This document shows, one piece after another, positions 1 through 64,000 of a stretch of 64,000 nt of DNA. Positions within the stretch are counted from its first letter, which is position 1, and each line of letters opens with the position of its first letter. A program made the position numbers and the translations under genes. The notes under the pieces were generated by a model. That model was not told the DNA's origin and searched no databases. It saw only the letters and a program-made list of their open reading frames with translations. The stretch comes from Candidatus Moraniibacteriota bacterium. GTDB taxonomy: Bacteria > Patescibacteriota > Minisyncoccia > Moranbacterales > UBA1568. Location: positions 780,020-844,019 of the forward strand of contig JAQTYF010000001.1 in the NCBI GenBank assembly GCA_028688415.1, given 5' to 3'.

Positions 1-1
1 T

Positions 2-277
2 ATGGAGCGAGAAATTACTCTAAAAAAGGGGGTTCTGATGACAATTGCTAAGATTGACACATCACCAGATCTCAGGTACACTCGTATGTTCGTGAGTGTT
101 TTTCCTGAAACAGAGAGTCATTATGTCTCTGAAACACTCAAGAAAGAGCTTTCTAATATTCAAAAACATCTCTATACAAAGCTTCATATGAAGCCAATGC
201 CGAAAATTTCGTTTGAAATAGACACGACGGCTCAAAATGCAGATGTTGTTGAGAAGCTTTTGAAGGAAATATTTTAG
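2..277 (+). CDS. rbfA: ribosome-binding factor A
   Basis: 91 aa; typical RbfA length and composition (KH-like). ATG at position 2 may be the true start. Confidence 0.7.
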   Translation: MEREITLKKGVLMTIAKIDTSPDLRYTRMFVSVFPETESHYVSETLKKELSNIQKHLYTKLHMKPMPKISFEIDTTAQNADVVEKLLKEIF

Positions 278-313
278 CTATTATAAAGCTTTATTCAGAG
301 TTATCCACATGTT

Positions 314-1273
314 ATGCAAAACTTCTTCTCTGAATTTCATACCCTTAAATACATCATTGAACAGTCTGAAAGGATTCTTCTTTTTGCTCATAGCAGGCCT
401 GATCCAGATACTGTTGGAGCAAATCTCGCGCTTGCTGAATATATCGAAAATTGTGGAAAACATGTGGATATCGCTTGTTTTGATGCTTTTCCTGATTCAT
501 TGAGACCGCTTCTTGACGGTGTATTCTTCCATCCCGATCAACTCGATCTCACAAACTATGATGCTGTTATTGCCTCTGACAGTGTCGATCGTGGATTCGA
601 TAAAATAAAACACTTGTTTTCAGAACAACAGGTAATTGTGCTTATCGATCATCATCCTGACATTTCTCTTTCTGGCGACGTCATCATTATTGATCCAGAA
701 TATTCCTCATCATCCGAGATTCTTTATCTTTTTTTATCTACTGAAGAGATCAATATAACCAAAACAATAGCAAAAATGCTTCTTACCGGAATACTCTTCG
801 ATACAGGAGGATTACAGCATTCTAACGTTTCGCCACATGTAGTAGAAATAGTTTCAGAGCTTGTAAAAAAGGGGGCTCCGCTTGAAAAAATAACTCAAAC
901 TATTTTTACAAAAAAAACCATTGGGGCACTTAAACTTTGGGGAAGAGCCTTCGAAAAAGCGCGATTTAGCAGAGAGAGCGGTATGCTTGTCACCGCGATC
1001 ACTCGAGAAGATATCAAAGAATGTCAGGCATCTGTCGAAGATATTTATCAAGTATCGTCTATTCTCAGCGCTGTACCCGATACCAAGTTTGCTCTTGTTC
1101 TCTCAGAAAGAGATGATGATACTATCCGTGCCAGTATTCGTTCTGGGGAAGGGGCTGGGGTCGATGTGTCAGCTATAGCACATCAGTTTGGTGGCGGAGG
1201 ACACAAACTTGCCAGTGGATTCGAAATACAAGGAAAACTCCTCACAACAGATACTGGATGGATAATACAATAA
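314..1273 (+). CDS. nrnA: DHH/DHHA1 phosphoesterase, NrnA-like oligoribonuclease/pAp phosphatase
   Basis: DHH motif I (HSRPDPDTVGA), DHH motif (LIDHHPD), C-terminal GGGGH (DHHA1). Confidence 0.8.
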   Translation: MQNFFSEFHTLKYIIEQSERILLFAHSRPDPDTVGANLALAEYIENCGKHVDIACFDAFPDSLRPLLDGVFFHPDQLDLTNYDAVIASDSVDRGFDKIKHLFSEQQVIVLIDHHPDISLSGDVIIIDPEYSSSSEILYLFLSTEEINITKTIAKMLLTGILFDTGGLQHSNVSPHVVEIVSELVKKGAPLEKITQTIFTKKTIGALKLWGRAFEKARFSRESGMLVTAITREDIKECQASVEDIYQVSSILSAVPDTKFALVLSERDDDTIRASIRSGEGAGVDVSAIAHQFGGGGHKLASGFEIQGKLLTTDTGWIIQ

Positions 1274-1280
1274 AAAATGT

Positions 1281-1886
1281 ATGAAAAAGAAAATCAATAC
1301 AAAAAAAGAGAAGGAGTTGCAATCTGTCAACGATTACTGGAAAGAACATTGTATCTGTGTACTTCGCACAGGAGCGACACAGGCGGTCCCTGGAAACGGA
1401 AATGCTGATGCAGATATTCTCCTGATAGGGGAGGCTCCAGGGAAAAAAGAGGATATAGAAGGTGTTCCGTTTATTGGTTCAGCAGGAAAGTTCTTGAGTG
1501 AAATGCTTGCCTCTATCAACCTTAACCGTGAAGATATATTCATCACCAATGTCGTCAAATACCGTCCACCAGAAAATCGTGATCCATCACCAGAAGAAAA
1601 GGAAGCCTGCAGACAATGGCTCGTTGATCAGGTAAAGGTTATCAATCCAGTGCTCATCGTCACGCTCGGACGGCACGCGATGGAAAACTTTATTCTAGAC
1701 AAAAAAATTTCTGAAGTGCATGGGAAAACATTCTGTATTACACTTCCAGATCTCGGGACACGGACGTTCTATTGCCTCTATCATCCAGCGGCTGCACTCT
1801 ACAATGGAGGACTACGAGAAGCACTTAAAAAAGATTTCAAGAAAATCCCACGCCTCCTCAAAAAATTTCAAAAAAAAGATATATAA
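1281..1886 (+). CDS. uracil-DNA glycosylase, family 4
   Basis: GEAPG..E...PFIGSAG motif and HPAAALY near the C-terminus. Confidence 0.8.
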   Translation: MKKKINTKKEKELQSVNDYWKEHCICVLRTGATQAVPGNGNADADILLIGEAPGKKEDIEGVPFIGSAGKFLSEMLASINLNREDIFITNVVKYRPPENRDPSPEEKEACRQWLVDQVKVINPVLIVTLGRHAMENFILDKKISEVHGKTFCITLPDLGTRTFYCLYHPAAALYNGGLREALKKDFKKIPRLLKKFQKKDI

Positions 1887-1892
1887 CAAAAA

Positions 1893-1914
1893 ATCCCGAG
1901 TGATCGGGATTTTA
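1893..1914. terminator. rho-independent hairpin terminator (bidirectional)
   Basis: atcccga-gtga-tcgggat stem-loop followed by a T-run and preceded by an A-run. Confidence 0.5.
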
Positions 1915-2047
1915 CTTTACATGTTCAGATTTTTGATAAGCTCTTAGACATATCTCTACAAATTTTCAAACTGCGTTGAGAACTTGATGGAGAGGAGAAA
2001 TGTTTGATTCAAACACTTCTCCAAGATTGCGTTTTTGTAAAAAATTG

Positions 2048-2386
2048 TTACCTTCCCCAGGAACATGAGATGGTTTGAGCATCTTTCCGGTAGATACTCC
2101 CTGGATTGTGAGTAATAAAGGTTGCTTCACATGAAATAAAAGCGAGTGTCTCTTTTTCGACGATGCGTGCTTTTTCATCCAAAACTTCCTGAAAAGCAAT
2201 TTCTTTGTCTTCCTTGAAGGGATATTTTTCAGAGGTGATATTTTGAAACTCCATAAAGAGCGGGTCGAGAGCCGTTTTGAGCTTTTCTTCGTTCCACAAA
2301 GGAATAAGAATGAAAAGCAGAAAGGCACTGGAAAACACCCCGAGAAAAAGAACAGATGACTTACTCATAGGAACCTTTCTGAGCAA
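2048..2386 (-). CDS. hypothetical small secreted protein
   Basis: ORF with an N-terminal signal-like hydrophobic segment (MSKSSVLFLGVFSSAFLLFIL). Start may be at 2368. Confidence 0.4.
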   Translation of the reverse strand: MLRKVPMSKSSVLFLGVFSSAFLLFILIPLWNEEKLKTALDPLFMEFQNITSEKYPFKEDKEIAFQEVLDEKARIVEKETLAFISCEATFITHNPGSIYRKDAQTISCSWGR

Positions 2387-2507
2387 ATGCTCGATGAATG
2401 TGTAAAAGAACCACCTCGAATTTCCGAAGAGAGTACTATAGCATCAGAAAAAAGATAAAGCAAGAACAAAAAAAGTCTTCTCATCAAAAAGAGAAGACTA
2501 GTGGGTG

Positions 2508-2590
2508 TGCCGCGGGCGAGACTCGAACTCGCACGACCTTGCGATCCGAGGATTTTAAGTCCTCTGCGTATACCATTCCGCCACCGCGGC
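2508..2590 (-). tRNA. tRNA-Leu (anticodon TAA)
   Basis: Manual fold: acceptor GCCGCGG/CCGCGGC, anticodon loop CTTAAAA, long variable arm, T-loop TTCGAGT. CCA not encoded. Confidence 0.8.
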
Positions 2591-2741
2591 TAACGAAAAC
2601 TATGAGGTCCGAAACGGAGTTGAACCGTTGTGAAAGGTTTTGCAGACCTTCGCCTAACCGCTCGGCCATCGGACCTATTCTTTTCTCTGTTAAAACAGTA
2701 TTCTCAGTGTATCGAAATTTCGCTAGAACGTCAACAAAAAA

Positions 2742-2774
2742 AGCACTCTTCAACAAGCTCAGAGTGCTTTTTTG
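2742..2774. terminator. hairpin terminator downstream of the 3D-domain gene
   Basis: agcactct ... agagtgct stem flanked by an A-run and a T-run. Confidence 0.5.
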
Positions 2775-2779
2775 TTTGC

Positions 2780-3334
2780 TTAGTCAACGATTTCAGCAAC
2801 GAGATTTCGACGACCGAATGCGAATGCTTCACCTTTTGTTTCCATATAGATATCGAAGTGATTGCCCTTTATAGCACCACCACGATCTTCACAACGGAGC
2901 ACTCCCACGCCTTCGATAGCAATTTTCGTACCAAAAGGATACGATGGAGGACAAGCAAGTGTTCGTTTTTCTTCCACTTTGAGTCCTGAAGCAGTAATAC
3001 CATCAGATTTTCCACATTCATCGGCTGCTGCAGTATAAGCTGAAGCATTGATGATGAATTTTTCCTTCGAAAGAGATTTCCAGAGATGTTCCTGCTTTTC
3101 CTTCCAACGATTGAGAATTTTTTCTTCTTTTGAAGGAACGACATTCTCAGAAACTATTACCTGTTCTTTTTCTTCTATTTCAAAAGTCCACTTCAAAAGA
3201 AAGGGGTCCGTTTTGAAACTATAGAGACTTGACAAAGGAAGACTATTTTCTTGAGCATCTACCGATGCTGTATTTGTGTTAAAAAGAGCTACTGTAAGTA
3301 CTACTACGAAAAGAAGATCCTTTCGAAATGTCAT
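2780..3334 (-). CDS. secreted 3D-domain protein (MltA/RlpA-like cell-wall binding, lytic transglycosylase-like)
   Basis: Signal peptide, then C-terminal DECGKSDGITASG...FGTKI...GGAIKGNHFDIY 3D-domain signature. Confidence 0.65.
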   Translation of the reverse strand: MTFRKDLLFVVVLTVALFNTNTASVDAQENSLPLSSLYSFKTDPFLLKWTFEIEEKEQVIVSENVVPSKEEKILNRWKEKQEHLWKSLSKEKFIINASAYTAAADECGKSDGITASGLKVEEKRTLACPPSYPFGTKIAIEGVGVLRCEDRGGAIKGNHFDIYMETKGEAFAFGRRNLVAEIVD

Positions 3335-3679
3335 AGATTGTCTTTAGGAGTAAACTCTGTCCCTCGTAAGGGAGAAAGGTTGGCTTCTTAAGTCAACTGG
3401 AGATAATAGCATATTATACAAGTTTTGTCAATACTGATAAACAGATTATTAGCTTATATAAAGCATTTATGTACATAAAAGATCCTATTTTCGAGTCTTT
3501 TTTGTTCAAATATCATACCGCGACAAAGAAAAATCCCTATCCGGAAATGGACAGGGATTTTACTTTGTTGGAGCGGGTAAGGGGAGTCCTTTTTGCTCCG
3601 ACAAAAAGCCGGGGCGCTACACACAGAATACTCGCTCGCTCGCATTCGACTCGCGCCCTTCTCCTCCCACTTACCCAGA

Positions 3680-3712
3680 AAAACTAAAAGACCCAGTAAA
3701 TCTGGATCTTTT
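3680..3712 (-). terminator. hairpin terminator immediately after tRNA-Gly
   Basis: 10-bp stem with one mismatch (aaaagaccc-ag/taaat/ctgggatctttt) followed by a U-run on the minus strand. Confidence 0.5.
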
Positions 3713-3722
3713 AGTTCTTTTG

Positions 3723-3794
3723 AGCGGGTAAGGGGAGTCGAACCCCTATCTAATCCTTGGCAAGGACTCATAATAGCCGCTATACGATACCCGC
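3723..3794 (-). tRNA. tRNA-Gly (anticodon GCC)
   Basis: Manual fold: acceptor GCGGGTA/TACCCGC, anticodon loop TTGCCAA, T-loop TTCGACT. Confidence 0.8.
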
Positions 3795-3932
3795 TTACTC
3801 CGCCAGCTGGCGGATTCGGCGGACAAGCCCGCTATAGCCATCTGACATTTTTACTACACTCTCTATTTTTTTTATATTCTTCTATTCCTCTGTGGGACTG
3901 GTTGGAATCGGACCAACGACCAAGCGGTTATG

Positions 3933-4542
3933 CTTCTCACTATTGCTTTCACAACTTTTTTCAAATTTGTGAGCTGGACTATCCCTTCACCCAAAGGTAG
4001 GGTGTCTGCCGTCTAGTCTCTACACCTTCCTCAACAAACGAGGCTTGGCTCGGGATTGTCATGTAGCTTATCGCCATTTAGATTTCCCCGAATTTGACAG
4101 AGTATCACCCAAAGATTACTCTCTGGGCAGCCCTGCTAGATTCATTCGTTTTGTGTTATGATAATGTTATGAAAAAACTCATAACATGTGTGGTGTGTAA
4201 AAAAGAGTTGTCTGGCAGACAAACAGTTTTTTGTTCCGCCATTTGTAAAAACCAACTTCATCAATCATATCAATCCCAACAAGCCAGAGGCTTAGAGAGA
4301 AAGATGTCACTTTTGAAACAGTTTGGTGGAAAATGTTCAGTTTGTGGCTATAACAAAAATCTTGCCGCATTGACTTTTCACCATATTGACCCAAAAGAAA
4401 AAAGATTTCAGCTGGATATGAGATCTCTTTCAAACAGAAAGCAATCTCATATTGACGAGGAAGCAAGCAAATGTTTGCTTATTTGCAATAACTGTCACGC
4501 CGAATTACACAATCCACAACACAATTTAGAATGAACTCTTTG
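3933..4542 (-). mobile_element. group I intron in the tRNA(CAT) anticodon loop
   Basis: 5' exon ends in U33 and the intron ends in G. Conserved core elements occur in canonical order on the minus strand: P-like AAAUUCGGGGAAA (4081-4095), Q-like AAUCCCGAGCC (4047-4057), R-like UAGAGACUAGACGG (4009-4022), S-like GGGAUAGUCCAG (3974-3985). P7 pairs GACUA with UAGUC. Confidence 0.6.
4169..4534 (+). CDS. HNH endonuclease (homing-endonuclease-like), encoded antisense within the tRNA intron
   Basis: CVVCKK...CSVCGYNKNLAALTFHHIDPKEK...CNNCHAELH: zinc-finger plus HNH motif. The ORF extends upstream to 4094. Confidence 0.7.
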   Translation: MKKLITCVVCKKELSGRQTVFCSAICKNQLHQSYQSQQARGLERKMSLLKQFGGKCSVCGYNKNLAALTFHHIDPKEKRFQLDMRSLSNRKQSHIDEEASKCLLICNNCHAELHNPQHNLE

Positions 4543-4604
4543 AGCCGCGCGCTCTACCACTGAGCTACAGTCCCACTACGCTTTACCTATTGACTACTCT
4601 TTTC

Positions 4605-4634
4605 TCTTCACAGACTTTTGTGCCGAGGGACAGG
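4605..4634 (-). repeat. partial duplicate of the tRNA-Phe 3' end plus its 3' flank
   Basis: tcttcacagacttttgtgccgagggacagg is about 90 percent identical to 4793-4822. No complete cloverleaf can be formed. Confidence 0.5.
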
Positions 4635-4808
4635 TATTTCACTACTCGTCCTTCGGGCTGCGTTCTCTAGGACTTCCGTCCTTGAGTCCTGCTTCGCAGG
4701 TCACCTCAAACGGGCAAACAAATGTTTTCCCGACCCCTTTCCTGTTCAATCGTAACATTTTGAAAGGTTCTTGAGAACAACCTTATTCTTACTCTTTACA
4801 GACTTTTG

Positions 4809-4880
<72 letters not shown>

Positions 4881-4949
4881 ATCATCGCAAACAAACTCAT
4901 GTGTATATCCAGTGTATAACTCTTCTTTTTCTTTTTTATAAGCCGTTTG

Positions 4950-5023
4950 TGCGCGCTCAAGGATTCGAACCTTGGACCCCCTCGGTGTAAACGAGGTGCT
5001 CTAACCAACTGAGCTAAGCGCGC
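4950..5023 (-). tRNA. tRNA-Val (anticodon TAC)
   Basis: Manual fold: acceptor GCGCGCT/AGCGCGC, anticodon loop TTTACAC, T-loop TTCGAAT. Confidence 0.85.
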
Positions 5024-5052
5024 CCAATACTACTTACTATTCATTCATTCTG

Positions 5053-5135
5053 TGCCCAGGAGAAGACTCGAACTTCCAATCCCTTGCGAGAACTAGCACC
5101 TCAAGCTAGCGCGTATACCATTCCGCCACCTGGGC
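5053..5135 (-). tRNA. tRNA-Leu (anticodon GAG)
   Basis: Manual fold: acceptor GCCCAGG/CCTGGGC, anticodon loop TTGAGGT, long variable arm, T-loop TTCGAGT. Confidence 0.8.
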
Positions 5136-5226
5136 TTAAACCCACATTGGGTTATATACCTACACCATTCCGACTACTCAATTTGGGGAAAGACTCCAAT
5201 TCTTATCGAATCAAAGTCTGGGGAGG

Positions 5227-5652
5227 CTATTTTACTTCTTCAGTCACTACAGGAGCAACCACTTCTTTCTTAGCTACTTTAAGAGAACTTTTCTTCACAA
5301 CAACTTCTTTCAATTTCTTACTCAATACTTTAACAGACTTATCACGAACAAAATAGAGCTTGGCACGACGTGCACGCGTACGCTTCACAAATTCAATTTT
5401 CTCAATTTGTGGCGAAGACAAAGGAAAAACTATCTCGACACCGACATTGAAAGACACTTTTCGTACAGTAATAGTCTTGGAAGCGCTCTGTCCTCCCTTG
5501 ATAGCAATAATTGTTCCCTGAAATGATTGCAAACGTTCTTTTCCGCCTTCTTTGATCTTACGAAAAATCTTGACAACATCCCCAGACTGAATCTCAGGTA
5601 TATCAAGAGGTTTTCTCTGCTTTAAATTAAAAGATATCAATTTCTGTTCCAT
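5227..5652 (-). CDS. rplS: 50S ribosomal protein L19 with a Lys/Val-rich C-terminal extension
   Basis: N-terminal L19 signature (DIPEIQSGDVVKI...GTIIAIKG). Confidence 0.85.
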   Translation of the reverse strand: MEQKLISFNLKQRKPLDIPEIQSGDVVKIFRKIKEGGKERLQSFQGTIIAIKGGQSASKTITVRKVSFNVGVEIVFPLSSPQIEKIEFVKRTRARRAKLYFVRDKSVKVLSKKLKEVVVKKSSLKVAKKEVVAPVVTEEVK

Positions 5653-5734
5653 AATAGTGCGCTACCCAAGAGGCTTTTTGTTCTGAAAAAGCACGAGCAA
5701 ATAAAAAAATTAAAAAGAAAAACCTTGACCTTTG

Positions 5735-6763
5735 TTATTGTACTAACAGGCTTTCTAAGGCCTCATCATCATACCCTGCATCTCGCGTTTCGTCAATATC
5801 TCTCAAGACTGTTCGAAAATCAGGAGCTAGTGGCGCAAAAAAGGCATATTTCTTGGCAAAGAGAGTGAATTCCAAACAAGAAGCGTGGAGCAACTGTCGC
5901 TTCACAAGAAGATTCTTTTCTTGTCGTACGTATTTCGATGCATACAGTGTATCACCAACAATGGGATTACCTATGGAAGCGAGATGAACGCGTATCTGAT
6001 GCGTACGACCAGTACGAGGCATCACCTCGAGGAGATCATATGCTCCGTAGCGAGCAATGACACGATACAATGTTTGTGCCTGACGCGCGCCTTCTGGCAC
6101 ATCGTTCGTCTCTACAACAAAACGTTTCAACTCACCCGAACGACGAATAAGGGGTTTATTGATTTCACCTGAAAGAAACTCTGTATGTCCGTACACGAGA
6201 GCGAGATATGTTTTTTTAATTTTTCGGTCATGAAAAAGCTCTTTGAGACTATCAAAGGATGCTTCTGTCCGGGCTACCACTAATACTCCTGAAGTATCAC
6301 GATCAAGGCGATGAACGATACCAGGACGAAGAGCATCTCCACCAATATCACGAGTTTCTGGATATTGTGCAATAAGAGAGTGAACGAGTGTTTTTCGTTC
6401 ATCTCTGCCCGCCGGGTGAACCTGAAGACCAAAGGGTTTATTGATAGCGATCAAATATTCATCTTCATACAGAATCGTGAGAGGAGAATCATGAAAGGGC
6501 TCTACTACCAAAACAGGGGAAATAAAGGCTTCTTGTGGCAAAGTAATCACATCATGGAGCTTCATCTTGCATGTTGCTTTCGCGACTACTCCATTCAACG
6601 ATATCTTTCCTTCATTTGCCAAAGAAGCAATCATATTCCTTGAACACTTCTTTTCTGGAAAGCTTTCTTGTAATAAATCAAAAACAGCCACATCAAGTCG
6701 TTTATCGACGAGGTGACGAGGAATTTCTAGAAAGATATTTCCTGCTGATGGAGGTATGTACAT
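5735..6763 (-). CDS. rluD: RluA-family 23S rRNA pseudouridine synthase (RluD-like) with an N-terminal S4 domain
   Basis: HRLDRDTSGVLVVA catalytic motif; S4-like N-terminus. Confidence 0.8.
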   Translation of the reverse strand: MYIPPSAGNIFLEIPRHLVDKRLDVAVFDLLQESFPEKKCSRNMIASLANEGKISLNGVVAKATCKMKLHDVITLPQEAFISPVLVVEPFHDSPLTILYEDEYLIAINKPFGLQVHPAGRDERKTLVHSLIAQYPETRDIGGDALRPGIVHRLDRDTSGVLVVARTEASFDSLKELFHDRKIKKTYLALVYGHTEFLSGEINKPLIRRSGELKRFVVETNDVPEGARQAQTLYRVIARYGAYDLLEVMPRTGRTHQIRVHLASIGNPIVGDTLYASKYVRQEKNLLVKRQLLHASCLEFTLFAKKYAFFAPLAPDFRTVLRDIDETRDAGYDDEALESLLVQ

Positions 6764-6832
6764 AATAAACCAGACTGACTACACAAATAACAGACTCTGA
6801 AGTATACTATATGGTATTGAGCTGAAGAGCAA

Positions 6833-6870
6833 GCCTGCCCGCAACGCTTCGCGTAGCGATGCAGGCGGGG
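6833..6870. repeat. GC-rich short repeat element, copy A (intergenic)
   Basis: gcctgcccgcaacgcttcgcgtagcgatgcaggcgggg sits in an AT-rich divergent promoter region. It is about 85 percent identical to 45647-45690. Confidence 0.5.
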
Positions 6871-6896
6871 CTCGTCTAATAAATATAAGCTACTGT

Positions 6897-7910
6897 ATGA
6901 AAATTGCATTTTTCGAAACGAGCGCAAGTGATCAAGCGTTTCTCAGTCCGCTTCTGCAGGGTCACGATGTTTCGTTTTTTTCCGAACCTTTGACAAAGGA
7001 AAATGTCACTGTTGCTTCGGAATATGAAGTTGTTTCTGTGTTTATCTACTCGACACTCACTGCTGATATTATTGATCAATTACACAATGTCCGTTGTATC
7101 GCAACACGTTCCACAGGATTCGACCATATCGATCTTCCGACGTGTGAAACAAAAGACATCACCGTACTCCATGTTCCTCACTATGGCGAGAACACTGTAG
7201 CAGAACACGCCTTTGCTCTCATTCTCGCTCTTTCTCGTAATGTCCATAAATCCTATGCACGAGGACTCAAAGAAGACTTTTCTATCGAGGGTCTTATCGG
7301 GTTTGACCTGAAAGACAAAACTCTTGGTGTCATCGGAACAGGACGTATCGGACTACATGTTATTCGTATTGCCAAAGGTTTTGGCATGCATGTGCTCGCC
7401 TTTGATGTCTTTCATAATACACTCCTTTCTGAAATACTCCATTTCAGTTATGCATCACTCGATGAGGTACTTGCTCAGTCTGATATCATCACCCTACATA
7501 CTCCCTACAATAAACACACTCACCATCTCATCAATAACGAAACGATCAAAAAAATCAAGAAGGGAGCGCTTCTCATCAACACCGCTCGCGGTGGTCTTAT
7601 CGAAAACGAAGCCCTTATCAAAGCGCTCGATGAAAAAATTCTCTCAGGAGCTGGTCTTGACGTCCTCGAGGGAGAAGAATACATCAAAGAAGAAGGGCAG
7701 TGTCTCCACGAAGATTGCGCGCCTTCTCGTGCACATCAGATTGATCAAAACAAGAACCTCTTGAGCCGTGATAACGTCGTATTCACTCCTCATATCGGAT
7801 TTTACAGTGAAGAAGCTCTCAAGCGCATTCTTGAAACAACCGCAGAAAATATCGTACAATACGGTCTTGGAAAGAAAGAAAATCAAGTTCATTCTTTGTC
7901 TCAAAAATAG
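6897..7910 (+). CDS. D-isomer-specific 2-hydroxyacid dehydrogenase (D-lactate dehydrogenase-like)
   Basis: GVIGTGRIGLHV NAD-binding Rossmann motif; catalytic R/E/H region (INTARG...D..AL). Confidence 0.75.
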   Translation: MKIAFFETSASDQAFLSPLLQGHDVSFFSEPLTKENVTVASEYEVVSVFIYSTLTADIIDQLHNVRCIATRSTGFDHIDLPTCETKDITVLHVPHYGENTVAEHAFALILALSRNVHKSYARGLKEDFSIEGLIGFDLKDKTLGVIGTGRIGLHVIRIAKGFGMHVLAFDVFHNTLLSEILHFSYASLDEVLAQSDIITLHTPYNKHTHHLINNETIKKIKKGALLINTARGGLIENEALIKALDEKILSGAGLDVLEGEEYIKEEGQCLHEDCAPSRAHQIDQNKNLLSRDNVVFTPHIGFYSEEALKRILETTAENIVQYGLGKKENQVHSLSQK

Positions 7911-7950
7911 ATTTTAAAAGAAAGAAGGAGAGCGCTTCTCTTTTCCATTG

Positions 7951-7978
7951 CACAGAAAGCTTTTTTCTGTGTTTTTTT
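7951..7978 (+). terminator. rho-independent terminator
   Basis: cacagaaa-gcttt-tttctgtg hairpin followed by a T-run. Confidence 0.55.
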
Positions 7979-8138
7979 CTTTTTCTTCATTCATCTCTTT
8001 TCCTCTTTTTTCCTGAAAAAAAATCTTTGCCTCTTTCTTCTCAATTGTGTATGAAAATATATCTCTACCACTATATATAGTTGAAAACAAAAAATAAAAG
8101 AAAAATAGTCTCCATTTGTCGGCTTAAAATGGGGCAAG

Positions 8139-8167
8139 TTGACACATCGAAATCAACCCTCTATTAT
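8139..8167 (+). promoter_or_regulatory. sigma70-like promoter upstream of the peroxiredoxin gene
   Basis: TTGACA, 17-nt spacer, TATTAT, located 45 nt upstream of the ATG. Confidence 0.45.
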
Positions 8168-8211
8168 GGGGAGACCGTCAGTTTATTTTAATCAACACTA
8201 ACAGTAAAAAT

Positions 8212-8850
8212 ATGGAACAAGAATCATGTTGTGGAGGCAGTTGTCATGAAGAAGAAATGGGGATGGAAAATGGATTTTTTCCTGTGATCGGGAAGAAGGT
8301 TCCTAATCTTGAATTCGACTATTTTCAGAAAGAAAGTTTTCATACATCACATTTTTCTGATTATCGTGGAAAATGGACTATCGTGTTTTTTTATCCTGCT
8401 GACTTCACATTTATTTGTCCAACAGAACTGGAAGAAATGCAGAATAATTATGCCAAATTCCAGGAACTCGGAGCAGAAATTCTTTCGGTATCCACTGATA
8501 CCAAATTCACTCACAAGGCATGGCATGATCACTCTCCTGCTATCAAAAATATCGAGTATCCTATGGTCGCTGACCCTACTGGTGATATCGCTCGTACATT
8601 CGGTGTTTACATCGAAGAAGGAGATGATAAAGGACTCAGTCTTCGAGGGAGTTTTATTATTGATCCAGACGGCGTTCTTCAGGCATATGAAGTCCATGCG
8701 AACAATGTCGGACGAAGTGCAAGTGAGCTTCTCCGTAAATTGGAAGCAGCGCTCTTCGTAAGAGAACACGGCGGAGAAGTCTGTCCTGCAAACTGGAAGC
8801 CAGGAGCCAAAACACTCAAGCCAGGTATTGAATTGGTTGGGAAAATCTAA
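8212..8850 (+). CDS. 2-Cys peroxiredoxin (AhpC/Tsa family)
   Basis: FFYPADFTFICPTE peroxidatic-Cys motif; C-terminal resolving Cys (EVCPANW). Confidence 0.85.
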   Translation: MEQESCCGGSCHEEEMGMENGFFPVIGKKVPNLEFDYFQKESFHTSHFSDYRGKWTIVFFYPADFTFICPTELEEMQNNYAKFQELGAEILSVSTDTKFTHKAWHDHSPAIKNIEYPMVADPTGDIARTFGVYIEEGDDKGLSLRGSFIIDPDGVLQAYEVHANNVGRSASELLRKLEAALFVREHGGEVCPANWKPGAKTLKPGIELVGKI

Positions 8851-8868
8851 ATCACAATACAAAATACT

Positions 8869-9468
8869 ATGTCTCATATCTACGCCGCTCAAAACTTTAC
8901 ACACCTCCTCGGCCTTCCAGGCCTGAGCGATACCCTTCTTACCAATCACTTCACTCTCTATGAAGGATACGTGAACAATACGAATATCCTCTTGAAAAAA
9001 ATGAATGCGATACGAGAGGAAAGACTAGGCGGAAATGATGAGAGAAAAGAAGAGTCGGCAGAATTACACAGACGATACTCTTGGGAGTACAACGGTATGA
9101 AATTACACGAATTGTATTTCGAAAATCTTACGAAAGAAAAAACAGTATTAGATCTCGAAAGTGATTTCGGAAAAAAACTCATTGAAAGATTTGGTTCTTA
9201 CGAAACTTTTTTACATAATTTTACAAAGAATGTTGGAATGTTTCGTGGTATCGGCTGGGTCGCTCTTATCGAAAGAGATGGTGGACTTGGAATTATTTGG
9301 ATCAATGAACACAATGAAGGACTCCTGGCAAATTCCAAAATACTCTTGATCATGGATGTCTTCGAACATGCCTATATGACGGATTATGGTATCAAAAGAG
9401 CTGAGTATATCGAGACATTTTTCCGCTCTGTTGATTGGAAAAAAGTAGCAGAACGATTTGGAAATTAA
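8869..9468 (+). CDS. Fe/Mn superoxide dismutase family protein (divergent N-terminus)
   Basis: C-terminal DVFEHAYM...VDWKKV matches the SOD signature. His26-like, Tyr34-like, His73-like, Asp and His ligands are present. The HxxKHH motif is degenerate. Confidence 0.6.
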   Translation: MSHIYAAQNFTHLLGLPGLSDTLLTNHFTLYEGYVNNTNILLKKMNAIREERLGGNDERKEESAELHRRYSWEYNGMKLHELYFENLTKEKTVLDLESDFGKKLIERFGSYETFLHNFTKNVGMFRGIGWVALIERDGGLGIIWINEHNEGLLANSKILLIMDVFEHAYMTDYGIKRAEYIETFFRSVDWKKVAERFGN

Positions 9469-12097
9469 TCAAAACAAATATATGACTCTGACTCAAGTAA
9501 AACGACGAGATGGTGCAATAGTCGCATTCGACAGATCACGCATAGAACAAGCAATAGAAAGTGCTTGCGATGCTACAGGGGAGACAGAAAAAGATTTCAT
9601 TCCTGCAATCACCGATGAAATCATTGTTGATATCGTTGCGACATGCGGGGAAGATAGCGAAACACATATTCCTTCAGTAGAAACCATCCAGAACTTTGTC
9701 GAAAAACATTTGATGAGAGAGAGTCGATATGAAATCGCAAAAGCGTATATTTTATATCGAGAGAAACAGAATGAGAAGCGAGAAGAACACAAAGAACAGC
9801 TCATCGAACAATTTGAGAAACATTCGATGAAGGTTATCAAGACAAATGGAAAAAAAGAACTCTTCGATATTAAAAAAATCAAAAAGGTTTTTGATAGAGC
9901 AGCACTCGGCTACGAGAAAGAATGTTCTTTTACCGACCTTATTGAAGCTTTCAAAAAAAATATCGTCGATGAAATCAAGACTTCTGATATCAGTAATCTC
10001 CTTGTCAAAACATGTGTCGATCTCGTGACAATAGAAAACATTGCTTGGCAGAATATTGCTGCACGCATTCTTCTCGGAGATCTCTACAAAAAAGCGAGGC
10101 GGAATCGTAACCTCGAGCAGAAAGATATCTACAGTCCAAAGGCTTTCAAAGATTTGTTCGACGACTACATCAAACGAGGACTGTACTTCAAAGATTTTTA
10201 TGATTACTACTCAGCCGAAGATATTCTCTCTGCCGGAAAACTTCTGTCCTGTGAAACTGATCTGGATTACGAATACACTACCATTGTTTCATTCACGAAA
10301 CGTTATCTCTTGAATCCCAACAAAGAAGTGCGAGAATTGCCTCAGGAAATGTATATGGCAGTAGCGCTCTTCTTGGCTATTCCGGAAAAGAAAGAAGATC
10401 GTCTCGCTTTTGCTTTCAAGATTTATGAACACTGTTCGAAACAACGTATTTCTTTGCCGACACCGACACTTCTCAATGCTCGCACCAACTATCATCAACT
10501 CTCGAGTTGTTTCAAAATAAATATCAATGATGATCTTCGTGATATCTACCATGCTATCGAAAATATGGCTCAGATATCCAAGTTTGGTGGGGGAATAGGT
10601 GTCTATCTCGGAAACATTCGCTCTCGTGGCAGTGCGATCCGCGGTATCATCGGTATGTCTGGTGGTGTCAATCCTTGGATCAAGGTTATTAATGACACAG
10701 CAATTGCTGTCAATCAACTCGGTGCTCGCCTCGGTGCCATCTCTGTCACGCTCGACATCTGGCATCGTGATATCTACGATTTCCTTGATTTACAGACAGA
10801 AACAGGAGATATCCGTTCCAAAGCATTTGATATTTTTCCTTCTGTTTCTATCCCAGATCTCTTTATGAAGAGACTCGAGGCAGATCTCGATATTACACTG
10901 TTTGATCCACATGAAGTAGAAACTTTGTATGGAAAAAGACTTCAAGATACATTCAATGAAGAATTTGAAACATTCTATGAAACTCTCGAGAAAGACGAGA
11001 GACTCACGATGAAAAAAGTTGTAAAAGCGAAGGATGTCTTCAAAAAGTTCTTGAAATCAACCGTTGAAACCGGTATGCCATATGTCTTCTTCCGAGACAC
11101 CGTCAATCGTCTCAACCCAAACAAGCATGTCGGAAATATCTATTCTACTCAACTCTGCACAGAAATTTGTCAGAATACATCAACCACAAAATTTGTCGAG
11201 GAAACCCTCGAAGATGGGAAAATAATCATTCGATACGAGCCAGGAGATCTCGTGGTGTGTAACCTCGCTTCGATCAACATCGCTACTGTATACAAAGAAT
11301 CTGTGATTGCTGACGTTTTCCCTGTTGTGATGCGTGTCCTCGACAACGTCATTACGCTCAATTACTATCCCGTCCAAGAGGCCAAGCGGACTGCGATGAG
11401 ATACCGAAGCGTTGGTCTCGGTTATCTCGGATTAGCAGAGTATCTCGCTGTACGAGAATTGGCCTACGATAGTGAGGAGGCTCGTACAGAAGTCGATCGA
11501 CTTTTCGAACGTTATACCTATTACACTTACCGCTCTTCTGTTGATCTCGCTAAAGAACGTGGATATTATGAACTCTATCCAGGAAGCGAGTATTCCAAAG
11601 GCATCCTCCTTGGTCACAACACCAAATGGTTCGAGACGCATACATCCTTTGCGAATGATTGGAAGAAGCTCTTCTTGGACATGAAGACTTCAGGTGTACG
11701 ATTTGCCTACCATACGGCTCCAGCACCCAATACTTCGACAGCAGGTGTCGTCGGCACCACTGCAGCACTTCTTCCTATCTACAAAAAATTCTTTATTGAG
11801 ACTAATCTCTCTTCACCGACTATTCGTGTTGCCCCCAAACTCTCCAACAAAAACTTCTGGTACTACAAGGAATACATCAATATGAATATGAACGATGTCA
11901 TCGATATGATGTCGGTCATTTATCCTTGGATTGATCAGTCTATCTCGTTTGAATGGATGATTGATCCGTCCAAGGTCAGCCCTGCTCAACTCTTCAGCTA
12001 TTACGTCAAAAGCTGGAAGCAGGGGATCAAGACAGTCTACTACGTACGTAGCCTCTCTGCTGAAATAAAGGATAATTGTGTCAGTTGTAGTGGTTAG
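9458..12097 (+). CDS. nrdA: ribonucleoside-diphosphate reductase alpha subunit (class I) with an ATP-cone
   Basis: N-terminal ATP-cone (VKRRDG..V.FD..RI); 879 aa; catalytic Cys region and C-terminal CxxC. Confidence 0.9.
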   Translation: MEINQNKYMTLTQVKRRDGAIVAFDRSRIEQAIESACDATGETEKDFIPAITDEIIVDIVATCGEDSETHIPSVETIQNFVEKHLMRESRYEIAKAYILYREKQNEKREEHKEQLIEQFEKHSMKVIKTNGKKELFDIKKIKKVFDRAALGYEKECSFTDLIEAFKKNIVDEIKTSDISNLLVKTCVDLVTIENIAWQNIAARILLGDLYKKARRNRNLEQKDIYSPKAFKDLFDDYIKRGLYFKDFYDYYSAEDILSAGKLLSCETDLDYEYTTIVSFTKRYLLNPNKEVRELPQEMYMAVALFLAIPEKKEDRLAFAFKIYEHCSKQRISLPTPTLLNARTNYHQLSSCFKININDDLRDIYHAIENMAQISKFGGGIGVYLGNIRSRGSAIRGIIGMSGGVNPWIKVINDTAIAVNQLGARLGAISVTLDIWHRDIYDFLDLQTETGDIRSKAFDIFPSVSIPDLFMKRLEADLDITLFDPHEVETLYGKRLQDTFNEEFETFYETLEKDERLTMKKVVKAKDVFKKFLKSTVETGMPYVFFRDTVNRLNPNKHVGNIYSTQLCTEICQNTSTTKFVEETLEDGKIIIRYEPGDLVVCNLASINIATVYKESVIADVFPVVMRVLDNVITLNYYPVQEAKRTAMRYRSVGLGYLGLAEYLAVRELAYDSEEARTEVDRLFERYTYYTYRSSVDLAKERGYYELYPGSEYSKGILLGHNTKWFETHTSFANDWKKLFLDMKTSGVRFAYHTAPAPNTSTAGVVGTTAALLPIYKKFFIETNLSSPTIRVAPKLSNKNFWYYKEYINMNMNDVIDMMSVIYPWIDQSISFEWMIDPSKVSPAQLFSYYVKSWKQGIKTVYYVRSLSAEIKDNCVSCSG

Positions 12098-12151
12098 AAT
12101 CAGTTAACAAAGAGCAGATAACAGATAACAAAAAAGATTGATCAATTATCT

Positions 12152-13195
12152 ATGACTGAAGAAATGAAAAGAAACCTCCTTTTCAATCCAAAAGGGAACG
12201 ATGATGTCGAGAAAAGAACTATCATCAAAGGAGCAACAACGGGATTGTTCAATCTCAACGCAACCAAATACCCTTGGGCCAAATCCCTCTATCAAGTGAT
12301 GATCGGAAACTTCTGGGTACCCGAAAAAGTATCTGGACTCAAAGACGATGCACGAACATTTCATACCGATCTTGGAGAAGAAGAACAGCGGGCATACAAA
12401 GGTATTCTCTCGTTTCTCATCTTTCTCGACTCTCTCCAAACCGTCAATCTCCCTCATTTCTCCGACTATATCACTTCTCCAGAAGTCAATCTCATCCTTT
12501 CTATCCAGGCCTACCAGGAAGCTATTCATTCTCAGTCATATGCAACCATCCTCGAATCCGTCGTCGAGAGCAAGGAACGCGACGAGATCTATTATTTCTG
12601 GCGTACAGACAAGATCCTTCTCGATCGCAACAAATACATTGGGAAAATCTACGAGGATTTTATCAATAAGCCCTCGGACAAAAACTTCTTCCGCGGTGTT
12701 GTTGCCAATTTTCTTCTTGAATCTGTCTATTTCTACAATGGATTTGCATTTTTTGACACACTCGTCGACAGAATGAAAATGCTCGCCACAGGACGGATGA
12801 TTGCTTATATACGCCGTGATGAACTCACTCATATCACCATTTTCGCGAATATTATTCGCGAAATTAAGAAGGAGTTTCCAGAACTTTACGATGAAAAGTT
12901 GATCATCAAAATGATGTCGACGGCAGTCGATCAAGAAATAGAATGGGGGAAACACATTCTCGGCAATCGTATTCCTGGTATAAACAGTGAAACAACCAGG
13001 GACTATACTCACTGGCTCGCGAACAATCGCCTCGCGATGCTCGGTATCGGTCCACTCTATCCGAATGCCGTTTCCAATCCTTACAAACATCTCGATCGAT
13101 TGCAAGATCCAAATGGTGATAAGGGCAATTTCTTTGAGACCACCGTAGTGAATTATACGCAGTCAAGTAGTATGAACGGAAGTTGGGATTTTTAA
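12152..13195 (+). CDS. nrdB: ribonucleoside-diphosphate reductase beta subunit
   Basis: Di-iron ligands (EAIHSQSY, ...E..H); 347 aa; immediately downstream of nrdA. Confidence 0.9.
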   Translation: MTEEMKRNLLFNPKGNDDVEKRTIIKGATTGLFNLNATKYPWAKSLYQVMIGNFWVPEKVSGLKDDARTFHTDLGEEEQRAYKGILSFLIFLDSLQTVNLPHFSDYITSPEVNLILSIQAYQEAIHSQSYATILESVVESKERDEIYYFWRTDKILLDRNKYIGKIYEDFINKPSDKNFFRGVVANFLLESVYFYNGFAFFDTLVDRMKMLATGRMIAYIRRDELTHITIFANIIREIKKEFPELYDEKLIIKMMSTAVDQEIEWGKHILGNRIPGINSETTRDYTHWLANNRLAMLGIGPLYPNAVSNPYKHLDRLQDPNGDKGNFFETTVVNYTQSSSMNGSWDF

Positions 13196-13210
13196 TTCTC
13201 TTTATACACC

Positions 13211-13244
13211 AAAAACTCCTCATTATTTTTTGAGGAGTTTTTTG
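13211..13244 (+). terminator. rho-independent terminator after nrdB
   Basis: aactcctca ... tgaggagtt hairpin plus a T-run. Confidence 0.55.
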
Positions 13245-13307
13245 TTTGAGAAAAGAAAAAGTATGATATAATTATGAGAGCTTTCTTTTCAAAAAATAAA
13301 TTTTCGT

Positions 13308-14135
13308 ATGTATAAAAATAAAAACTTTTTTATCGTATTTTTCTTTCTTCTTTTTTCTGTCAGCACCGTTCTCTTTGTTGACCAAGCGACATCTGCAGGA
13401 TTGCAATATACACTGCTTGAAAAAATCCCTGGATTTGCAAGTACTGACGGGAGTGATCTTCCAAAATATATCATTGCTATCTACAATGTTGGTCTTGCTG
13501 TTGTCACACTTTCTGCTGTGCTCATGATTTCGATAGGCGGGTTTATGTATCTCACGAGTGCCGGAAATACTTCCTCGATGGGAACGGCCAAAGGCATCAT
13601 ATTTGATGCTCTTATTGGTCTCGTCATTGCTCTTTCTTCTTGGGTCCTTTTGAATGTCATTAACCCTGATTTAGTCAATGTCTCAATCAATGGTCTTTCT
13701 GCAACGCCTGTCTCACCAGGAGTTGCCAGAGAAATGACGGCACCTTCTGCTATAACAGGAGGTTTGACTGATGCAGAAGCGAGAGCCCAATTATCCAGTG
13801 CGGGAATAAACGTAAATAGTCCGGAACCAACAACAAGTCTTGGTAATATTCCAGCATCCACAATTACTCATATTATCCAGCTGAAAAACACTTCAGGATG
13901 CTCTGATTTCAGAGTTACTGGAGGCACTGAGCCCGGCCACGTTTCACATGGTGCAGGACTACCGATAGTTGACGTAACCAATTCACCATGTTTGAAAAGT
14001 TTTCTTACGAACAAAGGAAACCTTGCTGGTGTGCATATTACAAAAATCTGCGCGATAGCATCAGAACAGGCAGTGGCATTTAATTGTGGCTATAAAGAAC
14101 CTGCACCCCATTTTCACATTGTATTCACCCCCTAA
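13308..14135 (+). CDS. hypothetical membrane/surface protein (signal peptide plus two hydrophobic helices, VirB2/TrbC-pilin-like topology)
   Basis: N-terminal signal MYKNKNFFIVFFFLLFSV, then two long hydrophobic helices (IIAIYNVGLAVVTLSAVLMISIGGF; IIFDALIGLVIALSSWVLL) and a 140-aa C-terminal domain. Confidence 0.4.
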   Translation: MYKNKNFFIVFFFLLFSVSTVLFVDQATSAGLQYTLLEKIPGFASTDGSDLPKYIIAIYNVGLAVVTLSAVLMISIGGFMYLTSAGNTSSMGTAKGIIFDALIGLVIALSSWVLLNVINPDLVNVSINGLSATPVSPGVAREMTAPSAITGGLTDAEARAQLSSAGINVNSPEPTTSLGNIPASTITHIIQLKNTSGCSDFRVTGGTEPGHVSHGAGLPIVDVTNSPCLKSFLTNKGNLAGVHITKICAIASEQAVAFNCGYKEPAPHFHIVFTP

Positions 14136-14143
14136 ATATTGCT

Positions 14144-15283
14144 ATGAAAAAAGTTTTTTACTTTTCTCTCGGTCTTCTTTTTTTGGTTCTCATTTTTCTG
14201 GGAGCCTATAATTTTGTCTTCAAAAATAACGTCAATGATCCGACTGTTGCTATCGACGGAAAAACTTTGACAAATAAAGAACCATTTACGGAAGAAAAGC
14301 CTCTTTCCATAAGCATTTCTCCTTTTCTCAATGAAGACGTCTCTGATGTCAGTATTTCTTTGGATGGATTTCTCTTCTACTATTCACTTGACGATCAAGC
14401 GCTGAAAAAAGCAACTCTGGAAGGGAAGGATAAAACAGTCCTTCTGAGCAATCTCCCTGGGACACCGACACGTATTCTCTGGTCACCCAAGAAAGACCGC
14501 GTTCTCCTTTTTCTCAAACAATCCACTGGAGAAAGTTTCTGGTATTCTGTCGATATCGCTACCAAAACACTCATCCCTCTCAAGGCAGAGATATCACGCA
14601 TTGCTTGGAATAATCTCGGCGACACCCTCTTGTACCAATACACTGATTTCACTACTGGAAAAAGAACTCTCAATACCGCTCGTCCTGACGGCACCGCCTG
14701 GAAGAAAATAGTGGATGTTAGTCGCGACACATACATCGCCCCTATTCCTCAGAGTGCGAGTATCTCGTTTTGGAGCAGACCAAACGCTTTTGAAGCCACT
14801 TCTTTCGAAAGTGTTGGTATTACTGGGGAGAGCCGAAAAACACTCCTTTCAGAGAAGTTTGGAGCGGATTACCTCTGGTCTCCGAACGGTGAGAAAGTCC
14901 TCGTGAGCACGAGTAGTGAAAAAGGAGGGAAGGGGATGTTCCTAGGCAGTATGAATGCCAATGGTGGAGAATTTCAGAGTCTCGCTACTCCAACTCTGAT
15001 TTCCAAAGTGGTTTGGTCCAAAGACAATAAGACTATCTATTTTGCCTTACCTGGATCGATTCCAGAAAATGCCGTCCTTCCAAACGATTATTTCGAAAAA
15101 TCTCTTCATACGAAAGATACTTTTTGGAAACTTGATATGAGCAATGGAAAGAAAACACGTCTCACAGAACTCAAAGAAGTCGTGCAGAATTTCGATAGCA
15201 CCAACCTCCTTCTTTCTCCAGATGAAAGTACGCTTTTCTTTACCGATCGAGTCACCAAACGCCTCTACCGCATAGAGCTTTAA
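14144..15283 (+). CDS. secreted TolB-like beta-propeller (PD40 repeat) protein
   Basis: Signal anchor; repeated WSP..., WSKDNKTIYF, LSPDESTLFF PD40-like motifs. Confidence 0.55.
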   Translation: MKKVFYFSLGLLFLVLIFLGAYNFVFKNNVNDPTVAIDGKTLTNKEPFTEEKPLSISISPFLNEDVSDVSISLDGFLFYYSLDDQALKKATLEGKDKTVLLSNLPGTPTRILWSPKKDRVLLFLKQSTGESFWYSVDIATKTLIPLKAEISRIAWNNLGDTLLYQYTDFTTGKRTLNTARPDGTAWKKIVDVSRDTYIAPIPQSASISFWSRPNAFEATSFESVGITGESRKTLLSEKFGADYLWSPNGEKVLVSTSSEKGGKGMFLGSMNANGGEFQSLATPTLISKVVWSKDNKTIYFALPGSIPENAVLPNDYFEKSLHTKDTFWKLDMSNGKKTRLTELKEVVQNFDSTNLLLSPDESTLFFTDRVTKRLYRIEL

Positions 15284-15350
15284 ATACAAGGGATATTTTC
15301 TGTTGCATAAGAAACTTTTTCACAAGAATCTTTCTGGGAGGCTTGAAATT

Positions 15351-15391
15351 TTTTTCAGCATGGTTCCGACGCTTCGTCGGATGAAAAAAAG
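15351..15391. terminator. bidirectional hairpin terminator between convergent genes
   Basis: tccgacg-ctt-cgtcgga stem flanked by a T-run and an A-run. Confidence 0.5.
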
Positions 15392-15484
15392 TTCACGCAA
15401 AGAGTTTGCCCGCTGGGGCAAATGAATGGCTACCCAGAGAGGTTGCTTGTGAGAAAGTATTTCAAAACAAAAAATATTTTTATT

Positions 15485-16735
15485 CTATAAAAGGATCTTC
15501 TCTTTCTTTATTAGACTCATACCGAGACCAAAAATAATCCAGAAGATGAATGCAAGATCGGTCTTGAAAAACGGAGTGTCTACAAAACCGAGAACCAGAA
15601 AAAAAGAAAGGAGTGCTACAAAAAGAGCACTTCTTTTTTGTATATCATCAGCGTGATGCACATTTTTTCCAAAAGAAAGCATCTTTTTGATCCAGACAAA
15701 AACAAGAAAAAGAAAGCTAAAAAGACCGATAATTCCTGTTTGAAGCCAAAGCGCCATATACAAGTTATGTGGTTGTGGTACCGCCCATTCAAGATACAAT
15801 GGAAAGTGCGATTGGTAAGAAAGGTACACTTCCTGAAAACGTCCGATACCGATACCAAAGACAGGATTCTCCGCAATAGCTGTTGCTGAAACCTTCCATA
15901 TCATTATTCGTGAAGCAAGTGAGGATCTCTCGTGAAAAGAAGTCAGTGCTTGCCACTTTTCACTGCCTGACTCAAAAAAGAGAAATGTGAAGAGAAAAAA
16001 GAGAAGGAAAAACACTATTTGTTTTTCCTGTGTCGCAGGAGTATTTTGTGTTCTCTTTAAAAAGAAAAAGAGGCCCTCTGCAAGAAGTATACTCATCCAC
16101 ACTGCATATGAATGGGTATGAAAGAGTACGAAGAGTAAAGAGAAAAAAACACCAATCATCATTCTCTTACTCCATTTTTTGTTAACAAAAATCGGGTGAA
16201 AGAAAAAATAGTGCACCAAAAGTATTCCGGGAGCCAGAAAGAAAGCGAGATAGTTTGGGGATGCATACCAGGCAGAAAGACGGTTGTCAAAAGTCATTTC
16301 TCCTTGGAAAAAATATTCGAGAGCAAGCAAAGAAACGGAAGCGATGACACCAAGCCAGAGAAAAAGCATTGTATCAATATGTTTCTTTTCTGGCTTTGTT
16401 TCTGTCCATAGCCACACGAAGAGAGTCGGGACAAGAAACCATGTTTTGATCATTCCGAGTCCTGTCCACGAAAATGGATTTGCAACAAACGAGAGAATGG
16501 CCCCTCCACAAAAAAGCACTATACCAACAAAGAGCGCTTTGCTTTCTGTGGCGTTTCTGAGAGGATAAAATACTTTTTTGATACATCCATACAAATATAT
16601 CATCAAAGCCACTCCTACAGGCATTTCAACGCTGTACAGAGGTATTCCAAAGAGAATTGTTTTGAAATGTGCTATAGGAAGCAAGAGAATGCTTAGAGCG
16701 AGACACGTCTGAATAAAAAACTTTTCTTTGAACAT
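15485..16735 (-). CDS. polytopic membrane protein, O-antigen ligase/polymerase-like
   Basis: More than 10 predicted TM helices with a large loop; sits with the downstream Wzy_C paralog and the GT2/flippase genes. Confidence 0.4.
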   Translation of the reverse strand: MFKEKFFIQTCLALSILLLPIAHFKTILFGIPLYSVEMPVGVALMIYLYGCIKKVFYPLRNATESKALFVGIVLFCGGAILSFVANPFSWTGLGMIKTWFLVPTLFVWLWTETKPEKKHIDTMLFLWLGVIASVSLLALEYFFQGEMTFDNRLSAWYASPNYLAFFLAPGILLVHYFFFHPIFVNKKWSKRMMIGVFFSLLFVLFHTHSYAVWMSILLAEGLFFFLKRTQNTPATQEKQIVFFLLFFLFTFLFFESGSEKWQALTSFHERSSLASRIMIWKVSATAIAENPVFGIGIGRFQEVYLSYQSHFPLYLEWAVPQPHNLYMALWLQTGIIGLFSFLFLVFVWIKKMLSFGKNVHHADDIQKRSALFVALLSFFLVLGFVDTPFFKTDLAFIFWIIFGLGMSLIKKEKILL

Positions 16736-16778
16736 ATATGAAGTCTCTTCTCTTATTATTAAACTTTAAATGATTTCT

Positions 16779-18065
16779 TTATGTGCTTTCTTGGGTTTTC
16801 TCTTTACTATACACTCCAAGTGCCAAGAAAAAGAGAAGGAGGGGAAGAATATGTACCGAAAAAAGAGGCGTTTCGAAAATGGCATGTGATGAAAAAAGAA
16901 GAAGAGAGGAAAATACTGCCAAAAACAATGTTTCTCCTTTTTTATACCACCTCCTCCAAGCAGAAACAATACCAAGAAAGAGGAGTCCTTCGAAGAAAAA
17001 AAGTCCAGGAAGTCCCAATTCTCCCGCTACATCGAGATAGGTATTATGAGCATAGATTGGTTCTCGGTATGTAGCTGTCGGCTTGACAGTGAGCGGGTAA
17101 TTCCCGAGACCACTCCCAAGAAGAGGATGTTCTCCTACAAAATCAGCAGTCATCTCCCACAAACGAAGCCTTTCTTTGTTTGATGCATCTGTTTGGGAGA
17201 AACTCGAGAAAAGACGTGTGCCAATAGGACTCAATAATACTATTGTACCGAAAAGTAATACAATACTACTTGCAAAGAAAAATGATTTTCTCTTTTTTAT
17301 ATACCGAAAAAGAAAGGGGAAAGAAAATGCACTCAGTCCGACAATGAGTCCGATATATCCGCCTCGCGAAAAAGTGAGTAGATCAGCGATCAGAACGATG
17401 ATTGCTCCTAGCACAAAAAGGTGTCGTATTTTCCCTACTGATTTCTCCGCAACAAACAGAATAAGAAAGAGTGACATTCCGAGAAAAAAAGAAAACATGT
17501 GTGGGTCGGGAAAAAAACCAGTGGCTCGCAAGACCGTTCTTCCAGAGATATTCACAAGAAGACTCGGGTATTCCGCTACTACGGCGCCAAAATTCGGTCC
17601 AAGAAAAAAAGGGAGTACCGACTTCACTAAAAAAGCAAATACTTTTTCGACACCAAAGACAAATTGCATACAAAACAAAATGAGAGAAAGGCTCGCGGAA
17701 AGCAATACTCCGAAAGCAATGTATCTGGCAGCTTTTTCTCGAAACACTTTTTCTTGCAATAAATCAGCAAATACTAAAAAAAGTGGGAAGAAGGAGAGAA
17801 GAAAAAGGATCTTGCGTATTGCCCATTCACTTTTTTCTGCCCAAAATATCGATGCAATAGCCCAGAAGAGGAAAGCAAGAAAAAAGAATAGGGTACTCGG
17901 GCTCGGCAAAGAAATATGTTTTTTCACTAAACCTTGTACACACCAAAAAAGAAAAAGGATGGTGGCGAATATTCGTATTATCGGCAAATCTATCCCATCT
18001 GTTGGATGGAGAGCAAATTGGAACGGAAGGAAGAAAAGGAAGAAAAATGTGAGTTTTTTGAGCAT
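16779..18065 (-). CDS. O-antigen ligase (Wzy_C) family membrane protein
   Basis: LTFSRGGYIGLIVGL matches the Wzy_C signature; many TM helices. Start is uncertain; the ORF extends to 18125. Confidence 0.5.
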   Translation of the reverse strand: MLKKLTFFFLFFLPFQFALHPTDGIDLPIIRIFATILFLFWCVQGLVKKHISLPSPSTLFFFLAFLFWAIASIFWAEKSEWAIRKILFLLSFFPLFLVFADLLQEKVFREKAARYIAFGVLLSASLSLILFCMQFVFGVEKVFAFLVKSVLPFFLGPNFGAVVAEYPSLLVNISGRTVLRATGFFPDPHMFSFFLGMSLFLILFVAEKSVGKIRHLFVLGAIIVLIADLLTFSRGGYIGLIVGLSAFSFPFLFRYIKKRKSFFFASSIVLLFGTIVLLSPIGTRLFSSFSQTDASNKERLRLWEMTADFVGEHPLLGSGLGNYPLTVKPTATYREPIYAHNTYLDVAGELGLPGLFFFEGLLFLGIVSAWRRWYKKGETLFLAVFSSLLLFSSHAIFETPLFSVHILPLLLFFLALGVYSKEKTQEST

Positions 18066-18067
18066 AT

Positions 18068-18871
18068 CTATGATGTTTTGTGCCGAAAAAGAGAGTGCAA
18101 ACAAAAAAGAACGATGTTTTCCCACAAAGGTCGGTGTTTTTTGTAATATTTTTTTTGTGAGATATAAAATTGATTTTTCTGTTTTTCTTTCGAATGAGTG
18201 CTTTTTCCACCAAAATGGAGAAGGGGGAGGTTGGTTTGTCGCGCAACCAAAAATCCTCCTTCACGCACTTTCTTACAAAGATCTACGTCTTCGAAATAAA
18301 GAAAGAATTGTTCATCAAAGCCTTTTCTATAAAAGAAAAGATCTTTTCGAATAAAGAGTCCGCAACCACTCACCCAATCAGGGAAAGAAAGTCCAGATTT
18401 TTGCCACCGATTCTGATGCTTGGGTGTAATATTGTTCCAGAAAAGACGGTGTAATGTCGGTTCATATCCACATCCCCACGGTTCTTCTTGATTTTTTTCA
18501 TCTACAAGCATCATACCAAGAACACCTATATTTTCTTGTTCTATAAAAAGAGTTCGTATCTCGTGGAGAGATTTTTTGATCCAGAGAACATCGGGATTGA
18601 TAAATCCAAGAATATCTCCTTGTGCTTCTTGTGCGCCTCTGTTATTCCCCGCACCGAAACCATTGTTACACTCATTTTCTTTCAGAATGAACGGAAATCG
18701 TTTTTGAAGTTTCTTCAGAGACAACTCTTCTTTTTTGTCATTATTAACAACAATAATTTCAAAAAGGTTTGATTCTTTTTCAAAAGAAAAGATGCTTTCC
18801 AGAGCGGATTTTAGATAGTAAACGCTCTGATAATTGACGAAGATAAGAGAAATAAGCGGTCGGGTATTCAT
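18068..18871 (-). CDS. glycosyltransferase family 2
   Basis: ISLIFVNYQS...VVNND...FGAGNN...YFEDVD: GT2 DxD-type motifs. The ORF extends to 18967 and the start overlaps the upstream GT2 gene. Confidence 0.55.
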   Translation of the reverse strand: MNTRPLISLIFVNYQSVYYLKSALESIFSFEKESNLFEIIVVNNDKKEELSLKKLQKRFPFILKENECNNGFGAGNNRGAQEAQGDILGFINPDVLWIKKSLHEIRTLFIEQENIGVLGMMLVDEKNQEEPWGCGYEPTLHRLFWNNITPKHQNRWQKSGLSFPDWVSGCGLFIRKDLFFYRKGFDEQFFLYFEDVDLCKKVREGGFLVARQTNLPLLHFGGKSTHSKEKQKNQFYISQKKYYKKHRPLWENIVLFCLHSLFRHKTS

Positions 18872-19739
18872 TGAAAAAATCGTTATAGGCACGATATACT
18901 TGTTCTGAAGCAGGAGTTTTCCACACTTTTCTATCAAACAAATTTTTCGCTCTTCGTATTCTAACATAAAGAGCTATGTGCGGTCGAAGGAAAAAAGGGG
19001 TGTGTTTCTGAAAAAAAATCAGTCCGGAAAGGACAAGGAAGTACACTTTTTGAGGATTTTCATTACTTTTCTCCCTATGATAGACTTTTGCTCCTGAAAC
19101 GACAAGGAGGTCAAAACCAGCTTCTCTTGCACGAAAAGAGTAGTCTACATCCTCATAGTAGAGAAAAAAACACTCGTCGAGAAATCCTATTTTTTCAATA
19201 AGCTCTTTTTTTATAAGGAGAGCGCAACCAGTAAGAAAGTTGCTTGTATATGTGTCTTTGTTTTGTTCTGTTAAAGAAGGTTTCGTATGTATGGCCCTCA
19301 TTCGGGAAAAAAGCACTCTTCCTTGAGCAAACCATATTTTCTTCTTTTCTTCTTCATAAACAACTGGGCTCAGTAAACCAGCATGGGAATGTTTTTCTCC
19401 AGCAGAAACAAGAAGAGAAAGTGCTTCTGAATCGATTTCTGCATCATAATTAAACAAGAGACAATATTCTGCTCCACAGGAAAGCGCCTCCTTTATACCG
19501 ACATTCATTCCTTTGGAAAAACCGAGATTTTCCTTATTTTCAATAAAAATACATTGTGGAAATTGTTGTTTTACTTGTCTAAAGGAGTGATCGGTAGAGT
19601 GATTATCCACCACAATAATTTCTTTGTTTGAATATGAAAGCTGATGAAGTGACCGCAAACATGAAGGAAGACAGTCTGCTCCATTGTAATTCAAAACAAT
19701 AATTGCCACTTTTGGCTCTATAGACATATTTTTCAACAA
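18780..19739 (-). CDS. glycosyltransferase family 2
   Basis: VAIIVLNYNG...VVDNHSTD...YYEDVD. Confidence 0.7.
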   Translation of the reverse strand: MLKNMSIEPKVAIIVLNYNGADCLPSCLRSLHQLSYSNKEIIVVDNHSTDHSFRQVKQQFPQCIFIENKENLGFSKGMNVGIKEALSCGAEYCLLFNYDAEIDSEALSLLVSAGEKHSHAGLLSPVVYEEEKKKIWFAQGRVLFSRMRAIHTKPSLTEQNKDTYTSNFLTGCALLIKKELIEKIGFLDECFFLYYEDVDYSFRAREAGFDLLVVSGAKVYHREKSNENPQKVYFLVLSGLIFFQKHTPFFLRPHIALYVRIRRAKNLFDRKVWKTPASEQVYRAYNDFFNEYPTAYFSYLRQLSERLLSKIRSGKHLFF

Positions 19740-19790
19740 TATACACGATTTTTTGTCAAAAAAGTATTGATGTGAACACTTTTTCTTTAT

Positions 19791-21287
19791 CTACAAGGTT
19801 ATTGTTTCTCCTTTTTCGATAGACGAAAAGTCATTTTTCTCTCCTTTTTGAAAAAGATTCATCACTTCTTTAGCTGTGATGGCTCGAGTAAGCCAAAGCA
19901 TAATAAGATACGTAGCTACTCCTGAAAAACCAGCCAGGAAAAATGAATATGGGGAAAGAAAAAGAAGAATGAAAGACATACTCATTCCTGACAGAAGAAT
20001 TTTTCCGATATTCTCAAAGGAAGGGCGATACTGAACATGTTTGTATACAAGAAAACTTGTCACCAGAACAACAAGCATTTCTGTGGCTAGCGAAGAGAAA
20101 GCTGCTCCGTGATAGGAAAAGCGAGGAATAAGAAAGAAATTCAGACAGATATTGAAAAGAGCGACAAAAAAGAGTGTTTGCATAAGTTTTTTTTGAGCAT
20201 TCCCAACGATAAGCAACATATTGAAAAAGTTTCCGAAAAAGATACAGGCAAGAGAAAAAATCAATATTCGAAGTACTGGTGCCGACTCCATAAAACCCTC
20301 TCCAGAAACAATGCGAATGATATCATCTGAAAGAAACCACGTACCCACAACAATAGGAACAACGATAATGAAAAAAACTTTGAAAGTTTTATTCGCTATT
20401 TCCTCAAAATGCTTTCTCTTGGTGTAAATAAATCGCGAAAGAAGGGGAAGAATAAGGCCAACAAGCATCGCAGGAAAGAAAATAAGATTTTCCATCACCT
20501 TGTAAGCAACATTGTAAATACCTACATCGGCATTACTCTGAAGTAAAGAAAGAAGTATGGTGTCTATTTTGAAATACGTGAAGGTAATGATGGCAGTTGC
20601 TCCCATCGGCAACGACTCGCGTAGAAAATTCTTCCAAAACACGACATCAATCTTCGGAGAAAATCGAATAAACCTCCGGCTCAGGAGAAAAACAATAATA
20701 GCATTAAAAGAAAGTGATGCGAGAAGTGTCGATGTGACAGCTAAAAAGCCGAGATCTGCCTGAACAACAAAGAAAACGAGGCTTACCTGAAAAACTTTGC
20801 CAAGAAACTCGATAAGAGCAACTTTATCCATAGCGAGACGCTTCTGGAAGATGCCATTCATGAAAAGTGACGTAGTAGAAAAGAGAATTGCTCCTGCTGC
20901 AATCAAAATCCCTGTTTTCAAATCATTTTCATACTGCAAGAAAACAATTAAAAGAGGCGCGAGAAGGAAAACAGTCAAAGAAGTGGTTAATCGCAGAGAA
21001 AGCACCTTACTTAAAATGTTTTTTTCATCAGCCCCTTCTCTTGAAATCTCACGCGCAGTCACGGAGCTCAGGCCTAGGTCTGCAATGGCGGAAAAAAACG
21101 CAAAAAAGGCCAACACTGTGGAATATTTACCAAATCCATCTTGTCCAAGGTATCCCGTAATCAAACGAATTGAATACAGAGAAAGAGCCACTGTGGAAAA
21201 TACCTTCAAGAAAGAATTGAGAACGACATTATAGGCGATTTTTCGCGCAAGAGCCATTGTATTCTTTTTAATTGTAGAAAAAAACAA
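19791..21287 (-). CDS. MOP-superfamily polysaccharide flippase (Wzx/MurJ-like)
   Basis: 498 aa, about 14 TM helices; typical polysaccharide biosynthesis protein N-terminus. Confidence 0.65.
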   Translation of the reverse strand: MFFSTIKKNTMALARKIAYNVVLNSFLKVFSTVALSLYSIRLITGYLGQDGFGKYSTVLAFFAFFSAIADLGLSSVTAREISREGADEKNILSKVLSLRLTTSLTVFLLAPLLIVFLQYENDLKTGILIAAGAILFSTTSLFMNGIFQKRLAMDKVALIEFLGKVFQVSLVFFVVQADLGFLAVTSTLLASLSFNAIIVFLLSRRFIRFSPKIDVVFWKNFLRESLPMGATAIITFTYFKIDTILLSLLQSNADVGIYNVAYKVMENLIFFPAMLVGLILPLLSRFIYTKRKHFEEIANKTFKVFFIIVVPIVVGTWFLSDDIIRIVSGEGFMESAPVLRILIFSLACIFFGNFFNMLLIVGNAQKKLMQTLFFVALFNICLNFFLIPRFSYHGAAFSSLATEMLVVLVTSFLVYKHVQYRPSFENIGKILLSGMSMSFILLFLSPYSFFLAGFSGVATYLIMLWLTRAITAKEVMNLFQKGEKNDFSSIEKGETITL

Positions 21288-21292
21288 AAAAT

Positions 21293-21769
21293 CTACTTTC
21301 CTTCTTTTTTTGGATGAATCACTACTTTACGTGCTTCTCCTGTTCCAACACTCTCTGTTATTACTTCATCGTTGTCTGCGAAAAAAGAGTGCACTATTTT
21401 ACGTTCATACGGAAGCATTGGACGCAAAGTAACCGATATATTGGTATTTAGAGCTTCTTCCTCCGCTTTCTTTGCTTCTTTCTCGAGCAATGCTTTTTTT
21501 TCAAGAAAATAATCATTCACATCCACAATAATCTGAATTTTTTCTGTTATTTTCTTACGGAGAAGAATGCGTAAAATATGTTGAATAGCGGTCAGATTTG
21601 TACCATATTGACCAATAAGAAAGTTTTGATCTTTCTCAACAGTTAAACGACAAAAAAAACTCTTTGAATCGGTTTCTTGTTCCGAAACCTCAATTTTTGC
21701 TTCAAAATCAAGCTTTTTGAGCAATTCTTCCAGGAGTTCTTCAATAATTTGTTGATAGGTTTTTTCCAT
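21293..21769 (-). CDS. jag: Jag/KhpB-like KH plus R3H RNA-binding protein
   Basis: C-terminal R3H motif (ERKIVHSF); position after yidC. Confidence 0.7.
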   Translation of the reverse strand: MEKTYQQIIEELLEELLKKLDFEAKIEVSEQETDSKSFFCRLTVEKDQNFLIGQYGTNLTAIQHILRILLRKKITEKIQIIVDVNDYFLEKKALLEKEAKKAEEEALNTNISVTLRPMLPYERKIVHSFFADNDEVITESVGTGEARKVVIHPKKEGK

Positions 21770-21772
21770 ACA

Positions 21773-22504
21773 CTATTTTTCTTCTTTTACTTTCAATAAA
21801 ACCTTTTGTTGAAATAACATAAAAAGAGTCGAGAAGAGCCAGTAAAGGGAGAGGGCCGCAGGAAAGGTTACTCCGATAAAGAAAGTCATTCCAGGACCCA
21901 GATAGAGCATCTGCTTATTCATTATACTCGCAAAATCTGGTTCTGACGAAGAAGACTCTTCTTTGGGCGGTAAGAGAGGGGACTGCAATAACATTTTTGT
22001 CTGGAAATATTGAGCTAAAGCAGAAAGAATAGCGAGTATATAGCTTGGTTTAGTGAGATCGAGTATATGGAGAGAGAGATGATTGATTTCTCCTGGATTT
22101 TGTATAAAACGATAGAGATCGGTCGGATTCACAACAAAACCGCTCTGTGAAATATTGATAATCACTCGATAAATAGCAATAAGAAAGACGAGCTGAATAA
22201 TAAGAGGTAAACAACCAGAAAAAGGGTTGGCATTATTTTCCTTATAAAAAGCCATAAGTGCCTTTGTTTGTTGTTCTTTGTTGTTTTTGTATTTTTGTTG
22301 AATGGCCTTGATTTTCGGTTGCAATTCCTGCATCTTTCGTTGAGATTCGATTTGCTTCTTAGAAAGCGGTATAAGAAACGATTTCAGCGCGAGGGTCGTC
22401 AAAATAATAGCGATGCCAAAGTCATGGCCTGGAATGACATTATAAAAGAAAATAAGGGTATTGTAGAGCGGTTGATAGATAGAAATGTCAAAAATATGCA
22501 TCAT
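21773..22504 (-). CDS. yidC: membrane protein insertase YidC (short form)
   Basis: 243 aa, 5 TM helices; conserved position rnpA-yidC-jag. Confidence 0.8.
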   Translation of the reverse strand: MMHIFDISIYQPLYNTLIFFYNVIPGHDFGIAIILTTLALKSFLIPLSKKQIESQRKMQELQPKIKAIQQKYKNNKEQQTKALMAFYKENNANPFSGCLPLIIQLVFLIAIYRVIINISQSGFVVNPTDLYRFIQNPGEINHLSLHILDLTKPSYILAILSALAQYFQTKMLLQSPLLPPKEESSSSEPDFASIMNKQMLYLGPGMTFFIGVTFPAALSLYWLFSTLFMLFQQKVLLKVKEEK

Positions 22505-22523
22505 ACTCTTTTTTTATTTAATA

Positions 22524-22859
22524 CTATTTATTCAGTATCTGAAAAAGATCTTCTATTCTCTTTTTTATCTCTATAAATGGCCTTTCTTTGGACTGTTTTT
22601 GAGTGAGAAAAAACACAACATCTCCTTCTTTAGGCCATTTTTCCTTATAAGAATACACTGCTTCAGACAATCTTCTCCTTAATCTATTTCGGTCCACGGC
22701 AAGTGGGAGGTATTTCTTACTCAAAGAAAATCCGATATGAAAAGATGGAGTATCTTTTTTATAACGACAGCCTATTCCTTCAAAAAAAAGAGTCTTACCG
22801 AAGCGAAAGACTCTTTCAAAATCCTCTTTTTTTCGCAAACAAAAACCTTTTTTCAACAT
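22524..22859 (-). CDS. rnpA: ribonuclease P protein component
   Basis: RNR-like motif (DRNRLRRRLSEA); downstream of rpmH. Confidence 0.8.
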   Translation of the reverse strand: MLKKGFCLRKKEDFERVFRFGKTLFFEGIGCRYKKDTPSFHIGFSLSKKYLPLAVDRNRLRRRLSEAVYSYKEKWPKEGDVVFFLTQKQSKERPFIEIKKRIEDLFQILNK

Positions 22860-22862
22860 ACT

Positions 22863-23003
22863 TTATGCTACAGTCAGTTTCTTGCGACCGTCTCTACGAC
22901 GGTTAGCGACAACTTTTCTTCCTCCGACGGTATTCATTCTTTCGAGAAAACCGTGCCGACGAGCACGCTTGAGTGTTTTTGGTTGATATGTTCTCTTTGG
23001 CAT
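22863..23003 (-). CDS. rpmH: 50S ribosomal protein L34 (46 aa; absent from the ORF track because under 60 aa)
   Basis: Manual translation gives [46 protein letters not shown]. Confidence 0.85.
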
Positions 23004-23269
23004 ATAATAAACATTACATCTTAGTCAATTGGATATTTTTCTATTGTACCAGAAAAAGAAAGGAAGTCAATCTCCAAGCCACTTTTTCTCTTTTTTTTCT
23101 CTCTTTCTCTTTATTCGTCTTTTTATATAAAAAATATCCTCTCTAGAGAGATTTTTCAGAGTTATACACCACTTATCCACTCTTTCTTTTTTCCCCCTCT
23201 TTGCCTCTTGTTCTAAGCGTGATATACTTTAATTCATTCTTTTTATCCCTAGTTAGGTGGTTTTGATTT

Positions 23270-24685
23270 ATGACAAACGAGGATCTCTGGAAAGCTGTTT
23301 TAGGGCAAATGGAACTTTCTATTTCAAAAGCAAATTTCATTACCTGGTTCAAAAACACGAATATTGTCAGTAATCAAGACGGTATTATTACTATTGGCGT
23401 TCCAAATGGTTTTGCAAAGGAATGGCTTGAGAATAAATACAATCTCTTTATTTTACGTGCACTTAAAGAACTAAGTGGTGATATACAGAGTATTCGTTGT
23501 ATTATTGCTCCTGAAAAAATAATTTCTTCTGTTAATTATTCAACTCCTCAAAAAAATATTGATGCTGTTCGAGCTCCGGAAAATACTGGCTTTGTACGAA
23601 AAAAGATTATAGAAAAACCTTTTTTTACAGAGACGGGTAGTTCTACACCTACTTTTCATGAAACAAATCTCAATAATCGCTATACCTTTGAAAATTTTAT
23701 TGTTGCGGAAAACAACGAGCTTGCTCGAGCGGCTTGTTTTGCTGTTTCACAAAACCTTGGTATGGCCTACAATCCTCTTTTTATTTATGGTGGTGTTGGG
23801 CTCGGAAAAACACATCTTCTCCAATCAATCGGCAATGAACTCGTGAAAAATTCTCCAGAAAAGAGGATTAAATACATCAATTCTGAACGATTTACAACAG
23901 AACTTGTTGATTCAATTAAAAATCAAAAGGTTGATAAATTTAAAGAATATTATCAACAGATGGATCTTCTTATTATTGATGATGTTCAATTTCTCTCAGG
24001 AAGAGAAAAAACACAGAATGAATTCTTTCATATTTTTAATGCCCTCTATCAACTTAATAAACAAATTGTTATCTCAAGCGATCGCCCTCCAAAGGCCATT
24101 CCTACGCTCGAAGAACGGTTAAGGTCTCGTTTTGAAGGAGGAATGATCACTGATATCAGTCGTCCAAACTTCGAAACACGCGTTGCTATTCTAGAATCAA
24201 AAATTGCTGAGAAGTCTTTTCTTATGGATACTCCTTCTATTCATTTTATTGCACAAAATATCACTCAAAATATTCGCGAACTTGAAGGCGCTTTAAACAG
24301 AGTTATTGCTTTTTGTGAGTTTCACAAACTTTCTCCAACACTTGAAAATACAGAAAAGATCCTTTCTCAACTTATAGAAAATAATAAAAAAACTATCCAA
24401 ATAGAGGATATCTTCCGTGTTATTACTCTTTTTTATAATATTACTCAAGAAGATCTTGTAAAAAAAGGACGTAAAAAAGAAATAGCTCATCCTCGGCAAG
24501 TCATGATGTATATGTTACGAACAGAACTTCAAACTCCTTTTTCAAGTATTGGAGATATTTTTGGAGGAAGAGATCATACAACAGCCCTTCATGCATTTGA
24601 AAAGATACAAAAAAACAAAGACCTTCACCCACGACTGAAAGAAGAGTTACAAACACTTAAAGAGCGTCTCTATTACCCGGTATAA
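23270..24685 (+). CDS. dnaA: chromosomal replication initiator DnaA
   Basis: Walker A GVGLGKTHLL; AAA+ domain; C-terminal DNA-binding domain. Confidence 0.9.
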   Translation: MTNEDLWKAVLGQMELSISKANFITWFKNTNIVSNQDGIITIGVPNGFAKEWLENKYNLFILRALKELSGDIQSIRCIIAPEKIISSVNYSTPQKNIDAVRAPENTGFVRKKIIEKPFFTETGSSTPTFHETNLNNRYTFENFIVAENNELARAACFAVSQNLGMAYNPLFIYGGVGLGKTHLLQSIGNELVKNSPEKRIKYINSERFTTELVDSIKNQKVDKFKEYYQQMDLLIIDDVQFLSGREKTQNEFFHIFNALYQLNKQIVISSDRPPKAIPTLEERLRSRFEGGMITDISRPNFETRVAILESKIAEKSFLMDTPSIHFIAQNITQNIRELEGALNRVIAFCEFHKLSPTLENTEKILSQLIENNKKTIQIEDIFRVITLFYNITQEDLVKKGRKKEIAHPRQVMMYMLRTELQTPFSSIGDIFGGRDHTTALHAFEKIQKNKDLHPRLKEELQTLKERLYYPV

Positions 24686-24948
24686 TGTATAAGTGTGTAT
24701 AAGTACCTAAAAATGGTGTAAAGTTGTTGTATAACATTTCAGTTGTTGTGGATAAAAAGAAGTTGTTTTTCTTTTTTCTCTCTTTCTTTAAAAAATAATA
24801 TACTTTCCATCTTCATTCTCTTTTTCCACTCTCCTTAAAAAGATTGTAAAGAAAGCATAAAACAAAGTTATCCAGATATCCACACCACTAATAGTAATAA
24901 TGAAGTCTTTAAAATTTAAAAAATAATAACCATTAATACACTCTCTTT
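24686..24948. promoter_or_regulatory. dnaA-dnaN intergenic oriC-like region with DnaA boxes
   Basis: Perfect TTATCCACA on the complement at 24747-24755. TTATCCAGA at 24868-24876 and TATCCACAC at 24877-24885. AT-rich stretch. One more box, TTATCCACT, at 23172-23180 upstream of dnaA. Confidence 0.55.
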
Positions 24949-26103
24949 ATGAAACTCATTTGTACACAAGAAAACCTCAATAGAATAATTTCTTATTTAG
25001 AGAAAGTAGCTGGAAAACAGTCAACACTTCCAATTTTAAGTAATTTTCTTCTTGAAACAGAAAATGGCAGATTGAAAATATCTGCAACAAATCTCGAAAT
25101 CGGTATTATAGGATATATTGGAGCAAAAATAGAAAAAGAAGGGAAAATAGCAATACCAGCAAAATTACTGAGTAACTTTATTCATAATCTTCCTCTTGGA
25201 GATGTGCTTGAATTAGAAAGCGATACTGAAGGGTTGAAAATAATCAGTACAGCTTATCAGACGAAAATAAAAGGGTTAGATGGAAAAGATTTTCCTATTA
25301 TTCCTGAATATAAGGAAGAATATTTTTTCTCGTTTCCAGCTCAAGAATTAAAAAGAGCTCTTTCTCGACTTCTCTTTTGTATTAGTGTAAATAATGCACG
25401 TTTAGAGCTCACTGGTGTGCATATTTTCTTTTATAAAGACCATATAGAATTAGCTTCTACAGATAGTTTTCGTCTCGCAGAAGAAACTATTCCTCTTGTG
25501 GTCCAAGGAAGTGAATATGATGCATTTCTTACAAACAATCAATCGCTTATCATTCCAGGAAATACCCTTCATGAAATTATTCATATTATTACCCCAGAAA
25601 GTAAAGATGTAAAAATTGCTCTCAAAGAAAATCAAATATTTTTTGAAATAGATGGCGTTCAAATTATATCAAGGATTATTAATGGTAAATATCCAGATTA
25701 TAAGCAGATTATTCCAAAAAATTTCCAATTTCAAGCTGTTTTTGAAAAAGAATCACTACAAAGAGCATTGAAAATAGCAAGTAGTTTTTCTTCCTATAAT
25801 TCAAGTGAAATTACTCTTCATCTTCAATCAAAAGAGAAACAATGTGTTGTTTCATCAGAATCTCAAGAAATAGGTACAAATAAAGCTATTCTTCCTATAG
25901 AGATAATAAAAGATAATATTGAACCACTCACCATTATCTTTAATCCACGATATCTTTTAGAGGGAATAAGTGCTCTTGGAAGTGAAAAAATTCTTTTCTC
26001 TGCAAATGATAAATCAACACCAGTAGAATTAAGAATCTCAGATACAAAAAATACCCTTCTTACAGAAAATTATCTCTATATTGTAATGCCTATTCGTAAA
26101 TAG
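24949..26103 (+). CDS. dnaN: DNA polymerase III beta sliding clamp
   Basis: 384 aa, three-domain clamp; position after dnaA. Confidence 0.9.
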   Translation: MKLICTQENLNRIISYLEKVAGKQSTLPILSNFLLETENGRLKISATNLEIGIIGYIGAKIEKEGKIAIPAKLLSNFIHNLPLGDVLELESDTEGLKIISTAYQTKIKGLDGKDFPIIPEYKEEYFFSFPAQELKRALSRLLFCISVNNARLELTGVHIFFYKDHIELASTDSFRLAEETIPLVVQGSEYDAFLTNNQSLIIPGNTLHEIIHIITPESKDVKIALKENQIFFEIDGVQIISRIINGKYPDYKQIIPKNFQFQAVFEKESLQRALKIASSFSSYNSSEITLHLQSKEKQCVVSSESQEIGTNKAILPIEIIKDNIEPLTIIFNPRYLLEGISALGSEKILFSANDKSTPVELRISDTKNTLLTENYLYIVMPIRK

Positions 26104-26127
26104 AAGACCCTTCTTACAAAGCATATT

Positions 26128-26421
26128 ATGAGAAATCTTAAAGATCTTCTTCCAAGAAAACGCTCTTCTTCTGTTGTTGTGGAAATAGATGAAAAAACAA
26201 TTTTTCATATTGCAAAACGTATTTTAATTGAAGAATATGGCGTTCGTGGTGGAGAAAATATTATACCGAGTTTTTATAAAGAAAAAAAACTCTTTCTTTC
26301 TCCACGAAGTTCTTTGTGGGCAAATGAGGTTTATCTTATGAAAGAACATATTACTCGGAGAATCAATGAAATGTCGGGTAATGAAGTAGTAAAAGAGATA
26401 AAAATTACACAACAAATATAA
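26128..26421 (+). CDS. DUF721/DciA-family small protein
   Basis: 97 aa; ...SLWANEVYLMKEHITRRIN...VKEIKI resembles the DUF721 pattern; sits just downstream of dnaN. Confidence 0.45.
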   Translation: MRNLKDLLPRKRSSSVVVEIDEKTIFHIAKRILIEEYGVRGGENIIPSFYKEKKLFLSPRSSLWANEVYLMKEHITRRINEMSGNEVVKEIKITQQI

Positions 26422-26501
26422 GTGCTGTCACGGCGCTTGAAACTCCATTACTCACCCCAAATAAAAGTAAATCTTTATTTTTTGGGCTCACGAGGAATTA
26501 T

Positions 26502-26528
26502 AAAAACCCTCTACAGTAGAGGGTTTTT
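26502..26528. terminator. bidirectional hairpin terminator
   Basis: aaaaaccctctac-agtagagggttttt. Confidence 0.55.
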
Positions 26529-26554
26529 ATGTGAAAAAAGAAAAGAGGTTGTTT

Positions 26555-29125
26555 TTAGAAGCTGACACTCATATTTTTACTATCAGTATCAGTGTTGCCA
26601 TTTTTATCCTTTACTTCAACACTAATAGTAATAGTAGAAGCATTTTTATCAAGAGGAATGGTGTATCCTACTGTATAAGGATCAGAAGCAGTAGATCCTA
26701 CAGAAGATCCATTTATAGAGTAGGTGACAGATTCTACTCCATAAGGAGCATCAATAGAGGCTGTAAGAGAGAGCGATGCTGATGTTGTGGTATCTGGGGT
26801 GGAAAGTTTGACATCTACCCTATATTTTTTGAAATCACTTTCTTTACATTCATCTGTTGGTGGAGCGCCAAGAATAGATCCTTTTTGGTCTTTATACCAA
26901 TCTTTCACACTTTTCTCCCAATTTTTAAATTGAGAATCATTTTCAGGTTTTTCAGGAATTGGTCCACGAGGATCTTCTCTGTCAACATAAAAGAGAATAT
27001 CATGGGTACTTGTAAAATCTTTTTTATCTTGTTCGCTTTCTGGACAATATTTATTTGAAAGACAATACGTCTTTTTTTCTCCCGGAATAGAACAAACCTT
27101 CAAATCCTTTTCTTTTTCAATTTTTCCTGAAAGCATTGGTTTGTTTGTTTTTCCTTCTCCGTCACCAATTTCATCATCAGGAGTATATTTAGGAAAACTT
27201 TCTAGAGCATAATTTACCAAAGCTTTATCAAGAAAGTATCGCCAAATAGGAGCTGCGACATTCACACCGTCAGACCCCTCAAGCATTGAGCTATTATCAT
27301 TATTTCCTGCCCATACACCAACAGCAAGTGAGGGGGTATACCCAATCGTCCATCCATCGCGAAATTCGTTTGTAGTACCTGTTTTAGCAGCAACCGAACG
27401 AATATCAAATTGAAGGGGTGATTTTGCGCCAAAAACCCATTCCCGATTATTATTATTAGAAAGAACGGAATCGAGCATGGCCACATATTTTTCTTCGATA
27501 ACACGCTCTCCTGTATCAGGAGTATATTCTTCAATTTTTTGTCCTTTAGCATCTTCAATTCGCAAAATAGCGACCTTGTTGTGTCGGATACCTCCTGTTG
27601 CAAGAGTACTATAGGCATTTACATGGTCTAGGAGACGAACCTCTCCTCCTCCTAATACAAGAGATAGGCCGAGTTTCGAGGGATCATTGAGCCCTGTAAT
27701 GCCGAGGTTTTTTGCGGTGGCAATAGCATTCTTCACGCCGACGAGATAGAGTGTTTTGACAGCAGGAACGTTGAGCGATCCCCCGAGAGCTTTCATTATT
27801 GGAAGCGGACCATGAAATTTCCCATCATAATTGTTTGGTTCATAACTTTTTCCTTCAGCTGTTTCAAACTGTGTCTTTGTATCATAAAGAATAGTCTCAG
27901 GAAGATAGCCTTTTTCAAATGCCGCGAGATAAACATAGGGCTTAAAAGAAGAGCCAGGTTGTCGATTTGCAATAGCGACATTGAAATTTGGTTCAAAAGT
28001 ACAGTTCTTTCCTGTGATACACCCTGCCGGCTCTGATGTACCAAAATAATCTTTCGAGCCTACCATAGCGAGAATCTGACCAGTAAGCGGATCCATGGCC
28101 ACAAGAGCAGCATTTGCAGCTTTCCATTTTTTATTTTTTTCTGCAGATTCACGGATAGCCTCCTCAGCAATTTGTTGTTTTTCCCAATCGAGAGTTGTAA
28201 TAACCTTATATCCACCCTGTTCGACTGCCTTATCTCCGTATTTTTGCTGGAGAATATCTTTTATATACATCACAAAATGAGGAGCAGCGAGAATATTTCT
28301 CTGATTTTTAATCTTGCTCAACGTATTTGTTTCTATTGCCTCAGTAGCTTGTTCTTGGGTGATATAGCCAAGTCGCGCCATTGTCTTGAGAGCAAAAATT
28401 TTTCGTCCTATAAGTGCATCCGTATGAGAGCCGTAAGGCGAATAATATGCCGTAGCCTGAGGAAGTGACGCCACGAGAGCGGCTTCGTCGAGAGTCAGTT
28501 CTCGAGCAGGTTTTCCGAAAAATGTCTGAGATGCTGATTCAACACCATAAGCGTTGGACCCATAAGGTATTTCATTGAGATAGAGAGCGAGAATTTCGTC
28601 TTTAGAAAACTTTGTTTCGAGTTCGATAGAAAGAATAACCTCTTTAATTTTTCTTAAGAGCGTCTTTTCATTTGTCAGAAGGGAGTTTTTAACGAACTGT
28701 TGTGTAATAGTTGATCCTCCCTGAGCTTTTCCGAGATTGATGATATCTTTAAAAAGAGAACGAAAAATAGAAGTAATTTTTATACCATGATGATTATAAA
28801 AGTCTTGATCCTCGAGGCTAATAGTAGCGTATTTGATGACATCAGGCATGTCAGCAAAGTCAATAACGGTTCGTTTTTCTTCTCCATGGACATCATAGAG
28901 GAGATGCTCACCACTTCGATCATAGATTTTGGTTGATTCAATAACGACACGGTTATTGATAATGCCAGTACTTGGGAGATCTTTAGCGATATAAACAAAC
29001 CCACCAAGAGCAATCAGTACACCGAGTATAGAGAAAAAAAGCACACCTTTCCACAAAAAAGACCAGAACCTTGTTTTTGGCTTTTCTATGCCCGATATTT
29101 GTCTTCTTTTTCGAAAAAAAGTCAT
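26555..29125 (-). CDS. class A penicillin-binding protein (PBP1A, glycosyltransferase plus transpeptidase) with a C-terminal extension
   Basis: GT51 motifs (EDQDFYNHHGI, GGSTITQQ) and transpeptidase SxxK (PGSSFKP), KTGTT. Start is probably at MTFFRKRR; the ORF extends to 29257. Confidence 0.85.
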   Translation of the reverse strand: MTFFRKRRQISGIEKPKTRFWSFLWKGVLFFSILGVLIALGGFVYIAKDLPSTGIINNRVVIESTKIYDRSGEHLLYDVHGEEKRTVIDFADMPDVIKYATISLEDQDFYNHHGIKITSIFRSLFKDIINLGKAQGGSTITQQFVKNSLLTNEKTLLRKIKEVILSIELETKFSKDEILALYLNEIPYGSNAYGVESASQTFFGKPARELTLDEAALVASLPQATAYYSPYGSHTDALIGRKIFALKTMARLGYITQEQATEAIETNTLSKIKNQRNILAAPHFVMYIKDILQQKYGDKAVEQGGYKVITTLDWEKQQIAEEAIRESAEKNKKWKAANAALVAMDPLTGQILAMVGSKDYFGTSEPAGCITGKNCTFEPNFNVAIANRQPGSSFKPYVYLAAFEKGYLPETILYDTKTQFETAEGKSYEPNNYDGKFHGPLPIMKALGGSLNVPAVKTLYLVGVKNAIATAKNLGITGLNDPSKLGLSLVLGGGEVRLLDHVNAYSTLATGGIRHNKVAILRIEDAKGQKIEEYTPDTGERVIEEKYVAMLDSVLSNNNNREWVFGAKSPLQFDIRSVAAKTGTTNEFRDGWTIGYTPSLAVGVWAGNNDNSSMLEGSDGVNVAAPIWRYFLDKALVNYALESFPKYTPDDEIGDGEGKTNKPMLSGKIEKEKDLKVCSIPGEKKTYCLSNKYCPESEQDKKDFTSTHDILFYVDREDPRGPIPEKPENDSQFKNWEKSVKDWYKDQKGSILGAPPTDECKESDFKKYRVDVKLSTPDTTTSASLSLTASIDAPYGVESVTYSINGSSVGSTASDPYTVGYTIPLDKNASTITISVEVKDKNGNTDTDSKNMSVSF

Positions 29126-29273
29126 AGAGTAGATATGGGAGATATCTCTATTGTATAGCATAAAACAGATGAAAAGACAAGGAGTGGATTTGATTTGAAA
29201 ATTTGATTTTTTTGCTACAGAAGGTATATTTTGATAGTATTGCAAATAGAGAATCAATTATTTTTTTAGAGAG

Positions 29274-30641
29274 ATGTTTGAAAATCCAGCTGAAGTAAAA
29301 CCTAAACCAAAAGAAGAGGCACTCGATACGCAATGGTATTCTCAGTTTGAAAAAATTGGCAGTTTTCAGGCTTACGAATATTTTGATGGTGATAAACAAA
29401 CAAGAGAAAGAGAAAAACAAACATTTCTCGCTGGAGAAAAAGAAAATCCAGAGCTTGACTACCCTTTGCTGAACCTTGAAAATATAGCAAGTCGCGAGGG
29501 AGATCTTCTTCGTCTGAAAGAGTTGATCCTTAATGAGGAGGAGAATGAGGTGGTAAAACAAGTATATTGGTGGAAGCTGAATGAGAAGATTGCTGAAAAT
29601 CGTTTGCTCAAGGCAGCCGCCACTGGCGATCAGAGGAAATTCAAACGATACTCAGAATTCATCTACGGAAAACCATCACCTGAAATCTTTGCTTACTCTT
29701 TAGGAAGAGTAAGACAAATTATGAAAAAAGCAGACGAAAGTGAAAATGAGGAAATTCGAGTACTTGGTAGTGAGTTTGCCTCACTATTTTCCATAAAAGA
29801 TGCTTTTTCTGTGACTATTCCTTCAAGGGAAGTTCAAGCTGTAGCAAGAGAATCAACATTGGAAAGTGTCGGTGACTTAGTGAATATCAATGTTGACTCG
29901 GATCAAGAATTTTCTGCGGAAGAGATTAAGGTGCTTTTTGAAGGTGCGCTCCAAGAGTTATCTTCTGAAGGTTGGATAGTAGTGATTAATCCAAATAAGA
30001 GTGGTATAAGTGTCAACCAAGAAAAAAAGTCTGTAGAAATCCCTGAAAATAAAAAACTTTCTCTCCGTGCCCTCAAGGGTCTGATAGCACACGAAATTGG
30101 AACACACGCCGCTAGAAGAATTCGCGGGGAGAGAACGAAACTCAAGATGCTTGGTTTGGGATTTGATCGTTATGAAGCAGGAGAAGAAGGTATAACAGGA
30201 CTGAGAGAACAAGTCCTCGAAGGAGAGGTAAAGGACTTTTCTGGATTTGATGGGCATTTTGCTATCAGTCTTGCTACTGGGGTTGACGGCCATCCTCGTG
30301 ATTTTCGACAAACTTTTGAAATTTTAAAAAAATATTACCATCTTCAGAATATGCTGAAAGGTATGCCAAGAGAAGAATCTGAAAAAAAAGCCGAGACTTC
30401 TGCCTGGGGAAGATGTGTGAGGACATTCCGCGGGACGAATTCTCAGACTCCGGGAATTTGTTTTACGAAAGACATTATTTATCGTGAAGGAAATATAGCA
30501 ATATGGGAATCTGTTGCTAAAAATACTCCAGAAATGAGCAGGTGGGATGTGGGAAAATATGATCCTTCCAACCCACGTCATATTTGGATTCTTGATCAGT
30601 TGAATATTACTGACGAACAACTTCAGTCGCTTGAAAAATAG
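29274..30641 (+). CDS. DUF1704-like protein with HExxxH (HEIGTH) motif, putative MATCAP-like metallo-carboxypeptidase
   Basis: LIAHEIGTHAARRIRGE motif; 455 aa; convergent with the ATP-grasp operon. Confidence 0.55.
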   Translation: MFENPAEVKPKPKEEALDTQWYSQFEKIGSFQAYEYFDGDKQTREREKQTFLAGEKENPELDYPLLNLENIASREGDLLRLKELILNEEENEVVKQVYWWKLNEKIAENRLLKAAATGDQRKFKRYSEFIYGKPSPEIFAYSLGRVRQIMKKADESENEEIRVLGSEFASLFSIKDAFSVTIPSREVQAVARESTLESVGDLVNINVDSDQEFSAEEIKVLFEGALQELSSEGWIVVINPNKSGISVNQEKKSVEIPENKKLSLRALKGLIAHEIGTHAARRIRGERTKLKMLGLGFDRYEAGEEGITGLREQVLEGEVKDFSGFDGHFAISLATGVDGHPRDFRQTFEILKKYYHLQNMLKGMPREESEKKAETSAWGRCVRTFRGTNSQTPGICFTKDIIYREGNIAIWESVAKNTPEMSRWDVGKYDPSNPRHIWILDQLNITDEQLQSLEK

Positions 30642-30709
30642 AGAATCGTCTTCTCTGTAAATATACATCCATAGAATTTCCTATTGAATTCATGGAGATG
30701 AACAATGTC

Positions 30710-31660
30710 TTACAAAGAAGATCTCTTTTCAAGGGAATCAATAAAATTTTTACAAAATTTTCTCCGATTTTCTCCGGTGATTGAGCCTTTGAACCCTATT
30801 TGATCGTTTATTTCAAAAATATAAGGAGTGCCATCTCGATCGATTCCAAAATCTATTGAATAAAAAGGAGAAGAAAATGCAGCATCAATCAGAGGGTGGA
30901 CTTTACTTACAATAGACCGAAGCGCAACAGGAGCATCCTCATACGAAAATTCAAAACATTGGCCACCCTGACTTATATTCGCGCGAAGCTCTCCTTTTTT
31001 TGGTTCACGTGCCTGGAGCAGTATAGGCGTACTGTTTATTATTATAATACGGAGGTCGTGGCGTCCAGAAATGATATTTGGCACACCATTACTCGTATCA
31101 ACAAATTTCTGAAGAATAAACTTTTTGTCTGGCACAAGAAGAGCAGAAGTGATGTTCTCTGCTTCGGTAATAATAACTCCCTTTCCGCCAAACCCGTCTA
31201 CTGGTTTGAATACTGCCATTTCTTGCGGATGGAATAATAGCCGAGCAGTTTCAAGGTCCTGTTTTGAAGAGATGGGAAAGGTTTTTGGCATGTATTCTTT
31301 GAGGAGCTCATAGGTGAGATCTTTATTGTTGGCAAGTTTTTTGAAGGCGAGAGAATTGAGTGTTTTATGATCAATGTCAGGTGTTGGGAAGTCTTTTCGT
31401 ATGCTTCGATCAAAAATGGCATCAAAAAGAACTTTCTTTTCTTGGAACTCAAATTGTTCCCCGGTAAAAAAGAGTATATTTTCAAATTCCATTCCACCGT
31501 GATGAATGGTAGGTTTTACTCCGAGATACATATCGAGCCCTCGTGATCTTCCTTCATGAAAAAGAGACCAATAAATTTCTCTACGATCGGGAATATGAGC
31601 GTATGGGTCGGTTGCTACTTCTTTTTTTGTGAAGTAGATGAGGATTTTTTTATTTGGCAT
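30710..31660 (-). CDS. ATP-grasp amidoligase (alpha-L-glutamate-ligase-like paralog)
   Basis: VFKPVDGFGGKGVII ATP-grasp motif; C-terminal YIFEIN. Confidence 0.55.
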   Translation of the reverse strand: MPNKKILIYFTKKEVATDPYAHIPDRREIYWSLFHEGRSRGLDMYLGVKPTIHHGGMEFENILFFTGEQFEFQEKKVLFDAIFDRSIRKDFPTPDIDHKTLNSLAFKKLANNKDLTYELLKEYMPKTFPISSKQDLETARLLFHPQEMAVFKPVDGFGGKGVIITEAENITSALLVPDKKFILQKFVDTSNGVPNIISGRHDLRIIIINSTPILLQAREPKKGELRANISQGGQCFEFSYEDAPVALRSIVSKVHPLIDAAFSSPFYSIDFGIDRDGTPYIFEINDQIGFKGSITGENRRKFCKNFIDSLEKRSSL

Positions 31661-32532
31661 AAGTAGTTGAAGAGAGAAATAATTTCTGTTGATTGCGGAT
31701 CTTCTGGTGTGAATCCAGGAGAGCGATTTACTTCAAAGAGGTACATCTTTTTATTTTTTGAAGAAATAACAATATCTACGCCAGCAACCTCAATATGTAA
31801 AATTCTTGATGCTTTTAGTGCGAGTGTCCGAAGCGGTGATGAAATTTTTCTTGGGTCAGAATAGGTTTCTGTTCCGCCGAGACTCGCGTTGTTTCGAAAG
31901 TCCTCGTCAATTTTTCGTGTACGCTCTTCGAGTGCACCGACAACATTCCCGGTGATAAATATACGAAAATCTGATTGATTAGGAATAAACTCTTGAAGAA
32001 TAAGTTTCTCAATGTCACTATGATCGAGAAGGGAAAGAAGTTCTTCTCTAGTGCGTATAAGAAATACTCCTTTGCCTTGTCGAGAAAGTATTTTTTTAGC
32101 AACAAGAGGGAGTTTGAGAAATTTTTCAGCACGAAGTAATTTTTCTTTGTTGTAAGAAGGTGAAAAATATGTTTTCGGAACAGGAAGTCCATTTTCTGCG
32201 AGAACAAACATTTGGGAAAGTTTTCCATTGATAGAACCAAAAACATGATGAGTATCGACAAAGGGAATATTCCTTTTTTGGAGGTAGAGTGCGACAAGAG
32301 TGGCGATGGGTTGGTATTTCCCGGCACGTTTTATATAAACACTATCAAAGCATGAAAGAATTTTCCCATCACAAAGAATACGAGTATTATCTTTCACGAT
32401 AAAAAATTCCATGGATTGAAAATTTCCAAGTTCGTAGAAAAATAAATTCTCAAACATTTTTTTGAGAAGAGGATCAAGACTTTTTAGATCAGTGATTACT
32501 TTGTGAGTCGGCTTGTCAGTAAGGATAAGCAT
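31615..32532 (-). CDS. RimK-type ATP-grasp ligase
   Basis: LVAKKILSRQGKGVFLI ... LFEVNRSPGF RimK-like motifs. Confidence 0.7.
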   Translation of the reverse strand: MLILTDKPTHKVITDLKSLDPLLKKMFENLFFYELGNFQSMEFFIVKDNTRILCDGKILSCFDSVYIKRAGKYQPIATLVALYLQKRNIPFVDTHHVFGSINGKLSQMFVLAENGLPVPKTYFSPSYNKEKLLRAEKFLKLPLVAKKILSRQGKGVFLIRTREELLSLLDHSDIEKLILQEFIPNQSDFRIFITGNVVGALEERTRKIDEDFRNNASLGGTETYSDPRKISSPLRTLALKASRILHIEVAGVDIVISSKNKKMYLFEVNRSPGFTPEDPQSTEIISLFNYLCQIKKSSSTSQKKK

Positions 32533-32536
32533 AATA

Positions 32537-33967
32537 CTATTTGTTCACATCGATAAGAAACTTTTTCAAATGTTTTCGTCCTATAATAACAGGATATGCC
32601 AGATGTGATCGATCGATACACGAAACTTTGGCTGGAAAAGTCAAAGCATCAACAGTGAGAGATATGAGTATTGCTGGTCGATAAGAAATACCATGAGAAG
32701 ATCGAATGAGCAGAGTGTCAGCGAGATCCGGAATAGAAGAGAAGAGTTTTTCACGTTCTTCTTTGGAAAGCTCAGTGAGAACATCTCTCCCCGCCACTTT
32801 TTCTTCGAATTTTTTTAAAACATCTTCGAATCCGAGTTGTTTCGCGAGTTCGATATCGATTGATGTCGAGTCGGCTCCAGTATCTATCTTTGCCTCCACT
32901 TCGATTTCCTTCCCATCTTTTCCTACGAGTTTTATTTTTTCGATACTTCCAATGACATGCTTACCAGAAATTTCCTCGATTTCCTCTTCGATCTCGCCAC
33001 CAAAGAGATTTTTTCCTACCCGCACTCCTCGCTCGGTTGTTTTTATTTTGAGTCCAGAAATACGCTTGAGACGTTCCTTGAGACCGCTCAAATTTGCGAG
33101 CTGGATAGAGAGTCCCGGACGGGCATTGAGTTCGAGAATCACTGGACCACGATCACGATCGATAGCGACATCTGCTCCGAGAAAACCAAGCCCTGAGACT
33201 CTCTGAGCATCAACAGCCATACGAAGAATATTGTTCCAGTACGGAATTTTTATTCCAGAAAGAGCAAGGCGCGTTCCTGGAACGTATTCGATAATATGTC
33301 CTTTTCCCAAGATAGCACTGGTTGTTGTTCCGGTAGCGAGGTCAATGCCGACTCCGATGGCGCCTTGTTGAAGGTTGGCTTTGCCGTCTGAAGCACGCGT
33401 TGGGAGGCGGAGCATGGCCATTACAGGTATATTGTTGAAGATAATAATACGTATATCAGGAATGCCCTTGAAAGCATACGGCTTGAAGAGTTTGAGGAGC
33501 TTCAATCGTTCCTCAAAAAAAGCGACATCAGGAATATTGGAAAGAGAAAATGATCCATCAATAATATTGCGGATATGATTTTTGAGATCTTCTGCGGTTA
33601 TTGTTGAGCCGTTCGCCTTGATCCAGACGAGCGGATTATTTTTTTTTCGGGCATAAACGACGACAATACCCTCTCCTCCGAAGCCACGATTCGGCTTGAG
33701 AGCAAAGCTATCAGGAAGGGATCTAAAATCGAAAGCATCAAGCTCCTCGTAATTTTTAATTTTTGCAATCAGCGTCGAAACACCAAGATTATTTTTTTGT
33801 AAAATGCGTTTACAAAGAAGTTTGCTATCCGCAATTTCCATACTTTTTCGACGATTGTAGGGTCGAATATAATCGAGATTACGGGCGTTCATACCAAGTA
33901 ATCCACGATTTTTTTTGAAGAATTCAAGCATAGAACATGACAAGAAGAAAGAAAAATTCTTTTTCAA
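32537..33967 (-). CDS. ATP-grasp (alpha-L-glutamate-ligase-like) fused to a C-terminal retropepsin-like aspartyl peptidase domain
   Basis: N-terminal GMNARNLDYIRPYN...LKPNRGFGGEGIVV...LELNARPG; C-terminal KIDTGADSTSID (D-T-G-A). Confidence 0.6.
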   Translation of the reverse strand: MKKNFSFFLSCSMLEFFKKNRGLLGMNARNLDYIRPYNRRKSMEIADSKLLCKRILQKNNLGVSTLIAKIKNYEELDAFDFRSLPDSFALKPNRGFGGEGIVVVYARKKNNPLVWIKANGSTITAEDLKNHIRNIIDGSFSLSNIPDVAFFEERLKLLKLFKPYAFKGIPDIRIIIFNNIPVMAMLRLPTRASDGKANLQQGAIGVGIDLATGTTTSAILGKGHIIEYVPGTRLALSGIKIPYWNNILRMAVDAQRVSGLGFLGADVAIDRDRGPVILELNARPGLSIQLANLSGLKERLKRISGLKIKTTERGVRVGKNLFGGEIEEEIEEISGKHVIGSIEKIKLVGKDGKEIEVEAKIDTGADSTSIDIELAKQLGFEDVLKKFEEKVAGRDVLTELSKEEREKLFSSIPDLADTLLIRSSHGISYRPAILISLTVDALTFPAKVSCIDRSHLAYPVIIGRKHLKKFLIDVNK

Positions 33968-34014
33968 AAATAAAAAAATAAGAGAAAAATGTTTTTGTGC
34001 TCAGAATGCATTCT

Positions 34015-34692
34015 TTAGAGATAGCGAGCAATTTTTCGAAAACGAAGATATTCCGTAATACGAAGACCTGTCCATTTGCCGAGGGAAAAATTGATAACAA
34101 AAGTAAAAAGCACCACCCAAGGATATGCTAAAAGAAGATTGGCGAGGGTTTCCCAAGAAATAAGAAAATAGCCAATAACGGAAATAACAAGTGTTTCTGT
34201 TGCAAGAATGAAAGCTATCTTGCTCCCTTTTTCTATCTGAGTAGCAATGAACTTTTCAGCAAGAGTAATCATGATAAGGAGAGGGAAGATAGAAACCGAT
34301 GCGAGACCGGTACGATGATACATCCCACCTATGACGAGTACCATAAGAATAGCAAGAGATACGATAGAGAGGGTGATGGCAACACGAGGAAGATAAAGAA
34401 GACGAAATCTTTTCAGTATGAAACGCGTAACCATTCCAACAAGAATGACGCTGACAAAAATAGCGATACCGTATTTAACTCCATTTGGATCAAACGCAAT
34501 CAACGCAAAGGTGATAATGGAGGGGGTATAGATACCGAACGCTTTGATGCCGATTACCTGACGAAAAAAAGCGACAAGAGTGGCGACAAGGGGGAGCATA
34601 AGGAGAAGAAGAACCGTCTGAAGAGGGACTCCTTGTTCGACACAAAACTGTACGAGAGAATGATAGTGCATAAAAAAATTTTCAATTTTCAA
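34015..34692 (-). CDS. polytopic (6-7 TM) membrane protein, first gene of the ATP-grasp operon
   Basis: 225 aa, almost entirely hydrophobic helices; may correspond to the 7TM module of the 7TM-inactive-transglutaminase partner proteins. Confidence 0.45.
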   Translation of the reverse strand: MKIENFFMHYHSLVQFCVEQGVPLQTVLLLLMLPLVATLVAFFRQVIGIKAFGIYTPSIITFALIAFDPNGVKYGIAIFVSVILVGMVTRFILKRFRLLYLPRVAITLSIVSLAILMVLVIGGMYHRTGLASVSIFPLLIMITLAEKFIATQIEKGSKIAFILATETLVISVIGYFLISWETLANLLLAYPWVVLFTFVINFSLGKWTGLRITEYLRFRKIARYL

Positions 34693-34768
34693 TTTTCAAT
34701 TTCTAAACAATGATACGATTTTAGAATTTGTGCGTTGAAAATTATTAAAAAAAATGAGGAATGAGATA
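34693..34768. repeat. AT-rich intergenic repeat element, copy 1
   Basis: Three tandem ttttcaa repeats; atttctaaacaat, attttagaatt and ttgaaaatta blocks shared with 55801-55908. Confidence 0.4.
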
Positions 34769-35260
34769 TTAGGAATTCTTTATAGCTTCCATTTTACGGC
34801 GACTGGCATGACAGAGAGCAACAGCGAGCGCGTCAGCAACATCGTCTGGTTTTGGTATAGCAGCAAGTTTCAGAAGTGCTTTCACCATAAGCTGTACCTG
34901 CGCCTTTTCTGCGCGTCCATAATTCGTCAAAGCTTGTTTGATTTCGAGGGGGGTGTAGTCAGAAATAGTAACACATAAATTCTCCAATGTCAATACGATA
35001 CAGCCACGAGCTTGAGCGACAGGAATGACTGTTTTTTGATTTTTGAAGAAAAAAAGTTCTTCAATACCTGCTTCCTCCGGATGATATTCATTGACAATAT
35101 CGGTAAGGTTACGAGAAATCTCGAGAAGTCGTTTGGAAAGAGGAAGATCTTTGGAAGTAGTGATGTGGCCATAAGCAACAGCAGTCGTTTTATTCCCTAG
35201 TACATCGATGACCCCCCAGCCGACAATGGCGGTACCTGGATCAATGCCGAGTATTCTCAT
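34769..35260 (-). CDS. ruvC: Holliday junction resolvase RuvC
   Basis: MRILGIDPGTAIVGWGV N-terminal catalytic Asp; 163 aa. Confidence 0.85.
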   Translation of the reverse strand: MRILGIDPGTAIVGWGVIDVLGNKTTAVAYGHITTSKDLPLSKRLLEISRNLTDIVNEYHPEEAGIEELFFFKNQKTVIPVAQARGCIVLTLENLCVTISDYTPLEIKQALTNYGRAEKAQVQLMVKALLKLAAIPKPDDVADALAVALCHASRRKMEAIKNS

Positions 35261-35298
35261 AGTGCCTGTGTTTTATAAAAAAAGAGAATGTCGTCAAA

Positions 35299-36021
35299 TT
35301 AACAAGCGTTGTTCCAGACTCGCTGTACGTCTTGATGATCCTCGAGCGTTTCGAGGAGTTTTTCGAGCGAAGAAGTATCGGTATCGCTTGGCGTTGCTGT
35401 TTGAAGCGGTATATAACCGAGCTCAGCACTTTCACAGACGATGGAGCGAGTACGAAAATATTCTTCGACAGACTGGAGTTTATCAACAGCAGTTACGACA
35501 ACAAACACTCCATCTTCAACAAAGAAATCATCAGCTCCAGATTCGAGAGTCTCTAGCTCGAGAGTCTCCACAGAATATTTTTCGAGAAGAAAAGTGATGA
35601 GTCCCGTTCTACGAAAGAGAAAACTCACCGCACCAGCGGCGACAAACTTTCCATTTCCTTTTGTCAGCAGTGATTTTATTTCGCTTACCGTACGATTTCT
35701 ATTGTCAGTCGCTGTCTCAATAATAAGTGCAACTTGACCAGGTCCATATCCTTCGTACAAAATTTCTTCAATTTGTGCGCCATCTTTGGACTCACCAGTC
35801 CCAACCTTGATTGCTCTATCGATATTTTCTTTTGGCATGTTGACGCTTTTTGCTTGGTCAATAGCCAGCCGAAGTTTAAAATTCATATCTGGATTTCCAC
35901 TTCCGCCTTCGCGAGCAGCGATAGTGATGAGTCTTCCATATTTTGTGAAAACAATTCCTCTTTTGGCATCATTGATACCTTTCTGATGTTTGTGAGTCGC
36001 CCAGTGTGAATGTCCTGACAT
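35299..36021 (-). CDS. yebC: YebC/PmpR-family transcriptional regulator
   Basis: MSGHSHWATHKHQKG hallmark N-terminus. Start chosen at the internal Met. Confidence 0.85.
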   Translation of the reverse strand: MSGHSHWATHKHQKGINDAKRGIVFTKYGRLITIAAREGGSGNPDMNFKLRLAIDQAKSVNMPKENIDRAIKVGTGESKDGAQIEEILYEGYGPGQVALIIETATDNRNRTVSEIKSLLTKGNGKFVAAGAVSFLFRRTGLITFLLEKYSVETLELETLESGADDFFVEDGVFVVVTAVDKLQSVEEYFRTRSIVCESAELGYIPLQTATPSDTDTSSLEKLLETLEDHQDVQRVWNNAC

Positions 36022-36106
36022 AGAGTAAAAATAAAAAAGAAATAAAAAACAAAAGACAATCCATTCTATCAACTTTGTGAAAAAAATCAACCTCTGAAAG
36101 AATTGT

Positions 36107-36652
36107 TTAGTGGAGACCGCTCGAGCGTGTATGCTCAGTTCTTTTCATGATAATATCCTTGATTTTGTAGGGATCAGGGACCATTCGAAACATGAATCGT
36201 TCTTGTTCTGCTGCGGTTTGTATAGAAACATCACCAAAATTGAGTATAGTCGGGAGTATGCCGTCGACACTTGTCGTCACATCTTGAATGTTACGAAAAT
36301 TGAGCTCACTGATATGTCTATCAAAGAGACCTCGTTGTTCTATGTTGACGATACGTTCATTGGTGATGATCCAGGTATCAAAATAATAATCAATCCAGGT
36401 GAGAAATCCGAAAAGCCAAATAAACAGAAAAAAAGTGTTTTCAAGAAAGAGAAAAAGTTGTTTTTGAGATATGTTGAGAAAATCAGGAAAAAGAAAAAAA
36501 AGAAAAATAAAACCAGAAAGAAGGAGAGAAGAAAAGAAGAGAATAAAAATAAAACGAGAGAGAATATCGAACCAATGACGATGAATGATTTCGACTACTT
36601 CCTCGCCATCTCTTTGCCCAGTGAAATGAAAACGATGAAATGCATGTATCAT
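36107..36652 (-). CDS. membrane protein with bacterial PH-like (YdbS/YdbT-type) domain
   Basis: Two TM helices followed by a bPH-like segment (ITNERIVNIEQRGLFDRHISELNFRNIQDV). Confidence 0.4.
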   Translation of the reverse strand: MIHAFHRFHFTGQRDGEEVVEIIHRHWFDILSRFIFILFFSSLLLSGFIFLFFLFPDFLNISQKQLFLFLENTFFLFIWLFGFLTWIDYYFDTWIITNERIVNIEQRGLFDRHISELNFRNIQDVTTSVDGILPTILNFGDVSIQTAAEQERFMFRMVPDPYKIKDIIMKRTEHTRSSGLH

Positions 36653-36660
36653 AAGAATTT

Positions 36661-36912
36661 TTAGAAAGAAAGGTTTGGGATCAATTGATCAAAAGGAAGC
36701 GAGAGAAAAAGAAGAAAATTCGTTATCAAAAGAAGAGTGAAAACCGAGAGAAATAATGTGATACCAAAAACAGCATAATTTTTTTTAAGAGAATAGCGAA
36801 AAATATGAAAGACAACAAAGAGTCCCATGAGTATATAACTGAAGAAGAGTACTATGTAAATGGCACTGAGAATTTGTGACATAATTTGAAGAAAAAAAAC
36901 AACTCCGAACAC
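36661..36912 (-). CDS. hypothetical small membrane protein
   Basis: 83 aa, two hydrophobic helices. Confidence 0.3.
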   Translation of the reverse strand: MFGVVFFLQIMSQILSAIYIVLFFSYILMGLFVVFHIFRYSLKKNYAVFGITLFLSVFTLLLITNFLLFLSLPFDQLIPNLSF

Positions 36913-36961
36913 TTTCTATAGTATCACTAGACACTCAAAAAGAAAATATGTTTTTTATTCT

Positions 36962-37975
36962 TTAGAGTAATTTATCCTGTTGATTCTTCGGAATCGGTAT
37001 ATGAAGATGCTCGTAGCCTTCGGGGGTGACGACTCGACCACGAGGAGTGCGTGCGAGAAAACCGAGTTGCAAGAGATAGGGTTCGACGACATCCTCAATC
37101 GTTTGCATTTCTTCTCCAGTAACAGATGCGACTGCTTGAAGTCCGGCTGGACCACCTTTGAATTTTGTGATGAGTGTTTCGAGAATATGACGATCAGTCG
37201 GCTCAAGTCCGAGATGGTCTATTTCATAGATAGCAAGAGCTTCATGTGCTACCGCTCCCGTGATAGTATCGAGATCTTTGGTTTGAGCATAATCACGGAC
37301 ACGCTTCAGGATACGATTGGCAACACGGGGGGTCTGGCGACTCGAAACAGCTATTTTTTTGGCGCCTTCAGCATCAAGCCCGATACTTAAAATACCAGAC
37401 GAACGCCTGACAATCTTTTCGATTTCCTCAGGAGTATAGAATTCGAGACGGTGCGTCGATCCAAAACGATTGCGGAGAGGAGCTGAGAGAGAGCCGAGCC
37501 GAGTGGTTGCTCCAATAAGTGTGAAGCGGGGGAGATCGAGTTGAATAGTACGCGCCGAGGGTCCTTTGCCAATAATAATATCGAGTTTATAGTCTTCCAT
37601 AGCGGGATAGAGCACCTCCTCAATCATTTTGTTGAGACGATGAATTTCATCAATAAAAAGAACGTCTCCATCGTCGAGATTCGTAAGAATAGATCCGAGA
37701 TCTCCTACTTTTTCAATCGCTGGACCAGAAGTTACCTTGATATTCACGTTCATCTCTTTGGCGATGATATGAGCGAGAGTTGTTTTTCCGAGTCCCGGAG
37801 GACCATACAGGAGTACGTGATCAATACGTTCCTCTCGTTTTTTTGCAGCCTGAATAAATATGTCTAGGTGACGTTTGATTTTTTCTTGACCAACATATTC
37901 TGAAAAATGCTGCGGACGAAGAGTGGCGTCGAAGTTTTGTTCATCGGCGAGTGTCGGATCAGAAAGGATATTCAT
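36962..37975 (-). CDS. ruvB: Holliday junction branch-migration ATPase RuvB
   Basis: Walker [12 protein letters not shown]; sensor and C-terminal winged helix. The ORF extends to 38038. Confidence 0.85.
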
Positions 37976-38039
37976 AGAGTATAATAAGGCTTTATATAAG
38001 GAAAAAGTAGTCTTTTCTATAAAAACAGTATAACACATG

Positions 38040-38068
38040 TTGACAAAAGAATAAAGCTATGCTATTAT
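38040..38068 (+). promoter_or_regulatory. sigma70-like promoter driving an intergenic transcript
   Basis: TTGACA, 17-nt spacer, TATTAT. Confidence 0.45.
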
Positions 38069-38074
38069 GATTTT

Positions 38075-38346
38075 TCGCTTAATAAAAAAATATTGTATTT
38101 CTCGGTTCAAGAAGTTCCGTGCTTTGTACGTGACATTTTGATCGGGACTGTTTCATCTGTAGACAATTGGGGATTACTATCTTTTGTCCTCAATCGCGGA
38201 ACTGTTTGTCCAGATTTGGGTAGGGTGGTCTCGGCTGCGCTATACCTCGACACTTTTCTTTTCCTCAGGCTCCTATGCCAGAGGTTTGTCTACAGTTTAA
38301 ACAGGTTTTATGAAGCGAACGAAAAAAGAGACTCCAGCGAAAGAGT
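38075..38346 (+). ncRNA. candidate structured small RNA (unclassified)
   Basis: Promoter at 38040 and a bidirectional terminator at 38313-38346. No convincing ORF or RBS. Long-range complementarity: agttccg (38111) with cggaact (38206), and ctgtagaca (38150) with tgtctacag (38287). Confidence 0.3.
38313..38346. terminator. bidirectional hairpin terminator
   Basis: agagactc-cagcgaa-gagtctct with flanking A and T runs. Confidence 0.6.
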
Positions 38347-38368
38347 CTCTTTTTTATTGCCAAAAATA

Positions 38369-41300
38369 TTAGATATCGGTGACACGTTGTACTTCTTCGA
38401 GAGTCGTTTTGCCTTCAAGAACAGAGAGAATACCATCTTGAGCAAGAGTGATCATGCCGAGACTGATCGCTTTTTCTTCTATCTCACTTGTGAGAGCTCC
38501 TCTCGCAATGAGTTCAGAAATTTCTTTTTCAATGAAGAGTGTCTCTGCAATCACTATTTGTCCTAAGAAACCGGTGCCACCACAAGATTCACATCCTTTT
38601 GTTTTAGGAAGAACAGTGTTTTTTAGAAGAGTTTCTTTTTCTTCAGATGCAGGGAGAGATGCGAGAGTTTCTCTTATAATACGTTGTTCTTCTTCTGTGC
38701 CAACCGAAGATTCTTTGCATTTTTGACAAATTCTTCGTACGAGACGTTGTGCTATAAAGAGATTGCCCGTATTGGCAATATCATCATTACTGACACCCAT
38801 CGCTGACAATCGTGATACAGCGCCTGATGCTGAATTGGCATGGAGCGTAGAGAGGACGAGATGACCAGTACTCGCTGCCTGGACTGCTATCTGAGCAGTC
38901 TCATCATCACGGATTTCTCCTACCATCAAAATATTTGGGTTTTGACGCATCAGCGAACGAAGGGCTGTCGCAAAGGTATACCCCTCGCTTTCCTTGGTTT
39001 GAGTTTGGAGGATACCAGGCATCTGATATTCGATAGGGTCTTCGACGGTAATAATCTTCACTTCTGGTGTATTGAGTTTTGCGAGGATGCTGTAGAGAGT
39101 AGTTGTTTTTCCAGAGCCCGTTGGTCCTGTGCTCAAAATAACGCCATGTGATTTATTCATCGCCTTGTGGATGGTGTCGAGGTTTTGCTTTCGGATATGA
39201 AGTGTATCGAGATCGAGTTTTACCATAGACTGGTTGAGTATACGCATCACAATGGTTTCGCCGAAACCTCCGAGAATGATAGACAAACGAATGTCAATTG
39301 TTTCTTTCTTCCCACCTTCTTTCTCCAGAGTGAGCGAGAAACGACCATCGACGGTTCCTGATCGTTCTCCTGATTTGAGTCCTGCCGCGAGTTTGATTTC
39401 TGCGACGAACGTCGGATATTCACTGAGAGGGATGCGGGCTGCTGTCTGGAGAATTCCGTCGATACGAAAACGAATATCAACAAATTCACCCACAGGTTCG
39501 ATATGGATATCTCCAGCGTGGAAGAAGAGTGCTCCAGCAAAAAGAGAAGGAAAAAAGAGTCGTGAATCGAGCGTAGAGAGATAGCGTGAAAAATTTTCGA
39601 GCGAAGAAATATATTGTTTTGTCTCAACAAAAATTTGTTCTGAAATATGAGTAGAACGAGAAAGTTCGCTTGGCATTAATTCTGTATAGATAGCACGAAG
39701 CGATTCTGTTTGATCAGCGACACGCCATACTTCATCGAGTGTCGTGATGCCATCGAGTGCCTTGAGTATACCGTCTTGTGTCATGGTAATCATACCATTC
39801 TCGAGAGCGACACGGAGGATTTCTTGTTCTGTTCCCATATCATTGACTGCTTGGATAATCTCCTGTGTCATCGTCAATACTTCAAAAATACCGACACGCC
39901 CATGGTATCCGGTAAGATGACATTTGGCACAACCGACTGATTTGTAGAGAGTTTTGACTTCTTTGGGGAGCGAGAGCTTTGCTTTTGGTGAAATGATGGT
40001 GATAAGTTTGAGAATAGAATCAATTGTTTCTTGGGCTGGTACATAAGCTTCTTTACAGTGCTCACAAAGCACCCTCACGAGACGTTGAGCGATAATAGCA
40101 TTGACAGCGGAAGCGAGGAGAGAAGGTTTTACTCCGAGTTCCATAAAACGAGGAATAGACGCTGCTGCGCTGTTGGAATGAAGGGTGGAAAATACAAGAT
40201 GTCCAGTGAGTGCCGCATTGATCGTGATATCAGCGGTCTCATCATCACGGATTTCCCCAACGAGAATAATATCAGGATCCTGACGGACAATCGCTCTGAG
40301 CGCAGTCGCAAAGGTGTATTCTTTATTTTTGGACACTTCGGTCTGTACAACACCAGGAAGAGTATATTCGATCGGATCTTCGATAGTGATTACTTTGGTA
40401 TCTGGCTGGTTGATGTGGTTTAAGAGTGTGTAGAGCGTTGTTGTTTTTCCAGAACCCGTTGGTCCAGTGTTCAAAATGAGTCCGTTTGGTTTCGTGATTT
40501 GTTTCGTGATTTCCTCGTAAGCTAACCCGCGAAACCCAAGCAACGTAACATCGACAACAACATCCTCTCCAGAGAGAAGACGCATATTGATATTCTCACC
40601 GTATTTTCCTGGGATACTGTTGACACGAACGTCAATGCGTTTTTCTTCGAGTGTGATGAAAAAATGACCATCTTGAGCCTCTTTTCTGACATTGAGACGC
40701 ATCTTTCCGAGCATTTTGATACGAGAGAGTATGAGATGGTATCGTTCAGACGGGATATTACCTATTTCTTGTAAAACACCATCGATACGATATCGAAGTC
40801 GGACAGCATCTTCTGCGGGTTCGAGATGGATATCGCTTGCGCCGAGTTTACGAGCACCTGCCAGAATGATTTCCATCGATCGAGAAGTATTCGCTGTCAC
40901 ATTTTCTTTGAGAGAAATAAGGTCTCCGAAATCTTTTTCAAATTTCTCGAGGTCCGCATCATCGAGAGAAACTCGGACAAGATTGAACGTATCGATGAAT
41001 GTGCGTTTAGTATAACTGTTCCAAGCACGGTCGAGTGATGGTTGTGAAGCGATGAAAACCTGACCTTTCCATCCGTGTGAAGTACAGAGATCTTTGATGT
41101 ATTGGAGTGTTTCTCTTTCATTCGGATTGAGAATAGCAAAATAAGCTTGTATATTTTTTTTATTGAAGAGTACAAAACGATATTTTTTTGCTTCTTCTTC
41201 TGGAACAAGAAGAACATCTTCGGTGCTGACAGGAAAAACATGGAGATCGATATAAGCAAGTCCGCTTTTATTCGCCAGAAGAGACGCTTGTTCTTCAATA

Positions 41301-41392
41301 GACACTTCCCGCATTTTCTGGAGTATTTTTTCAGACTGGATATCTTTTTCATCTGAGTGTGAGGATGAATTTCCTTGGATAACCGTTGTCAT
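38369..41392 (-). CDS. tandem-duplicated GspE/PilB-type secretion ATPase (two complete ATPase modules in one 1007-aa polypeptide)
   Basis: Two Walker A sites (NTGPTGSGKTTTLYTLL and STGPTGSGKTTTLYSIL). Two Asp-box and His-box regions. Two tetracysteine zinc motifs (CEHCK...CAKCHLTGYHGR and CQKCK...CESCGGTGFLGQ). Confidence 0.8.
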   Translation of the reverse strand: MTTVIQGNSSSHSDEKDIQSEKILQKMREVSIEEQASLLANKSGLAYIDLHVFPVSTEDVLLVPEEEAKKYRFVLFNKKNIQAYFAILNPNERETLQYIKDLCTSHGWKGQVFIASQPSLDRAWNSYTKRTFIDTFNLVRVSLDDADLEKFEKDFGDLISLKENVTANTSRSMEIILAGARKLGASDIHLEPAEDAVRLRYRIDGVLQEIGNIPSERYHLILSRIKMLGKMRLNVRKEAQDGHFFITLEEKRIDVRVNSIPGKYGENINMRLLSGEDVVVDVTLLGFRGLAYEEITKQITKPNGLILNTGPTGSGKTTTLYTLLNHINQPDTKVITIEDPIEYTLPGVVQTEVSKNKEYTFATALRAIVRQDPDIILVGEIRDDETADITINAALTGHLVFSTLHSNSAAASIPRFMELGVKPSLLASAVNAIIAQRLVRVLCEHCKEAYVPAQETIDSILKLITIISPKAKLSLPKEVKTLYKSVGCAKCHLTGYHGRVGIFEVLTMTQEIIQAVNDMGTEQEILRVALENGMITMTQDGILKALDGITTLDEVWRVADQTESLRAIYTELMPSELSRSTHISEQIFVETKQYISSLENFSRYLSTLDSRLFFPSLFAGALFFHAGDIHIEPVGEFVDIRFRIDGILQTAARIPLSEYPTFVAEIKLAAGLKSGERSGTVDGRFSLTLEKEGGKKETIDIRLSIILGGFGETIVMRILNQSMVKLDLDTLHIRKQNLDTIHKAMNKSHGVILSTGPTGSGKTTTLYSILAKLNTPEVKIITVEDPIEYQMPGILQTQTKESEGYTFATALRSLMRQNPNILMVGEIRDDETAQIAVQAASTGHLVLSTLHANSASGAVSRLSAMGVSNDDIANTGNLFIAQRLVRRICQKCKESSVGTEEEQRIIRETLASLPASEEKETLLKNTVLPKTKGCESCGGTGFLGQIVIAETLFIEKEISELIARGALTSEIEEKAISLGMITLAQDGILSVLEGKTTLEEVQRVTDI

Positions 41393-41499
41393 ATTTTTTT
41401 ATTTCAAAGTATTTGTTTTTCCATTATACCGCACAAAGAGCGTGAAAAGCAAAAAAAGCCCCTCTCAATAAAAGGAGCTTTTTTCTTTGCGAGAATTTT

Positions 41500-42654
41500 T
41501 TAGAAGGTTTCTTTCGCGACGGATTTTTGTTGGAGTCGACTGATTATGATTCTCTCTGCTTCGTCTACTGTGTTCGCAGGAAGCACAAAAGAAAACGTAT
41601 CACCATGAAGTTCTCCTTCTTTGAAACATTCTGCAAAAAATGAGAGTGTTTCATTGCCGTTTCCTTTGACAATGCCACGAACGAGTCCATTCGTTTCGAG
41701 AGAAAGAATCATATAGAAACGTGCCGAAGAATAATTTCCTTTGATTTTCTCCAAAACAAGAGGGAGGTCTTCGATGCGAGCTCTCGTCTGGACGAGATCT
41801 TCGATGGTGATGAATGCCCAAATAAGTTTGAGTTCTTCGTCCCATTTGGATTGTGACATGACGCGTCCCCAGAGTTTGAGAAGGTGAAGTGGTTGTGTCT
41901 TATAAAGAGCTCGGATAATTTTTTGTTGATCAGCACCTTTGTCCATGAGATGAGAAGCTATTTTGAGAGCCTTCGGAGTTGTGTTACGTTTCTGGAAACT
42001 ATCAGTTGCAGTGATGATGCCCGTGAGTAGGCTTTCACCAACAGTTTCTGTAAAGAGCAGTTTATTGTCTTCGCCAAGTGTTTCCGCGAGAATTTCCGCA
42101 TTGGAAGAAGCGGTAATATCAACGAGATTGATTTGTCCAAAAAGTTCGTTTTCTGGGTGATTATCGATGTTGATAAGAGGAATCTCATAAAAAATATCAG
42201 GATTTTCCTCGTAGATTTTCCCTAGGTGTTCTTTGTCTGGACTTCCTATGATGATAGCGAGATCGAATTTGAACTTTGCAGGAATGAAAGAGAAATCTCG
42301 TGGATCGATTGAGCCATTCTCTGGTGTAAGAAAAACACGTACCTCAGTGTCGCTTTTTTCTGTTCGCACTCCAAGTATTTTGTTTCGAGTGGTATCAAAC
42401 GTCAGAACAAAATCTCTTGCTCCTGTGATAGAAGTAATAATCGTTTCTGGCTGAACAAGGAATGATAATTCGTTTTGTTTGATATCAATATGTTCGCTTG
42501 CAATCGTCACGCTTTTCCCGCTGTTTTTAAGAAACAACGCGAGAGCAAAAGCGCTGGCTATGGCATCGCGAGTCGGGTATGCAGAAAGAAGAATGAGAGG
42601 ATCGGTGGTTTTTCTCAAAAGATCATGAAATTGTTGAGAGAGAGTGAGGGACAT
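41500..42654 (-). CDS. DHH-family phosphoesterase paralog with degenerate motifs
   Basis: NrnA-like architecture, but motif I is PTRDAIAS, motif III is IDNHPEN (DNH instead of DHH), and there is no clear GGGH. Confidence 0.55.
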   Translation of the reverse strand: MSLTLSQQFHDLLRKTTDPLILLSAYPTRDAIASAFALALFLKNSGKSVTIASEHIDIKQNELSFLVQPETIITSITGARDFVLTFDTTRNKILGVRTEKSDTEVRVFLTPENGSIDPRDFSFIPAKFKFDLAIIIGSPDKEHLGKIYEENPDIFYEIPLINIDNHPENELFGQINLVDITASSNAEILAETLGEDNKLLFTETVGESLLTGIITATDSFQKRNTTPKALKIASHLMDKGADQQKIIRALYKTQPLHLLKLWGRVMSQSKWDEELKLIWAFITIEDLVQTRARIEDLPLVLEKIKGNYSSARFYMILSLETNGLVRGIVKGNGNETLSFFAECFKEGELHGDTFSFVLPANTVDEAERIIISRLQQKSVAKETF

Positions 42655-42843
42655 ATGAACAAATATCTAATACCTAATGTAGAATGAAGAACTTTCTTAA
42701 AAGGAAAGTACATGATCAAAATTGATGAATATACAACAAAGATGATAGTCCACCGTAGCAAAGAAAAAGGGCACTGTCAAACCAGGCTCTGGAAAGAGTG
42801 GTTATTCGTCAAACTCTCATTTTTACGCTAAAATAAAGAATAT

Positions 42844-43284
42844 ATGGAACAACACATCATCACTCATTCTGCTCTCGAAACAAGCGCTTTCGGACAGAAA
42901 TTTTCAGAGGAAATAGCCGGAGGGACACTTATTTGTCTCCGGGGTGATTTGGGCGCGGGCAAGACGACGTTCACACAGGGCTTGCTTTTGGGACTCGGAG
43001 CAGAGCGACCATTCGTGAGCCCGACGTTTGTCATTATGAAGCAGTACAATCTCTCGAGGCCTGTAAACGGTATCGAGCGCGTGTATCATGTCGATGCCTA
43101 TCGTGTGAAAAGCCAGGACTTCACAACTATTGGTTTCGAAGAATGGCTCGAAGATACGAAAGGCATCGTCATTCTCGAATGGCCCGAGCGTGTCGAGACG
43201 CTTCTTCCGTCCAAGAGAATAGAAATACATTTCAAAAGTATCAGTGAAAACGAACGGGAAATAAGCATTGTTTTGCTCGCATAA
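42844..43284 (+). CDS. tsaE: tRNA threonylcarbamoyladenosine biosynthesis protein TsaE
   Basis: GDLGAGKTTFTQG P-loop; 146 aa. Confidence 0.8.
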   Translation: MEQHIITHSALETSAFGQKFSEEIAGGTLICLRGDLGAGKTTFTQGLLLGLGAERPFVSPTFVIMKQYNLSRPVNGIERVYHVDAYRVKSQDFTTIGFEEWLEDTKGIVILEWPERVETLLPSKRIEIHFKSISENEREISIVLLA

Positions 43285-43408
43285 AAACTTCTCAAAAAGT
43301 ATCGATAAAAAAGAGAAGAGAAAATGTAAAAGGCTTTCGGTGTAAATCGAAAGCCTTTGTTGGTAGGAGTCTTTGCTCCTTATGTCTGCCCCCTACACTC
43401 TTTCGTGT

Positions 43409-43513
43409 TCATAGAGGCATGAGCGTTAATACGATCTGAAAGACAATGATCACTATGAATGCGACTATGACTCCTGTAGCCGCTTTTTTGAAAGTTGCAG
43501 CATCTGTATACAT
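43409..43513 (-). CDS. candidate 34-aa hydrophobic small protein
   Basis: Manual translation MYTDAATFKKAATGVIVAFIVIIVFQIVLTLMPL. AGGAGA ribosome-binding site 7 nt upstream. Not in the ORF track (under 60 aa). Confidence 0.25.
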   Translation of the reverse strand: MYTDAATFKKAATGVIVAFIVIIVFQIVLTLMPL

Positions 43514-43777
43514 TTTCTTCTCTCCTTGAGAAAGTATCCGTGTATGCCTCGGATAGAAGGCGTGGGCGAACAGAATGTTTCCCTGGGAGAGTCACCGCTC
43601 CGATGCACCTACCAGGAAATCATTGAATATATATATATTATACGCCTTACTCCATCTTTTGTCAAGTGTAAAAAGAATATAAATGCTTTAATAAGGCCAT
43701 TTAATAAGTACTTTTTTCTTTCAAAAGAAGAGAAAAAACCGCTTCGAATATCAGCTTCTTTAGTGTATACTGAAACT

Positions 43778-46429
43778 ATGGACAAAAAATGCAAAACTAT
43801 TGTGCTTATCGATGGGAACGCACTCATCCATCGGGCGTATCACGCTCTCCCACCACTGACCTCCAAGTCAGGGGAACTTGTGAATGCCGTGTATGGATTT
43901 ACACTGACGCTTTTGTCGGTGCTTGAGAAATTTCACCCCGAATATATCGCGGCGTCTTTTGATCTGGCTGGGCCGACATTTCGTCACGAGAAATCCGCCG
44001 ACTACAAAGCGACACGCGTGAAAGCCCCAGACGATCTCTACGCGCAGATTCCACGTGTGAAGGAAATGACGCGAGCATTCAATATTCCGATCTATGAACT
44101 CGCAGGATTCGAAGCGGATGATTGCATCGGAACACTCGCTCGTCAGGCAGAAGCAGAAAATGTCCGAGTGATTATCGTGACAGGGGACAGTGATGAGCTC
44201 CAGCTCGTCACACCGCTTGTGAATGTATTCATGCTTCGTAAAGGGATCAAGGACATCGTGCTCTATGATGAAAAAGCAGTTATGGAAAAATATGGTTTCG
44301 GAGCAAAACAGCTTCCAGACTATAAAGGACTCGCAGGTGATTCATCAGATAATATTTCTGGAGTGGCAGGTATTGGTGCCAAGACAGCAACTGACCTCCT
44401 TCAAAAATTTGGGAGTGTAGAAAACATCTATGCACATCTCGAAGAAGTAAAAGACTCGGTACGAAAAAAATTGGAAGTCGATCGCGAGAGCGCTTTTCTT
44501 TCCAAAGAACTCGGAACAATTGACATACACGCTCCGATCACACTTGATCTGTCTGCCTGTGTGACCAAAGACTTTGATCGGAATGTTGTTTCAGAACTCT
44601 TACGAGAACTCGGATTTTTTAGTTTGATCAAGAGAATATCTGGTACAGAAGAAGTAGACGACAAAAACAACCCTTCGACTACGCTCAGGGCAGGCAAGAA
44701 AATAAAAGTTCAGAAAATATCTACGAAAGAAGAATTGGAAAAGTTTTTAGGAAAGACGAAAGAGGTTTCGGTGTACGTCAAGCAAGGAGAAGGGACACTT
44801 TTTGGTGTGGGTATCGACACGATACATATTGCTTTAGATGAGCTATCTGAAGCAGTGGTCTTTTGGAACGAAGAAACAAAAATTTTCTTGCAAACATTTC
44901 TCGAAGATGAAACGCGAAAAAAAATAGTGTACGATGGAAAACATCTCATGCATCTCCTCAAGAAAGAACACATACTTTTTCGTGGCATGACATCAGATAT
45001 TATGCTCTCGGCCTATCTCCTCCGATCTGGTGGTAATGTCGATTTGTCTCACATTGTTTTGGAAGAATTTGGCGAAGAAGAAATCCTTTTTCCAGCACAG
45101 AAAATTCTTTTGTTACAGAAAATGTTCCAGACACGCATAGATGAAGTAAGTGCGACTCAGACAGAAGGAAAAACACTACGAACCGTATTGGAACAGATTG
45201 AACTCCCTCTTATCCCGATACTGTATGCGATGGAGGCGGAAGGTATTATTCTTAACACAGAAAAGTTTCAGACGCTTTCTCTCGAACTCACCAAAGAACT
45301 CGGTGTGTTGGAGAGAGATATCTACACACTCTCTGGTCGTGAATTTAATATCAATTCTCCGAAACAGCTCTCAGTCATTCTGTTCGAAGATCTCCACATA
45401 CCAACGACCAATATCAAAAAAACAAAAACAGGGATATCAACTGCTTCCCCAGAACTGCAAAAATTGCAGGAGTACCCCATCATTCAAAAAATAGAAAATT
45501 ATCGAGAATTGTTCAAACTGAAAACCACCTATCTCGATGCACTCCCACTCCTGGTAGACAACCATTCTCGACTGCATACAACGTTCTATCAGACAGTCGC
45601 TGCGACTGGACGACTTTCTTCTGCTGATCCGAACGTGCAGAATATCCCTGCCCGCAACGCAACGCGACACGATGCAGGCGGGCCTGCCCGAAATTGGGGA
45701 ACACTCGTGCGAGGAGCTTTCGAGCCAGGGAGAGGATATGTGTTTGTGGGAGCCGACTACTCTCAAGTCGAACTCCGTGTGATGGCACATCTGAGCGGGG
45801 ACGAATCTCTCACTTCATCATTTCAAAAGAACGAAGACGTCCATACGAGGACAGCGAGCGTAGTATTCAAAGTGAAGCCGGAAGAAGTGACTCCTGATAT
45901 GCGTCGTCAGGCCAAAGTGTTCAATTTTGGAATTATGTACGGTATGGGAGCCTATGGTCTCGCTCAGTCTGCCAAGATCGATCAGAAAACAGCAGGAGAA
46001 TTTATCAAAGCATATTTTGAAAAGTTTGCTGGAGTGGCACAGTATATTGAAACAATGAAAGAAAATGCTCGAGAGCGAGGATTTGTCGAAACGGAGCTCG
46101 GGAGACGTCGCTATACACCAGAAATCACGAGTAGTAACGTGCAAGTGGCACGAGCGGCGGAACGGATGGCGATCAATATGCCAGTGCAGGGACTCGCAGC
46201 CGACATCATGAAACTCGCGATGATCGCTGTAACGCGACGTATCGAAACGGATTTCAGAAACAGCGTGAAGATAGTGCTCCAGGTACATGACGAACTTATC
46301 TGTGAAGTGAAAGAAGATCAAGCACAAGCATTTGCAGACGCTATCAAAGAAACGATGGAGCAAGCATATCCTCTCAGCGTCCCCCTTACCGTCGAAACAG
46401 CTATCGGAAAAAATTGGGGAGAGATATAA
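43778..46429 (+). CDS. polA: DNA polymerase I
   Basis: 5'-3' exonuclease N-terminus (LIDGNALIHRAYHA), Klenow-like polymerase motifs A (DYSQVELR), B (RRQAKVFNFGIMYG) and C (VHDE). Start at the internal Met; the ORF extends to 43526. Confidence 0.9.
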   Translation: MDKKCKTIVLIDGNALIHRAYHALPPLTSKSGELVNAVYGFTLTLLSVLEKFHPEYIAASFDLAGPTFRHEKSADYKATRVKAPDDLYAQIPRVKEMTRAFNIPIYELAGFEADDCIGTLARQAEAENVRVIIVTGDSDELQLVTPLVNVFMLRKGIKDIVLYDEKAVMEKYGFGAKQLPDYKGLAGDSSDNISGVAGIGAKTATDLLQKFGSVENIYAHLEEVKDSVRKKLEVDRESAFLSKELGTIDIHAPITLDLSACVTKDFDRNVVSELLRELGFFSLIKRISGTEEVDDKNNPSTTLRAGKKIKVQKISTKEELEKFLGKTKEVSVYVKQGEGTLFGVGIDTIHIALDELSEAVVFWNEETKIFLQTFLEDETRKKIVYDGKHLMHLLKKEHILFRGMTSDIMLSAYLLRSGGNVDLSHIVLEEFGEEEILFPAQKILLLQKMFQTRIDEVSATQTEGKTLRTVLEQIELPLIPILYAMEAEGIILNTEKFQTLSLELTKELGVLERDIYTLSGREFNINSPKQLSVILFEDLHIPTTNIKKTKTGISTASPELQKLQEYPIIQKIENYRELFKLKTTYLDALPLLVDNHSRLHTTFYQTVAATGRLSSADPNVQNIPARNATRHDAGGPARNWGTLVRGAFEPGRGYVFVGADYSQVELRVMAHLSGDESLTSSFQKNEDVHTRTASVVFKVKPEEVTPDMRRQAKVFNFGIMYGMGAYGLAQSAKIDQKTAGEFIKAYFEKFAGVAQYIETMKENARERGFVETELGRRRYTPEITSSNVQVARAAERMAINMPVQGLAADIMKLAMIAVTRRIETDFRNSVKIVLQVHDELICEVKEDQAQAFADAIKETMEQAYPLSVPLTVETAIGKNWGEI
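45647..45690 (+). repeat. GC-rich short repeat element, copy B, in-frame inside polA
   Basis: cctgcccg-caacgcaacgcgacacgatgcaggcggg-cctgcccg. Flanked by an 8-bp direct repeat. Encodes a roughly 12-aa insertion (NATRHDAGGPAR) relative to the E. coli Pol I [16 protein letters not shown] segment. Confidence 0.5.
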
Positions 46430-46473
46430 AAACTCTTTGTCACTATCAGAAAAATGAGAACCGAAAAAACATC

Positions 46474-47325
46474 ATGCCAGAATTACCAGAAGTGCAGACG
46501 GTTGTTTCTCAGGTAGGAGAGAAATTGACGGGAAAGAAAATAATGACCGTGTGGAGTGATTGGCAGAAACGCACCCTCCCTTCTTTTGAATTGTTTGCCA
46601 AACGAGTACAAAGAACAGTCATTCTTGGGACGCGACGTTTCGGAAAACATATCGTGATTGATCTCGACAACATGTACTCAATCGTGATTCATCTCAAAAT
46701 GACCGGACACCTCCTCATCAAGAATGATGCGAATAGAATGTCGGATGCGTTTATAAAAGACCCGATGAACGGATATATCCATCACTGTATTGGTTTTTCT
46801 GACGGCACGACACTCGAGTTTTCTGATATGCGTAAATTCGGCTGGATGAAGGTGTTGGAAACGGATGAAGTAGAGAATTTGCCAAGCATTCTCTCTCTTG
46901 GTGTCGATGCAATTTCGAAACAATTCACAACAGACTTCTTTCAGAAGCTCATCGTGAAGAGAGAGAAAAAATCTATAGGAGCACTCCTTCTTGAACAAAA
47001 CTTGATAGCAGGTATTGGTAATATTTATCGAAGCGAAGCGTTGTTTCTCGCAGGTGTCCTCCCGACACGCCTCCTTGGCACGCTCTCGATCGAAGAACAG
47101 CATCGTAGTGTTGTATCGGTAAAAAAAGTATTGAAGCAAGCGCTCCAGTTGCGAGGAATGAGTGATGGCGATTTCAGAGACACTGATGGCCTCGAGGGAC
47201 AATTTCAGAAAACGAGACATGTCTATGGACGAACTGATGAACCCTGTAAAAAATGTGGTACAATAATAGTACGAAAAAAAATTGGACAACGAAGTATTTT
47301 TTATTGTCCGAAATGTCAACGATAA
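46474..47325 (+). CDS. mutM: formamidopyrimidine-DNA glycosylase
   Basis: N-terminal MPELPEV; C-terminal zinc finger CKKCG...CPKCQ. Confidence 0.85.
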   Translation: MPELPEVQTVVSQVGEKLTGKKIMTVWSDWQKRTLPSFELFAKRVQRTVILGTRRFGKHIVIDLDNMYSIVIHLKMTGHLLIKNDANRMSDAFIKDPMNGYIHHCIGFSDGTTLEFSDMRKFGWMKVLETDEVENLPSILSLGVDAISKQFTTDFFQKLIVKREKKSIGALLLEQNLIAGIGNIYRSEALFLAGVLPTRLLGTLSIEEQHRSVVSVKKVLKQALQLRGMSDGDFRDTDGLEGQFQKTRHVYGRTDEPCKKCGTIIVRKKIGQRSIFYCPKCQR

Positions 47326-47344
47326 TTTGTTTTAAGTATTCTCT

Positions 47345-48457
47345 ATGGAAAAAAAGCAAAAGATGATCATTGCACTTTGTGCGCTCGTACTTGTTTTGGT
47401 CGGAGCGTATTTTGTTTCCAAAAACAAAATAAAACCACAACCGATAGAACTCAATAATAAAAACCAGTCTTTACCGGCTGTTTCGACAACCCCTCTCAAT
47501 GATGGAAATGTCAGTCCTCTCTCAGGTCTTTCTTGTGACAACTGGAACAAACGATCCTTTGCAGTGATGCAACCAGCCGATGTCTCTGCACGACCTCTCG
47601 CGGGTCTTTCTCAGGCAGATATGGTCATTGAAATGTCAGCAGTCTATGGCAGTATTACTCGTTTGATGGGCGTTTATGGTTGTACAATACCAGAAGAAGT
47701 CGGATCACTTCGGAGTGCTCGACATGACTTTGTTCATCTCGCAAAGAGTTTTGATTCTATTTATGTCCATTGGGGAAGAGCAGACATCGAGCAATTCAAG
47801 GAGATTCTCGGGAGCGGTATCATCGATGATATGAATTGCAACAACGATGCAGGACAGTCTGCAGGTCAGTATTGTTTCCGCAAAACAGCAATAGGAAATA
47901 TGCGTGGTGTCGACACAGGATATGCCAAGTTTGCGAGTCTTCTCGAAGGGGCGAAAAATTTTGGATACAGAATGGAAAATAAATTTCTCGGATATCCTCA
48001 TCAAGCGGAAGTGTCTCTCGAAGAGCGTCCGACGGGAGGAAATCTCCGTGTTGCCTATGCGAAACCGTTCGATGCTGAATATGATTATGACAAAACGACC
48101 AATACATTTGTTCGTACATGGGGAGGAATAGTCGATACCGATAGAAATACGGCACAGAAAATAGCTCCGAAGAACGTCGTGGTGATGATTGCTGATGCTG
48201 CTCCGATCAAAGTGGGCGAACAATATGTCAATGTGCAGATCGGTGACCCATGGTTTGATCAATCAGATTCAGGAAGCATGTTTTACTATATGAATGGAAA
48301 GCAATATCGTGGCACATGGAAGAAGGACAAGGGGAATATCGAAAGTAAACTCCTCTTCATTGATGAGTCAGGACAAGAAGTCAAATTCATTCCAGGACAG
48401 ATATGGGTAGATATTATTGATCCAGGACAGGCATTGAAGTGGCAACCAGGCCAATAA
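47345..48457 (+). CDS. hypothetical secreted/membrane-anchored protein
   Basis: N-terminal signal anchor (MIIALCALVLVLVGAYFV); 370 aa. Possibly DUF3048-like, unverified. Confidence 0.4.
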   Translation: MEKKQKMIIALCALVLVLVGAYFVSKNKIKPQPIELNNKNQSLPAVSTTPLNDGNVSPLSGLSCDNWNKRSFAVMQPADVSARPLAGLSQADMVIEMSAVYGSITRLMGVYGCTIPEEVGSLRSARHDFVHLAKSFDSIYVHWGRADIEQFKEILGSGIIDDMNCNNDAGQSAGQYCFRKTAIGNMRGVDTGYAKFASLLEGAKNFGYRMENKFLGYPHQAEVSLEERPTGGNLRVAYAKPFDAEYDYDKTTNTFVRTWGGIVDTDRNTAQKIAPKNVVVMIADAAPIKVGEQYVNVQIGDPWFDQSDSGSMFYYMNGKQYRGTWKKDKGNIESKLLFIDESGQEVKFIPGQIWVDIIDPGQALKWQPGQ

Positions 48458-48480
48458 ACAGCTAACAAGAAGCAACGAAC

Positions 48481-48508
48481 AAAAAAGCGGGCACGTGCTC
48501 GCTTTTTA
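48481..48508 (+). terminator. rho-independent terminator
   Basis: agcgggcac-gtgctcgct hairpin plus a T-run. Confidence 0.5.
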
Positions 48509-48562
48509 CTTAGCGTGTATAATGGAGTCATCGCCTGTTTTTAGTTAATTGCTATTTGCTTT

Positions 48563-49528
48563 ATGATTTTTTTTGTACACGGTGAAGACGACTTCTTGGT
48601 TAACAAGCGTCGAGGTATTTTACAAAAATCTTTTTTGGAACATTCCCCAGAAGGAGAACTTTTTGTTTTTGATTTTGAAGATCAGGGAACAATGGATGCT
48701 GTAAAAAAAAGCGTATCCTCGTGTGCTTCTGGGTTATTTTCTTCAAAAAAAATGATTGTTTTTCTTCATCCATTCCAACTCGAAGAAGGGGCAGAACATT
48801 TCTTTTTGGATTTTCTTCAGGCGTTCGTTGTGAAGAACGAAAAAGATACAACACTTCTTTTTGTCGAGCCAGGAAAAATAAAAAAAACGAATACTCTCGT
48901 AAAGTTTCTTTTGAAACATCGCGATACAGAGGAAGTTTTTACAAAGCCTGAGGCGAGAAATATGAATGAATATATCAAGACGCGACTCTCTTCTCTTGAT
49001 GCCAAGGCACAATTTTCCCGAGAAGCACTTTCTCTCTTTATTGTATTCCTCGGCAACAACACTGCCCGAATCGAAACAGAACTCGAGAAGCTTTCGACAT
49101 TCAAACCAGGGGGCATATTCGAGAAAGAAGACGTGTTGTTGTTAGTTGGGAGTATGGCTGAAAATGTCATTTTTGAGGCTCTCGATGCTCTAGCACAAGG
49201 GAATAGACAGAAGGCTCTTGTTCTTTTTCGACAAGAATTAGTGGGATCGGAAGGTGTGTATCCCCTTCTTGGTCTCTGTGCATGGCAAGTGAGACGATTC
49301 CTTTTGGTGAGAGAGTTGTACGATCGAGGGATGAGTCAGCCAGCTCTTATCGCAACACAGATAAAAGTACCACCTTTTGTTGTTCAAAAGATACTCGGTG
49401 TTGTGAAACATTTTCCGATGACACGAATCAAAAAAGGACTCATGCTTCTTTCGGATTTTGATACCGCTCTCAAACAAGGAACGCTCGATCCCTTGGTAGC
49501 TCTTGATTTGTTTGTGTGGAAATTTTGA
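48563..49528 (+). CDS. holA: DNA polymerase III delta subunit
   Basis: MIFFVHGEDDFLV N-terminus typical of HolA; 321 aa. Confidence 0.75.
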   Translation: MIFFVHGEDDFLVNKRRGILQKSFLEHSPEGELFVFDFEDQGTMDAVKKSVSSCASGLFSSKKMIVFLHPFQLEEGAEHFFLDFLQAFVVKNEKDTTLLFVEPGKIKKTNTLVKFLLKHRDTEEVFTKPEARNMNEYIKTRLSSLDAKAQFSREALSLFIVFLGNNTARIETELEKLSTFKPGGIFEKEDVLLLVGSMAENVIFEALDALAQGNRQKALVLFRQELVGSEGVYPLLGLCAWQVRRFLLVRELYDRGMSQPALIATQIKVPPFVVQKILGVVKHFPMTRIKKGLMLLSDFDTALKQGTLDPLVALDLFVWKF

Positions 49529-49533
49529 AAAAA

Positions 49534-49565
49534 GAAAAAAAGACCCAAGAGAGGGTCTTTTTTAG
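49534..49565. terminator. bidirectional terminator between holA and rpsT
   Basis: agaccc-aagagag-gggtct with A and T runs. Confidence 0.6.
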
Positions 49566-49575
49566 AGAAGAGGTA

Positions 49576-49848
49576 TTATGCCTTGACAGCAATTTTTTTT
49601 ACCAATGTATTGAGACGAGATTTCTTTCGAGCAGCAGTATTTTTCTTGATAACCTTCTTTTGAGCCGCTTTATCGAGAGCCTTGATAGCTTCTTTGAGAT
49701 TCTTTTGTGCGACATCGAGCGTACCAGCCGTGACTGCTTCACGAGTTTTTTTGATAGCACTTTTTACGACACCATTCACTATTTTGTTGCGAACCGTTTT
49801 TTTCTCGGTAACGCGCATATACTTTTTGGCTGATTTCTTGATCGGCAT
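49576..49848 (-). CDS. rpsT: 30S ribosomal protein S20
   Basis: MPIKKSAKKYMRVTEKKTVRN. Confidence 0.85.
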   Translation of the reverse strand: MPIKKSAKKYMRVTEKKTVRNKIVNGVVKSAIKKTREAVTAGTLDVAQKNLKEAIKALDKAAQKKVIKKNTAARKKSRLNTLVKKIAVKA

Positions 49849-50037
49849 AATATTTGATCGATTGGTAACAATCGTTTATATGGGTTATTTCTCACGCACA
49901 CAGTACAATGAAGATGTATCCTTTTTAACACGCTTTTGTTCTTTTGGCAAGCCGTCTCTCTTATGAAGAGAAAAGGGGAATATGCTACAATACACCAATA
50001 AGAGAGAAAAGGTTTTCCAATATGTTTTATTTACACT

Positions 50038-50658
50038 GTGCGTATGATTGCTCAAATCGAAGGAAAAATCGTCGGTATCAAAGGAAATGCGGTTATTGTG
50101 AGGGTGGGTGGTCTTGGCTACTTGGTTTCTGTTTCTGCTTATACGCTTGGTAAGGTGGCTGGAAAGGAAGAAGAAATACTTTTTTATATCCATACGCATG
50201 TGAGAGAAGACCAACTTGCTTTGTATGGATTTCTTCAGGAAGAAGAGTTGATTATGTTTGAACTGCTTATTTCTATTTCTGGCATTGGTCCCAAGGTCGC
50301 ACTTTCTATACTTTCCATAGCAGATGTCAATACTATCTGTACAGCGATTGTCAACAAGGATCCGAGTATTCTCACGCGCGTGTCAGGTGTGGGAAAAAAG
50401 ACAGCTGAGCGCGTCATTATAGAATTACAAAATAAAGTAGACGGTCTTGGCGGAAGCGATCACACAGGAACACTGATTGATCAGGATGCTATGGAGGCTC
50501 TTGTATCACTTGGATATTCTGTCGCAGAGGCACGTGAAGCTCTCAAGCTCGTTTCTTCTGACGTGAAAGATGTGAGTGACCGTATTCGTCAGGCACTCAA
50601 AAATCTTGGAAAAGATTCGTCTGATAAGAATCAGAAAAGTAATCGTGTAAAAAAATAA
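50038..50658 (+). CDS. ruvA: Holliday junction DNA helicase RuvA
   Basis: MIAQIEGKIV...VGGLGYLV OB domain; HhH motifs (ISGIGPKVA, VSGVGKKTAERV). Confidence 0.85.
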   Translation: MRMIAQIEGKIVGIKGNAVIVRVGGLGYLVSVSAYTLGKVAGKEEEILFYIHTHVREDQLALYGFLQEEELIMFELLISISGIGPKVALSILSIADVNTICTAIVNKDPSILTRVSGVGKKTAERVIIELQNKVDGLGGSDHTGTLIDQDAMEALVSLGYSVAEAREALKLVSSDVKDVSDRIRQALKNLGKDSSDKNQKSNRVKK

Positions 50659-50663
50659 ATCAA

Positions 50664-51692
50664 ATGCACGAATTTCTTCAATCAAAGTATTGGTCAATAT
50701 TTCAGCAGTCTACGGGAAAAGAAGTGCTTGATGGCTCTACAAAGGACCTCCTTGTTTGCGGTATTTTTCATGTCCTTCCATGGGGAGGAAAATACCTCTA
50801 TATACCGAGAGGACCAATAGCAACCAATGGCCAACAATTATCAAAAGAAGGTGTTCAGAAACTTATTGAAGAAGCAATCAAGAGAAAAGCAAGATGGATA
50901 CGTATCGAACCAGAGAACGAAGAATCTCTCCAAAATATCAAAAATGTTTTTGAAGGAAAAATAGTCCGAGCACCCCATGATGTACAGCCCAGGGAATTGT
51001 TGATTATGGATATCACCCCCGATGAAGAGGCTCTGTTATCAAATATGAAATCAAAGACAAGGTATAATATCCGTCTTGCAGAGAAACGTGGAGTAAAGGT
51101 GTTTCTGACTCGCGAAGAAAAATATGTGCACGCATTTTACAATCTCGTTTCAGCAACATCCGATCGCAAATCTATCAACTCTCATCCAAAGGAATATTAC
51201 GAGAAATTTTTTGAAGCGTTTCCTCCAGAGATCTGTCAACTCTTTGTTGCGGAATATAATGGAGAAGTACTTGTTGCCAATATCCTCATTCTCTTTGAGG
51301 GGAGAGCGCTGTATTTGCACGGCGGATCAAGTGACGCGTATCGAGATGTGATGGCTCCGTTTCTCTTACAATGGAAACAGATATGCTTCGCCAAAGATCA
51401 AGGATGTACAGAGTATGATTTTGGAGGGATACACACAGAAGATAAGGGACAAGGGATGCGCGATAAGAGAGAAGAAAAGATGGAAAACAAAAGATCACTC
51501 ATCAATTATCACTCATCAATTATCACTCATCCGTGGGAAGGAATTACAAGATTTAAAAAAGGCTTTGCTCCCAATACACTACCGACAGTGTACCCTGGAA
51601 CATTTGATATTATTCTTGATTCTCGAGTATACTTCTTATACAGAACCCTCCGTACTTTCAAGAATTTTATCCATCTTTTGTTATCCAAATAA
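50664..51692 (+). CDS. FemAB-family peptidyltransferase (peptidoglycan interpeptide bridge formation)
   Basis: FemAB-like fold signature (TRYNIRLAEKRGVKV; LHGGSSD); adjacent Mur ligase. Carries a low-complexity insert with a 14-bp tandem repeat at 51488-51525. Confidence 0.55.
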   Translation: MHEFLQSKYWSIFQQSTGKEVLDGSTKDLLVCGIFHVLPWGGKYLYIPRGPIATNGQQLSKEGVQKLIEEAIKRKARWIRIEPENEESLQNIKNVFEGKIVRAPHDVQPRELLIMDITPDEEALLSNMKSKTRYNIRLAEKRGVKVFLTREEKYVHAFYNLVSATSDRKSINSHPKEYYEKFFEAFPPEICQLFVAEYNGEVLVANILILFEGRALYLHGGSSDAYRDVMAPFLLQWKQICFAKDQGCTEYDFGGIHTEDKGQGMRDKREEKMENKRSLINYHSSIITHPWEGITRFKKGFAPNTLPTVYPGTFDIILDSRVYFLYRTLRTFKNFIHLLLSK

Positions 51693-52946
51693 ATGAAACG
51701 CTTTCTTTCAACTGTTATTCCACAAAGCATAAAGAATTTGTATCACCTGATGCAGGCGATGAGCGCCTGTTTGTATTACGGTTTTCCTGGAAGAAAGATA
51801 CAAATCATTGGCGTGACAGGAACAAATGGAAAGACAACAACGACACAACTCATCGCACGTATCCTCGAACAGTCAGGAAGAAAAGTTGCTGTTGCCTCAA
51901 CTATCAACTTTCAGATAGGGGAGAAAAAATGGGTGAATAGTTCCAAGTTTACTACCCTTTCCGCCTGGAAGCTCCAAAAATTTCTCAGGGAAGCCGTGGA
52001 TATATCGTGTGAATATGCTGTTATCGAGACATCATCGCATGCTCTTGATCAGAACAGGGTATGGGGCGTACCCTACGCGCTTGCTGTGATGACCAATGTG
52101 ACTCGCGAACATCTCGATTATCACAAAACAATGGCAGAATACCGCAAGGCAAAAAAACAACTTTTTCGTATTGCTAAACGTGCCGTGGTGAATCTTGACA
52201 TGGATGAACCGGAGTATTTTTCTACCAAAGAGAAGAATCAAACCCTTTTCTATAGTACGAAAGATCGTAATGCACATCTCTTTGCTGAACGCATAGAACT
52301 TGATTTCGATAACACCGAGTTCGTTTGCGATGATGTGCATTTCCGTATTCATTTGCCAGGACTCTTTAATGTCGAAAACGCATTGGCTGCTCTCGGCGTC
52401 GCACGACTCCTCGATATCGATTTTTCGATTGCCAAAGAAGCTCTTGCACATGTTCAGGTGATTCCAGGAAGGATGGAACTTGTCAAAAATACTTTTGGGA
52501 TTGATATTATTATCGACTATGCGGTTACTCCTGATTCTTTTGAAAAGTTGTATGAGTCCGTACTTCCTCTCCAAATACCTGGTACAAAAATTATTCACGT
52601 TTTTGGCGCTTGTGGTGATCGTGATCGAGGCAAGCGTCCGATAATGGGAGAGATCGCAACGAGCAATGCTGATATTATTATTCTTACCAATGAAGATCCT
52701 TTTTCTGAAGACCCGGAACAGATTCTCGATGATATCGAAAAAGGAATAATAAAGAAAAAAGAGAAAAACTATTTTCGTATTTTTGATCGCAGGGAAGCTA
52801 TCAAAAAATCCCTTTCTTTGGCCGAGATCGGTGATATTGTACTCATTACGGGCAAGGGTGCCGAAGAGACAATGGCGATTGGTGAAGAACGTATTGTTTG
52901 GAATGAGCGACAGGCAATAGAAGAAGAGTTAAAAAAACGAATCTGA
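51693..52946 (+). CDS. murE: Mur ligase (MurE-like UDP-MurNAc-tripeptide synthetase)
   Basis: IGVTGTNGKTTTT P-loop; Mur ligase middle and C-terminal domains (DYAHNP-like DYAVTPDS). Confidence 0.65.
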   Translation: MKRFLSTVIPQSIKNLYHLMQAMSACLYYGFPGRKIQIIGVTGTNGKTTTTQLIARILEQSGRKVAVASTINFQIGEKKWVNSSKFTTLSAWKLQKFLREAVDISCEYAVIETSSHALDQNRVWGVPYALAVMTNVTREHLDYHKTMAEYRKAKKQLFRIAKRAVVNLDMDEPEYFSTKEKNQTLFYSTKDRNAHLFAERIELDFDNTEFVCDDVHFRIHLPGLFNVENALAALGVARLLDIDFSIAKEALAHVQVIPGRMELVKNTFGIDIIIDYAVTPDSFEKLYESVLPLQIPGTKIIHVFGACGDRDRGKRPIMGEIATSNADIIILTNEDPFSEDPEQILDDIEKGIIKKKEKNYFRIFDRREAIKKSLSLAEIGDIVLITGKGAEETMAIGEERIVWNERQAIEEELKKRI

Positions 52947-52974
52947 ACATTCTGTCTTTATTGAAACGTATATC

Positions 52975-53005
52975 AAAAAACTCCTGACAAAAGCCAGGAG
53001 TTTTT
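52975..53005. terminator. bidirectional hairpin terminator
   Basis: aaaaaactcctg-acaaaagc-caggagttttt. Confidence 0.6.
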
Positions 53006-53021
53006 CTTTTTCTTGTGGGTA

Positions 53022-53462
53022 TTAGAAGAGCGAGATGAAAAAGAGAGTGAGAAAGAATCCTATGAAAGCTCCACCAAGTATTTCGCTGACACGATGACCA
53101 ACGCGTTCTTTGAGACGAGGGAATTTACTTTCATCGATTTCTCCTTTGAGTTGATCAATGAGCATATTGAGATAGCGACCCTGATCACCGAGATACATAC
53201 GAATACGGGCTGCATCATCGATGACAATAAATGAGAGTACGGCAGAGAGTGCAAAGGCGGCTGAATTGATACCTTCGTAGTGTGCCATCGTTACGAGAAG
53301 CGATATTACGAGACTCGTATGAGCGCTCGGCATATGACCGTGTGTAAACGCATACTCTATGTTCCAACCATGTTTGATGGTGTAGAGAATAAACTTTATG
53401 GCTTGTGTAATGATGCCGACTGTGATCGGAATAAGAAATACGAGATAGGTAGTAGCTTCCAT
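53022..53462 (-). CDS. divergent PAP2-family membrane protein
   Basis: HGHMPSAHTSL motif; 146 aa, 4 TM helices. Confidence 0.55.
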   Translation of the reverse strand: MEATTYLVFLIPITVGIITQAIKFILYTIKHGWNIEYAFTHGHMPSAHTSLVISLLVTMAHYEGINSAAFALSAVLSFIVIDDAARIRMYLGDQGRYLNMLIDQLKGEIDESKFPRLKERVGHRVSEILGGAFIGFFLTLFFISLF

Positions 53463-53563
53463 AAATAAAGTATAAATAATTTATTATAAAGGAGAGGAGA
53501 TATTCCTTTTTTAGTATAGTACAGAAGTATTCTTTTTACGAGAGAGTATTGCGAAGCATTTCT

Positions 53564-54106
53564 TTATTGTACTTTTTCTACCGTTTCGATATCGTCGACG
53601 AGGAGAGTAATAGATGGATGAAATGAAGGAATTTTTCCTCTATTACTACGAGCAGTATGTTCTATTACCCGAAGTTCTGTCCCGGAGACACGAATCAGAG
53701 TGTCATTTTTTTTCTTTGATTCTTTGTAGATGGTTGATATTTTTTTGACTACATCAGCATTTTTTCCGATAAGCTGAAGACTGATGATAGATTCTTTCGC
53801 CTTTTCTGCACTCTCATTGGAACATCTTCGGAAATCCCCATATTTTTTATTGAGCTCGTCTACGGTCCCCATCGAGAGTGCGGGAAGTTCTGCATGATAA
53901 TAATCATTTTCAGGGAGCCCTTCACCAACGAGCAGATAGACGGATTGCCGAGAAGTACCTGATTGTTTGAGTGTTGTCAGGGCTTGAGGAGTTTTGACAA
54001 ACACGGTATCGTTTTCAAAAGTATATTTTCTTTGAGAAGCAAAAAAGACAAAAACGAGTGCTCCTATCATAAAAAGAATAATAAAGGAGAATTCGTATCG
54101 TTTCAT
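53564..54106 (-). CDS. hypothetical membrane-anchored protein
   Basis: N-terminal TM helix; no recognisable motif. Confidence 0.35.
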   Translation of the reverse strand: MKRYEFSFIILFMIGALVFVFFASQRKYTFENDTVFVKTPQALTTLKQSGTSRQSVYLLVGEGLPENDYYHAELPALSMGTVDELNKKYGDFRRCSNESAEKAKESIISLQLIGKNADVVKKISTIYKESKKKNDTLIRVSGTELRVIEHTARSNRGKIPSFHPSITLLVDDIETVEKVQ

Positions 54107-54235
54107 AGAGAGTATTCTATAAATATTTATACTACATCCCTTCTATTATATCATAGATGAAGAGGAGAATATTGTCCTTTTTCTCAAATATGCTATACTT
54201 ATAAGACAAAATGTAATTTATTTTGATAAAAAACT

Positions 54236-54787
54236 ATGAATGCAACCCTTATTATTCTCATTGTTATTGTTTTGTTCGTACTGTACATTGTCGCGATATA
54301 CAACGGACTTGTTCAGCTTCGCAATCGCGTGAGTGAAGCGTGGAGTGATATCGATGTGCAACTCAAACGTCGTTATGACCTCATCCCAAACCTGATCAGT
54401 ACCGTAAAGGGATATGCTTCACATGAATCCAGTGTCTTTGAGAAAGTGACCGAGGCCCGAGCGAACGCAATGCAAGCCGGAACCCCTGGAGAAAAAGCAG
54501 AAGCAGAAAACATGCTTTCTGGGACACTGAAATCATTGTTTGCGGTCTCAGAAGCGTATCCAGACCTCAAGGCCAATACGAACTTCCTCGAATTGCAACG
54601 CGAGCTCTCTGATACAGAGAATAAAATTCAGGCCTCTCGTCGATTCTATAACGGCAATGTTCTCGAACTCAACAACAAGATCGATATGTTTCCGAGCAAT
54701 ATCATCGCGAGTATGTTTGCCTTTACCAAGCGTGAATTCTTTGAAATAGCCGAAGCAGAAAAAGAACCAGTCAAAGTGGTTTTCTAG
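54236..54787 (+). CDS. lemA: LemA family protein
   Basis: N-terminal TM helix plus [28 protein letters not shown]. Confidence 0.8.
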
Positions 54788-54906
54788 ATTCGTCTCAAAA
54801 AAGAATTTTCGAAAGCGGGCCTATTGGTCCGCTTTTCTCTTTCTTCTTTTTACGGTAGAATAGAGAGACAATAAAAGCTTTTCCTCAAGAATTAACACAT
54901 ACTTCT

Positions 54907-55800
54907 ATGGCAACACTCTACAATCAATATGACAAGAATATTCGTCTGACATGGGTATATATCACAATGTTTCTTCTGTTCGTTATCGGTGTCGGGTATG
55001 TATTCGCAGGGGCGATGCAGTCGAGTATGGTGCTCTATATCGCGGTTGCTTTTTCGACCATCACGAGTTTCATATCGTACTGGTGGAGTGACAAAATTGT
55101 GCTTTCGATGAGCGGAGCCAAAGAGCTCACTTTTGCAGAAAACAAAGAAATTTATCGTCTCGTAGAAAATCTCACTATCACTGCTGGTCTGCCCTTGCCA
55201 AAAATCTATACCATCGAAGATACAGCGATGAATGCTTTTGCGACGGGTCGTGATCCGAAGCATGGAGTGATTTGTCTCACAACAGGGATTATTGCTCGAT
55301 TGGAGAAAAATGAGCTCGAAGGTGTGATTGCTCACGAACTCTCGCACATCGGCAATCGCGATACACTTCTCTCGACGGTCGTAGTGATTCTCGTCGGGTT
55401 TGTAGCACTCCTCGCAGACTGGTTCCGACATTGGGCCTGGTTCGGAGGGAATCGTGATAGTGACAGCAAAAATCAGCTCCAAGTCATTCTTATGATTGCT
55501 GCCATCATCCTGTCGATTCTCGCGCCGCTTTTTGCGATGCTCATACAACTTGCTATTTCACGCAAGCGTGAGTTTTTGGCGGATGCTTCTGGAGCTCTGC
55601 TCACACGTTATCCTGAGGGACTGGCGAGTGCGCTCGAGAAGATTTCTACCGATACTGAGCCACTCGAAGCAGCCAATAGAGCGACAGCACACCTCTACAT
55701 TGCCAATCCTTTTAAGGGGAAAAATCTGACCAAGCTTTTTATGACGCACCCTCCGATGGAGGAACGAGTCGCCGCACTTCGAGGGATGGAGGTTAAGTAA
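54907..55800 (+). CDS. htpX: M48 zinc metalloprotease HtpX
   Basis: HELSHIGNRD zinc motif; 4 TM helices; follows lemA. Confidence 0.85.
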   Translation: MATLYNQYDKNIRLTWVYITMFLLFVIGVGYVFAGAMQSSMVLYIAVAFSTITSFISYWWSDKIVLSMSGAKELTFAENKEIYRLVENLTITAGLPLPKIYTIEDTAMNAFATGRDPKHGVICLTTGIIARLEKNELEGVIAHELSHIGNRDTLLSTVVVILVGFVALLADWFRHWAWFGGNRDSDSKNQLQVILMIAAIILSILAPLFAMLIQLAISRKREFLADASGALLTRYPEGLASALEKISTDTEPLEAANRATAHLYIANPFKGKNLTKLFMTHPPMEERVAALRGMEVK

Positions 55801-55908
55801 AATTTCTAATTACCAATTTCTAATTTCTAAACAATTTTCAATTATTTAATTTTAGAATTAAAAAATTATTTCATTGTTTGAAAATTGAAAATTAAGAATT
55901 GAAAATTT
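55801..55908. repeat. AT-rich intergenic repeat element, copy 2
   Basis: aatttctaa repeats; atttctaaacaat, attttagaatt and ttgaaaatt blocks; internal inverted symmetry (ttttcaatt ... aattgaaaa). Confidence 0.4.
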
Positions 55909-56358
55909 ATGGGGTCTCCTTATCAAGACTTTGTACAAAAAGCCAAGGCACGCTTTGCAGAAAAAAAGCAGGCTCAGCTCTCAAATAAAGCTGAGTATCA
56001 ATTCACGGCACACTCGCAGTTCAAGATGACGCAGTATGGACTGAGTGAGCAGAAGATAAAAAGTGTCATCAGGAATCCGAAACGGCGAGAAGTCGGTATC
56101 GTGCCCAAAACAGTCGCGGTAATGCAACCTGTATCGCTCAAGAAAGTAGATGGCAAAGAGACATGGAAACAAGAAATTTGGGTGATGTTTGTCATCAAGA
56201 AAACATCCGAAGCAACAAAAGCATTGGGACGACAAAACATTCGCATTATCAGTGCCTGGAGATATCCAGGAATAAGTCCGAAACGCAATCCTATTCCGCT
56301 TGAAATTTTGCGTGAAATCGAATCAGGGGAAATTTTTGAAGAAACAGATCTGTTCTAA
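55909..56358 (+). CDS. hypothetical protein
   Basis: 149-aa ORF, no recognisable motif. Confidence 0.35.
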   Translation: MGSPYQDFVQKAKARFAEKKQAQLSNKAEYQFTAHSQFKMTQYGLSEQKIKSVIRNPKRREVGIVPKTVAVMQPVSLKKVDGKETWKQEIWVMFVIKKTSEATKALGRQNIRIISAWRYPGISPKRNPIPLEILREIESGEIFEETDLF

Positions 56359-56427
56359 CAAGGGGACAGATTTTTTATTTTCTCAGAAAAGAGTATACTG
56401 AAATCATAATTATTATTCACATGAAAT

Positions 56428-58170
56428 ATGTCGTGGATCTTAAGTATCGTGGCGATCATTATGGTGCTGAGTTTGCGTGGACGAGTGCAGTATCTCGAGA
56501 AGACAGTGAAGCAATTGACAGAGGGCGCGGTAATAAAAGAGACCGTTTCTCAAACGTCTGAGACCACAAACGCTCCTGTTTTTTCACAATCCGTTTCAGG
56601 TAATGAAACAGTAGAGCAGACTACAGAGATTGACTCATCTTCTCCATCACGACAAGCTGTTTCTGTTGATCCTTTGACACGCTTCTTTCGATGGTTTGCA
56701 GTGGATTGGCTGATGAAGATAGGAGCTATCCTACTCTTTCTCGGTATCGGTTGGATTGTTACGGTTGTATTTTGGGATGCGATCGGAGAAGTCGGACAAG
56801 TGTCTCTCGGTCTCTTCCTTGGTATAGCTATTCTCTTTTTTGGAATGAAACGTATCGGACAATACAGCAGTCAGGGGAGTGTGCTTCTCGGACTCGGTGC
56901 TGGCGTGACCTTTTTCACTCTTTTTGCGGCTCGTACAACATACGATATGTTCTCACCTGCGAGCGTCCTTATTTTTATGTTCTTTGTCGCTGTTTTTGTA
57001 GCATACGTGAGCGTGACATACAAGAATTTTCCCGTGGCACTTATGGGATTATTTCTCGGAGGCATCGCACCACTTCTGACGGCCTCTGCTGTACCGAGTG
57101 TTTTTGGACTTTTCTCATATTTGTTTGTCCTGTGTCTCGGGACACTTTGGGTGGTCCGTCTGACGGGCTGGAGAAATCTGACAGTAACTGCCATTATCCT
57201 CTATGGATTGTATACACTCCCTTTCCTTTTTTCTTTCTCTTTTGCCGTGCCAGATCAAGGGACGAAAGTTCTCTTTGCTATTCTTTTTGCATCACTTTTC
57301 TTTGTCGCAAGCATTCTCTCTGTGTTGTATGACAAGAAGGCAGAAATGGCAGATCTGGTCGTAAGCCTCATCAATGGACTGATTCTTCTTGGATGGATTG
57401 TCAGTGTTGTATCGCCTGAGTTGCGAAGTATTGCTGCCGTGTTAGTGGCTATTGTTTCTTCGGTTGGTGCTTTCGCAGTGTATTCGTTGTCTTCTCTCCG
57501 TGAACCTGTATATACACATGCTCTCGTCGCAGGAGTGTTTATCGGTATGGCGACGGCTTTTGAGCTCCACGGTGCGCTTCTGACCATCGCTTACATTTTG
57601 GAGGCAACAGCCTTGGTGCTTGGCGCGCGATTTATTCTGCAGGAGAGTAGGGCGGTACGTCGTAGTTCTGTCGTGCTTCTGCTTCCGGCGATGCTCTCTT
57701 TTACCAGTCTCGTACGATATTCGATGGCGCATGAATTTCTAACTGCTGATTTCTTTGTTCTCCTCCTTATGACTCTTATGTTTTTTCTTTTGGCACCGAT
57801 TTTTCTCGAGGACGAACAATCATCAGAAACTTCTCACGCAGGAATAGGTACAATATCTCTCGTTGTCGGTTCTCTGTATGCTCTCGTCTTGGTATGGCTT
57901 GTCCTTCATAACATTCTTTCATCGGATCAGGCAACAACTATTGCACTTCTCCTTTATACGATCATAGGAATGGTTCTTTATGTCAATGGGAAAATGTCTG
58001 CCAAGAACAATCAGAAAGTTTCTGGTACAGCACTCCTTATTTTTGTGGTCGGACATCTTCTCTTGATTGATGTGTGGGGAATGGACGTCGTGGGTCGGAT
58101 CGTGACGTTCTCACTCGTGGGAGTGTTGCTTATGAGCACTGCTTTTATCGGTAAGAAAAGAATAGAATAA
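56428..58170 (+). CDS. large polytopic membrane protein (DUF2339-like?)
   Basis: 580 aa; N-terminal helix plus a Thr/Ser-rich linker, then more than 12 TM helices. Confidence 0.45.
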   Translation: MSWILSIVAIIMVLSLRGRVQYLEKTVKQLTEGAVIKETVSQTSETTNAPVFSQSVSGNETVEQTTEIDSSSPSRQAVSVDPLTRFFRWFAVDWLMKIGAILLFLGIGWIVTVVFWDAIGEVGQVSLGLFLGIAILFFGMKRIGQYSSQGSVLLGLGAGVTFFTLFAARTTYDMFSPASVLIFMFFVAVFVAYVSVTYKNFPVALMGLFLGGIAPLLTASAVPSVFGLFSYLFVLCLGTLWVVRLTGWRNLTVTAIILYGLYTLPFLFSFSFAVPDQGTKVLFAILFASLFFVASILSVLYDKKAEMADLVVSLINGLILLGWIVSVVSPELRSIAAVLVAIVSSVGAFAVYSLSSLREPVYTHALVAGVFIGMATAFELHGALLTIAYILEATALVLGARFILQESRAVRRSSVVLLLPAMLSFTSLVRYSMAHEFLTADFFVLLLMTLMFFLLAPIFLEDEQSSETSHAGIGTISLVVGSLYALVLVWLVLHNILSSDQATTIALLLYTIIGMVLYVNGKMSAKNNQKVSGTALLIFVVGHLLLIDVWGMDVVGRIVTFSLVGVLLMSTAFIGKKRIE

Positions 58171-58171
58171 T

Positions 58172-59317
58172 ATGAAATATATTTTCCGCTTCCTTTTTTT
58201 GATGATTGCTCTCGTCATTGGGAGTGTTTCGGTGTCTGCAAAAAATACAGTGACACCTGAAGCAACGCTGTCTTTCTTTCAATCGGTTATACCAATAACC
58301 GTATCACCTTCTATTCCGACTGTTTTTGAAATGCCGATTACCGACCCAGCGTTTCGAGACAGAGACTTTGCTCTCTACGAAGAAACAACTCAGACATTTC
58401 AACCAGCATTCTATAGGGAAAAAAGGACACCTTTACAGTTTTCTCTCCAGAGCGACAGTGCTATTGGTGCAGGGTCTCTCTCTGCACTGACAGATGGACT
58501 CGATACTTTTGTGGAATTTCCCGTGTCTCTTTCGACAGAAGAGAATAGTGTGACAATCGATTTTCGATCAGAACAATTGTCGACGCTCTCTGGTATCGTG
58601 TTGATACGTGAGCCGTATGGAGCATTACCGAAAACAGTGGAAATTAGCAGAGTAGATGCAGATGGAACACCTCAAATCGTTTTGGCTCGTACAAACGTTT
58701 CTGATCAAACAATTCGTTTTTTGAAAACAACGAGTGATCATTTCCGTATTTCTCTCGGATACAATCAGCCACTTCGTTTGCAGGAAATCAGTTTCTTCAA
58801 CGAAGAAATGCTCAATCTCGAAGAACGATCAATTCGTTTCCTCGCTCGTCCGGGAGAAAAATACGCACTCTATTTTCGTGCGGATCGTCCGTTCTTTTTG
58901 TCTTTTCGTGAGGAACCAAACCTCATCTCTGATAAAGACATACAAAAAGTAGCTCAAGGTACGGTCATAGTGAATACTCTTTATCTGCCTGCTGATATGG
59001 ATGGAGACAGCGTCATAGATGAACGAGATAATTGTATCAATGATGCGAATACTGATCAGCGAGATGAAAACACGAATGGAAGAGGTGATGTGTGCGATGA
59101 TTATGATCGGGACAGTGTCATCAATAGTGAGGACAATTGCCCGTCTCATCCCAATCTCAACCAGCGAGATACAGATAACGATGGGAAGGGTGATGTCTGT
59201 GATGGAGAAGAGAGTCGTGTCACAGAGCGTTATGCGTGGCTTCCTTGGCTTGTGATGGGAATAGGCGTACTTGTTGTCGGAGGGCTTTTTGTCGCTACGA
59301 TACGAGGCAAGAAATAA
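58172..59317 (+). CDS. secreted protein with thrombospondin type-3-like calcium-binding repeats and a C-terminal TM anchor
   Basis: Signal peptide; repeated D.D.DG..D..DNC motifs (DMDGDSVIDERDNC, DRDSVINSEDNC, DTDNDGKGDVCD); RGD; C-terminal helix WLPWLVMGIGVLVVGGLFVA. Confidence 0.55.
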   Translation: MKYIFRFLFLMIALVIGSVSVSAKNTVTPEATLSFFQSVIPITVSPSIPTVFEMPITDPAFRDRDFALYEETTQTFQPAFYREKRTPLQFSLQSDSAIGAGSLSALTDGLDTFVEFPVSLSTEENSVTIDFRSEQLSTLSGIVLIREPYGALPKTVEISRVDADGTPQIVLARTNVSDQTIRFLKTTSDHFRISLGYNQPLRLQEISFFNEEMLNLEERSIRFLARPGEKYALYFRADRPFFLSFREEPNLISDKDIQKVAQGTVIVNTLYLPADMDGDSVIDERDNCINDANTDQRDENTNGRGDVCDDYDRDSVINSEDNCPSHPNLNQRDTDNDGKGDVCDGEESRVTERYAWLPWLVMGIGVLVVGGLFVATIRGKK

Positions 59318-59417
59318 AGAAGAAAAAGAGTTTCTGAAAGTGTATCTTCTTGTTTTCAAAGGAAATGAGAGTATACTGGAAGTAATAAATATCGTGTTAA
59401 TTTATAACCATAATTTT

Positions 59418-59969
59418 ATGGCAGACAATATGTCACAGGGCGAAACAGGCGCTTCAGAAGAACACCATGATGAGTCGAAACAATCGGGTGCAAGTACTAT
59501 GCAGGCAGATATCAAGGGTCTGGTTGGTCCGCTTGAAGCAATACTTGATGAGTATATGGTGAGCAAGGCACCTTTTGCGCTTCCTCTCGGAATAAAGGAA
59601 TTCATTGTTACTGTTTCTCCATACCTCGTGATCATCTCTGTTATTTTTGCCCTCCCGCTTCTTTTGGGGGCACTCGGTCTTGGTGCGATAATGACACCGC
59701 TTGGTATGATGGCTGGTGGTTGGGGATTTGGCTGGGGTTTCAATCATATTGTTTCTTTGGTCGTGACCATAGCAACCATTCTGATACAGGCGTTTGCTGT
59801 ACCAGGATTGTTCAAGCGTACGAGTGCGTCATGGAGACTGCTTTTCTATGCAAGCATTGTGAGTTTGATAGGAAGTGTTCTTTCCGTATATGGTATTGTC
59901 GGAGGTATTATTGGAGCAATTATTTCTTGGTATATCCTCTTCCAATTGAAGGATATGTACAAAAACTAG
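59418..59969 (+). CDS. hypothetical membrane protein
   Basis: About 5 TM helices. Start chosen at the internal Met; the ORF extends to 59271. Confidence 0.4.
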   Translation: MADNMSQGETGASEEHHDESKQSGASTMQADIKGLVGPLEAILDEYMVSKAPFALPLGIKEFIVTVSPYLVIISVIFALPLLLGALGLGAIMTPLGMMAGGWGFGWGFNHIVSLVVTIATILIQAFAVPGLFKRTSASWRLLFYASIVSLIGSVLSVYGIVGGIIGAIISWYILFQLKDMYKN

Positions 59970-60007
59970 GGAAGCTTGTAGCTTTTTAGCTTGTAGGAGG
60001 AATTGAG

Positions 60008-60038
60008 AAAAACAGGGGGTTGGCCCCTGTTTTTATTT
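60008..60038. terminator. bidirectional hairpin terminator
   Basis: aaaaacagggg-gttgg-cccctgttttt. Confidence 0.6.
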
Positions 60039-60170
60039 TGTAAATATGTTTACCCCGTTAGAGAATACTTTGTTTCACTCACAGAGGTGTTTATAGGCAC
60101 AAAATGTAAATTTATCGTTCGTTAAAGTTCTCTAACGGGGCTAGCACAAGCCACAATAATCATAATGTAG

Positions 60171-60199
60171 TTGACAGAAATGTATTTTTGGTGTATAAT
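60171..60199 (+). promoter_or_regulatory. consensus sigma70 promoter for the small lipoprotein gene
   Basis: TTGACA, 17-nt spacer, TATAAT. An 80-nt leader contains an aggattc-ctgtt-gaatcct hairpin and a GAGGAG ribosome-binding site. Confidence 0.55.
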
Positions 60200-60282
60200 G
60201 TACTGTTATGAAGATAATGTATTTTCGTAGCAATATCAGTCAGGATTCCTGTTCGAATCCTTCACAACTCGAGGAGTAGTGT

Positions 60283-60543
60283 ATGTCACGTTTTTTCATT
60301 TTTTTGTTCTTTTCACTATCATTGATCTCTGGTTGTGCCTACCGCACGATCCATGTAGTCAACCCCGATGGGTCTCAGACGACAACATCTGAGACCGTGT
60401 ATGCACCTTCGCCGGTGTATGTCGATCCTTATTACTCTCCTCGGTATTATCGTGGTAACGATATACGATATCGACGAGACTACAAGGTGTGCTGGTACGA
60501 GCATCGTCGCGAGGGGTATCCGCCGGTGCTAATGTGCCGGTAA
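60283..60543 (+). CDS. small lipoprotein (Tyr/Arg-rich)
   Basis: Lipobox LISGC after the signal peptide; 86 aa. Confidence 0.5.
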   Translation: MSRFFIFLFFSLSLISGCAYRTIHVVNPDGSQTTTSETVYAPSPVYVDPYYSPRYYRGNDIRYRRDYKVCWYEHRREGYPPVLMCR

Positions 60544-60692
60544 GAGGTGGGACTGAACGCGGTCGCCACTTTTCCAGAGGCTCATTTCAGAAGAGAAATT
60601 TTTCTTCTATGAAATGAGCCTCTTTTCTTTTCCCTCCGATGCATTTTTGCGTTATACTATAGAGGCATACAATATTTGAATAAAAGAAAAAT

Positions 60693-62120
60693 ATGAAACA
60701 AACAAAAATCGTCGCCACGATCGGACCCGCATCAGAATCCAAAGAGATGTTACGGAAAATGATACTTGCAGGAATGAATGTGGTGCGTCTCAATTTCTCA
60801 CACGGTGCATACGAGTGGCACAAAGCAGTCATCGACAGAGTTCGCGAACTCTCTCTTGAGATGCATGTACCGATTGCTATTTTGGCTGATATTCAGGGAC
60901 CGCGGATTCGCACGGAAGTAAAAGAAGAGATTGTTCTCGTAAAAGGGGATCGTATTCGTTTGAGTGATATTGCCAAGAAAGAAGTTCTCGCAGACTCAGA
61001 ATATCCGACAGCGCTTCTTGATATGGCCGGTATGATCGATGGTGTGGATGTCAATCACAGCATTCTTATTGAAGATGGCACAATGGAGCTCGTGGTACGA
61101 GAAAAAGGAGCTGATTTTGTTCTTGCAGAGGCAAAAAATGACGGAGTGATCAAGAACCGAAAGGGCGTCACTCTTCCTGATTCGCATCTCGAACTTTCTA
61201 TTCTTTCAGAAAAAGACAGAAATGATGTGCGGTTTGTTGTGGAACAGGAAGTGGATTATATCGGACTGTCATTTGTTGGATCAGCGAGAGATATTGCAGA
61301 AGTACGTGAGCTCATACAAAATGTCATTTCAGAAGGATCTCCTGTTCCGAAAATTGTTTCCAAGATCGAACGCAAAGAAGCAATAAGAAATCTCACTGAA
61401 ATTATAAAAGGAAGTGATGCGGTGATGGTGGCGCGAGGAGATCTCGGTATCGAGATGCCAGAGAGTGAAGTTGCTATTTTGCAAAAGCAAATTATTGCGG
61501 AGAGTTTGCGAGCAGCCAAGCCAGTGATTGTTGCTACTCAAATGCTCAAGAGCATGACAGAAAATCCTCGTCCGACACGTGCCGAAGTCTCCGATGTGTC
61601 CAATGCGGTCATCGATCATGCGGATGCTGTGATGCTCTCCGAAGAATCCGCGATGGGTAAATATCCTGTGGAAGCCATTGCTATGATGGCGGAGATTATA
61701 GAGAAAACAGAAGAATCACCATTCGATGATATGTATAAGACGCTCAATGTGAATTTTCAGAGTGAGACAGCAACGATGATGAGAAGTGTATACGAGCTGG
61801 CAAAAAGCTTCCATGTTCAAGCAATCCTTTTGTTTTCGGTGAGTGGGCATGCTGCCAAACTCCTCTCTCATTTTCGTCCCGAGAACAAAATATTTGTTGC
61901 TACCAAGAGCCGCAATACCTACAATGAATTGGCTCTCGTATGGGGTGTGAATCCATATGTCTTCGAAAACGATGAAGAAACAGAAGATTTCATTACTCAT
62001 TTGATGGAGGTGACAAAGAATGACGGAAAACTTATGAGTGGAGATCAGGTGGTGATATTTCACGGACGAACAAAACAGGAAGATAACATGAAACTTGTCG
62101 GAATCAAAGAAATACGATAG
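60693..62120 (+). CDS. pyk: pyruvate kinase
   Basis: N-terminal TKIVATIGPAS...MNVVRLNFSHG; 475 aa. Confidence 0.9.
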   Translation: MKQTKIVATIGPASESKEMLRKMILAGMNVVRLNFSHGAYEWHKAVIDRVRELSLEMHVPIAILADIQGPRIRTEVKEEIVLVKGDRIRLSDIAKKEVLADSEYPTALLDMAGMIDGVDVNHSILIEDGTMELVVREKGADFVLAEAKNDGVIKNRKGVTLPDSHLELSILSEKDRNDVRFVVEQEVDYIGLSFVGSARDIAEVRELIQNVISEGSPVPKIVSKIERKEAIRNLTEIIKGSDAVMVARGDLGIEMPESEVAILQKQIIAESLRAAKPVIVATQMLKSMTENPRPTRAEVSDVSNAVIDHADAVMLSEESAMGKYPVEAIAMMAEIIEKTEESPFDDMYKTLNVNFQSETATMMRSVYELAKSFHVQAILLFSVSGHAAKLLSHFRPENKIFVATKSRNTYNELALVWGVNPYVFENDEETEDFITHLMEVTKNDGKLMSGDQVVIFHGRTKQEDNMKLVGIKEIR

Positions 62121-62132
62121 AATCATACTTCA

Positions 62133-62405
62133 GTGAATAAAAAGCAAATGTATTACGTTTATGTTCTTCAAAGTAAGAAAAATAAACGCCTTTATAAAGG
62201 CGTAACAAATGATTTAAAACGAAGATTGAAAGAACATAATAGTGGAAATGTTCCTTTTACGAAAAATTTAATGCCTTGGGAATTGATATATTATGAAGCG
62301 TTTCAGAATAAAGAAGATGCAAATAGAGAAGAAAAGTTTTTAAAAAGTGGAAAAGGGAGAGATCGAATAAAGTGGTTATTGAAAAGTGTACTTGAGGAAA
62401 AATAA
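62133..62405 (+). CDS. GIY-YIG nuclease-family small protein
   Basis: YYVYVLQSKKNKRLYKGVTNDLKRRLKEHN matches the GIY-YIG signature. Confidence 0.65.
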   Translation: MNKKQMYYVYVLQSKKNKRLYKGVTNDLKRRLKEHNSGNVPFTKNLMPWELIYYEAFQNKEDANREEKFLKSGKGRDRIKWLLKSVLEEK

Positions 62406-62409
62406 GAAT

Positions 62410-62460
62410 GGAAAGGTGGCCCCAGCCCAAGGCTGGTCCGCCTTGGGCGGAGAGTGGTTG
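62410..62460 (+). pseudogene. truncated tRNA-Ser-like 5' fragment carrying the 30-nt D-loop insertion
   Basis: GGAAAGGTGGCC, then ccagcccaaggctggtccgccttgggcgga, then GAGTGGTTG, then the sequence breaks off. Confidence 0.45.
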
Positions 62461-62469
62461 TAGACATAT

Positions 62470-62554
62470 GGAAAGGTGGCCGAGTGGTTGAAGGTACTCG
62501 CTTGGAAAGCGAGCATACCGAAAGGTATCGAGGGTTCGAATCCCTCCCTTTCCT
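62470..62554 (+). tRNA. tRNA-Ser (anticodon GGA)
   Basis: Manual fold: acceptor GGAAAGG/CCTTTCC, D-arm GCC-GAGTGGTTGAA-GGT, anticodon loop TTGGAAA, long variable arm, T-loop TTCGAAT. Confidence 0.8.
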
Positions 62555-62563
62555 CAGAGTAAA

Positions 62564-62678
62564 TAAAAGGTGGTCCCAGCCCAAGGCTGGTCCGCCTTGG
62601 GCGGAGAGTGGTTGAAGGTACTCGCTTGGAAAGCGAGCATACCGAAAGGTATCGAGGGTTCGAATCCCTCTCCTTCCT
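62564..62678 (+). pseudogene. tRNA-Ser-derived pseudo-copy with the 30-nt D-loop insertion
   Basis: Identical to tRNA-Ser through the anticodon arm, variable arm and T-arm. Has the 30-nt insertion in the D-loop. Acceptor strands (TAAAAGG versus TCCTTCC) cannot pair. Confidence 0.5.
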
Positions 62679-62687
62679 CAGAGTAAA

Positions 62688-62802
62688 TAAAAGGTGGCCC
62701 CAGCCCAAGGCTGGTCCGCCTTGGGCGGAGAGTGGTTGAAGGTACTCGCTTGGAAAGCGAGCATACCGAAAGGTATCGAGGGTTCGAATCCCTCTCCTTC
62801 CT
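62688..62802 (+). pseudogene. tRNA-Ser-derived pseudo-copy with the 30-nt D-loop insertion (second copy)
   Basis: Near-identical to 62564-62678. Confidence 0.5.
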
Positions 62803-62966
62803 CAATGAACATAGTGAATAGAGGTGAGAAGAAAGCAAACTTCCGCCAGCTGGCGGATGGCTTTCGTGAGGGATGAGAAAGACGGAGTGATGTTTCGTGA
62901 GTACACGAAACCACGAGTCAGGGTCGTGGAAATTTATGAGCGTCGGCGAATAAATTATCCCTGACC

Positions 62967-62985
62967 GAATCCCTCTCCTTCCTCA
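62967..62985 (+). repeat. isolated copy of the tRNA-Ser-like 3' end
   Basis: GAATCCCTCTCCTTCCTCA, identical to the 3' ends of the two pseudo-copies; lies 160 bp downstream of the array. Confidence 0.45.
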
Positions 62986-62990
62986 TCAGA

Positions 62991-63024
62991 AAAAAGCAGA
63001 CCATTTTATAGGTCTGCTTTTTTT
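62991..63024 (+). terminator. rho-independent terminator ending the tRNA array transcript
   Basis: gcagacc-attttata-ggtctgc plus a T-run. Confidence 0.6.
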
Positions 63025-63141
63025 ATAATGTGAATGAAAGAGGAATTTCTTAAACTTTCTCGTCCAAACCCCTGCTTTTCTTTGACTTCTAGAGACAATG
63101 ATGGTATACCGTGAGTTACGTAGTACATTTCCAAACTAAAG

Positions 63142-63687
63142 TTGAAAGGAAAAAACATGGGTAACAATCTGTTTCTGTACCTCTGTACTCACCTGAATTT
63201 GTTTCGTTATACAGCCACAAAATGTGGTCATCGTACAAAGCAAAATGGTTCGGTATCTGCATTTGGGCGTACCATTACCACTGAAATGCCGAAAAACGAA
63301 AATGGTTCGGTTGATTATTGCCTTGATTGCATTGGCAAAATGGCAATCCGTTGTGCGTGGTGCGGTGAACCAATTTTTATTGGCGATCCAGTCACCCTCT
63401 ATTCGCCGCCGATGAAAGAATTTCAAATTCCTCAGTATGCGGTCATCTATAGCGAAGTTCCATTGCGATTCATTGGTTGTCTCGGCTGGGACTGCGCTGA
63501 CACCGGAGCCGATCGATCTGGTTTCTGGTTGCCTGATGAAAATGGTAAGGGTTTTGTTTATCGAGTGCCTACCATCTACGAAAAAATATTTGAAACAAAA
63601 GGATCTCCCGTGATGATCATCGATGACCTCGGTGATAGAAGGGAGACTATGAGCTTCCGTTCTGTTCGAAGACCAGAAATGAAATAA
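63142..63687 (+). CDS. hypothetical Cys-rich protein
   Basis: CGH...CLDCIGK...CAWCGEP...CLGWDC cysteine clusters; local GC is higher than surrounding DNA. Confidence 0.35.
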   Translation: MKGKNMGNNLFLYLCTHLNLFRYTATKCGHRTKQNGSVSAFGRTITTEMPKNENGSVDYCLDCIGKMAIRCAWCGEPIFIGDPVTLYSPPMKEFQIPQYAVIYSEVPLRFIGCLGWDCADTGADRSGFWLPDENGKGFVYRVPTIYEKIFETKGSPVMIIDDLGDRRETMSFRSVRRPEMK

Positions 63688-63745
63688 TTTTCAATGGCCT
63701 GTATGATTTGAGAGCTGACACAATACACTGTCAGCTCTTTTCTTT

Positions 63746-64000
63746 TTATAAATGTTTCTTCCCCCACGTATTGAGCGCACAGATGAGAGGGGCAAGACTC
63801 TTCCCTTTACGACTGAGAGTGTATTCTACTTTAGGAGGGATGGTCGGATAGACTTTTCGTGTGACGAGTTCGTGTTGTTCGAGTTCACGAAGAGACTGAA
63901 TAAGCATTTTTTCGCTGATTTTCGGAACAAGCTTTTTGAGCTCTCCATAGCGCTTTTTTCCACTTCCGAGATGCCAGATAAGAATCGTCTTCCATTTCCC
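63746..64000 (-). CDS. HxlR-family (MarR-like winged-helix) transcriptional regulator, N-terminus beyond the window
   Basis: Manual translation of the minus strand gives ...GKWKTILIWHLGSGKKRYGELKKLVPKISEKMLIQSLRELEQHELVTRKVYPTIPPKVEYTLSRKG... Confidence 0.55.
   Translation of the reverse strand, partial: GKWKTILIWHLGSGKKRYGELKKLVPKISEKMLIQSLRELEQHELVTRKVYPTIPPKVEYTLSRKGKSLAPLICALNTWGKKHL

Follow-up and report, generated by a model that had tools for sequence, protein, structure and literature searches.

Analysis of a 64,000-nucleotide stretch of DNA from a Candidatus Moraniibacteriota bacterium (contig JAQTYF010000001.1; hereafter the window, meaning this whole stretch) revealed a gene in which an ATP-grasp ligase and a retropepsin-like aspartic peptidase domain are joined in a single polypeptide. 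This fusion gene is genuine and widely conserved in bacteria of the candidate phyla radiation (CPR), and a gene for a 7-TM membrane protein (7TM) is its obligatory partner. Judging from sequence comparisons, we consider that the product is probably a bifunctional cytoplasmic enzyme, in which an RloC-type amidoligase is tethered to a RimB/RloA-type retropepsin and which works with the 7TM protein encoded upstream. Our best reading, drawn by analogy with related systems, is that acidic and probably polyglutamate tails or peptides would be both made and trimmed at the membrane in a coupled manner.

The fusion gene and its neighbourhood

The fusion gene ends with a stop codon at 32537-32539, and its open frame on the minus strand reaches a TTG codon at 33967, giving 476 residues (ORF 32537..33967). 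The translation nevertheless likely starts at the ATG at 33931 (MLEFFKKNRG...), a start that we prefer because 464 residues is the length of most homologues and of P0001, the NCBI protein that is 100% identical. The original prediction of a 476-aa ORF was thus right in location, with a start that is probably this ATG and not the TTG. The coordinates of the gene, its domains and motifs, and the neighbouring genes are collected in Table 1.

Table 1. Features of the ligase-retropepsin locus, in positions of the window
Feature	Positions	Strand	Basis or detail
Ligase-retropepsin fusion gene, from the likely ATG start	32537..33931	-	464 aa; ORF listing, translation
ATP-grasp ligase domain, RloC type (PF14397 / TIGR02291-like)	33056..33883	-	Pfam, NCBIfam, fold, motifs
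Acidic linker EIEEEIEEISG, 11 residues	32963..32995	-	coordinates verified
Retropepsin-like aspartic peptidase domain (PF05618; RimB/RloA-like)	32543..32956	-	Pfam, PDB sequence matches, fold
Catalytic motif D350-T-G-A (464-aa numbering), within KIDTGA	32873..32884	-	coordinates verified
Span with K348 (32888-32890), R418 (32678-32680), and R441 (32609-32611)	32609..32890	-	codons verified
IIGRK, second retropepsin signature	32573..32587	-	coordinates verified
7-TM membrane protein, partner gene (7TM_transglut)	34015..34692	-	PF14402, E 2.3e-28
Accessory RimK-family ATP-grasp ligase, 305 aa	31615..32532	-	PF08443, E 5e-28; TIGR00768, 107 bits
Second accessory ATP-grasp ligase, glutathione-synthetase-like, 316 aa	30710..31660	-	ORF listing, profiles, related loci
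MATCAP / DUF1704 (QEGLA) carboxypeptidase-like protein	29274..30641	+	PF08014, E 5e-18; TIGR02421

Full-length versions of the fusion are represented by more than 120 independent clusters of proteins (from NCBI, JGI, ENA, and Logan assemblies) and by 40 genomes. They are 40-100% identical to the window protein across the Patescibacteria (40-82% for the 40 genomic loci), and the fusion is kept in Moranbacteria, Paceibacteria, Dojkabacteria, Collierbacteria, and other Patescibacteria. A frameshift or misassembly uniting two neighbouring genes, which the original prediction had named among the findings that would overturn it, is ruled out by the same unbroken ORF in all these clusters and genomic loci and by the conservation of the junction sequence among homologues; we place its probability close to nil. 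Loci labelled as 'uncultured Bdellovibrionales' or 'Micavibrio' display the Moranbacteria gene order with 59-81% identity, and these labels on some of the loci probably reflect mislabelled MAGs.

At all 40 loci that include upstream DNA (40/40), the gene immediately upstream of the fusion encodes the 7TM protein, and the ~800-aa triple fusions are likewise preceded by a 7TM gene. The spacing between the 7TM and fusion genes ranges across loci from ~80 nt down to short overlaps, and often the genes overlap or lie a few nt apart; in the window, the gene upstream of the 7TM gene is that of RuvC. The partner matches only positions 306-505 of the 508 positions of the RloB profile (79 bits vs a cut-off of 900) and is the counterpart of the membrane portion of RloB, without a transglutaminase or other extracellular domain.

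On the other side of the fusion, the accessory RimK-family ligase gene starts 4 nt downstream of the stop codon and is present in many related loci. It overlaps the gene of the second accessory ligase by 46 nt, and the MATCAP-like gene is convergent with this ligase operon. In other Patescibacteria and in Peregrinibacteria, the MATCAP domain is fused to the ATPgrasp_ST-retropepsin protein, and there are also fusions of the ligase-retropepsin polypeptide to another ATP-grasp; together these link the genes of the neighbourhood and the fusion to one pathway. The original prediction had covered neither the 7TM partner gene nor the accessory ligases and the carboxypeptidase. The gaps within the cluster (4 nt, a 46-nt overlap, 47-83 nt, 68 nt, and 76 nt) are too short for a locally encoded precursor peptide, which we therefore reject.

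The ligase domain, the linker and the retropepsin-like domain

The N-terminal part of the protein is a complete ATP-grasp module, as had been proposed from the sequence. The Pfam family PF14397 (ATPgrasp_ST) matches residues 29-304 (476-aa numbering) with an E-value of 1.1e-68 and 231.9 bits, vs a cut-off of 31.4, and the KPNRGFGGEG motif, D254, and E267-x-N269-x-R271 are invariant in 32 aligned homologues. With the NCBIfam model TIGR02291 ('alpha-L-glutamate ligase-like') the score is 295.3 bits, under the equivalog cut-off of 314.2, because the fusion replaces the C-terminal 26 positions of the profile. Searching with the full model in Foldseek gave RimK, ArgX, and LysX as the best matches, RimK being the closest structure to the N-terminal domain. 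At the profile level, PF08443 matches residues 249-287 only (27.9 bits), and TIGR00768 reaches 32.6 vs a cut-off of 143.4.

For the C-terminal domain, PF05618, the profile put forward at the outset as a check, matches residues 338-475 (476-aa numbering) with an E-value of 1.5e-8 and 35.1 bits, above its gathering cut-off of 27. Weaker matches were obtained with Asp_protease_2, gag-asp_proteas, and the NCBIfam models RloA1-3 (25-42 bits vs equivalog cut-offs of 210-280), and the PDB sequence search returned 9g58 at 2e-4 and 9g59 at 7.5e-4. The domain contains KIDTGADSTSID; D350, G352, and A353 are invariant in the alignment of homologues, and the D[TS]GA signature is present in 120/120 close homologues, as DTGA in 118 and DSGA in 2. 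I449 and G451 of the second signature, IIGRK, are invariant as well, and we take this segment to correspond to I-I-G-R-N of the HIV-1 protease. The single-chain model of the domain has a pLDDT of 80.4 and matched only retropepsin-fold structures in the PDB with Foldseek (E 1e-5 to 5e-4), namely DUF785 2pma, HIV-1 protease, RloA 9g58/9g59, Ddi1, APRc, and SFV protease. The retropepsin assignment is far beyond chance, and motif and fold both support the D-T/S-G-A peptidase domain of the original prediction. The name 'zinc protease' that Pfam gives to PF05618 ('Zn_protease'/'RimB-like', clan AA) is rejected here, since both the motifs (DTGA and IIGRK) and the fold mark the domain as a retropepsin. 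RimB is unaffected by EDTA or phenanthroline, and its activity needs the catalytic Asp (PMC11957791). A six-frame HMM search found no second retropepsin gene in the window.

Three basic residues of the domain, K348, R418, and R441, align to K46, R114, and R137 of RloA, and they lie at -2, +66, and +89 relative to the catalytic Asp, in agreement with the alignment to RloA 9g58. In RloA, these residues bind polyglutamate and are required both for its cleavage and for function in vivo (PMC12239564). They are invariant or nearly so among the homologues of the fusion. The fusion has no signal peptide, and it has a single Cys, which is not conserved, without the Cys pair of RloA; these sequence features are consistent with a cytoplasmic protease.

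Among related fusions, the catalytic motif is lost in 12/35 two-domain forms and in 25/33 longer forms, being replaced by degenerate motifs such as NTGD, NTTR, DTSR, and DSSN, and the domain can therefore have a non-catalytic role. It could then act mainly in acidic-tail binding, dimerisation, or allosteric activation of the ligase, with proteolysis secondary or absent, in keeping with the about fourfold boost that RimB gives to the ATPase of RimK through direct interaction and with the survival of the linker motif after loss of the catalytic Asp. For the window protein we consider this unlikely, since its own clade shows the D[TS]GA signature without exception, together with an invariant IIGRK and three invariant basic residues in the channel, which indicates selection for catalysis. 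The relatives with a decayed catalytic motif have also lost the counterparts of K348, R418, and R441.

The acidic linker noted from the start as following the ligase spans eleven residues and is part of a conserved motif, LFGG-EIE-EEIEE(I/L)SGK, that is almost invariant in 120 homologues, is still recognisable at about 40% identity, and is retained in relatives without the catalytic Asp. The AlphaFold2 pLDDT falls below 50 at residues 311-324 in this region. Rich in Glu, modelled as flexible, and strongly conserved, the linker might itself be a substrate: in a polyprotein-like precursor, a Glu-specific retropepsin would cut its own linker and free the protease and the ligase, as in Gag-Pol, and internal Glu-rich stretches are indeed cut by RimB and RloA. 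We regard such self-cleavage as very unlikely. The longest Glu run in the linker is 3, vs the at least 5-6 contiguous Glu needed by RimB and the at least 8 needed by RloA (PMC12239564), and interruptions block cutting; moreover, relatives whose catalytic motif is inactivated keep the same linker motif. The spacing of its I and E residues (I2, I6, and I9) would suit an amphipathic helix and not an extended substrate, and the RimBK hybrid was isolated and tested in its fused form.

Comparison with known add-and-trim systems

Among the recently described Rlo/Rim systems, which add and trim glutamate tails, the fusion represents a compact version that is entirely cytoplasmic; the kind of system is thus already known. 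In the RloABC operon of Pseudomonas aeruginosa (Lormand et al., mBio 2025, PMC12239564), RloA shares a pathway with the ATP-grasp protein RloC and is periplasmic; the operon influences osmotic tolerance, the formation of biofilms, and sensitivity to beta-lactams, and RloB is 96% restricted to Proteobacteria. Both systems draw on the same three families (a PF14397 ligase resembling TIGR02291, a retropepsin of PF05618 with the DTGA motif, and a 7-TM protein of PF14402), in both the genes are tightly linked, and both retropepsins have the polyglutamate-binding K/R residues. They differ in that ligase and protease form one polypeptide in the window, so that there are two genes instead of three, and in that the 7TM protein of the window is without the inactive transglutaminase domain of RloB. 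RloA is secreted and carries both a signal peptide and a conserved disulfide pair, whereas the protease of the fusion has neither and would be cytoplasmic rather than periplasmic. The host of the fusion belongs to the Patescibacteria (CPR), and its scores lie below the NCBI Rlo equivalog cut-offs. Being below those of TIGR02291 (295 vs 314) and of RloA1-3 (42 vs at least 210), the fusion is a distant relative, and its specificity may differ.

A retropepsin-like protease and an ATP-grasp ligase also share a single polypeptide in the RimBK hybrid, DP2392 of Desulfotalea psychrophila (Little et al., JBC 2025, PMC11957791), a protein found mainly in Flavobacteriales and Rhodobacterales. The protease part of RimBK cut polyglutamylated RpsF, and no RpsF glutamylation by the hybrid was seen (PMC11957791). 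The order of the domains differs, with the protease N-terminal in RimBK and C-terminal in the window fusion, as does the ligase family, which is that of RimK (PF08443) in RimBK and of RloC type in the window. The window fusion also has a 7TM partner, whereas none is reported for RimBK.

In the RimK-RimB(-RimA) system of Pseudomonas, which glutamylates ribosomal protein S6, RimB trims the polyglutamate added by RimK and stimulates RimK (PMC11957791). The likeness lies in a cytoplasmic ATP-grasp enzyme that adds alpha-linked glutamates and a cytoplasmic dimeric retropepsin that removes them; the S6 system differs in that its enzymes are separate proteins, with another ATP-grasp subfamily, a known target (RpsF), and no membrane partner. 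In the eukaryotic tubulin code, TTL/TTLL ATP-grasp ligases attach C-terminal tails of acidic or aromatic character, which MATCAP and other carboxypeptidases erase. A MATCAP-family domain is found likewise in the neighbouring gene of the window and in the triple fusions, but the window system is bacterial, without tubulin, coupled to a 7TM protein, and has a retropepsin as an extra eraser. A full-text literature search on these families and on MATCAP/DUF1704, with Iyer et al. 2009 outside its scope, gave no paper describing the fusion.

Proposed mechanism and implications

In the mechanism that we propose, the ATP-grasp domain would attach amino acids (most probably L-glutamate) to a carboxylate at the expense of ATP. 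On the cytoplasmic side of the membrane, this would yield either a protein with an acidic tail or a free peptide resembling poly-alpha-glutamate. Oligomerisation of the ligase would pair two retropepsin domains to form one Asp-dyad site, lined by K348, R418, and R441, in which the acidic polymer would be cut. Since ligase and protease are locked at 1:1 by the fusion, the length of the tail or peptide could be controlled locally, and, as RimB does for RimK, the protease domain may in addition stimulate its ligase. The two extra ligases and the MATCAP-like carboxypeptidase probably add or remove further residues on the same substrate, while the 7TM protein may serve as an anchor, a sensor, or an exporter. 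What the analysis shows are the identities of the domains, the conservation of the motifs, the predicted fold, the gene linkage, and the domain fusions; the substrate, the specificity for glutamate, the dimerisation, and what the 7TM protein does are inferred. The coupling of ligation to proteolysis that the original prediction had drawn from the fusion agrees with the RimB/RimK and RloA/RloC systems. Against our reading count the location of the Pseudomonas protease, which sits in the opposite compartment (the periplasm), the scores under the equivalog cut-offs, the loss of the catalytic motif in many related fusions, and the result that RimBK, though active as a protease, did not glutamylate RpsF.

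The product might also be something other than polyglutamate, such as another peptide, an envelope component, or a 7TM loop, with the protease processing the 7TM partner or an envelope enzyme. The Pfam family of the ligase is named 'sugar-transfer associated', and the presence of several distinct ATP-grasp ligases, together with an aminotransferase that is also in the cluster at one locus (L045), suggests a mixed product. In Moranbacteria, the cluster lies beside a PBP1a gene, and in Pseudomonas the phenotypes linked to Rlo involve the shape of the cell and antibiotics directed at its wall. We nonetheless find a product of this kind improbable: the polyglutamate-binding basic residues are conserved, RimK, LysX, and ArgX, the nearest folds, ligate at the alpha-carboxylates of Glu-type tails, and the PBP1a adjacency is confined to one lineage.

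With protease and ligase in one compartment and one polypeptide, and with a MATCAP carboxypeptidase or another ligase added in longer forms, the fusions support a 'Rosetta stone' argument, by which all the enzymes would share one product at the cytoplasmic membrane face. This argument constrains models of the Pseudomonas Rlo system, and the fusion also provides a compact one-protein construct suited to biochemical reconstitution. A system held to be essentially proteobacterial now extends to the CPR, bacteria with a single membrane and very small genomes, and its conservation there suggests an important role in the envelope or in proteome tuning.

A more far-reaching idea, to which we give a rather small chance, is that the 7TM protein and the ligase-protease fusion of the CPR represent the minimal, wholly cytoplasm-facing form of Rlo. 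The substrate of Rlo-type ligases would then arise or be retained on the inner side of the 7TM protein, and the candidates would be the conserved basic juxtamembrane tail of this protein or a poly-acidic peptide for export. The acidic linker helix would act as a built-in pseudo-substrate or docking element gating the protease or the ligase, and the ATP-grasp, retropepsin, and MATCAP writers and erasers of tails would form one membrane-coupled machine. The view of Rlo as specific to Gammaproteobacteria, with periplasmic substrates, would also need revision. As for the tail of the 7TM protein, its only conserved part is the C-terminal juxtamembrane motif LGKWxGLRxxEYxRFRK, and the final residue of the protein varies among L, Q, K, F, E, D, N, and S.

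Domain organisation and predicted structure

Pfam analysis of the fusion protein identified an ATPgrasp_ST domain (PF14397, residues 29-304, E 1.1e-68) followed by PF05618 (residues 338-475, 35.1 bits against a gathering cut-off of 27), a family named 'Zn_protease' in the Pfam library used and 'RimB-like' in newer annotation. NCBIfam returned TIGR02291, 'alpha-L-glutamate ligase-like protein' (295 bits), and weak matches to the retropepsin models RloA3, RloA2, and RloA1. These Pfam spans are numbered on the originally predicted ORF, which is present as described (476 aa counted from TTG). However, its likelier start is the ATG at 33931, since 464 aa is the length of most homologues and of the database entry 100% identical to the window protein (NCBI, Candidatus Moranbacteria MAG). 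No clear ribosome-binding site is seen upstream of either start.

AlphaFold2 modelled the whole protein with a mean pLDDT of 72.7; the main internal low-confidence stretch is residues 311-324, between the domains. In a PDB fold search with this model, the closest folds to the N-terminal domain are RimK (4iwx, 7qys, 5zct) and ArgX/LysX; for the C-terminal part, the matches are 2pma (DUF785) and RloA 9g58. When modelled alone, the C-terminal 152 residues reach a pLDDT of 80.4, and all PDB fold matches are retropepsins (2pma, HIV-1 protease, RloA, RloA2, Ddi1, Rickettsia APRc, and foamy-virus protease). A PDB sequence search with the window protein retrieves 9g58 (E 2e-4) and 9g59 (E 7.5e-4). The original prediction of an ATP-grasp module, an acidic linker, and a retropepsin-like C-terminal domain is thus borne out by the PF14397 match, the EIEEEIEEISG segment, and the combination of an above-threshold PF05618 match, a DTGA motif, and exclusively retropepsin fold matches.

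Features of the fusion gene, its neighbours, and related triple fusions (motif and linker coordinates checked by translation)
Feature	Coordinates	Strand	Remark
Fusion ORF	32537..33967	-	476 aa from TTG
DTGA motif	32873-32884	-	
IIGRK motif	32573-32587	-	
Linker EIEEEIEEISG	32963-32995	-	
7TM protein (PF14402)	34015..34692	-	matches RloB profile positions 306-505 of 508 only (membrane half)
RimK-family ATP-grasp	31615..32532	-	downstream of fusion
Glutathione-synthetase-like ATP-grasp	30710..31660	-	downstream of fusion
MATCAP/DUF1704 carboxypeptidase-like	29274..30641	+	downstream, convergent
Triple fusion, locus L045	5001-7376		directly after 7TM_transglut gene with extracellular PKD domains
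Triple fusion, locus L046	5001-7397		directly after 7TM_transglut gene with extracellular PKD domains

Conservation of the fusion and decay of the protease motif

The 120 listed homologue clusters (72-100% identity) are all about 434-508 aa long; nearly all carry both Pfam domains, all 120 contain D[TS]GA, and the domain junction GGEIEEEIEE(I/L)SGK(R/H)VIG is almost invariant. Scanning species-representative genomes yielded 44 loci, of which 40 carry the fusion in full length (identity as low as 40%), in Moranbacteria, Paceibacteria, Dojkabacteria, Collierbacteria, and other Microgenomates and Parcubacteria. The single reading frame is therefore genuine, and its uninterrupted presence in the listed clusters and the 40 loci rules out a frameshift or assembly artefact. 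Several Moranbacteria-type loci come from MAGs labelled 'uncultured Bdellovibrionales', 'Micavibrio', or 'Gammaproteobacteria' (L003, L006, L007, L012, L013, L015, L016, L020-L022, L034, L035, L043). As most of them keep the Moranbacteria gene order at 59-82% identity, these records are probably taxonomically mislabelled; the 'Gammaproteobacteria' locus L043 is a fragment only, 46% identical.

A search of 1.84 billion representatives returned 2067 relatives. The best 150 clusters (50% level) comprise 35 fusions of two domains (400-640 aa), 33 longer fusions, 35 proteins below 400 aa without a retropepsin-domain match (unfused ligases or fragments), and 47 that are either short fragments with the retropepsin domain or longer proteins without a detectable match. 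Fusion-family proteins are already public with both Pfam domains assigned; full-text literature searches, which did not cover a 2009 comparative-genomics survey of these systems, turned up no account of this architecture.

In the alignment to 9g58, K348, R418, and R441 (464-aa numbering) lie at -2, +66, and +89 relative to the catalytic Asp, as do RloA K46, R114, and R137, and they are invariant or nearly so among homologues. The catalytic motif is strictly kept in the window's own clade, in contrast to many related fusions of other lineages, where it has decayed to forms including NTGD, NTTR, DTSR, and DSSN (database relatives P0130, P0141, P0142, P0144, P0146, P0147, P0187) together with the counterparts of the three basic residues. 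This suggests that the protease domain has repeatedly become a non-catalytic module in related fusions, and such frequent decay shows that the domain can also have non-catalytic roles.

The linker is conserved beyond the needs of a mere spacer and may form an amphipathic docking helix. Self-cleavage at this site is unlikely, because the Glu run is short and catalytically dead relatives retain the linker motif.

The 7TM partner and relation to Rlo and Rim systems

In each of the 40 loci with sequence upstream of the fusion, tblastn shows the directly preceding gene to be 7TM_transglut (PF14402), with spacings from a gap of about 80 nt to short overlaps. The 7TM protein's cytoplasmic basic juxtamembrane motif LGKWxGLRxxEYxRFRK, in the C-terminal region, is strongly conserved across phyla (loci L001-L043); the extreme C-terminus is not. 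The outer domain depends on lineage: the 7TM protein of the window has none, those of L045 and L046 have PKD repeats, and the form found in Proteobacteria carries an inactive transglutaminase.

In other lineages, proteins of about 800 aa (P0122, P0130, P0131, P0147, and others) combine an RloC-type ATP-grasp, a shortened retropepsin-like domain, and a MATCAP/DUF1704 carboxypeptidase. Such ATP-grasp/retropepsin/MATCAP proteins are common in Patescibacteria and Peregrinibacteria; the ATPgrasp_ST-retropepsin-MATCAP order is found in single chains including P0122 and P0131, and P0156 is an ATPgrasp_ST-retropepsin-ATP-grasp chain. As a 7TM gene precedes both the two-domain fusions and the two triple fusions examined in context, the conserved core is a 7TM protein, its outer domain variable or absent, and a cytoplasmic RloC-type ligase bearing peptidase modules.

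The characterised relatives, each the subject of a 2025 paper, pair a ligase with a polyglutamate-cutting retropepsin. The dimeric retropepsin RimB strips polyglutamate put on ribosomal protein S6 by the ATP-grasp RimK, requires at least 5-6 contiguous Glu and the DTG aspartate, and raises RimK ATPase and poly-alpha-glutamate synthesis; a natural RimBK hybrid has an active RimB part N-terminal to RimK (PMC11957791). In the Pseudomonas aeruginosa RloABC operon, RloA cleaves runs of at least 8 Glu via K46, R114, and R137, the defects of protease-null mutants are suppressed when rloB or rloC is lost, and Rlo mutants show cell-shape and beta-lactam phenotypes (PMC12239564). By analogy, these RimK/RimB and RloC/RloA pairs support the coupled ligation and proteolysis originally proposed, and the fusion is a variant of such Rlo/Rim-type systems. 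The most plausible reading of the window protein is a fused RloC-RloA enzyme (ligase-protease) that works with a minimal RloB and probably makes and trims acidic tails or peptides, probably polyglutamate, at the cytoplasmic membrane face. Unlike in RloABC, its protease is tethered to the ligase and cytoplasmic, lacking a signal peptide and disulfide pair, and the 7TM protein lacks a transglutaminase domain; unlike in RimBK, the domain order is different and the ligase belongs to another family.

Neighbouring genes

Comparison of the window's neighbour proteins with the 44 loci by tblastn detected accessory ligases or MATCAP genes in about 25. As called, the accessory ATP-grasp ORFs share 46 nt (31615-31660), and L001 shows a similar overlap of 28 nt; translational coupling or a mis-called start may be the cause. 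The MATCAP-like gene, convergent with the ligase operon in the window, is co-directional in L019, L020, L022, and L031, implying a local inversion. The Moranbacteria clusters are consistently flanked by YebC-RuvC upstream (in the window 34769-36090, minus strand) and a PBP1a-like class A PBP downstream (in the window 26555-29257, minus strand); in L045, a distant locus, the 7TM gene likewise follows YebC-RuvC. The cell-shape and beta-lactam phenotypes of Pseudomonas Rlo mutants are of interest here, but this adjacency may be mere conserved synteny. Farther along, a 1007-aa ORF (38369-41392, minus strand) resembles a type IV pilus or type II secretion ATPase with an internal duplication: it contains two tandem GspE/PilB-type secretion ATPase modules, with the Walker A motif GPTGSGKTTTLY present twice.

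Follow-up and report, generated by a model that had tools for sequence, protein, structure and literature searches.

The window analysed in this study comprises 64,000 nucleotides of a contig from a Candidatus Moraniibacteriota bacterium. Between its pyruvate kinase gene and an HxlR gene we found two open reading frames, one for a small GIY-YIG nuclease (the GIY gene) and one for a 176-residue protein without a Pfam family, together with an array of tRNA-Ser sequences, units A to D. Units A, C and D are interrupted by the same double-hairpin palindrome, here abbreviated DHE, and the array is followed by a separate structured element, segment M (Table 1). Loci from other genomes are referred to by L numbers.

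Table 1. Features of the tRNA-Ser(GGA) locus in coordinates of the window
Feature	Position	Strand	Remarks
85-aa GIY-YIG nuclease gene, UPF0213/Slx1 clade	62148..62405	+	alternative GTG start at 62133
Unit A, tRNA-Ser 5' fragment	62410..62460	+	nt 1-12, DHE, nt 13-21
DHE copy 1	62422..62451	+	30-bp double-hairpin palindrome, in unit A
Spacer after unit A			9 nt, tagacatat
Unit B, functional tRNA-Ser(GGA)	62470..62555	+	insert-free; ARAGORN, Rfam tRNA, full cloverleaf; 3' end ..CCCTTTCC
B-C junction			CCTTTCCtcagagtaaataaaaggtggTcc
Unit C, tRNA-Ser pseudogene	62564..62678	+	DHE between nt 12 and 13; 5' end TAAAAGG; 3' acceptor strand TCCTTCC; C/D-type 3' end ..CTCCTTCC
DHE copy 2	62576..62605	+	in unit C
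C-D junction			TCCTTCCtcagagtaaataaaaggtggCcc
Unit D, tandem duplicate of unit C	62688..62802	+	1 base different from unit C
DHE copy 3	62700..62729	+	in unit D
Segment M, conserved structured non-coding element	62804..62965	+	outside cassette
16-nt single-hairpin palindrome TCCGCCAGCTGGCGGA	62842..62857	+	in hairpin loop of M
20-nt copy of tRNA-Ser 3' end	62966..62985	+	T-loop to 3 nt past acceptor end; end of M
Terminator-like hairpin, then T-run	62990..63025	+	AGCAGACC..GGTCTGCT; read from sequence

Unit B is the only tRNA-Ser(GGA) that ARAGORN calls at the array; it scores 59.8 bits against the Rfam tRNA model, and its acceptor stem is paired in 7 of 7 positions. Units C and D score 27.8 bits against a gathering score of 29, and when the insert is deleted in silico their acceptor stem forms 4 of 7 pairs, the terminal pairs 1:72 and 2:71 both being broken as A/C mismatches. 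With the Rfam score below threshold and the acceptor stem broken, C and D must be considered dead. Unit B is the working tRNA of the locus, and in units A, C and D only dead remnants of tRNA-Ser are left, each split by the DHE between nucleotides 12 and 13. A previous sequence-only reading of this DNA had described an intact tRNA-Ser(GGA), a truncated 5' copy upstream and two full-length copies downstream with acceptor strands that cannot pair, and had proposed Infernal scoring of each unit; our results agree with this description throughout.

Tandem Repeats Finder yielded a period of 124 nt with 2.6 copies at 98% match (62482-62804), and a second repeat search returned the same families. As had been stated before, this is not a CRISPR array, since near-identical units recur with a period of 124 nt at 98% identity and the same tRNA sequence stands between the 30-mers in place of spacers. 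The body and 3' acceptor strand of unit C match the tRNA-Ser allele of L060, and the acceptor strand of unit A matches the B type and not that of C and D. The architecture of unit A is also found in L012, L014, L023, L034, L054-L061 and L145, and right-hand DHE-bearing partial tRNA copies comparable to C and D occur in L040, L079 and L094.

Segment M follows tRNA-Ser(GGA) also in relatives devoid of GIY gene and DHE (L141, L143), and partly in L054 and L002. It matched no Rfam family, and its RNAalifold consensus contains 13 pairs with compensatory change, derived from three sequences only. The 16-mer in its hairpin loop shares the stem of DHE hairpin 2 and is missing at that position from the aligned M segments of L141 and L143; an identical 16-mer lies 4 nt upstream of a tRNA-Gly in the window, and a version with 14 of 16 matching positions, CGCCAGCTGGCGGA, follows tRNA-Ser in L034. 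The isolated copy of the tRNA-Ser 3' end had been noticed before, correctly as to its existence but with a length of 19 instead of 20 nt, and it had escaped attention that the piece belongs to M, a different and older conserved element. It is identical to 62661-62680 and 62785-62804, and the cassette-free allele L141 has a homologous end, as do L143 and L002. As it occurs in cassette-free relatives, this piece is not a product of events involving the GIY gene or the DHE, and an integrase-type att scar was rejected on the same grounds and because no recombinase gene is present. The terminator-like hairpin at the end of the locus was not listed by a consensus terminator scan, and in L054 the same flank comes directly after the intact tRNA-Ser. 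An Rfam scan of 61000-64000 at E-values up to 10 returned only tRNA hits; matches to sX4, plastid-UTR and RAGATH-28 remained far under their thresholds and reflect tRNA-like sequence. A group I intron in the tRNA was rejected, as the same interval contains no match to RF00028. The Rfam tool does work on this sequence, as it recovered a true group I intron at another place in the window.

The double-hairpin palindrome and its dispersal

The 30-mer CCAGCCCAAGGCTGGTCCGCCTTGGGCGGA occurs exactly three times in the 64-kb window, as compared to 0 copies expected in shuffled sequence, and no further copy was found there at up to 3 mismatches. In all three copies it is flanked by GGTGG(C/T)C and GAGTGG, corresponding to an insertion between tRNA nucleotides 12 and 13. 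Folded as single-stranded DNA, it forms two 6-bp hairpins with a free energy of -11.9 kcal/mol (z = -4.3), in line with the identical two-hairpin D-loop insert seen by the sequence-only reading, and an alternative 9-bp hairpin formed between the two halves is of nearly equal stability. The element is G+C-rich, and the 3-nt loops of its two stems are mutually complementary. Its palindromic symmetry has two levels. None of its six frames contains a stop codon, and its length is a multiple of 3.

A search of related genomes for the insertion, proposed earlier, retrieved the exact 24-nt core of the DHE from 49 loci of other genomes in the genome collection, originating from different MAGs. Within these loci we found 49 exact DHE copies and 10 further copies with one mismatch. 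Most of the loci are titled Moranbacteria, Parcubacteria or Patescibacteria group, and about one third are labelled otherwise, for example as Bdellovibrionales or Gammaproteobacteria (labels as given). The core had 0 matches among viral contigs, so that there is no sign of a phage origin. Across DHE variants, pairing holds in 99.3% of cells, and 9 of 12 pairs are changed on both sides, as compared to 0 of 500 shuffles, a statistic that is inflated by the partial use of a perfect-hairpin filter in collecting the set. As judged from these alignments, both hairpins of the DHE are kept through compensatory changes.

The copies are found in intergenic DNA, in frame within coding sequences, and in the D-, anticodon and T-loops of tRNA pseudo-copies. 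In frame, the DHE amounts to 10 codons inside the genes for PolA, Tgt, LysS, PheS, EF-Ts, Xth and FtsK, which read SAQGGPALGW in Tgt, PolA, PheS and LysS, and 15 of the 16 copies in coding genes are in codon phase 0. This preference for a single codon phase implies that the coding copies are translated rather than removed. In tRNA remnants the DHE resides between nucleotides 12 and 13; fragments of tRNA-Ser, Lys, Thr, Arg and Phe carry it there, in one orientation or the other, and at most of these loci the first 12 nt of the fragment are those of an intact tRNA that follows downstream at a distance of 6-60 nt or of one GIY gene. Other pseudo-copies carry it in the anticodon loop and the T-loop. 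Every tRNA-embedded DHE that we examined is accompanied by an intact, insert-free copy of the same tRNA, and the tRNA parts at DHE loci are of the local tRNA type, be it Ser, Tyr, Lys, Thr, Arg, Phe, Val or Cys.

At tRNA and coding sites the insertion comprises exactly 30 bp and no target duplication. The insertion site has the form T(C/G)-(A/G)A, with the dash marking the point of insertion. Intergenic DHEs often lie between identical 7-mers, but as these are tandem heptamers in multiple copies, a simple model of target-site duplication was rejected. Judged by its distribution over genomes and sites, the DHE is an independently dispersed mobile element and is not derived from a tRNA. It is retained only where it is harmless, that is in intergenic DNA, in dead tRNA copies and in reading frames that tolerate 10 extra residues. 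The previous suggestion of a tRNA-derived repetitive or SINE-like element is thus not upheld, as the unit conserved across genomes is the 30-nt palindrome, while the tRNA parts follow the local tRNA. That reading had missed that the mobile unit dispersed over the genomes is the 30-nt insert.

The GIY-YIG gene and its alleles

The protein encoded upstream of unit A matches Pfam PF01541 with 63.3 bits, and the catalytic domain takes up residues 1-68 of its 85 residues. The Y, G, R, H/N and E positions do not vary among 5 homologues, and no extra DNA-binding domain that would confer specificity for a long site is evident in the protein, which speaks against a role in targeting. In a PDB profile search the best match was 1zg2 (E = 1.8e-8), followed by 1ywl and then by the Slx1 structures 6seh and 7cq2, so that the nearest solved structures are the UPF0213 proteins BH0048 and EF2693, followed by the structure-specific nuclease Slx1. 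A family relationship of UPF0213 and Slx1 is stated in PMC7017083. The NCBIfam model for group I intron endonucleases yielded 17 bits against a cut-off of 56.

In L002, L034, L039, L054 and L055, homologues with 80-89% identity have a DHE-bearing tRNA-Ser fragment on one side and an intact tRNA-Ser on the other. Among metagenome GIY loci with a protein at least 64% identical to that of the window, the gene is in all 8 preceded at 29-65 nt by a DHE, either canonical or compensated, and followed at 1-13 nt by a tRNA-Ser or tRNA-Tyr; in the remaining 72 metagenome GIY loci a canonical DHE was found in none. A tRNA is adjacent in 45 of the 80 GIY loci; 54 tRNAs share the strand of the gene, as compared to 1 on the other strand. 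The type of hairpin tracks the GIY clade rather than the identity of the tRNA, and other clades carry other hairpin families at the equivalent place, a link that is confounded by host lineage in that the closest GIY homologues come from the DHE's own lineage. In L079 and L094, two 30-nt DHEs bracket a module of GIY gene and complete tRNA-Cys, and the resident tRNA-Cys is split between nucleotides 34 and 35. The spacer of L016 lacks a GIY gene but encodes ..GGRAWLLKTKEVK, which resembles the GIY C-terminus, and by their sequence some GIY-less spacers look like deleted GIY genes. The sequence-only reading had overlooked that the neighbouring 85-aa open reading frame is the nuclease gene that accompanies the DHE in relatives.

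The locus exists in filled and empty forms. In the empty alleles of related Moranbacteria (L137-L141) pyruvate kinase is directly followed by tRNA-Ser, and the GIY gene, the DHE and the tRNA remnants are absent, while filled alleles are found in the window and in L002, L034, L054, L055 and L060. Homology between the window and the empty alleles stops exactly at the GIY start codon (in L138, at the ATG), so that the GIY gene is polymorphic, being present in some genomes and absent from others at one conserved chromosomal site. The two fragments of L002 belong to another tRNA-Ser type than the intact resident tRNA-Ser, and from this difference we conclude that the fragments travel with the cassette. 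The commonest order in relatives is A-GIY-B, as compared to GIY-A-B-C-D in the window. Integration mediated by an integrase was rejected, as no tyrosine or serine recombinase is encoded among the open reading frames between pyruvate kinase and the HxlR gene.

A putative tRNA-targeting cassette and its alternatives

The dispersal of the DHE, its linkage to a nuclease gene and the existence of empty alleles together lead us to consider the locus the scar field of a tRNA-targeting selfish cassette, followed by a tandem duplication of 124 nt. In our proposal the tRNA-Ser(GGA) gene was colonised by a member of a selfish cassette family that would target tRNA genes in Patescibacteria and consist of the 30-bp DHE and a small, single-domain GIY-YIG nuclease gene of the UPF0213/Slx1 clade. 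The nuclease would break DNA at or beside the DHE or tRNA-loop sequences, and with repair from a cassette-bearing copy the DHE and the nuclease gene would be imported along with a tRNA, or the 5' part of one, as a replacement. The displaced parts of the resident tRNA would then persist as DHE-tagged remnants. Units C and D would have arisen as a tandem duplication of 124 nt, perhaps through slippage on the shared TTCCTCA or through the kind of break-induced segmental amplification that phage SegB has been shown to cause. Co-transcription probably covers the whole stretch, beginning upstream of the GIY gene and ending with the terminator at about 63000. We assign a probability of roughly 0.7 to this explanation as a whole. 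That the pseudo-copies were disrupted by a mobile DHE within an inserted cassette is highly probable, while the notion that the DHE owes its movement or targeting to the GIY-YIG enzyme, which derives from sequence associations, is tentative, and we would put it slightly below even odds. Of the three earlier suggestions, that of decayed serial integrations of a tRNA-targeting mobile element is the only one that is essentially supported. Note that the intact tRNA beside the cassette still carries the presumed target, a situation avoided by classical homing endonuclease genes, and this counts against the proposal.

The stepwise history of units A to D is less accessible. Campbell-type integration, nested insertions and unequal crossing-over were considered, and each of them fails to fit all acceptor-strand types. 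Only the final step, the duplication of the 124-nt unit, is simple, and the exact history is not reconstructable because the order GIY-A-B-C-D is atypical and the acceptor strand of unit A matches B and not C and D.

An alternative that we consider rather unlikely is that the DHE is an autonomous parasite comparable to REP or MITE elements, that it depends for its movement on another, unseen enzyme and happens to prefer tRNA-loop sequence as a target, and that the GIY gene is an unrelated, free-standing selfish gene. The DHE would then accumulate in dead tRNA copies made by the GIY gene, as insertions into live tRNAs would be lethal. A GIY gene is indeed present within 8 kb at only about 10% of the 49 DHE loci, solo DHEs occupy many coding and intergenic sites, DHE-bearing pseudo-copies without any GIY gene exist in L145, L009 and L026, and a duplication-free insertion beside a short motif resembles that of elements with hairpin ends moved by IS200/IS605-type enzymes. 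However, the displaced fragment carries a DHE at all 8 of the closest GIY loci and in L002, L034 and L039, and other GIY clades have their own hairpin families at the equivalent place. The GIY-less spacer of L016 with its resemblance to a deleted GIY gene and the tRNA-Cys loci with the GIY module between two DHEs likewise argue for a connection of the two.

By analogy with 'collaborative homing', in which an ORF-less intron protects the target of a free-standing endonuclease nearby, the DHE might instead serve as an immunity device that splits the recognition or cleavage site of the nuclease in leftover tRNA copies and so prevents renewed cutting of the locus that holds the cassette. In all remnants it occupies one and the same tRNA position, at 9 nt from where the fragments break off, and this would fit such a role, given that GIY-YIG homing enzymes such as I-TevI cut away from the insertion site, and so would the tracking of GIY clades by hairpin type. 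Nevertheless, the adjoining intact tRNA retains an uninterrupted site, and such a role does not apply to the solo DHEs of PolA, Tgt and other genes, so that this explanation appears improbable.

It is slightly less probable still that the tandem copies are an assembly artefact, a mis-expanded repeat or strain variants placed end to end, with a real locus consisting of fragment and tRNA. The flanks are base-for-base identical in the short-read assemblies of two runs (SRR22315503, SRR22315507), but the contigs end within the first DHE at 62441 and restart at 62888, so that 62442-62887 is unspanned and the copy number of C and D, which a single base separates, rests on the assembly. A branch point of the short-read graph at this position is, however, what a genuine repeat with two different successors is expected to produce. 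An NCBI contig of 346 kb (GCA_028699965.1) shows 0 mismatches over 5,808 shared bases, including the whole array, although it may not be independent of the source of the window, and the right-hand partial copies of L040, L079 and L094 provide comparable cases. At least one unit of the C/D type must exist, because its 3' acceptor strand and 5' context occur nowhere else in the locus.

Finally, the earlier suggestion of a non-canonical tRNA precursor, with the 30 nt removed from the RNA like an intron, is most improbable: archaea do have short introns at non-canonical tRNA positions, the insert is strongly structured, a multiple of 3 in length and located in a tRNA loop, and relaxed-threshold ARAGORN calls C and D once it is deleted, but the acceptor stems of C and D fail also after excision, unit A and most carriers elsewhere are mere fragments next to an intact tRNA, the DHE occurs in both orientations at the same tRNA site and is phased in coding genes, and its two perfect 6-bp hairpins or single 9-bp hairpin lack the 3-nt bulges flanking a 4-bp helix of the bulge-helix-bulge geometry of an archaeal-type tRNA intron.

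Returning to the cassette, a more far-reaching version is conceivable, although we regard it as doubtful. The DHE and the 85-aa UPF0213/Slx1-type nuclease might constitute an undescribed kind of bacterial mobile element, in which the nuclease, as a structure-specific enzyme free of a DNA-binding domain, would recognise the extruded hairpin or cruciform of its own palindrome, and the palindrome would be element end, landing pad and recombination hotspot at once. If true, such an element would move nuclease and tRNA cassettes between tRNA genes, generate arrays of tRNA pseudo-copies and write 10-residue insertions into PolA, Tgt, aminoacyl-tRNA synthetases, EF-Ts and FtsK across Patescibacteria, and it would provide a first biological role for the widespread UPF0213 (YhbQ/YazA) family.

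Comparison with known systems

In the open-access literature on GIY-YIG proteins with tRNA or Patescibacteria, on tRNA fragments, on palindromes and on UPF0213/YhbQ we found no description of a system of DHE and GIY gene. SegB, a GIY-YIG endonuclease of the tRNA clusters of phages T4 and T6, cuts inside tRNA genes, and the resulting breaks lead to tandem segmental amplification of the tRNA-containing segment by homologous recombination (PMC13096335). Homologues of SegB show a statistical association with tRNA genes, and SegB truncated at its C-terminus is no longer toxic (PMC13096335). The system in the window resembles SegB in the presence of a GIY-YIG gene among tRNA genes. However, SegB is a longer, phage-encoded protein for which neither a companion palindrome nor displaced tRNA fragments have been described, whereas the protein in the window is a catalytic domain of 85 aa from a different clade.

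The Rickettsia palindromic elements (RPEs), attributed to Ogata et al. in 2000, are reportedly in-frame selfish palindromes in protein-coding and RNA genes that are tolerated as an extra peptide, and the DHE shares with them the property of palindromic selfish DNA inside reading frames. RPEs are about 100-150 bp long and belong to Rickettsia, as compared to the 30 bp and 10 codons of the DHE that are stop-free in six frames, and we know of no nuclease gene associated with them. Short, GC-rich and highly repeated hairpins, often in inverted pairs, are also typical for REP/REPIN elements with RAYT and for elements derived from IS200/IS605. Their insertion leaves no target duplication and takes place beside a short motif; Y1/HUH transposases move them, and they stay essentially outside genes. 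Beside the DHEs no gene for such a transposase is found, and the recurrent neighbour there is a GIY-YIG nuclease. With integrative elements that target tRNA genes the locus shares direct repeats of part of a tRNA flanking the inserted DNA and the regeneration of an intact tRNA. Those elements, however, duplicate the tRNA 3' end (attL/attR), whereas in the window there is no integrase, mostly the 5' end is duplicated, with as little as 12 nt, and a palindrome marks the junction.

In architecture the element is close to the fungal mitochondrial DHEs of Allomyces and Schizosaccharomyces. According to the account in PMC10085805, which summarises Paquin et al. 2000, these are short G+C-rich units of two adjacent stem-loops, present in many dispersed copies in intergenic regions and inside RNA genes, and the copies are identical or nearly so between species, which was read as mobility or strong constraint. 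The element in the window has the fold, the kept pairing and the dispersed copies of this class, and it is filed there by architecture only. Unlike the mitochondrial elements, it resides in bacterial chromosomes of Patescibacteria, has a fixed length of 30 bp and a two-level palindromic symmetry, enters all three tRNA loops and, in frame, housekeeping genes, and is linked to a UPF0213/Slx1-type nuclease. Common descent of the two is unlikely. In Allomyces, a mobile GIY-YIG-type open reading frame is said to have brought along a replacement gene end and displaced the resident one (Paquin et al., in 1994), the same logic of replacement and displacement that we propose for the present locus.

The cassette would explain the odd pseudo-tRNAs at tRNA loci of Patescibacteria and the breaks of short-read assemblies there, insertions of 10 residues in their conserved proteins can now be traced to the DHE, and the linkage suggests a role as selfish elements for members of the uncharacterised UPF0213 family. 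With filled and empty alleles and clade-specific pairings of hairpin and nuclease at hand, the question of mobility becomes directly testable in vitro. Mitochondrial DHEs, GC clusters and RPEs have been known for decades, to our knowledge without their mobility enzyme ever having been identified, and with the DHE beside one small nuclease gene there is now a candidate enzyme for such tiny palindromic elements.

The tRNA-Ser array and its 30-nt insert

Re-reading of the sequence bore out the array as described in a sequence-only reading: one intact tRNA-Ser(GGA), unit B, the only tRNA called there by ARAGORN, stands among a 5' fragment (unit A) and two full-length pseudo-copies (units C and D), and these three carry exact copies of a 30-nt insert, each in the D-arm between tRNA nt 12 and 13. 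Units C and D form a tandem repeat with a period of 124 nt and 98% identity. Their acceptor strands indeed cannot pair properly (4 of 7 positions after in-silico removal of the insert), and the covariance scoring proposed by that reading yielded 27.8 bits for C and D, below the Rfam tRNA threshold of 29, and 59.8 bits for B. The carriers of the insert in the window are dead tRNA copies. Note that the copy number of C and D depends on the assembly, as short-read contigs of two runs end inside the first insert and restart at 62888; an NCBI contig (GCA_028699965.1) equals the window across the whole array, and may be its own source.

No further copy of the insert with up to 3 mismatches is found elsewhere in the 64 kb, and none is expected by chance. 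As DNA it folds into two 6-bp hairpins (-11.9 kcal/mol, z = -4.3), and a 9-bp hairpin joining both halves is of almost equal stability. The search of related genomes that had also been proposed, carried out for a 24-nt core with one genome per species, returned 49 loci in settings unrelated to tRNA-Ser, nearly all of them in Patescibacteria MAGs, chiefly Moranbacteria, with at most 5 per genome; none was found in viral contigs. Because it is spread across unrelated contexts and occurs in variants that retain both stems by compensatory changes, the insert is a dispersed 30-bp double-hairpin palindrome, here termed DHE after mitochondrial elements of like architecture (PMC10085805). As evidenced by 24 distinct variants, some of them gathered with a perfect-hairpin filter, 99.3% of cells are paired and 9 of 12 pairs are altered on both sides, a level reached by 0 of 500 shuffles; pairing between the two halves is mostly retained too (91% in the variant set).

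Features of the window, comparison loci (L numbers, from other genomes or metagenomes) and DHE variants
Feature	Position or locus	Remarks
GIY-YIG gene	62148-62405 (+)	85 aa
Unit A	62410-62460	tRNA nt 1-12, insert, nt 13-21, then ends abruptly
Unit B, tRNA-Ser(GGA)	62470-62555	ARAGORN; Rfam 59.8 bits
Unit C	62564-62678	full tRNA body and insert; 5' TAAAAGG, 3' TCCTTCC
Unit D	62688-62802	full tRNA body and insert; 5' TAAAAGG, 3' TCCTTCC
30-mer CCAGCCCAAGGCTGGTCCGCCTTGGGCGGA	starts 62422, 62576, 62700	three copies
M	62804-62965	162 nt; 62804-62985 with 3' piece
Palindrome TCCGCCAGCTGGCGGA	62842-62857; ~3797-3812 (-)	16 nt
Cysteine-rich ORF	63157-63687 (+)	176 aa; between terminator and HxlR gene; no Pfam family; missing from syntenic L054
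tRNA-Gly, tRNA-Phe	3722-3794, 4808-4880 (-)
Second 3'-end copies of tRNA-Gly, tRNA-Phe	about 3585-3600, about 4615-4645 (-)
tRNA-Met(CAT)	3915-4575 (-)	split
Group I intron	3952-4149	Rfam RF00028, 59.8 bits
ORF in tRNA-Met insert	4094-4534	146 aa; opposite strand
In-frame DHE	L001, L008, L011, L017-L019, L024, L030, L032, L035-L037, L041, L042, L044	hosts in other Patescibacteria: PolA, IscS-like, glycosyltransferase, Xth, Tgt, LysS, PheS, Tsf, CCA-adding enzyme, UvrB, FtsK
DHE flanked by tandem 7-8-mers	L004, L006, L007, L010, L013, L025, L027-L029, L038, L043, L046-L049
tRNA-Cys with GIY module	L079:450-1100, L084 and L094:1800-2500, L087
Compensated DHE variant		CCAGCTcaaAGCTGG TGCGCCctgGGCGCA
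Compensated DHE variant		TTGGCCcaaGGCCAA CCAGCCtggGGCTGG
DHE variant, perfect palindrome		TCTGGCtacGCCAGA TCTGGCgtaGCCAGA

Settings of the DHE

All tRNA sequences that carry a DHE are fragments or pseudo-copies, each with an intact counterpart of the same tRNA alongside. At nt 12/13 it is found in both orientations in 5' fragments of tRNA-Ser(GGA, CGA, TGA, GCT), Lys(CTT), Thr(TGT), Arg(GCG) and Phe(GAA), and in most of these loci the first 12 nt of the fragment are those of the intact tRNA 6-60 nt downstream; L039, L055 and one copy in L014 differ in the acceptor strand. A 3' partial copy starting with the DHE follows a tRNA-Val. In L045, what remains of the 3' end of a tRNA-Arg carries the DHE in its T-loop, and a tRNA-Ser fragment carries a variant in its anticodon loop. 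L145 has, upstream of the working gene, a decayed, almost full-length tRNA-Ser with two inserts, the DHE at 12/13 and another hairpin. The window's A, C and D are cases of this general pattern.

In protein-coding genes, the DHE amounts to exactly 10 codons, free of stop codons in all six frames. The long ORFs that carry it belong by Pfam to Tgt, PolA, exonuclease III, LysRS, PheRS-alpha, EF-Ts, UvrB and class-V aminotransferase, and the best domain match spans the insert in Tgt, exonuclease III, LysRS and EF-Ts. Fifteen of 16 coding DHEs start at a codon boundary, and these encode SAQGGPALGW in 14 cases and PAQGWSALGG in one. The former peptide mostly lies between F/L and D/E, as in GF/SAQGGPALGW/DGYAIGG from the Tgt of three genomes; the site is identical in these three, and likewise in the Xth of two genomes.

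Two genomes have an intergenic DHE immediately behind the stop codon of tuf, and many other intergenic copies are placed between tandem 7-8-mers, several in direct orientation on each side and lineage-specific (GAAAATTG, AATACTG, GAATGTG, TAATTCT). The copies are too numerous for a simple target-site duplication, and at sites in coding or tRNA sequence no target duplication was found. Read in the orientation CCAGCC..GGCGGA, the element is flanked as T(C/G)-DHE-(A/G)A, and position +2 is an A in 15/16 coding and 26/26 other sites. As a unit of 30 bp, the DHE is mobile or, at the least, dispersed.

The GIY-YIG gene and the history of the locus

The ORF preceding the array encodes a single GIY-YIG domain (Pfam 63.3 bits) whose nearest solved structures are UPF0213 proteins (1zg2, 1ywl), followed by the structure-specific nuclease Slx1, a family relationship given in PMC7017083. 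Homologues directly adjoin a DHE in L002, L034 and L039 (80-84% identity) and in L045 (about 40%). A metagenome scan with an alignment of these GIY proteins returned 80 loci, 45 of them with an adjacent tRNA (54 tRNAs on the same strand versus 1 on the opposite). In 29 of the 80, no more than 130 nt separate the end of the GIY gene from the start of the tRNA, and in 17 of these 29 a fragment upstream of the GIY gene matches the first 12 nt of that tRNA with at most 2 mismatches and bears or ends in a GC-rich hairpin. All eight loci at 64% identity or more combine a canonical or compensated DHE with tRNA-Ser or tRNA-Tyr; among the remaining 72, none has a canonical DHE.

Other GIY clades have other hairpins in the equivalent place: a long TACCCGCC..GGCGGGTA at nt 20/21 with Lys and Val, GGTCGCCnnnGGCGACAGG after nt 25 with Ile and Ala, and GAACC-acgtgg-GGTTC. 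In tRNA-Cys loci, a 30-nt double hairpin distinct from the DHE of the window (for example the perfect palindrome TCTGGCTACGCCAGATCTGGCGTAGCCAGA) lies on either side of a module of GIY gene and complete tRNA-Cys. L079 has its resident tRNA-Cys interrupted at anticodon position 34/35; in L094 the left remnant comprises only nt 1-10 and the right one starts from nt 35; in both loci the outer remnants still have complementary acceptor strands. Hairpin type tracks the nuclease clade and not the tRNA, with host lineage as an uncorrected confounder.

The same chromosomal site was located in relatives through homologues of pyruvate kinase (PK). In L137 (PK 88% identical), L138-L140 (85% and 77%) and L141 (74%), PK is directly followed by tRNA-Ser(GGA), with neither GIY gene nor DHE. 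The window is collinear with L138 over the PK 3' end and the next 27 nt of spacer, and homology stops exactly at the GIY start codon ATG; between L054 and L137, collinearity extends to 21 nt before the DHE-bearing fragment and resumes at the tRNA. These comparisons show that the cassette of GIY gene and DHE-bearing tRNA pieces is an insertion in the window. L002 combines an intact tRNA of L138 type with two DHE-bearing fragments around the GIY gene that are both of the other tRNA-Ser type; the fragments therefore came in with the cassette. In L012 and L016, which have no GIY gene, spacers resemble remains of deleted ones. Two clearly distinct tRNA-Ser(GGA) types, with GTCGCATAGTGG... in the D-arm of one and TGGCCGAGYGGTYGAAGG in the other, occupy the one site after PK (L002 and L138-L140 versus the window, L054, L055 and L060), which therefore argues for allele replacement at the locus.

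To the right of unit D, the 3'-end copy described in the sequence-only reading is present, but it measures 20 rather than 19 nt (62966-62985) and is not isolated, forming with segment M an element of about 180 nt. This element is conserved in the cassette-free L141 (3552-3745) and L143 (3495-3680, minus strand), and partly in L002 and L054; M is therefore older than the cassette, a conserved element with a tRNA-3'-like end. In a consensus fold of only three sequences, compensatory changes are seen at 13 pairs, and no Rfam family matches the element; this structured, non-coding segment after tRNA-Ser(GGA) in Moranbacteria may be an undescribed RNA gene. In the window, a hairpin loop of M has gained a perfect palindrome whose stem is that of DHE hairpin 2; a second copy precedes tRNA-Gly by 4 nt, and a 14/16 version follows tRNA-Ser in L034. 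This palindrome corresponds to one half of a DHE and looks to be a single-hairpin form within that family. The terminator and M, the two 3' flanks, stand in L054 in reverse order relative to the window, which shows that recombination took place at the repeated 3' end of the tRNA. Note that tRNA-Gly and tRNA-Phe also have a second 3'-end copy about 170-190 nt downstream, so that three tRNA genes of the window (Ser, Gly, Phe) show this layout. The anticodon loop of tRNA-Met(CAT), which ARAGORN does not report, is split by about 600 nt with a group I intron and an ORF with HNH-like CxxC...HH...CNNCH motifs.

A possible route and its parallels

We propose that the small nuclease would break DNA at DHEs or at tRNA-loop sequence, and its kinship to Slx1 suggests recognition of extruded hairpins. 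Repair by recombination from a cassette-bearing copy would then import the DHE together with the nuclease gene and either a replacement tRNA or the 5' part of one, and displaced parts of the resident tRNA would persist as DHE-tagged remnants; an intact tRNA is present beside the DHE carriers in every case. The 124-nt unit may have been duplicated by repeated breaks, or by slippage on the shared TTCCTCA. There is experimental precedent in the phage GIY-YIG nuclease SegB, whose cuts in tRNA genes lead to tandem amplification by homologous recombination (PMC13096335). The weak points of this model are that the protein has no DNA-binding domain, that the regenerated tRNA retains the presumed target, that a GIY gene is missing from the neighbourhood of most DHEs and that the model does not give the exact order of events in the window.

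Full-text literature searches did not find a system described that unites a fixed 30-bp palindrome, a UPF0213-type nuclease and bacterial tRNA-loop targeting, and none of the four closest parallels does so. Mitochondrial DHEs have the same architecture as the DHE of the window (PMC10085805), Rickettsia RPEs likewise colonise genes in-frame, SegB is likewise a nuclease linked to tRNA genes, and the free-standing endonuclease genes of fungal mitochondria likewise involve part of a gene being displaced and a copy that replaces it.
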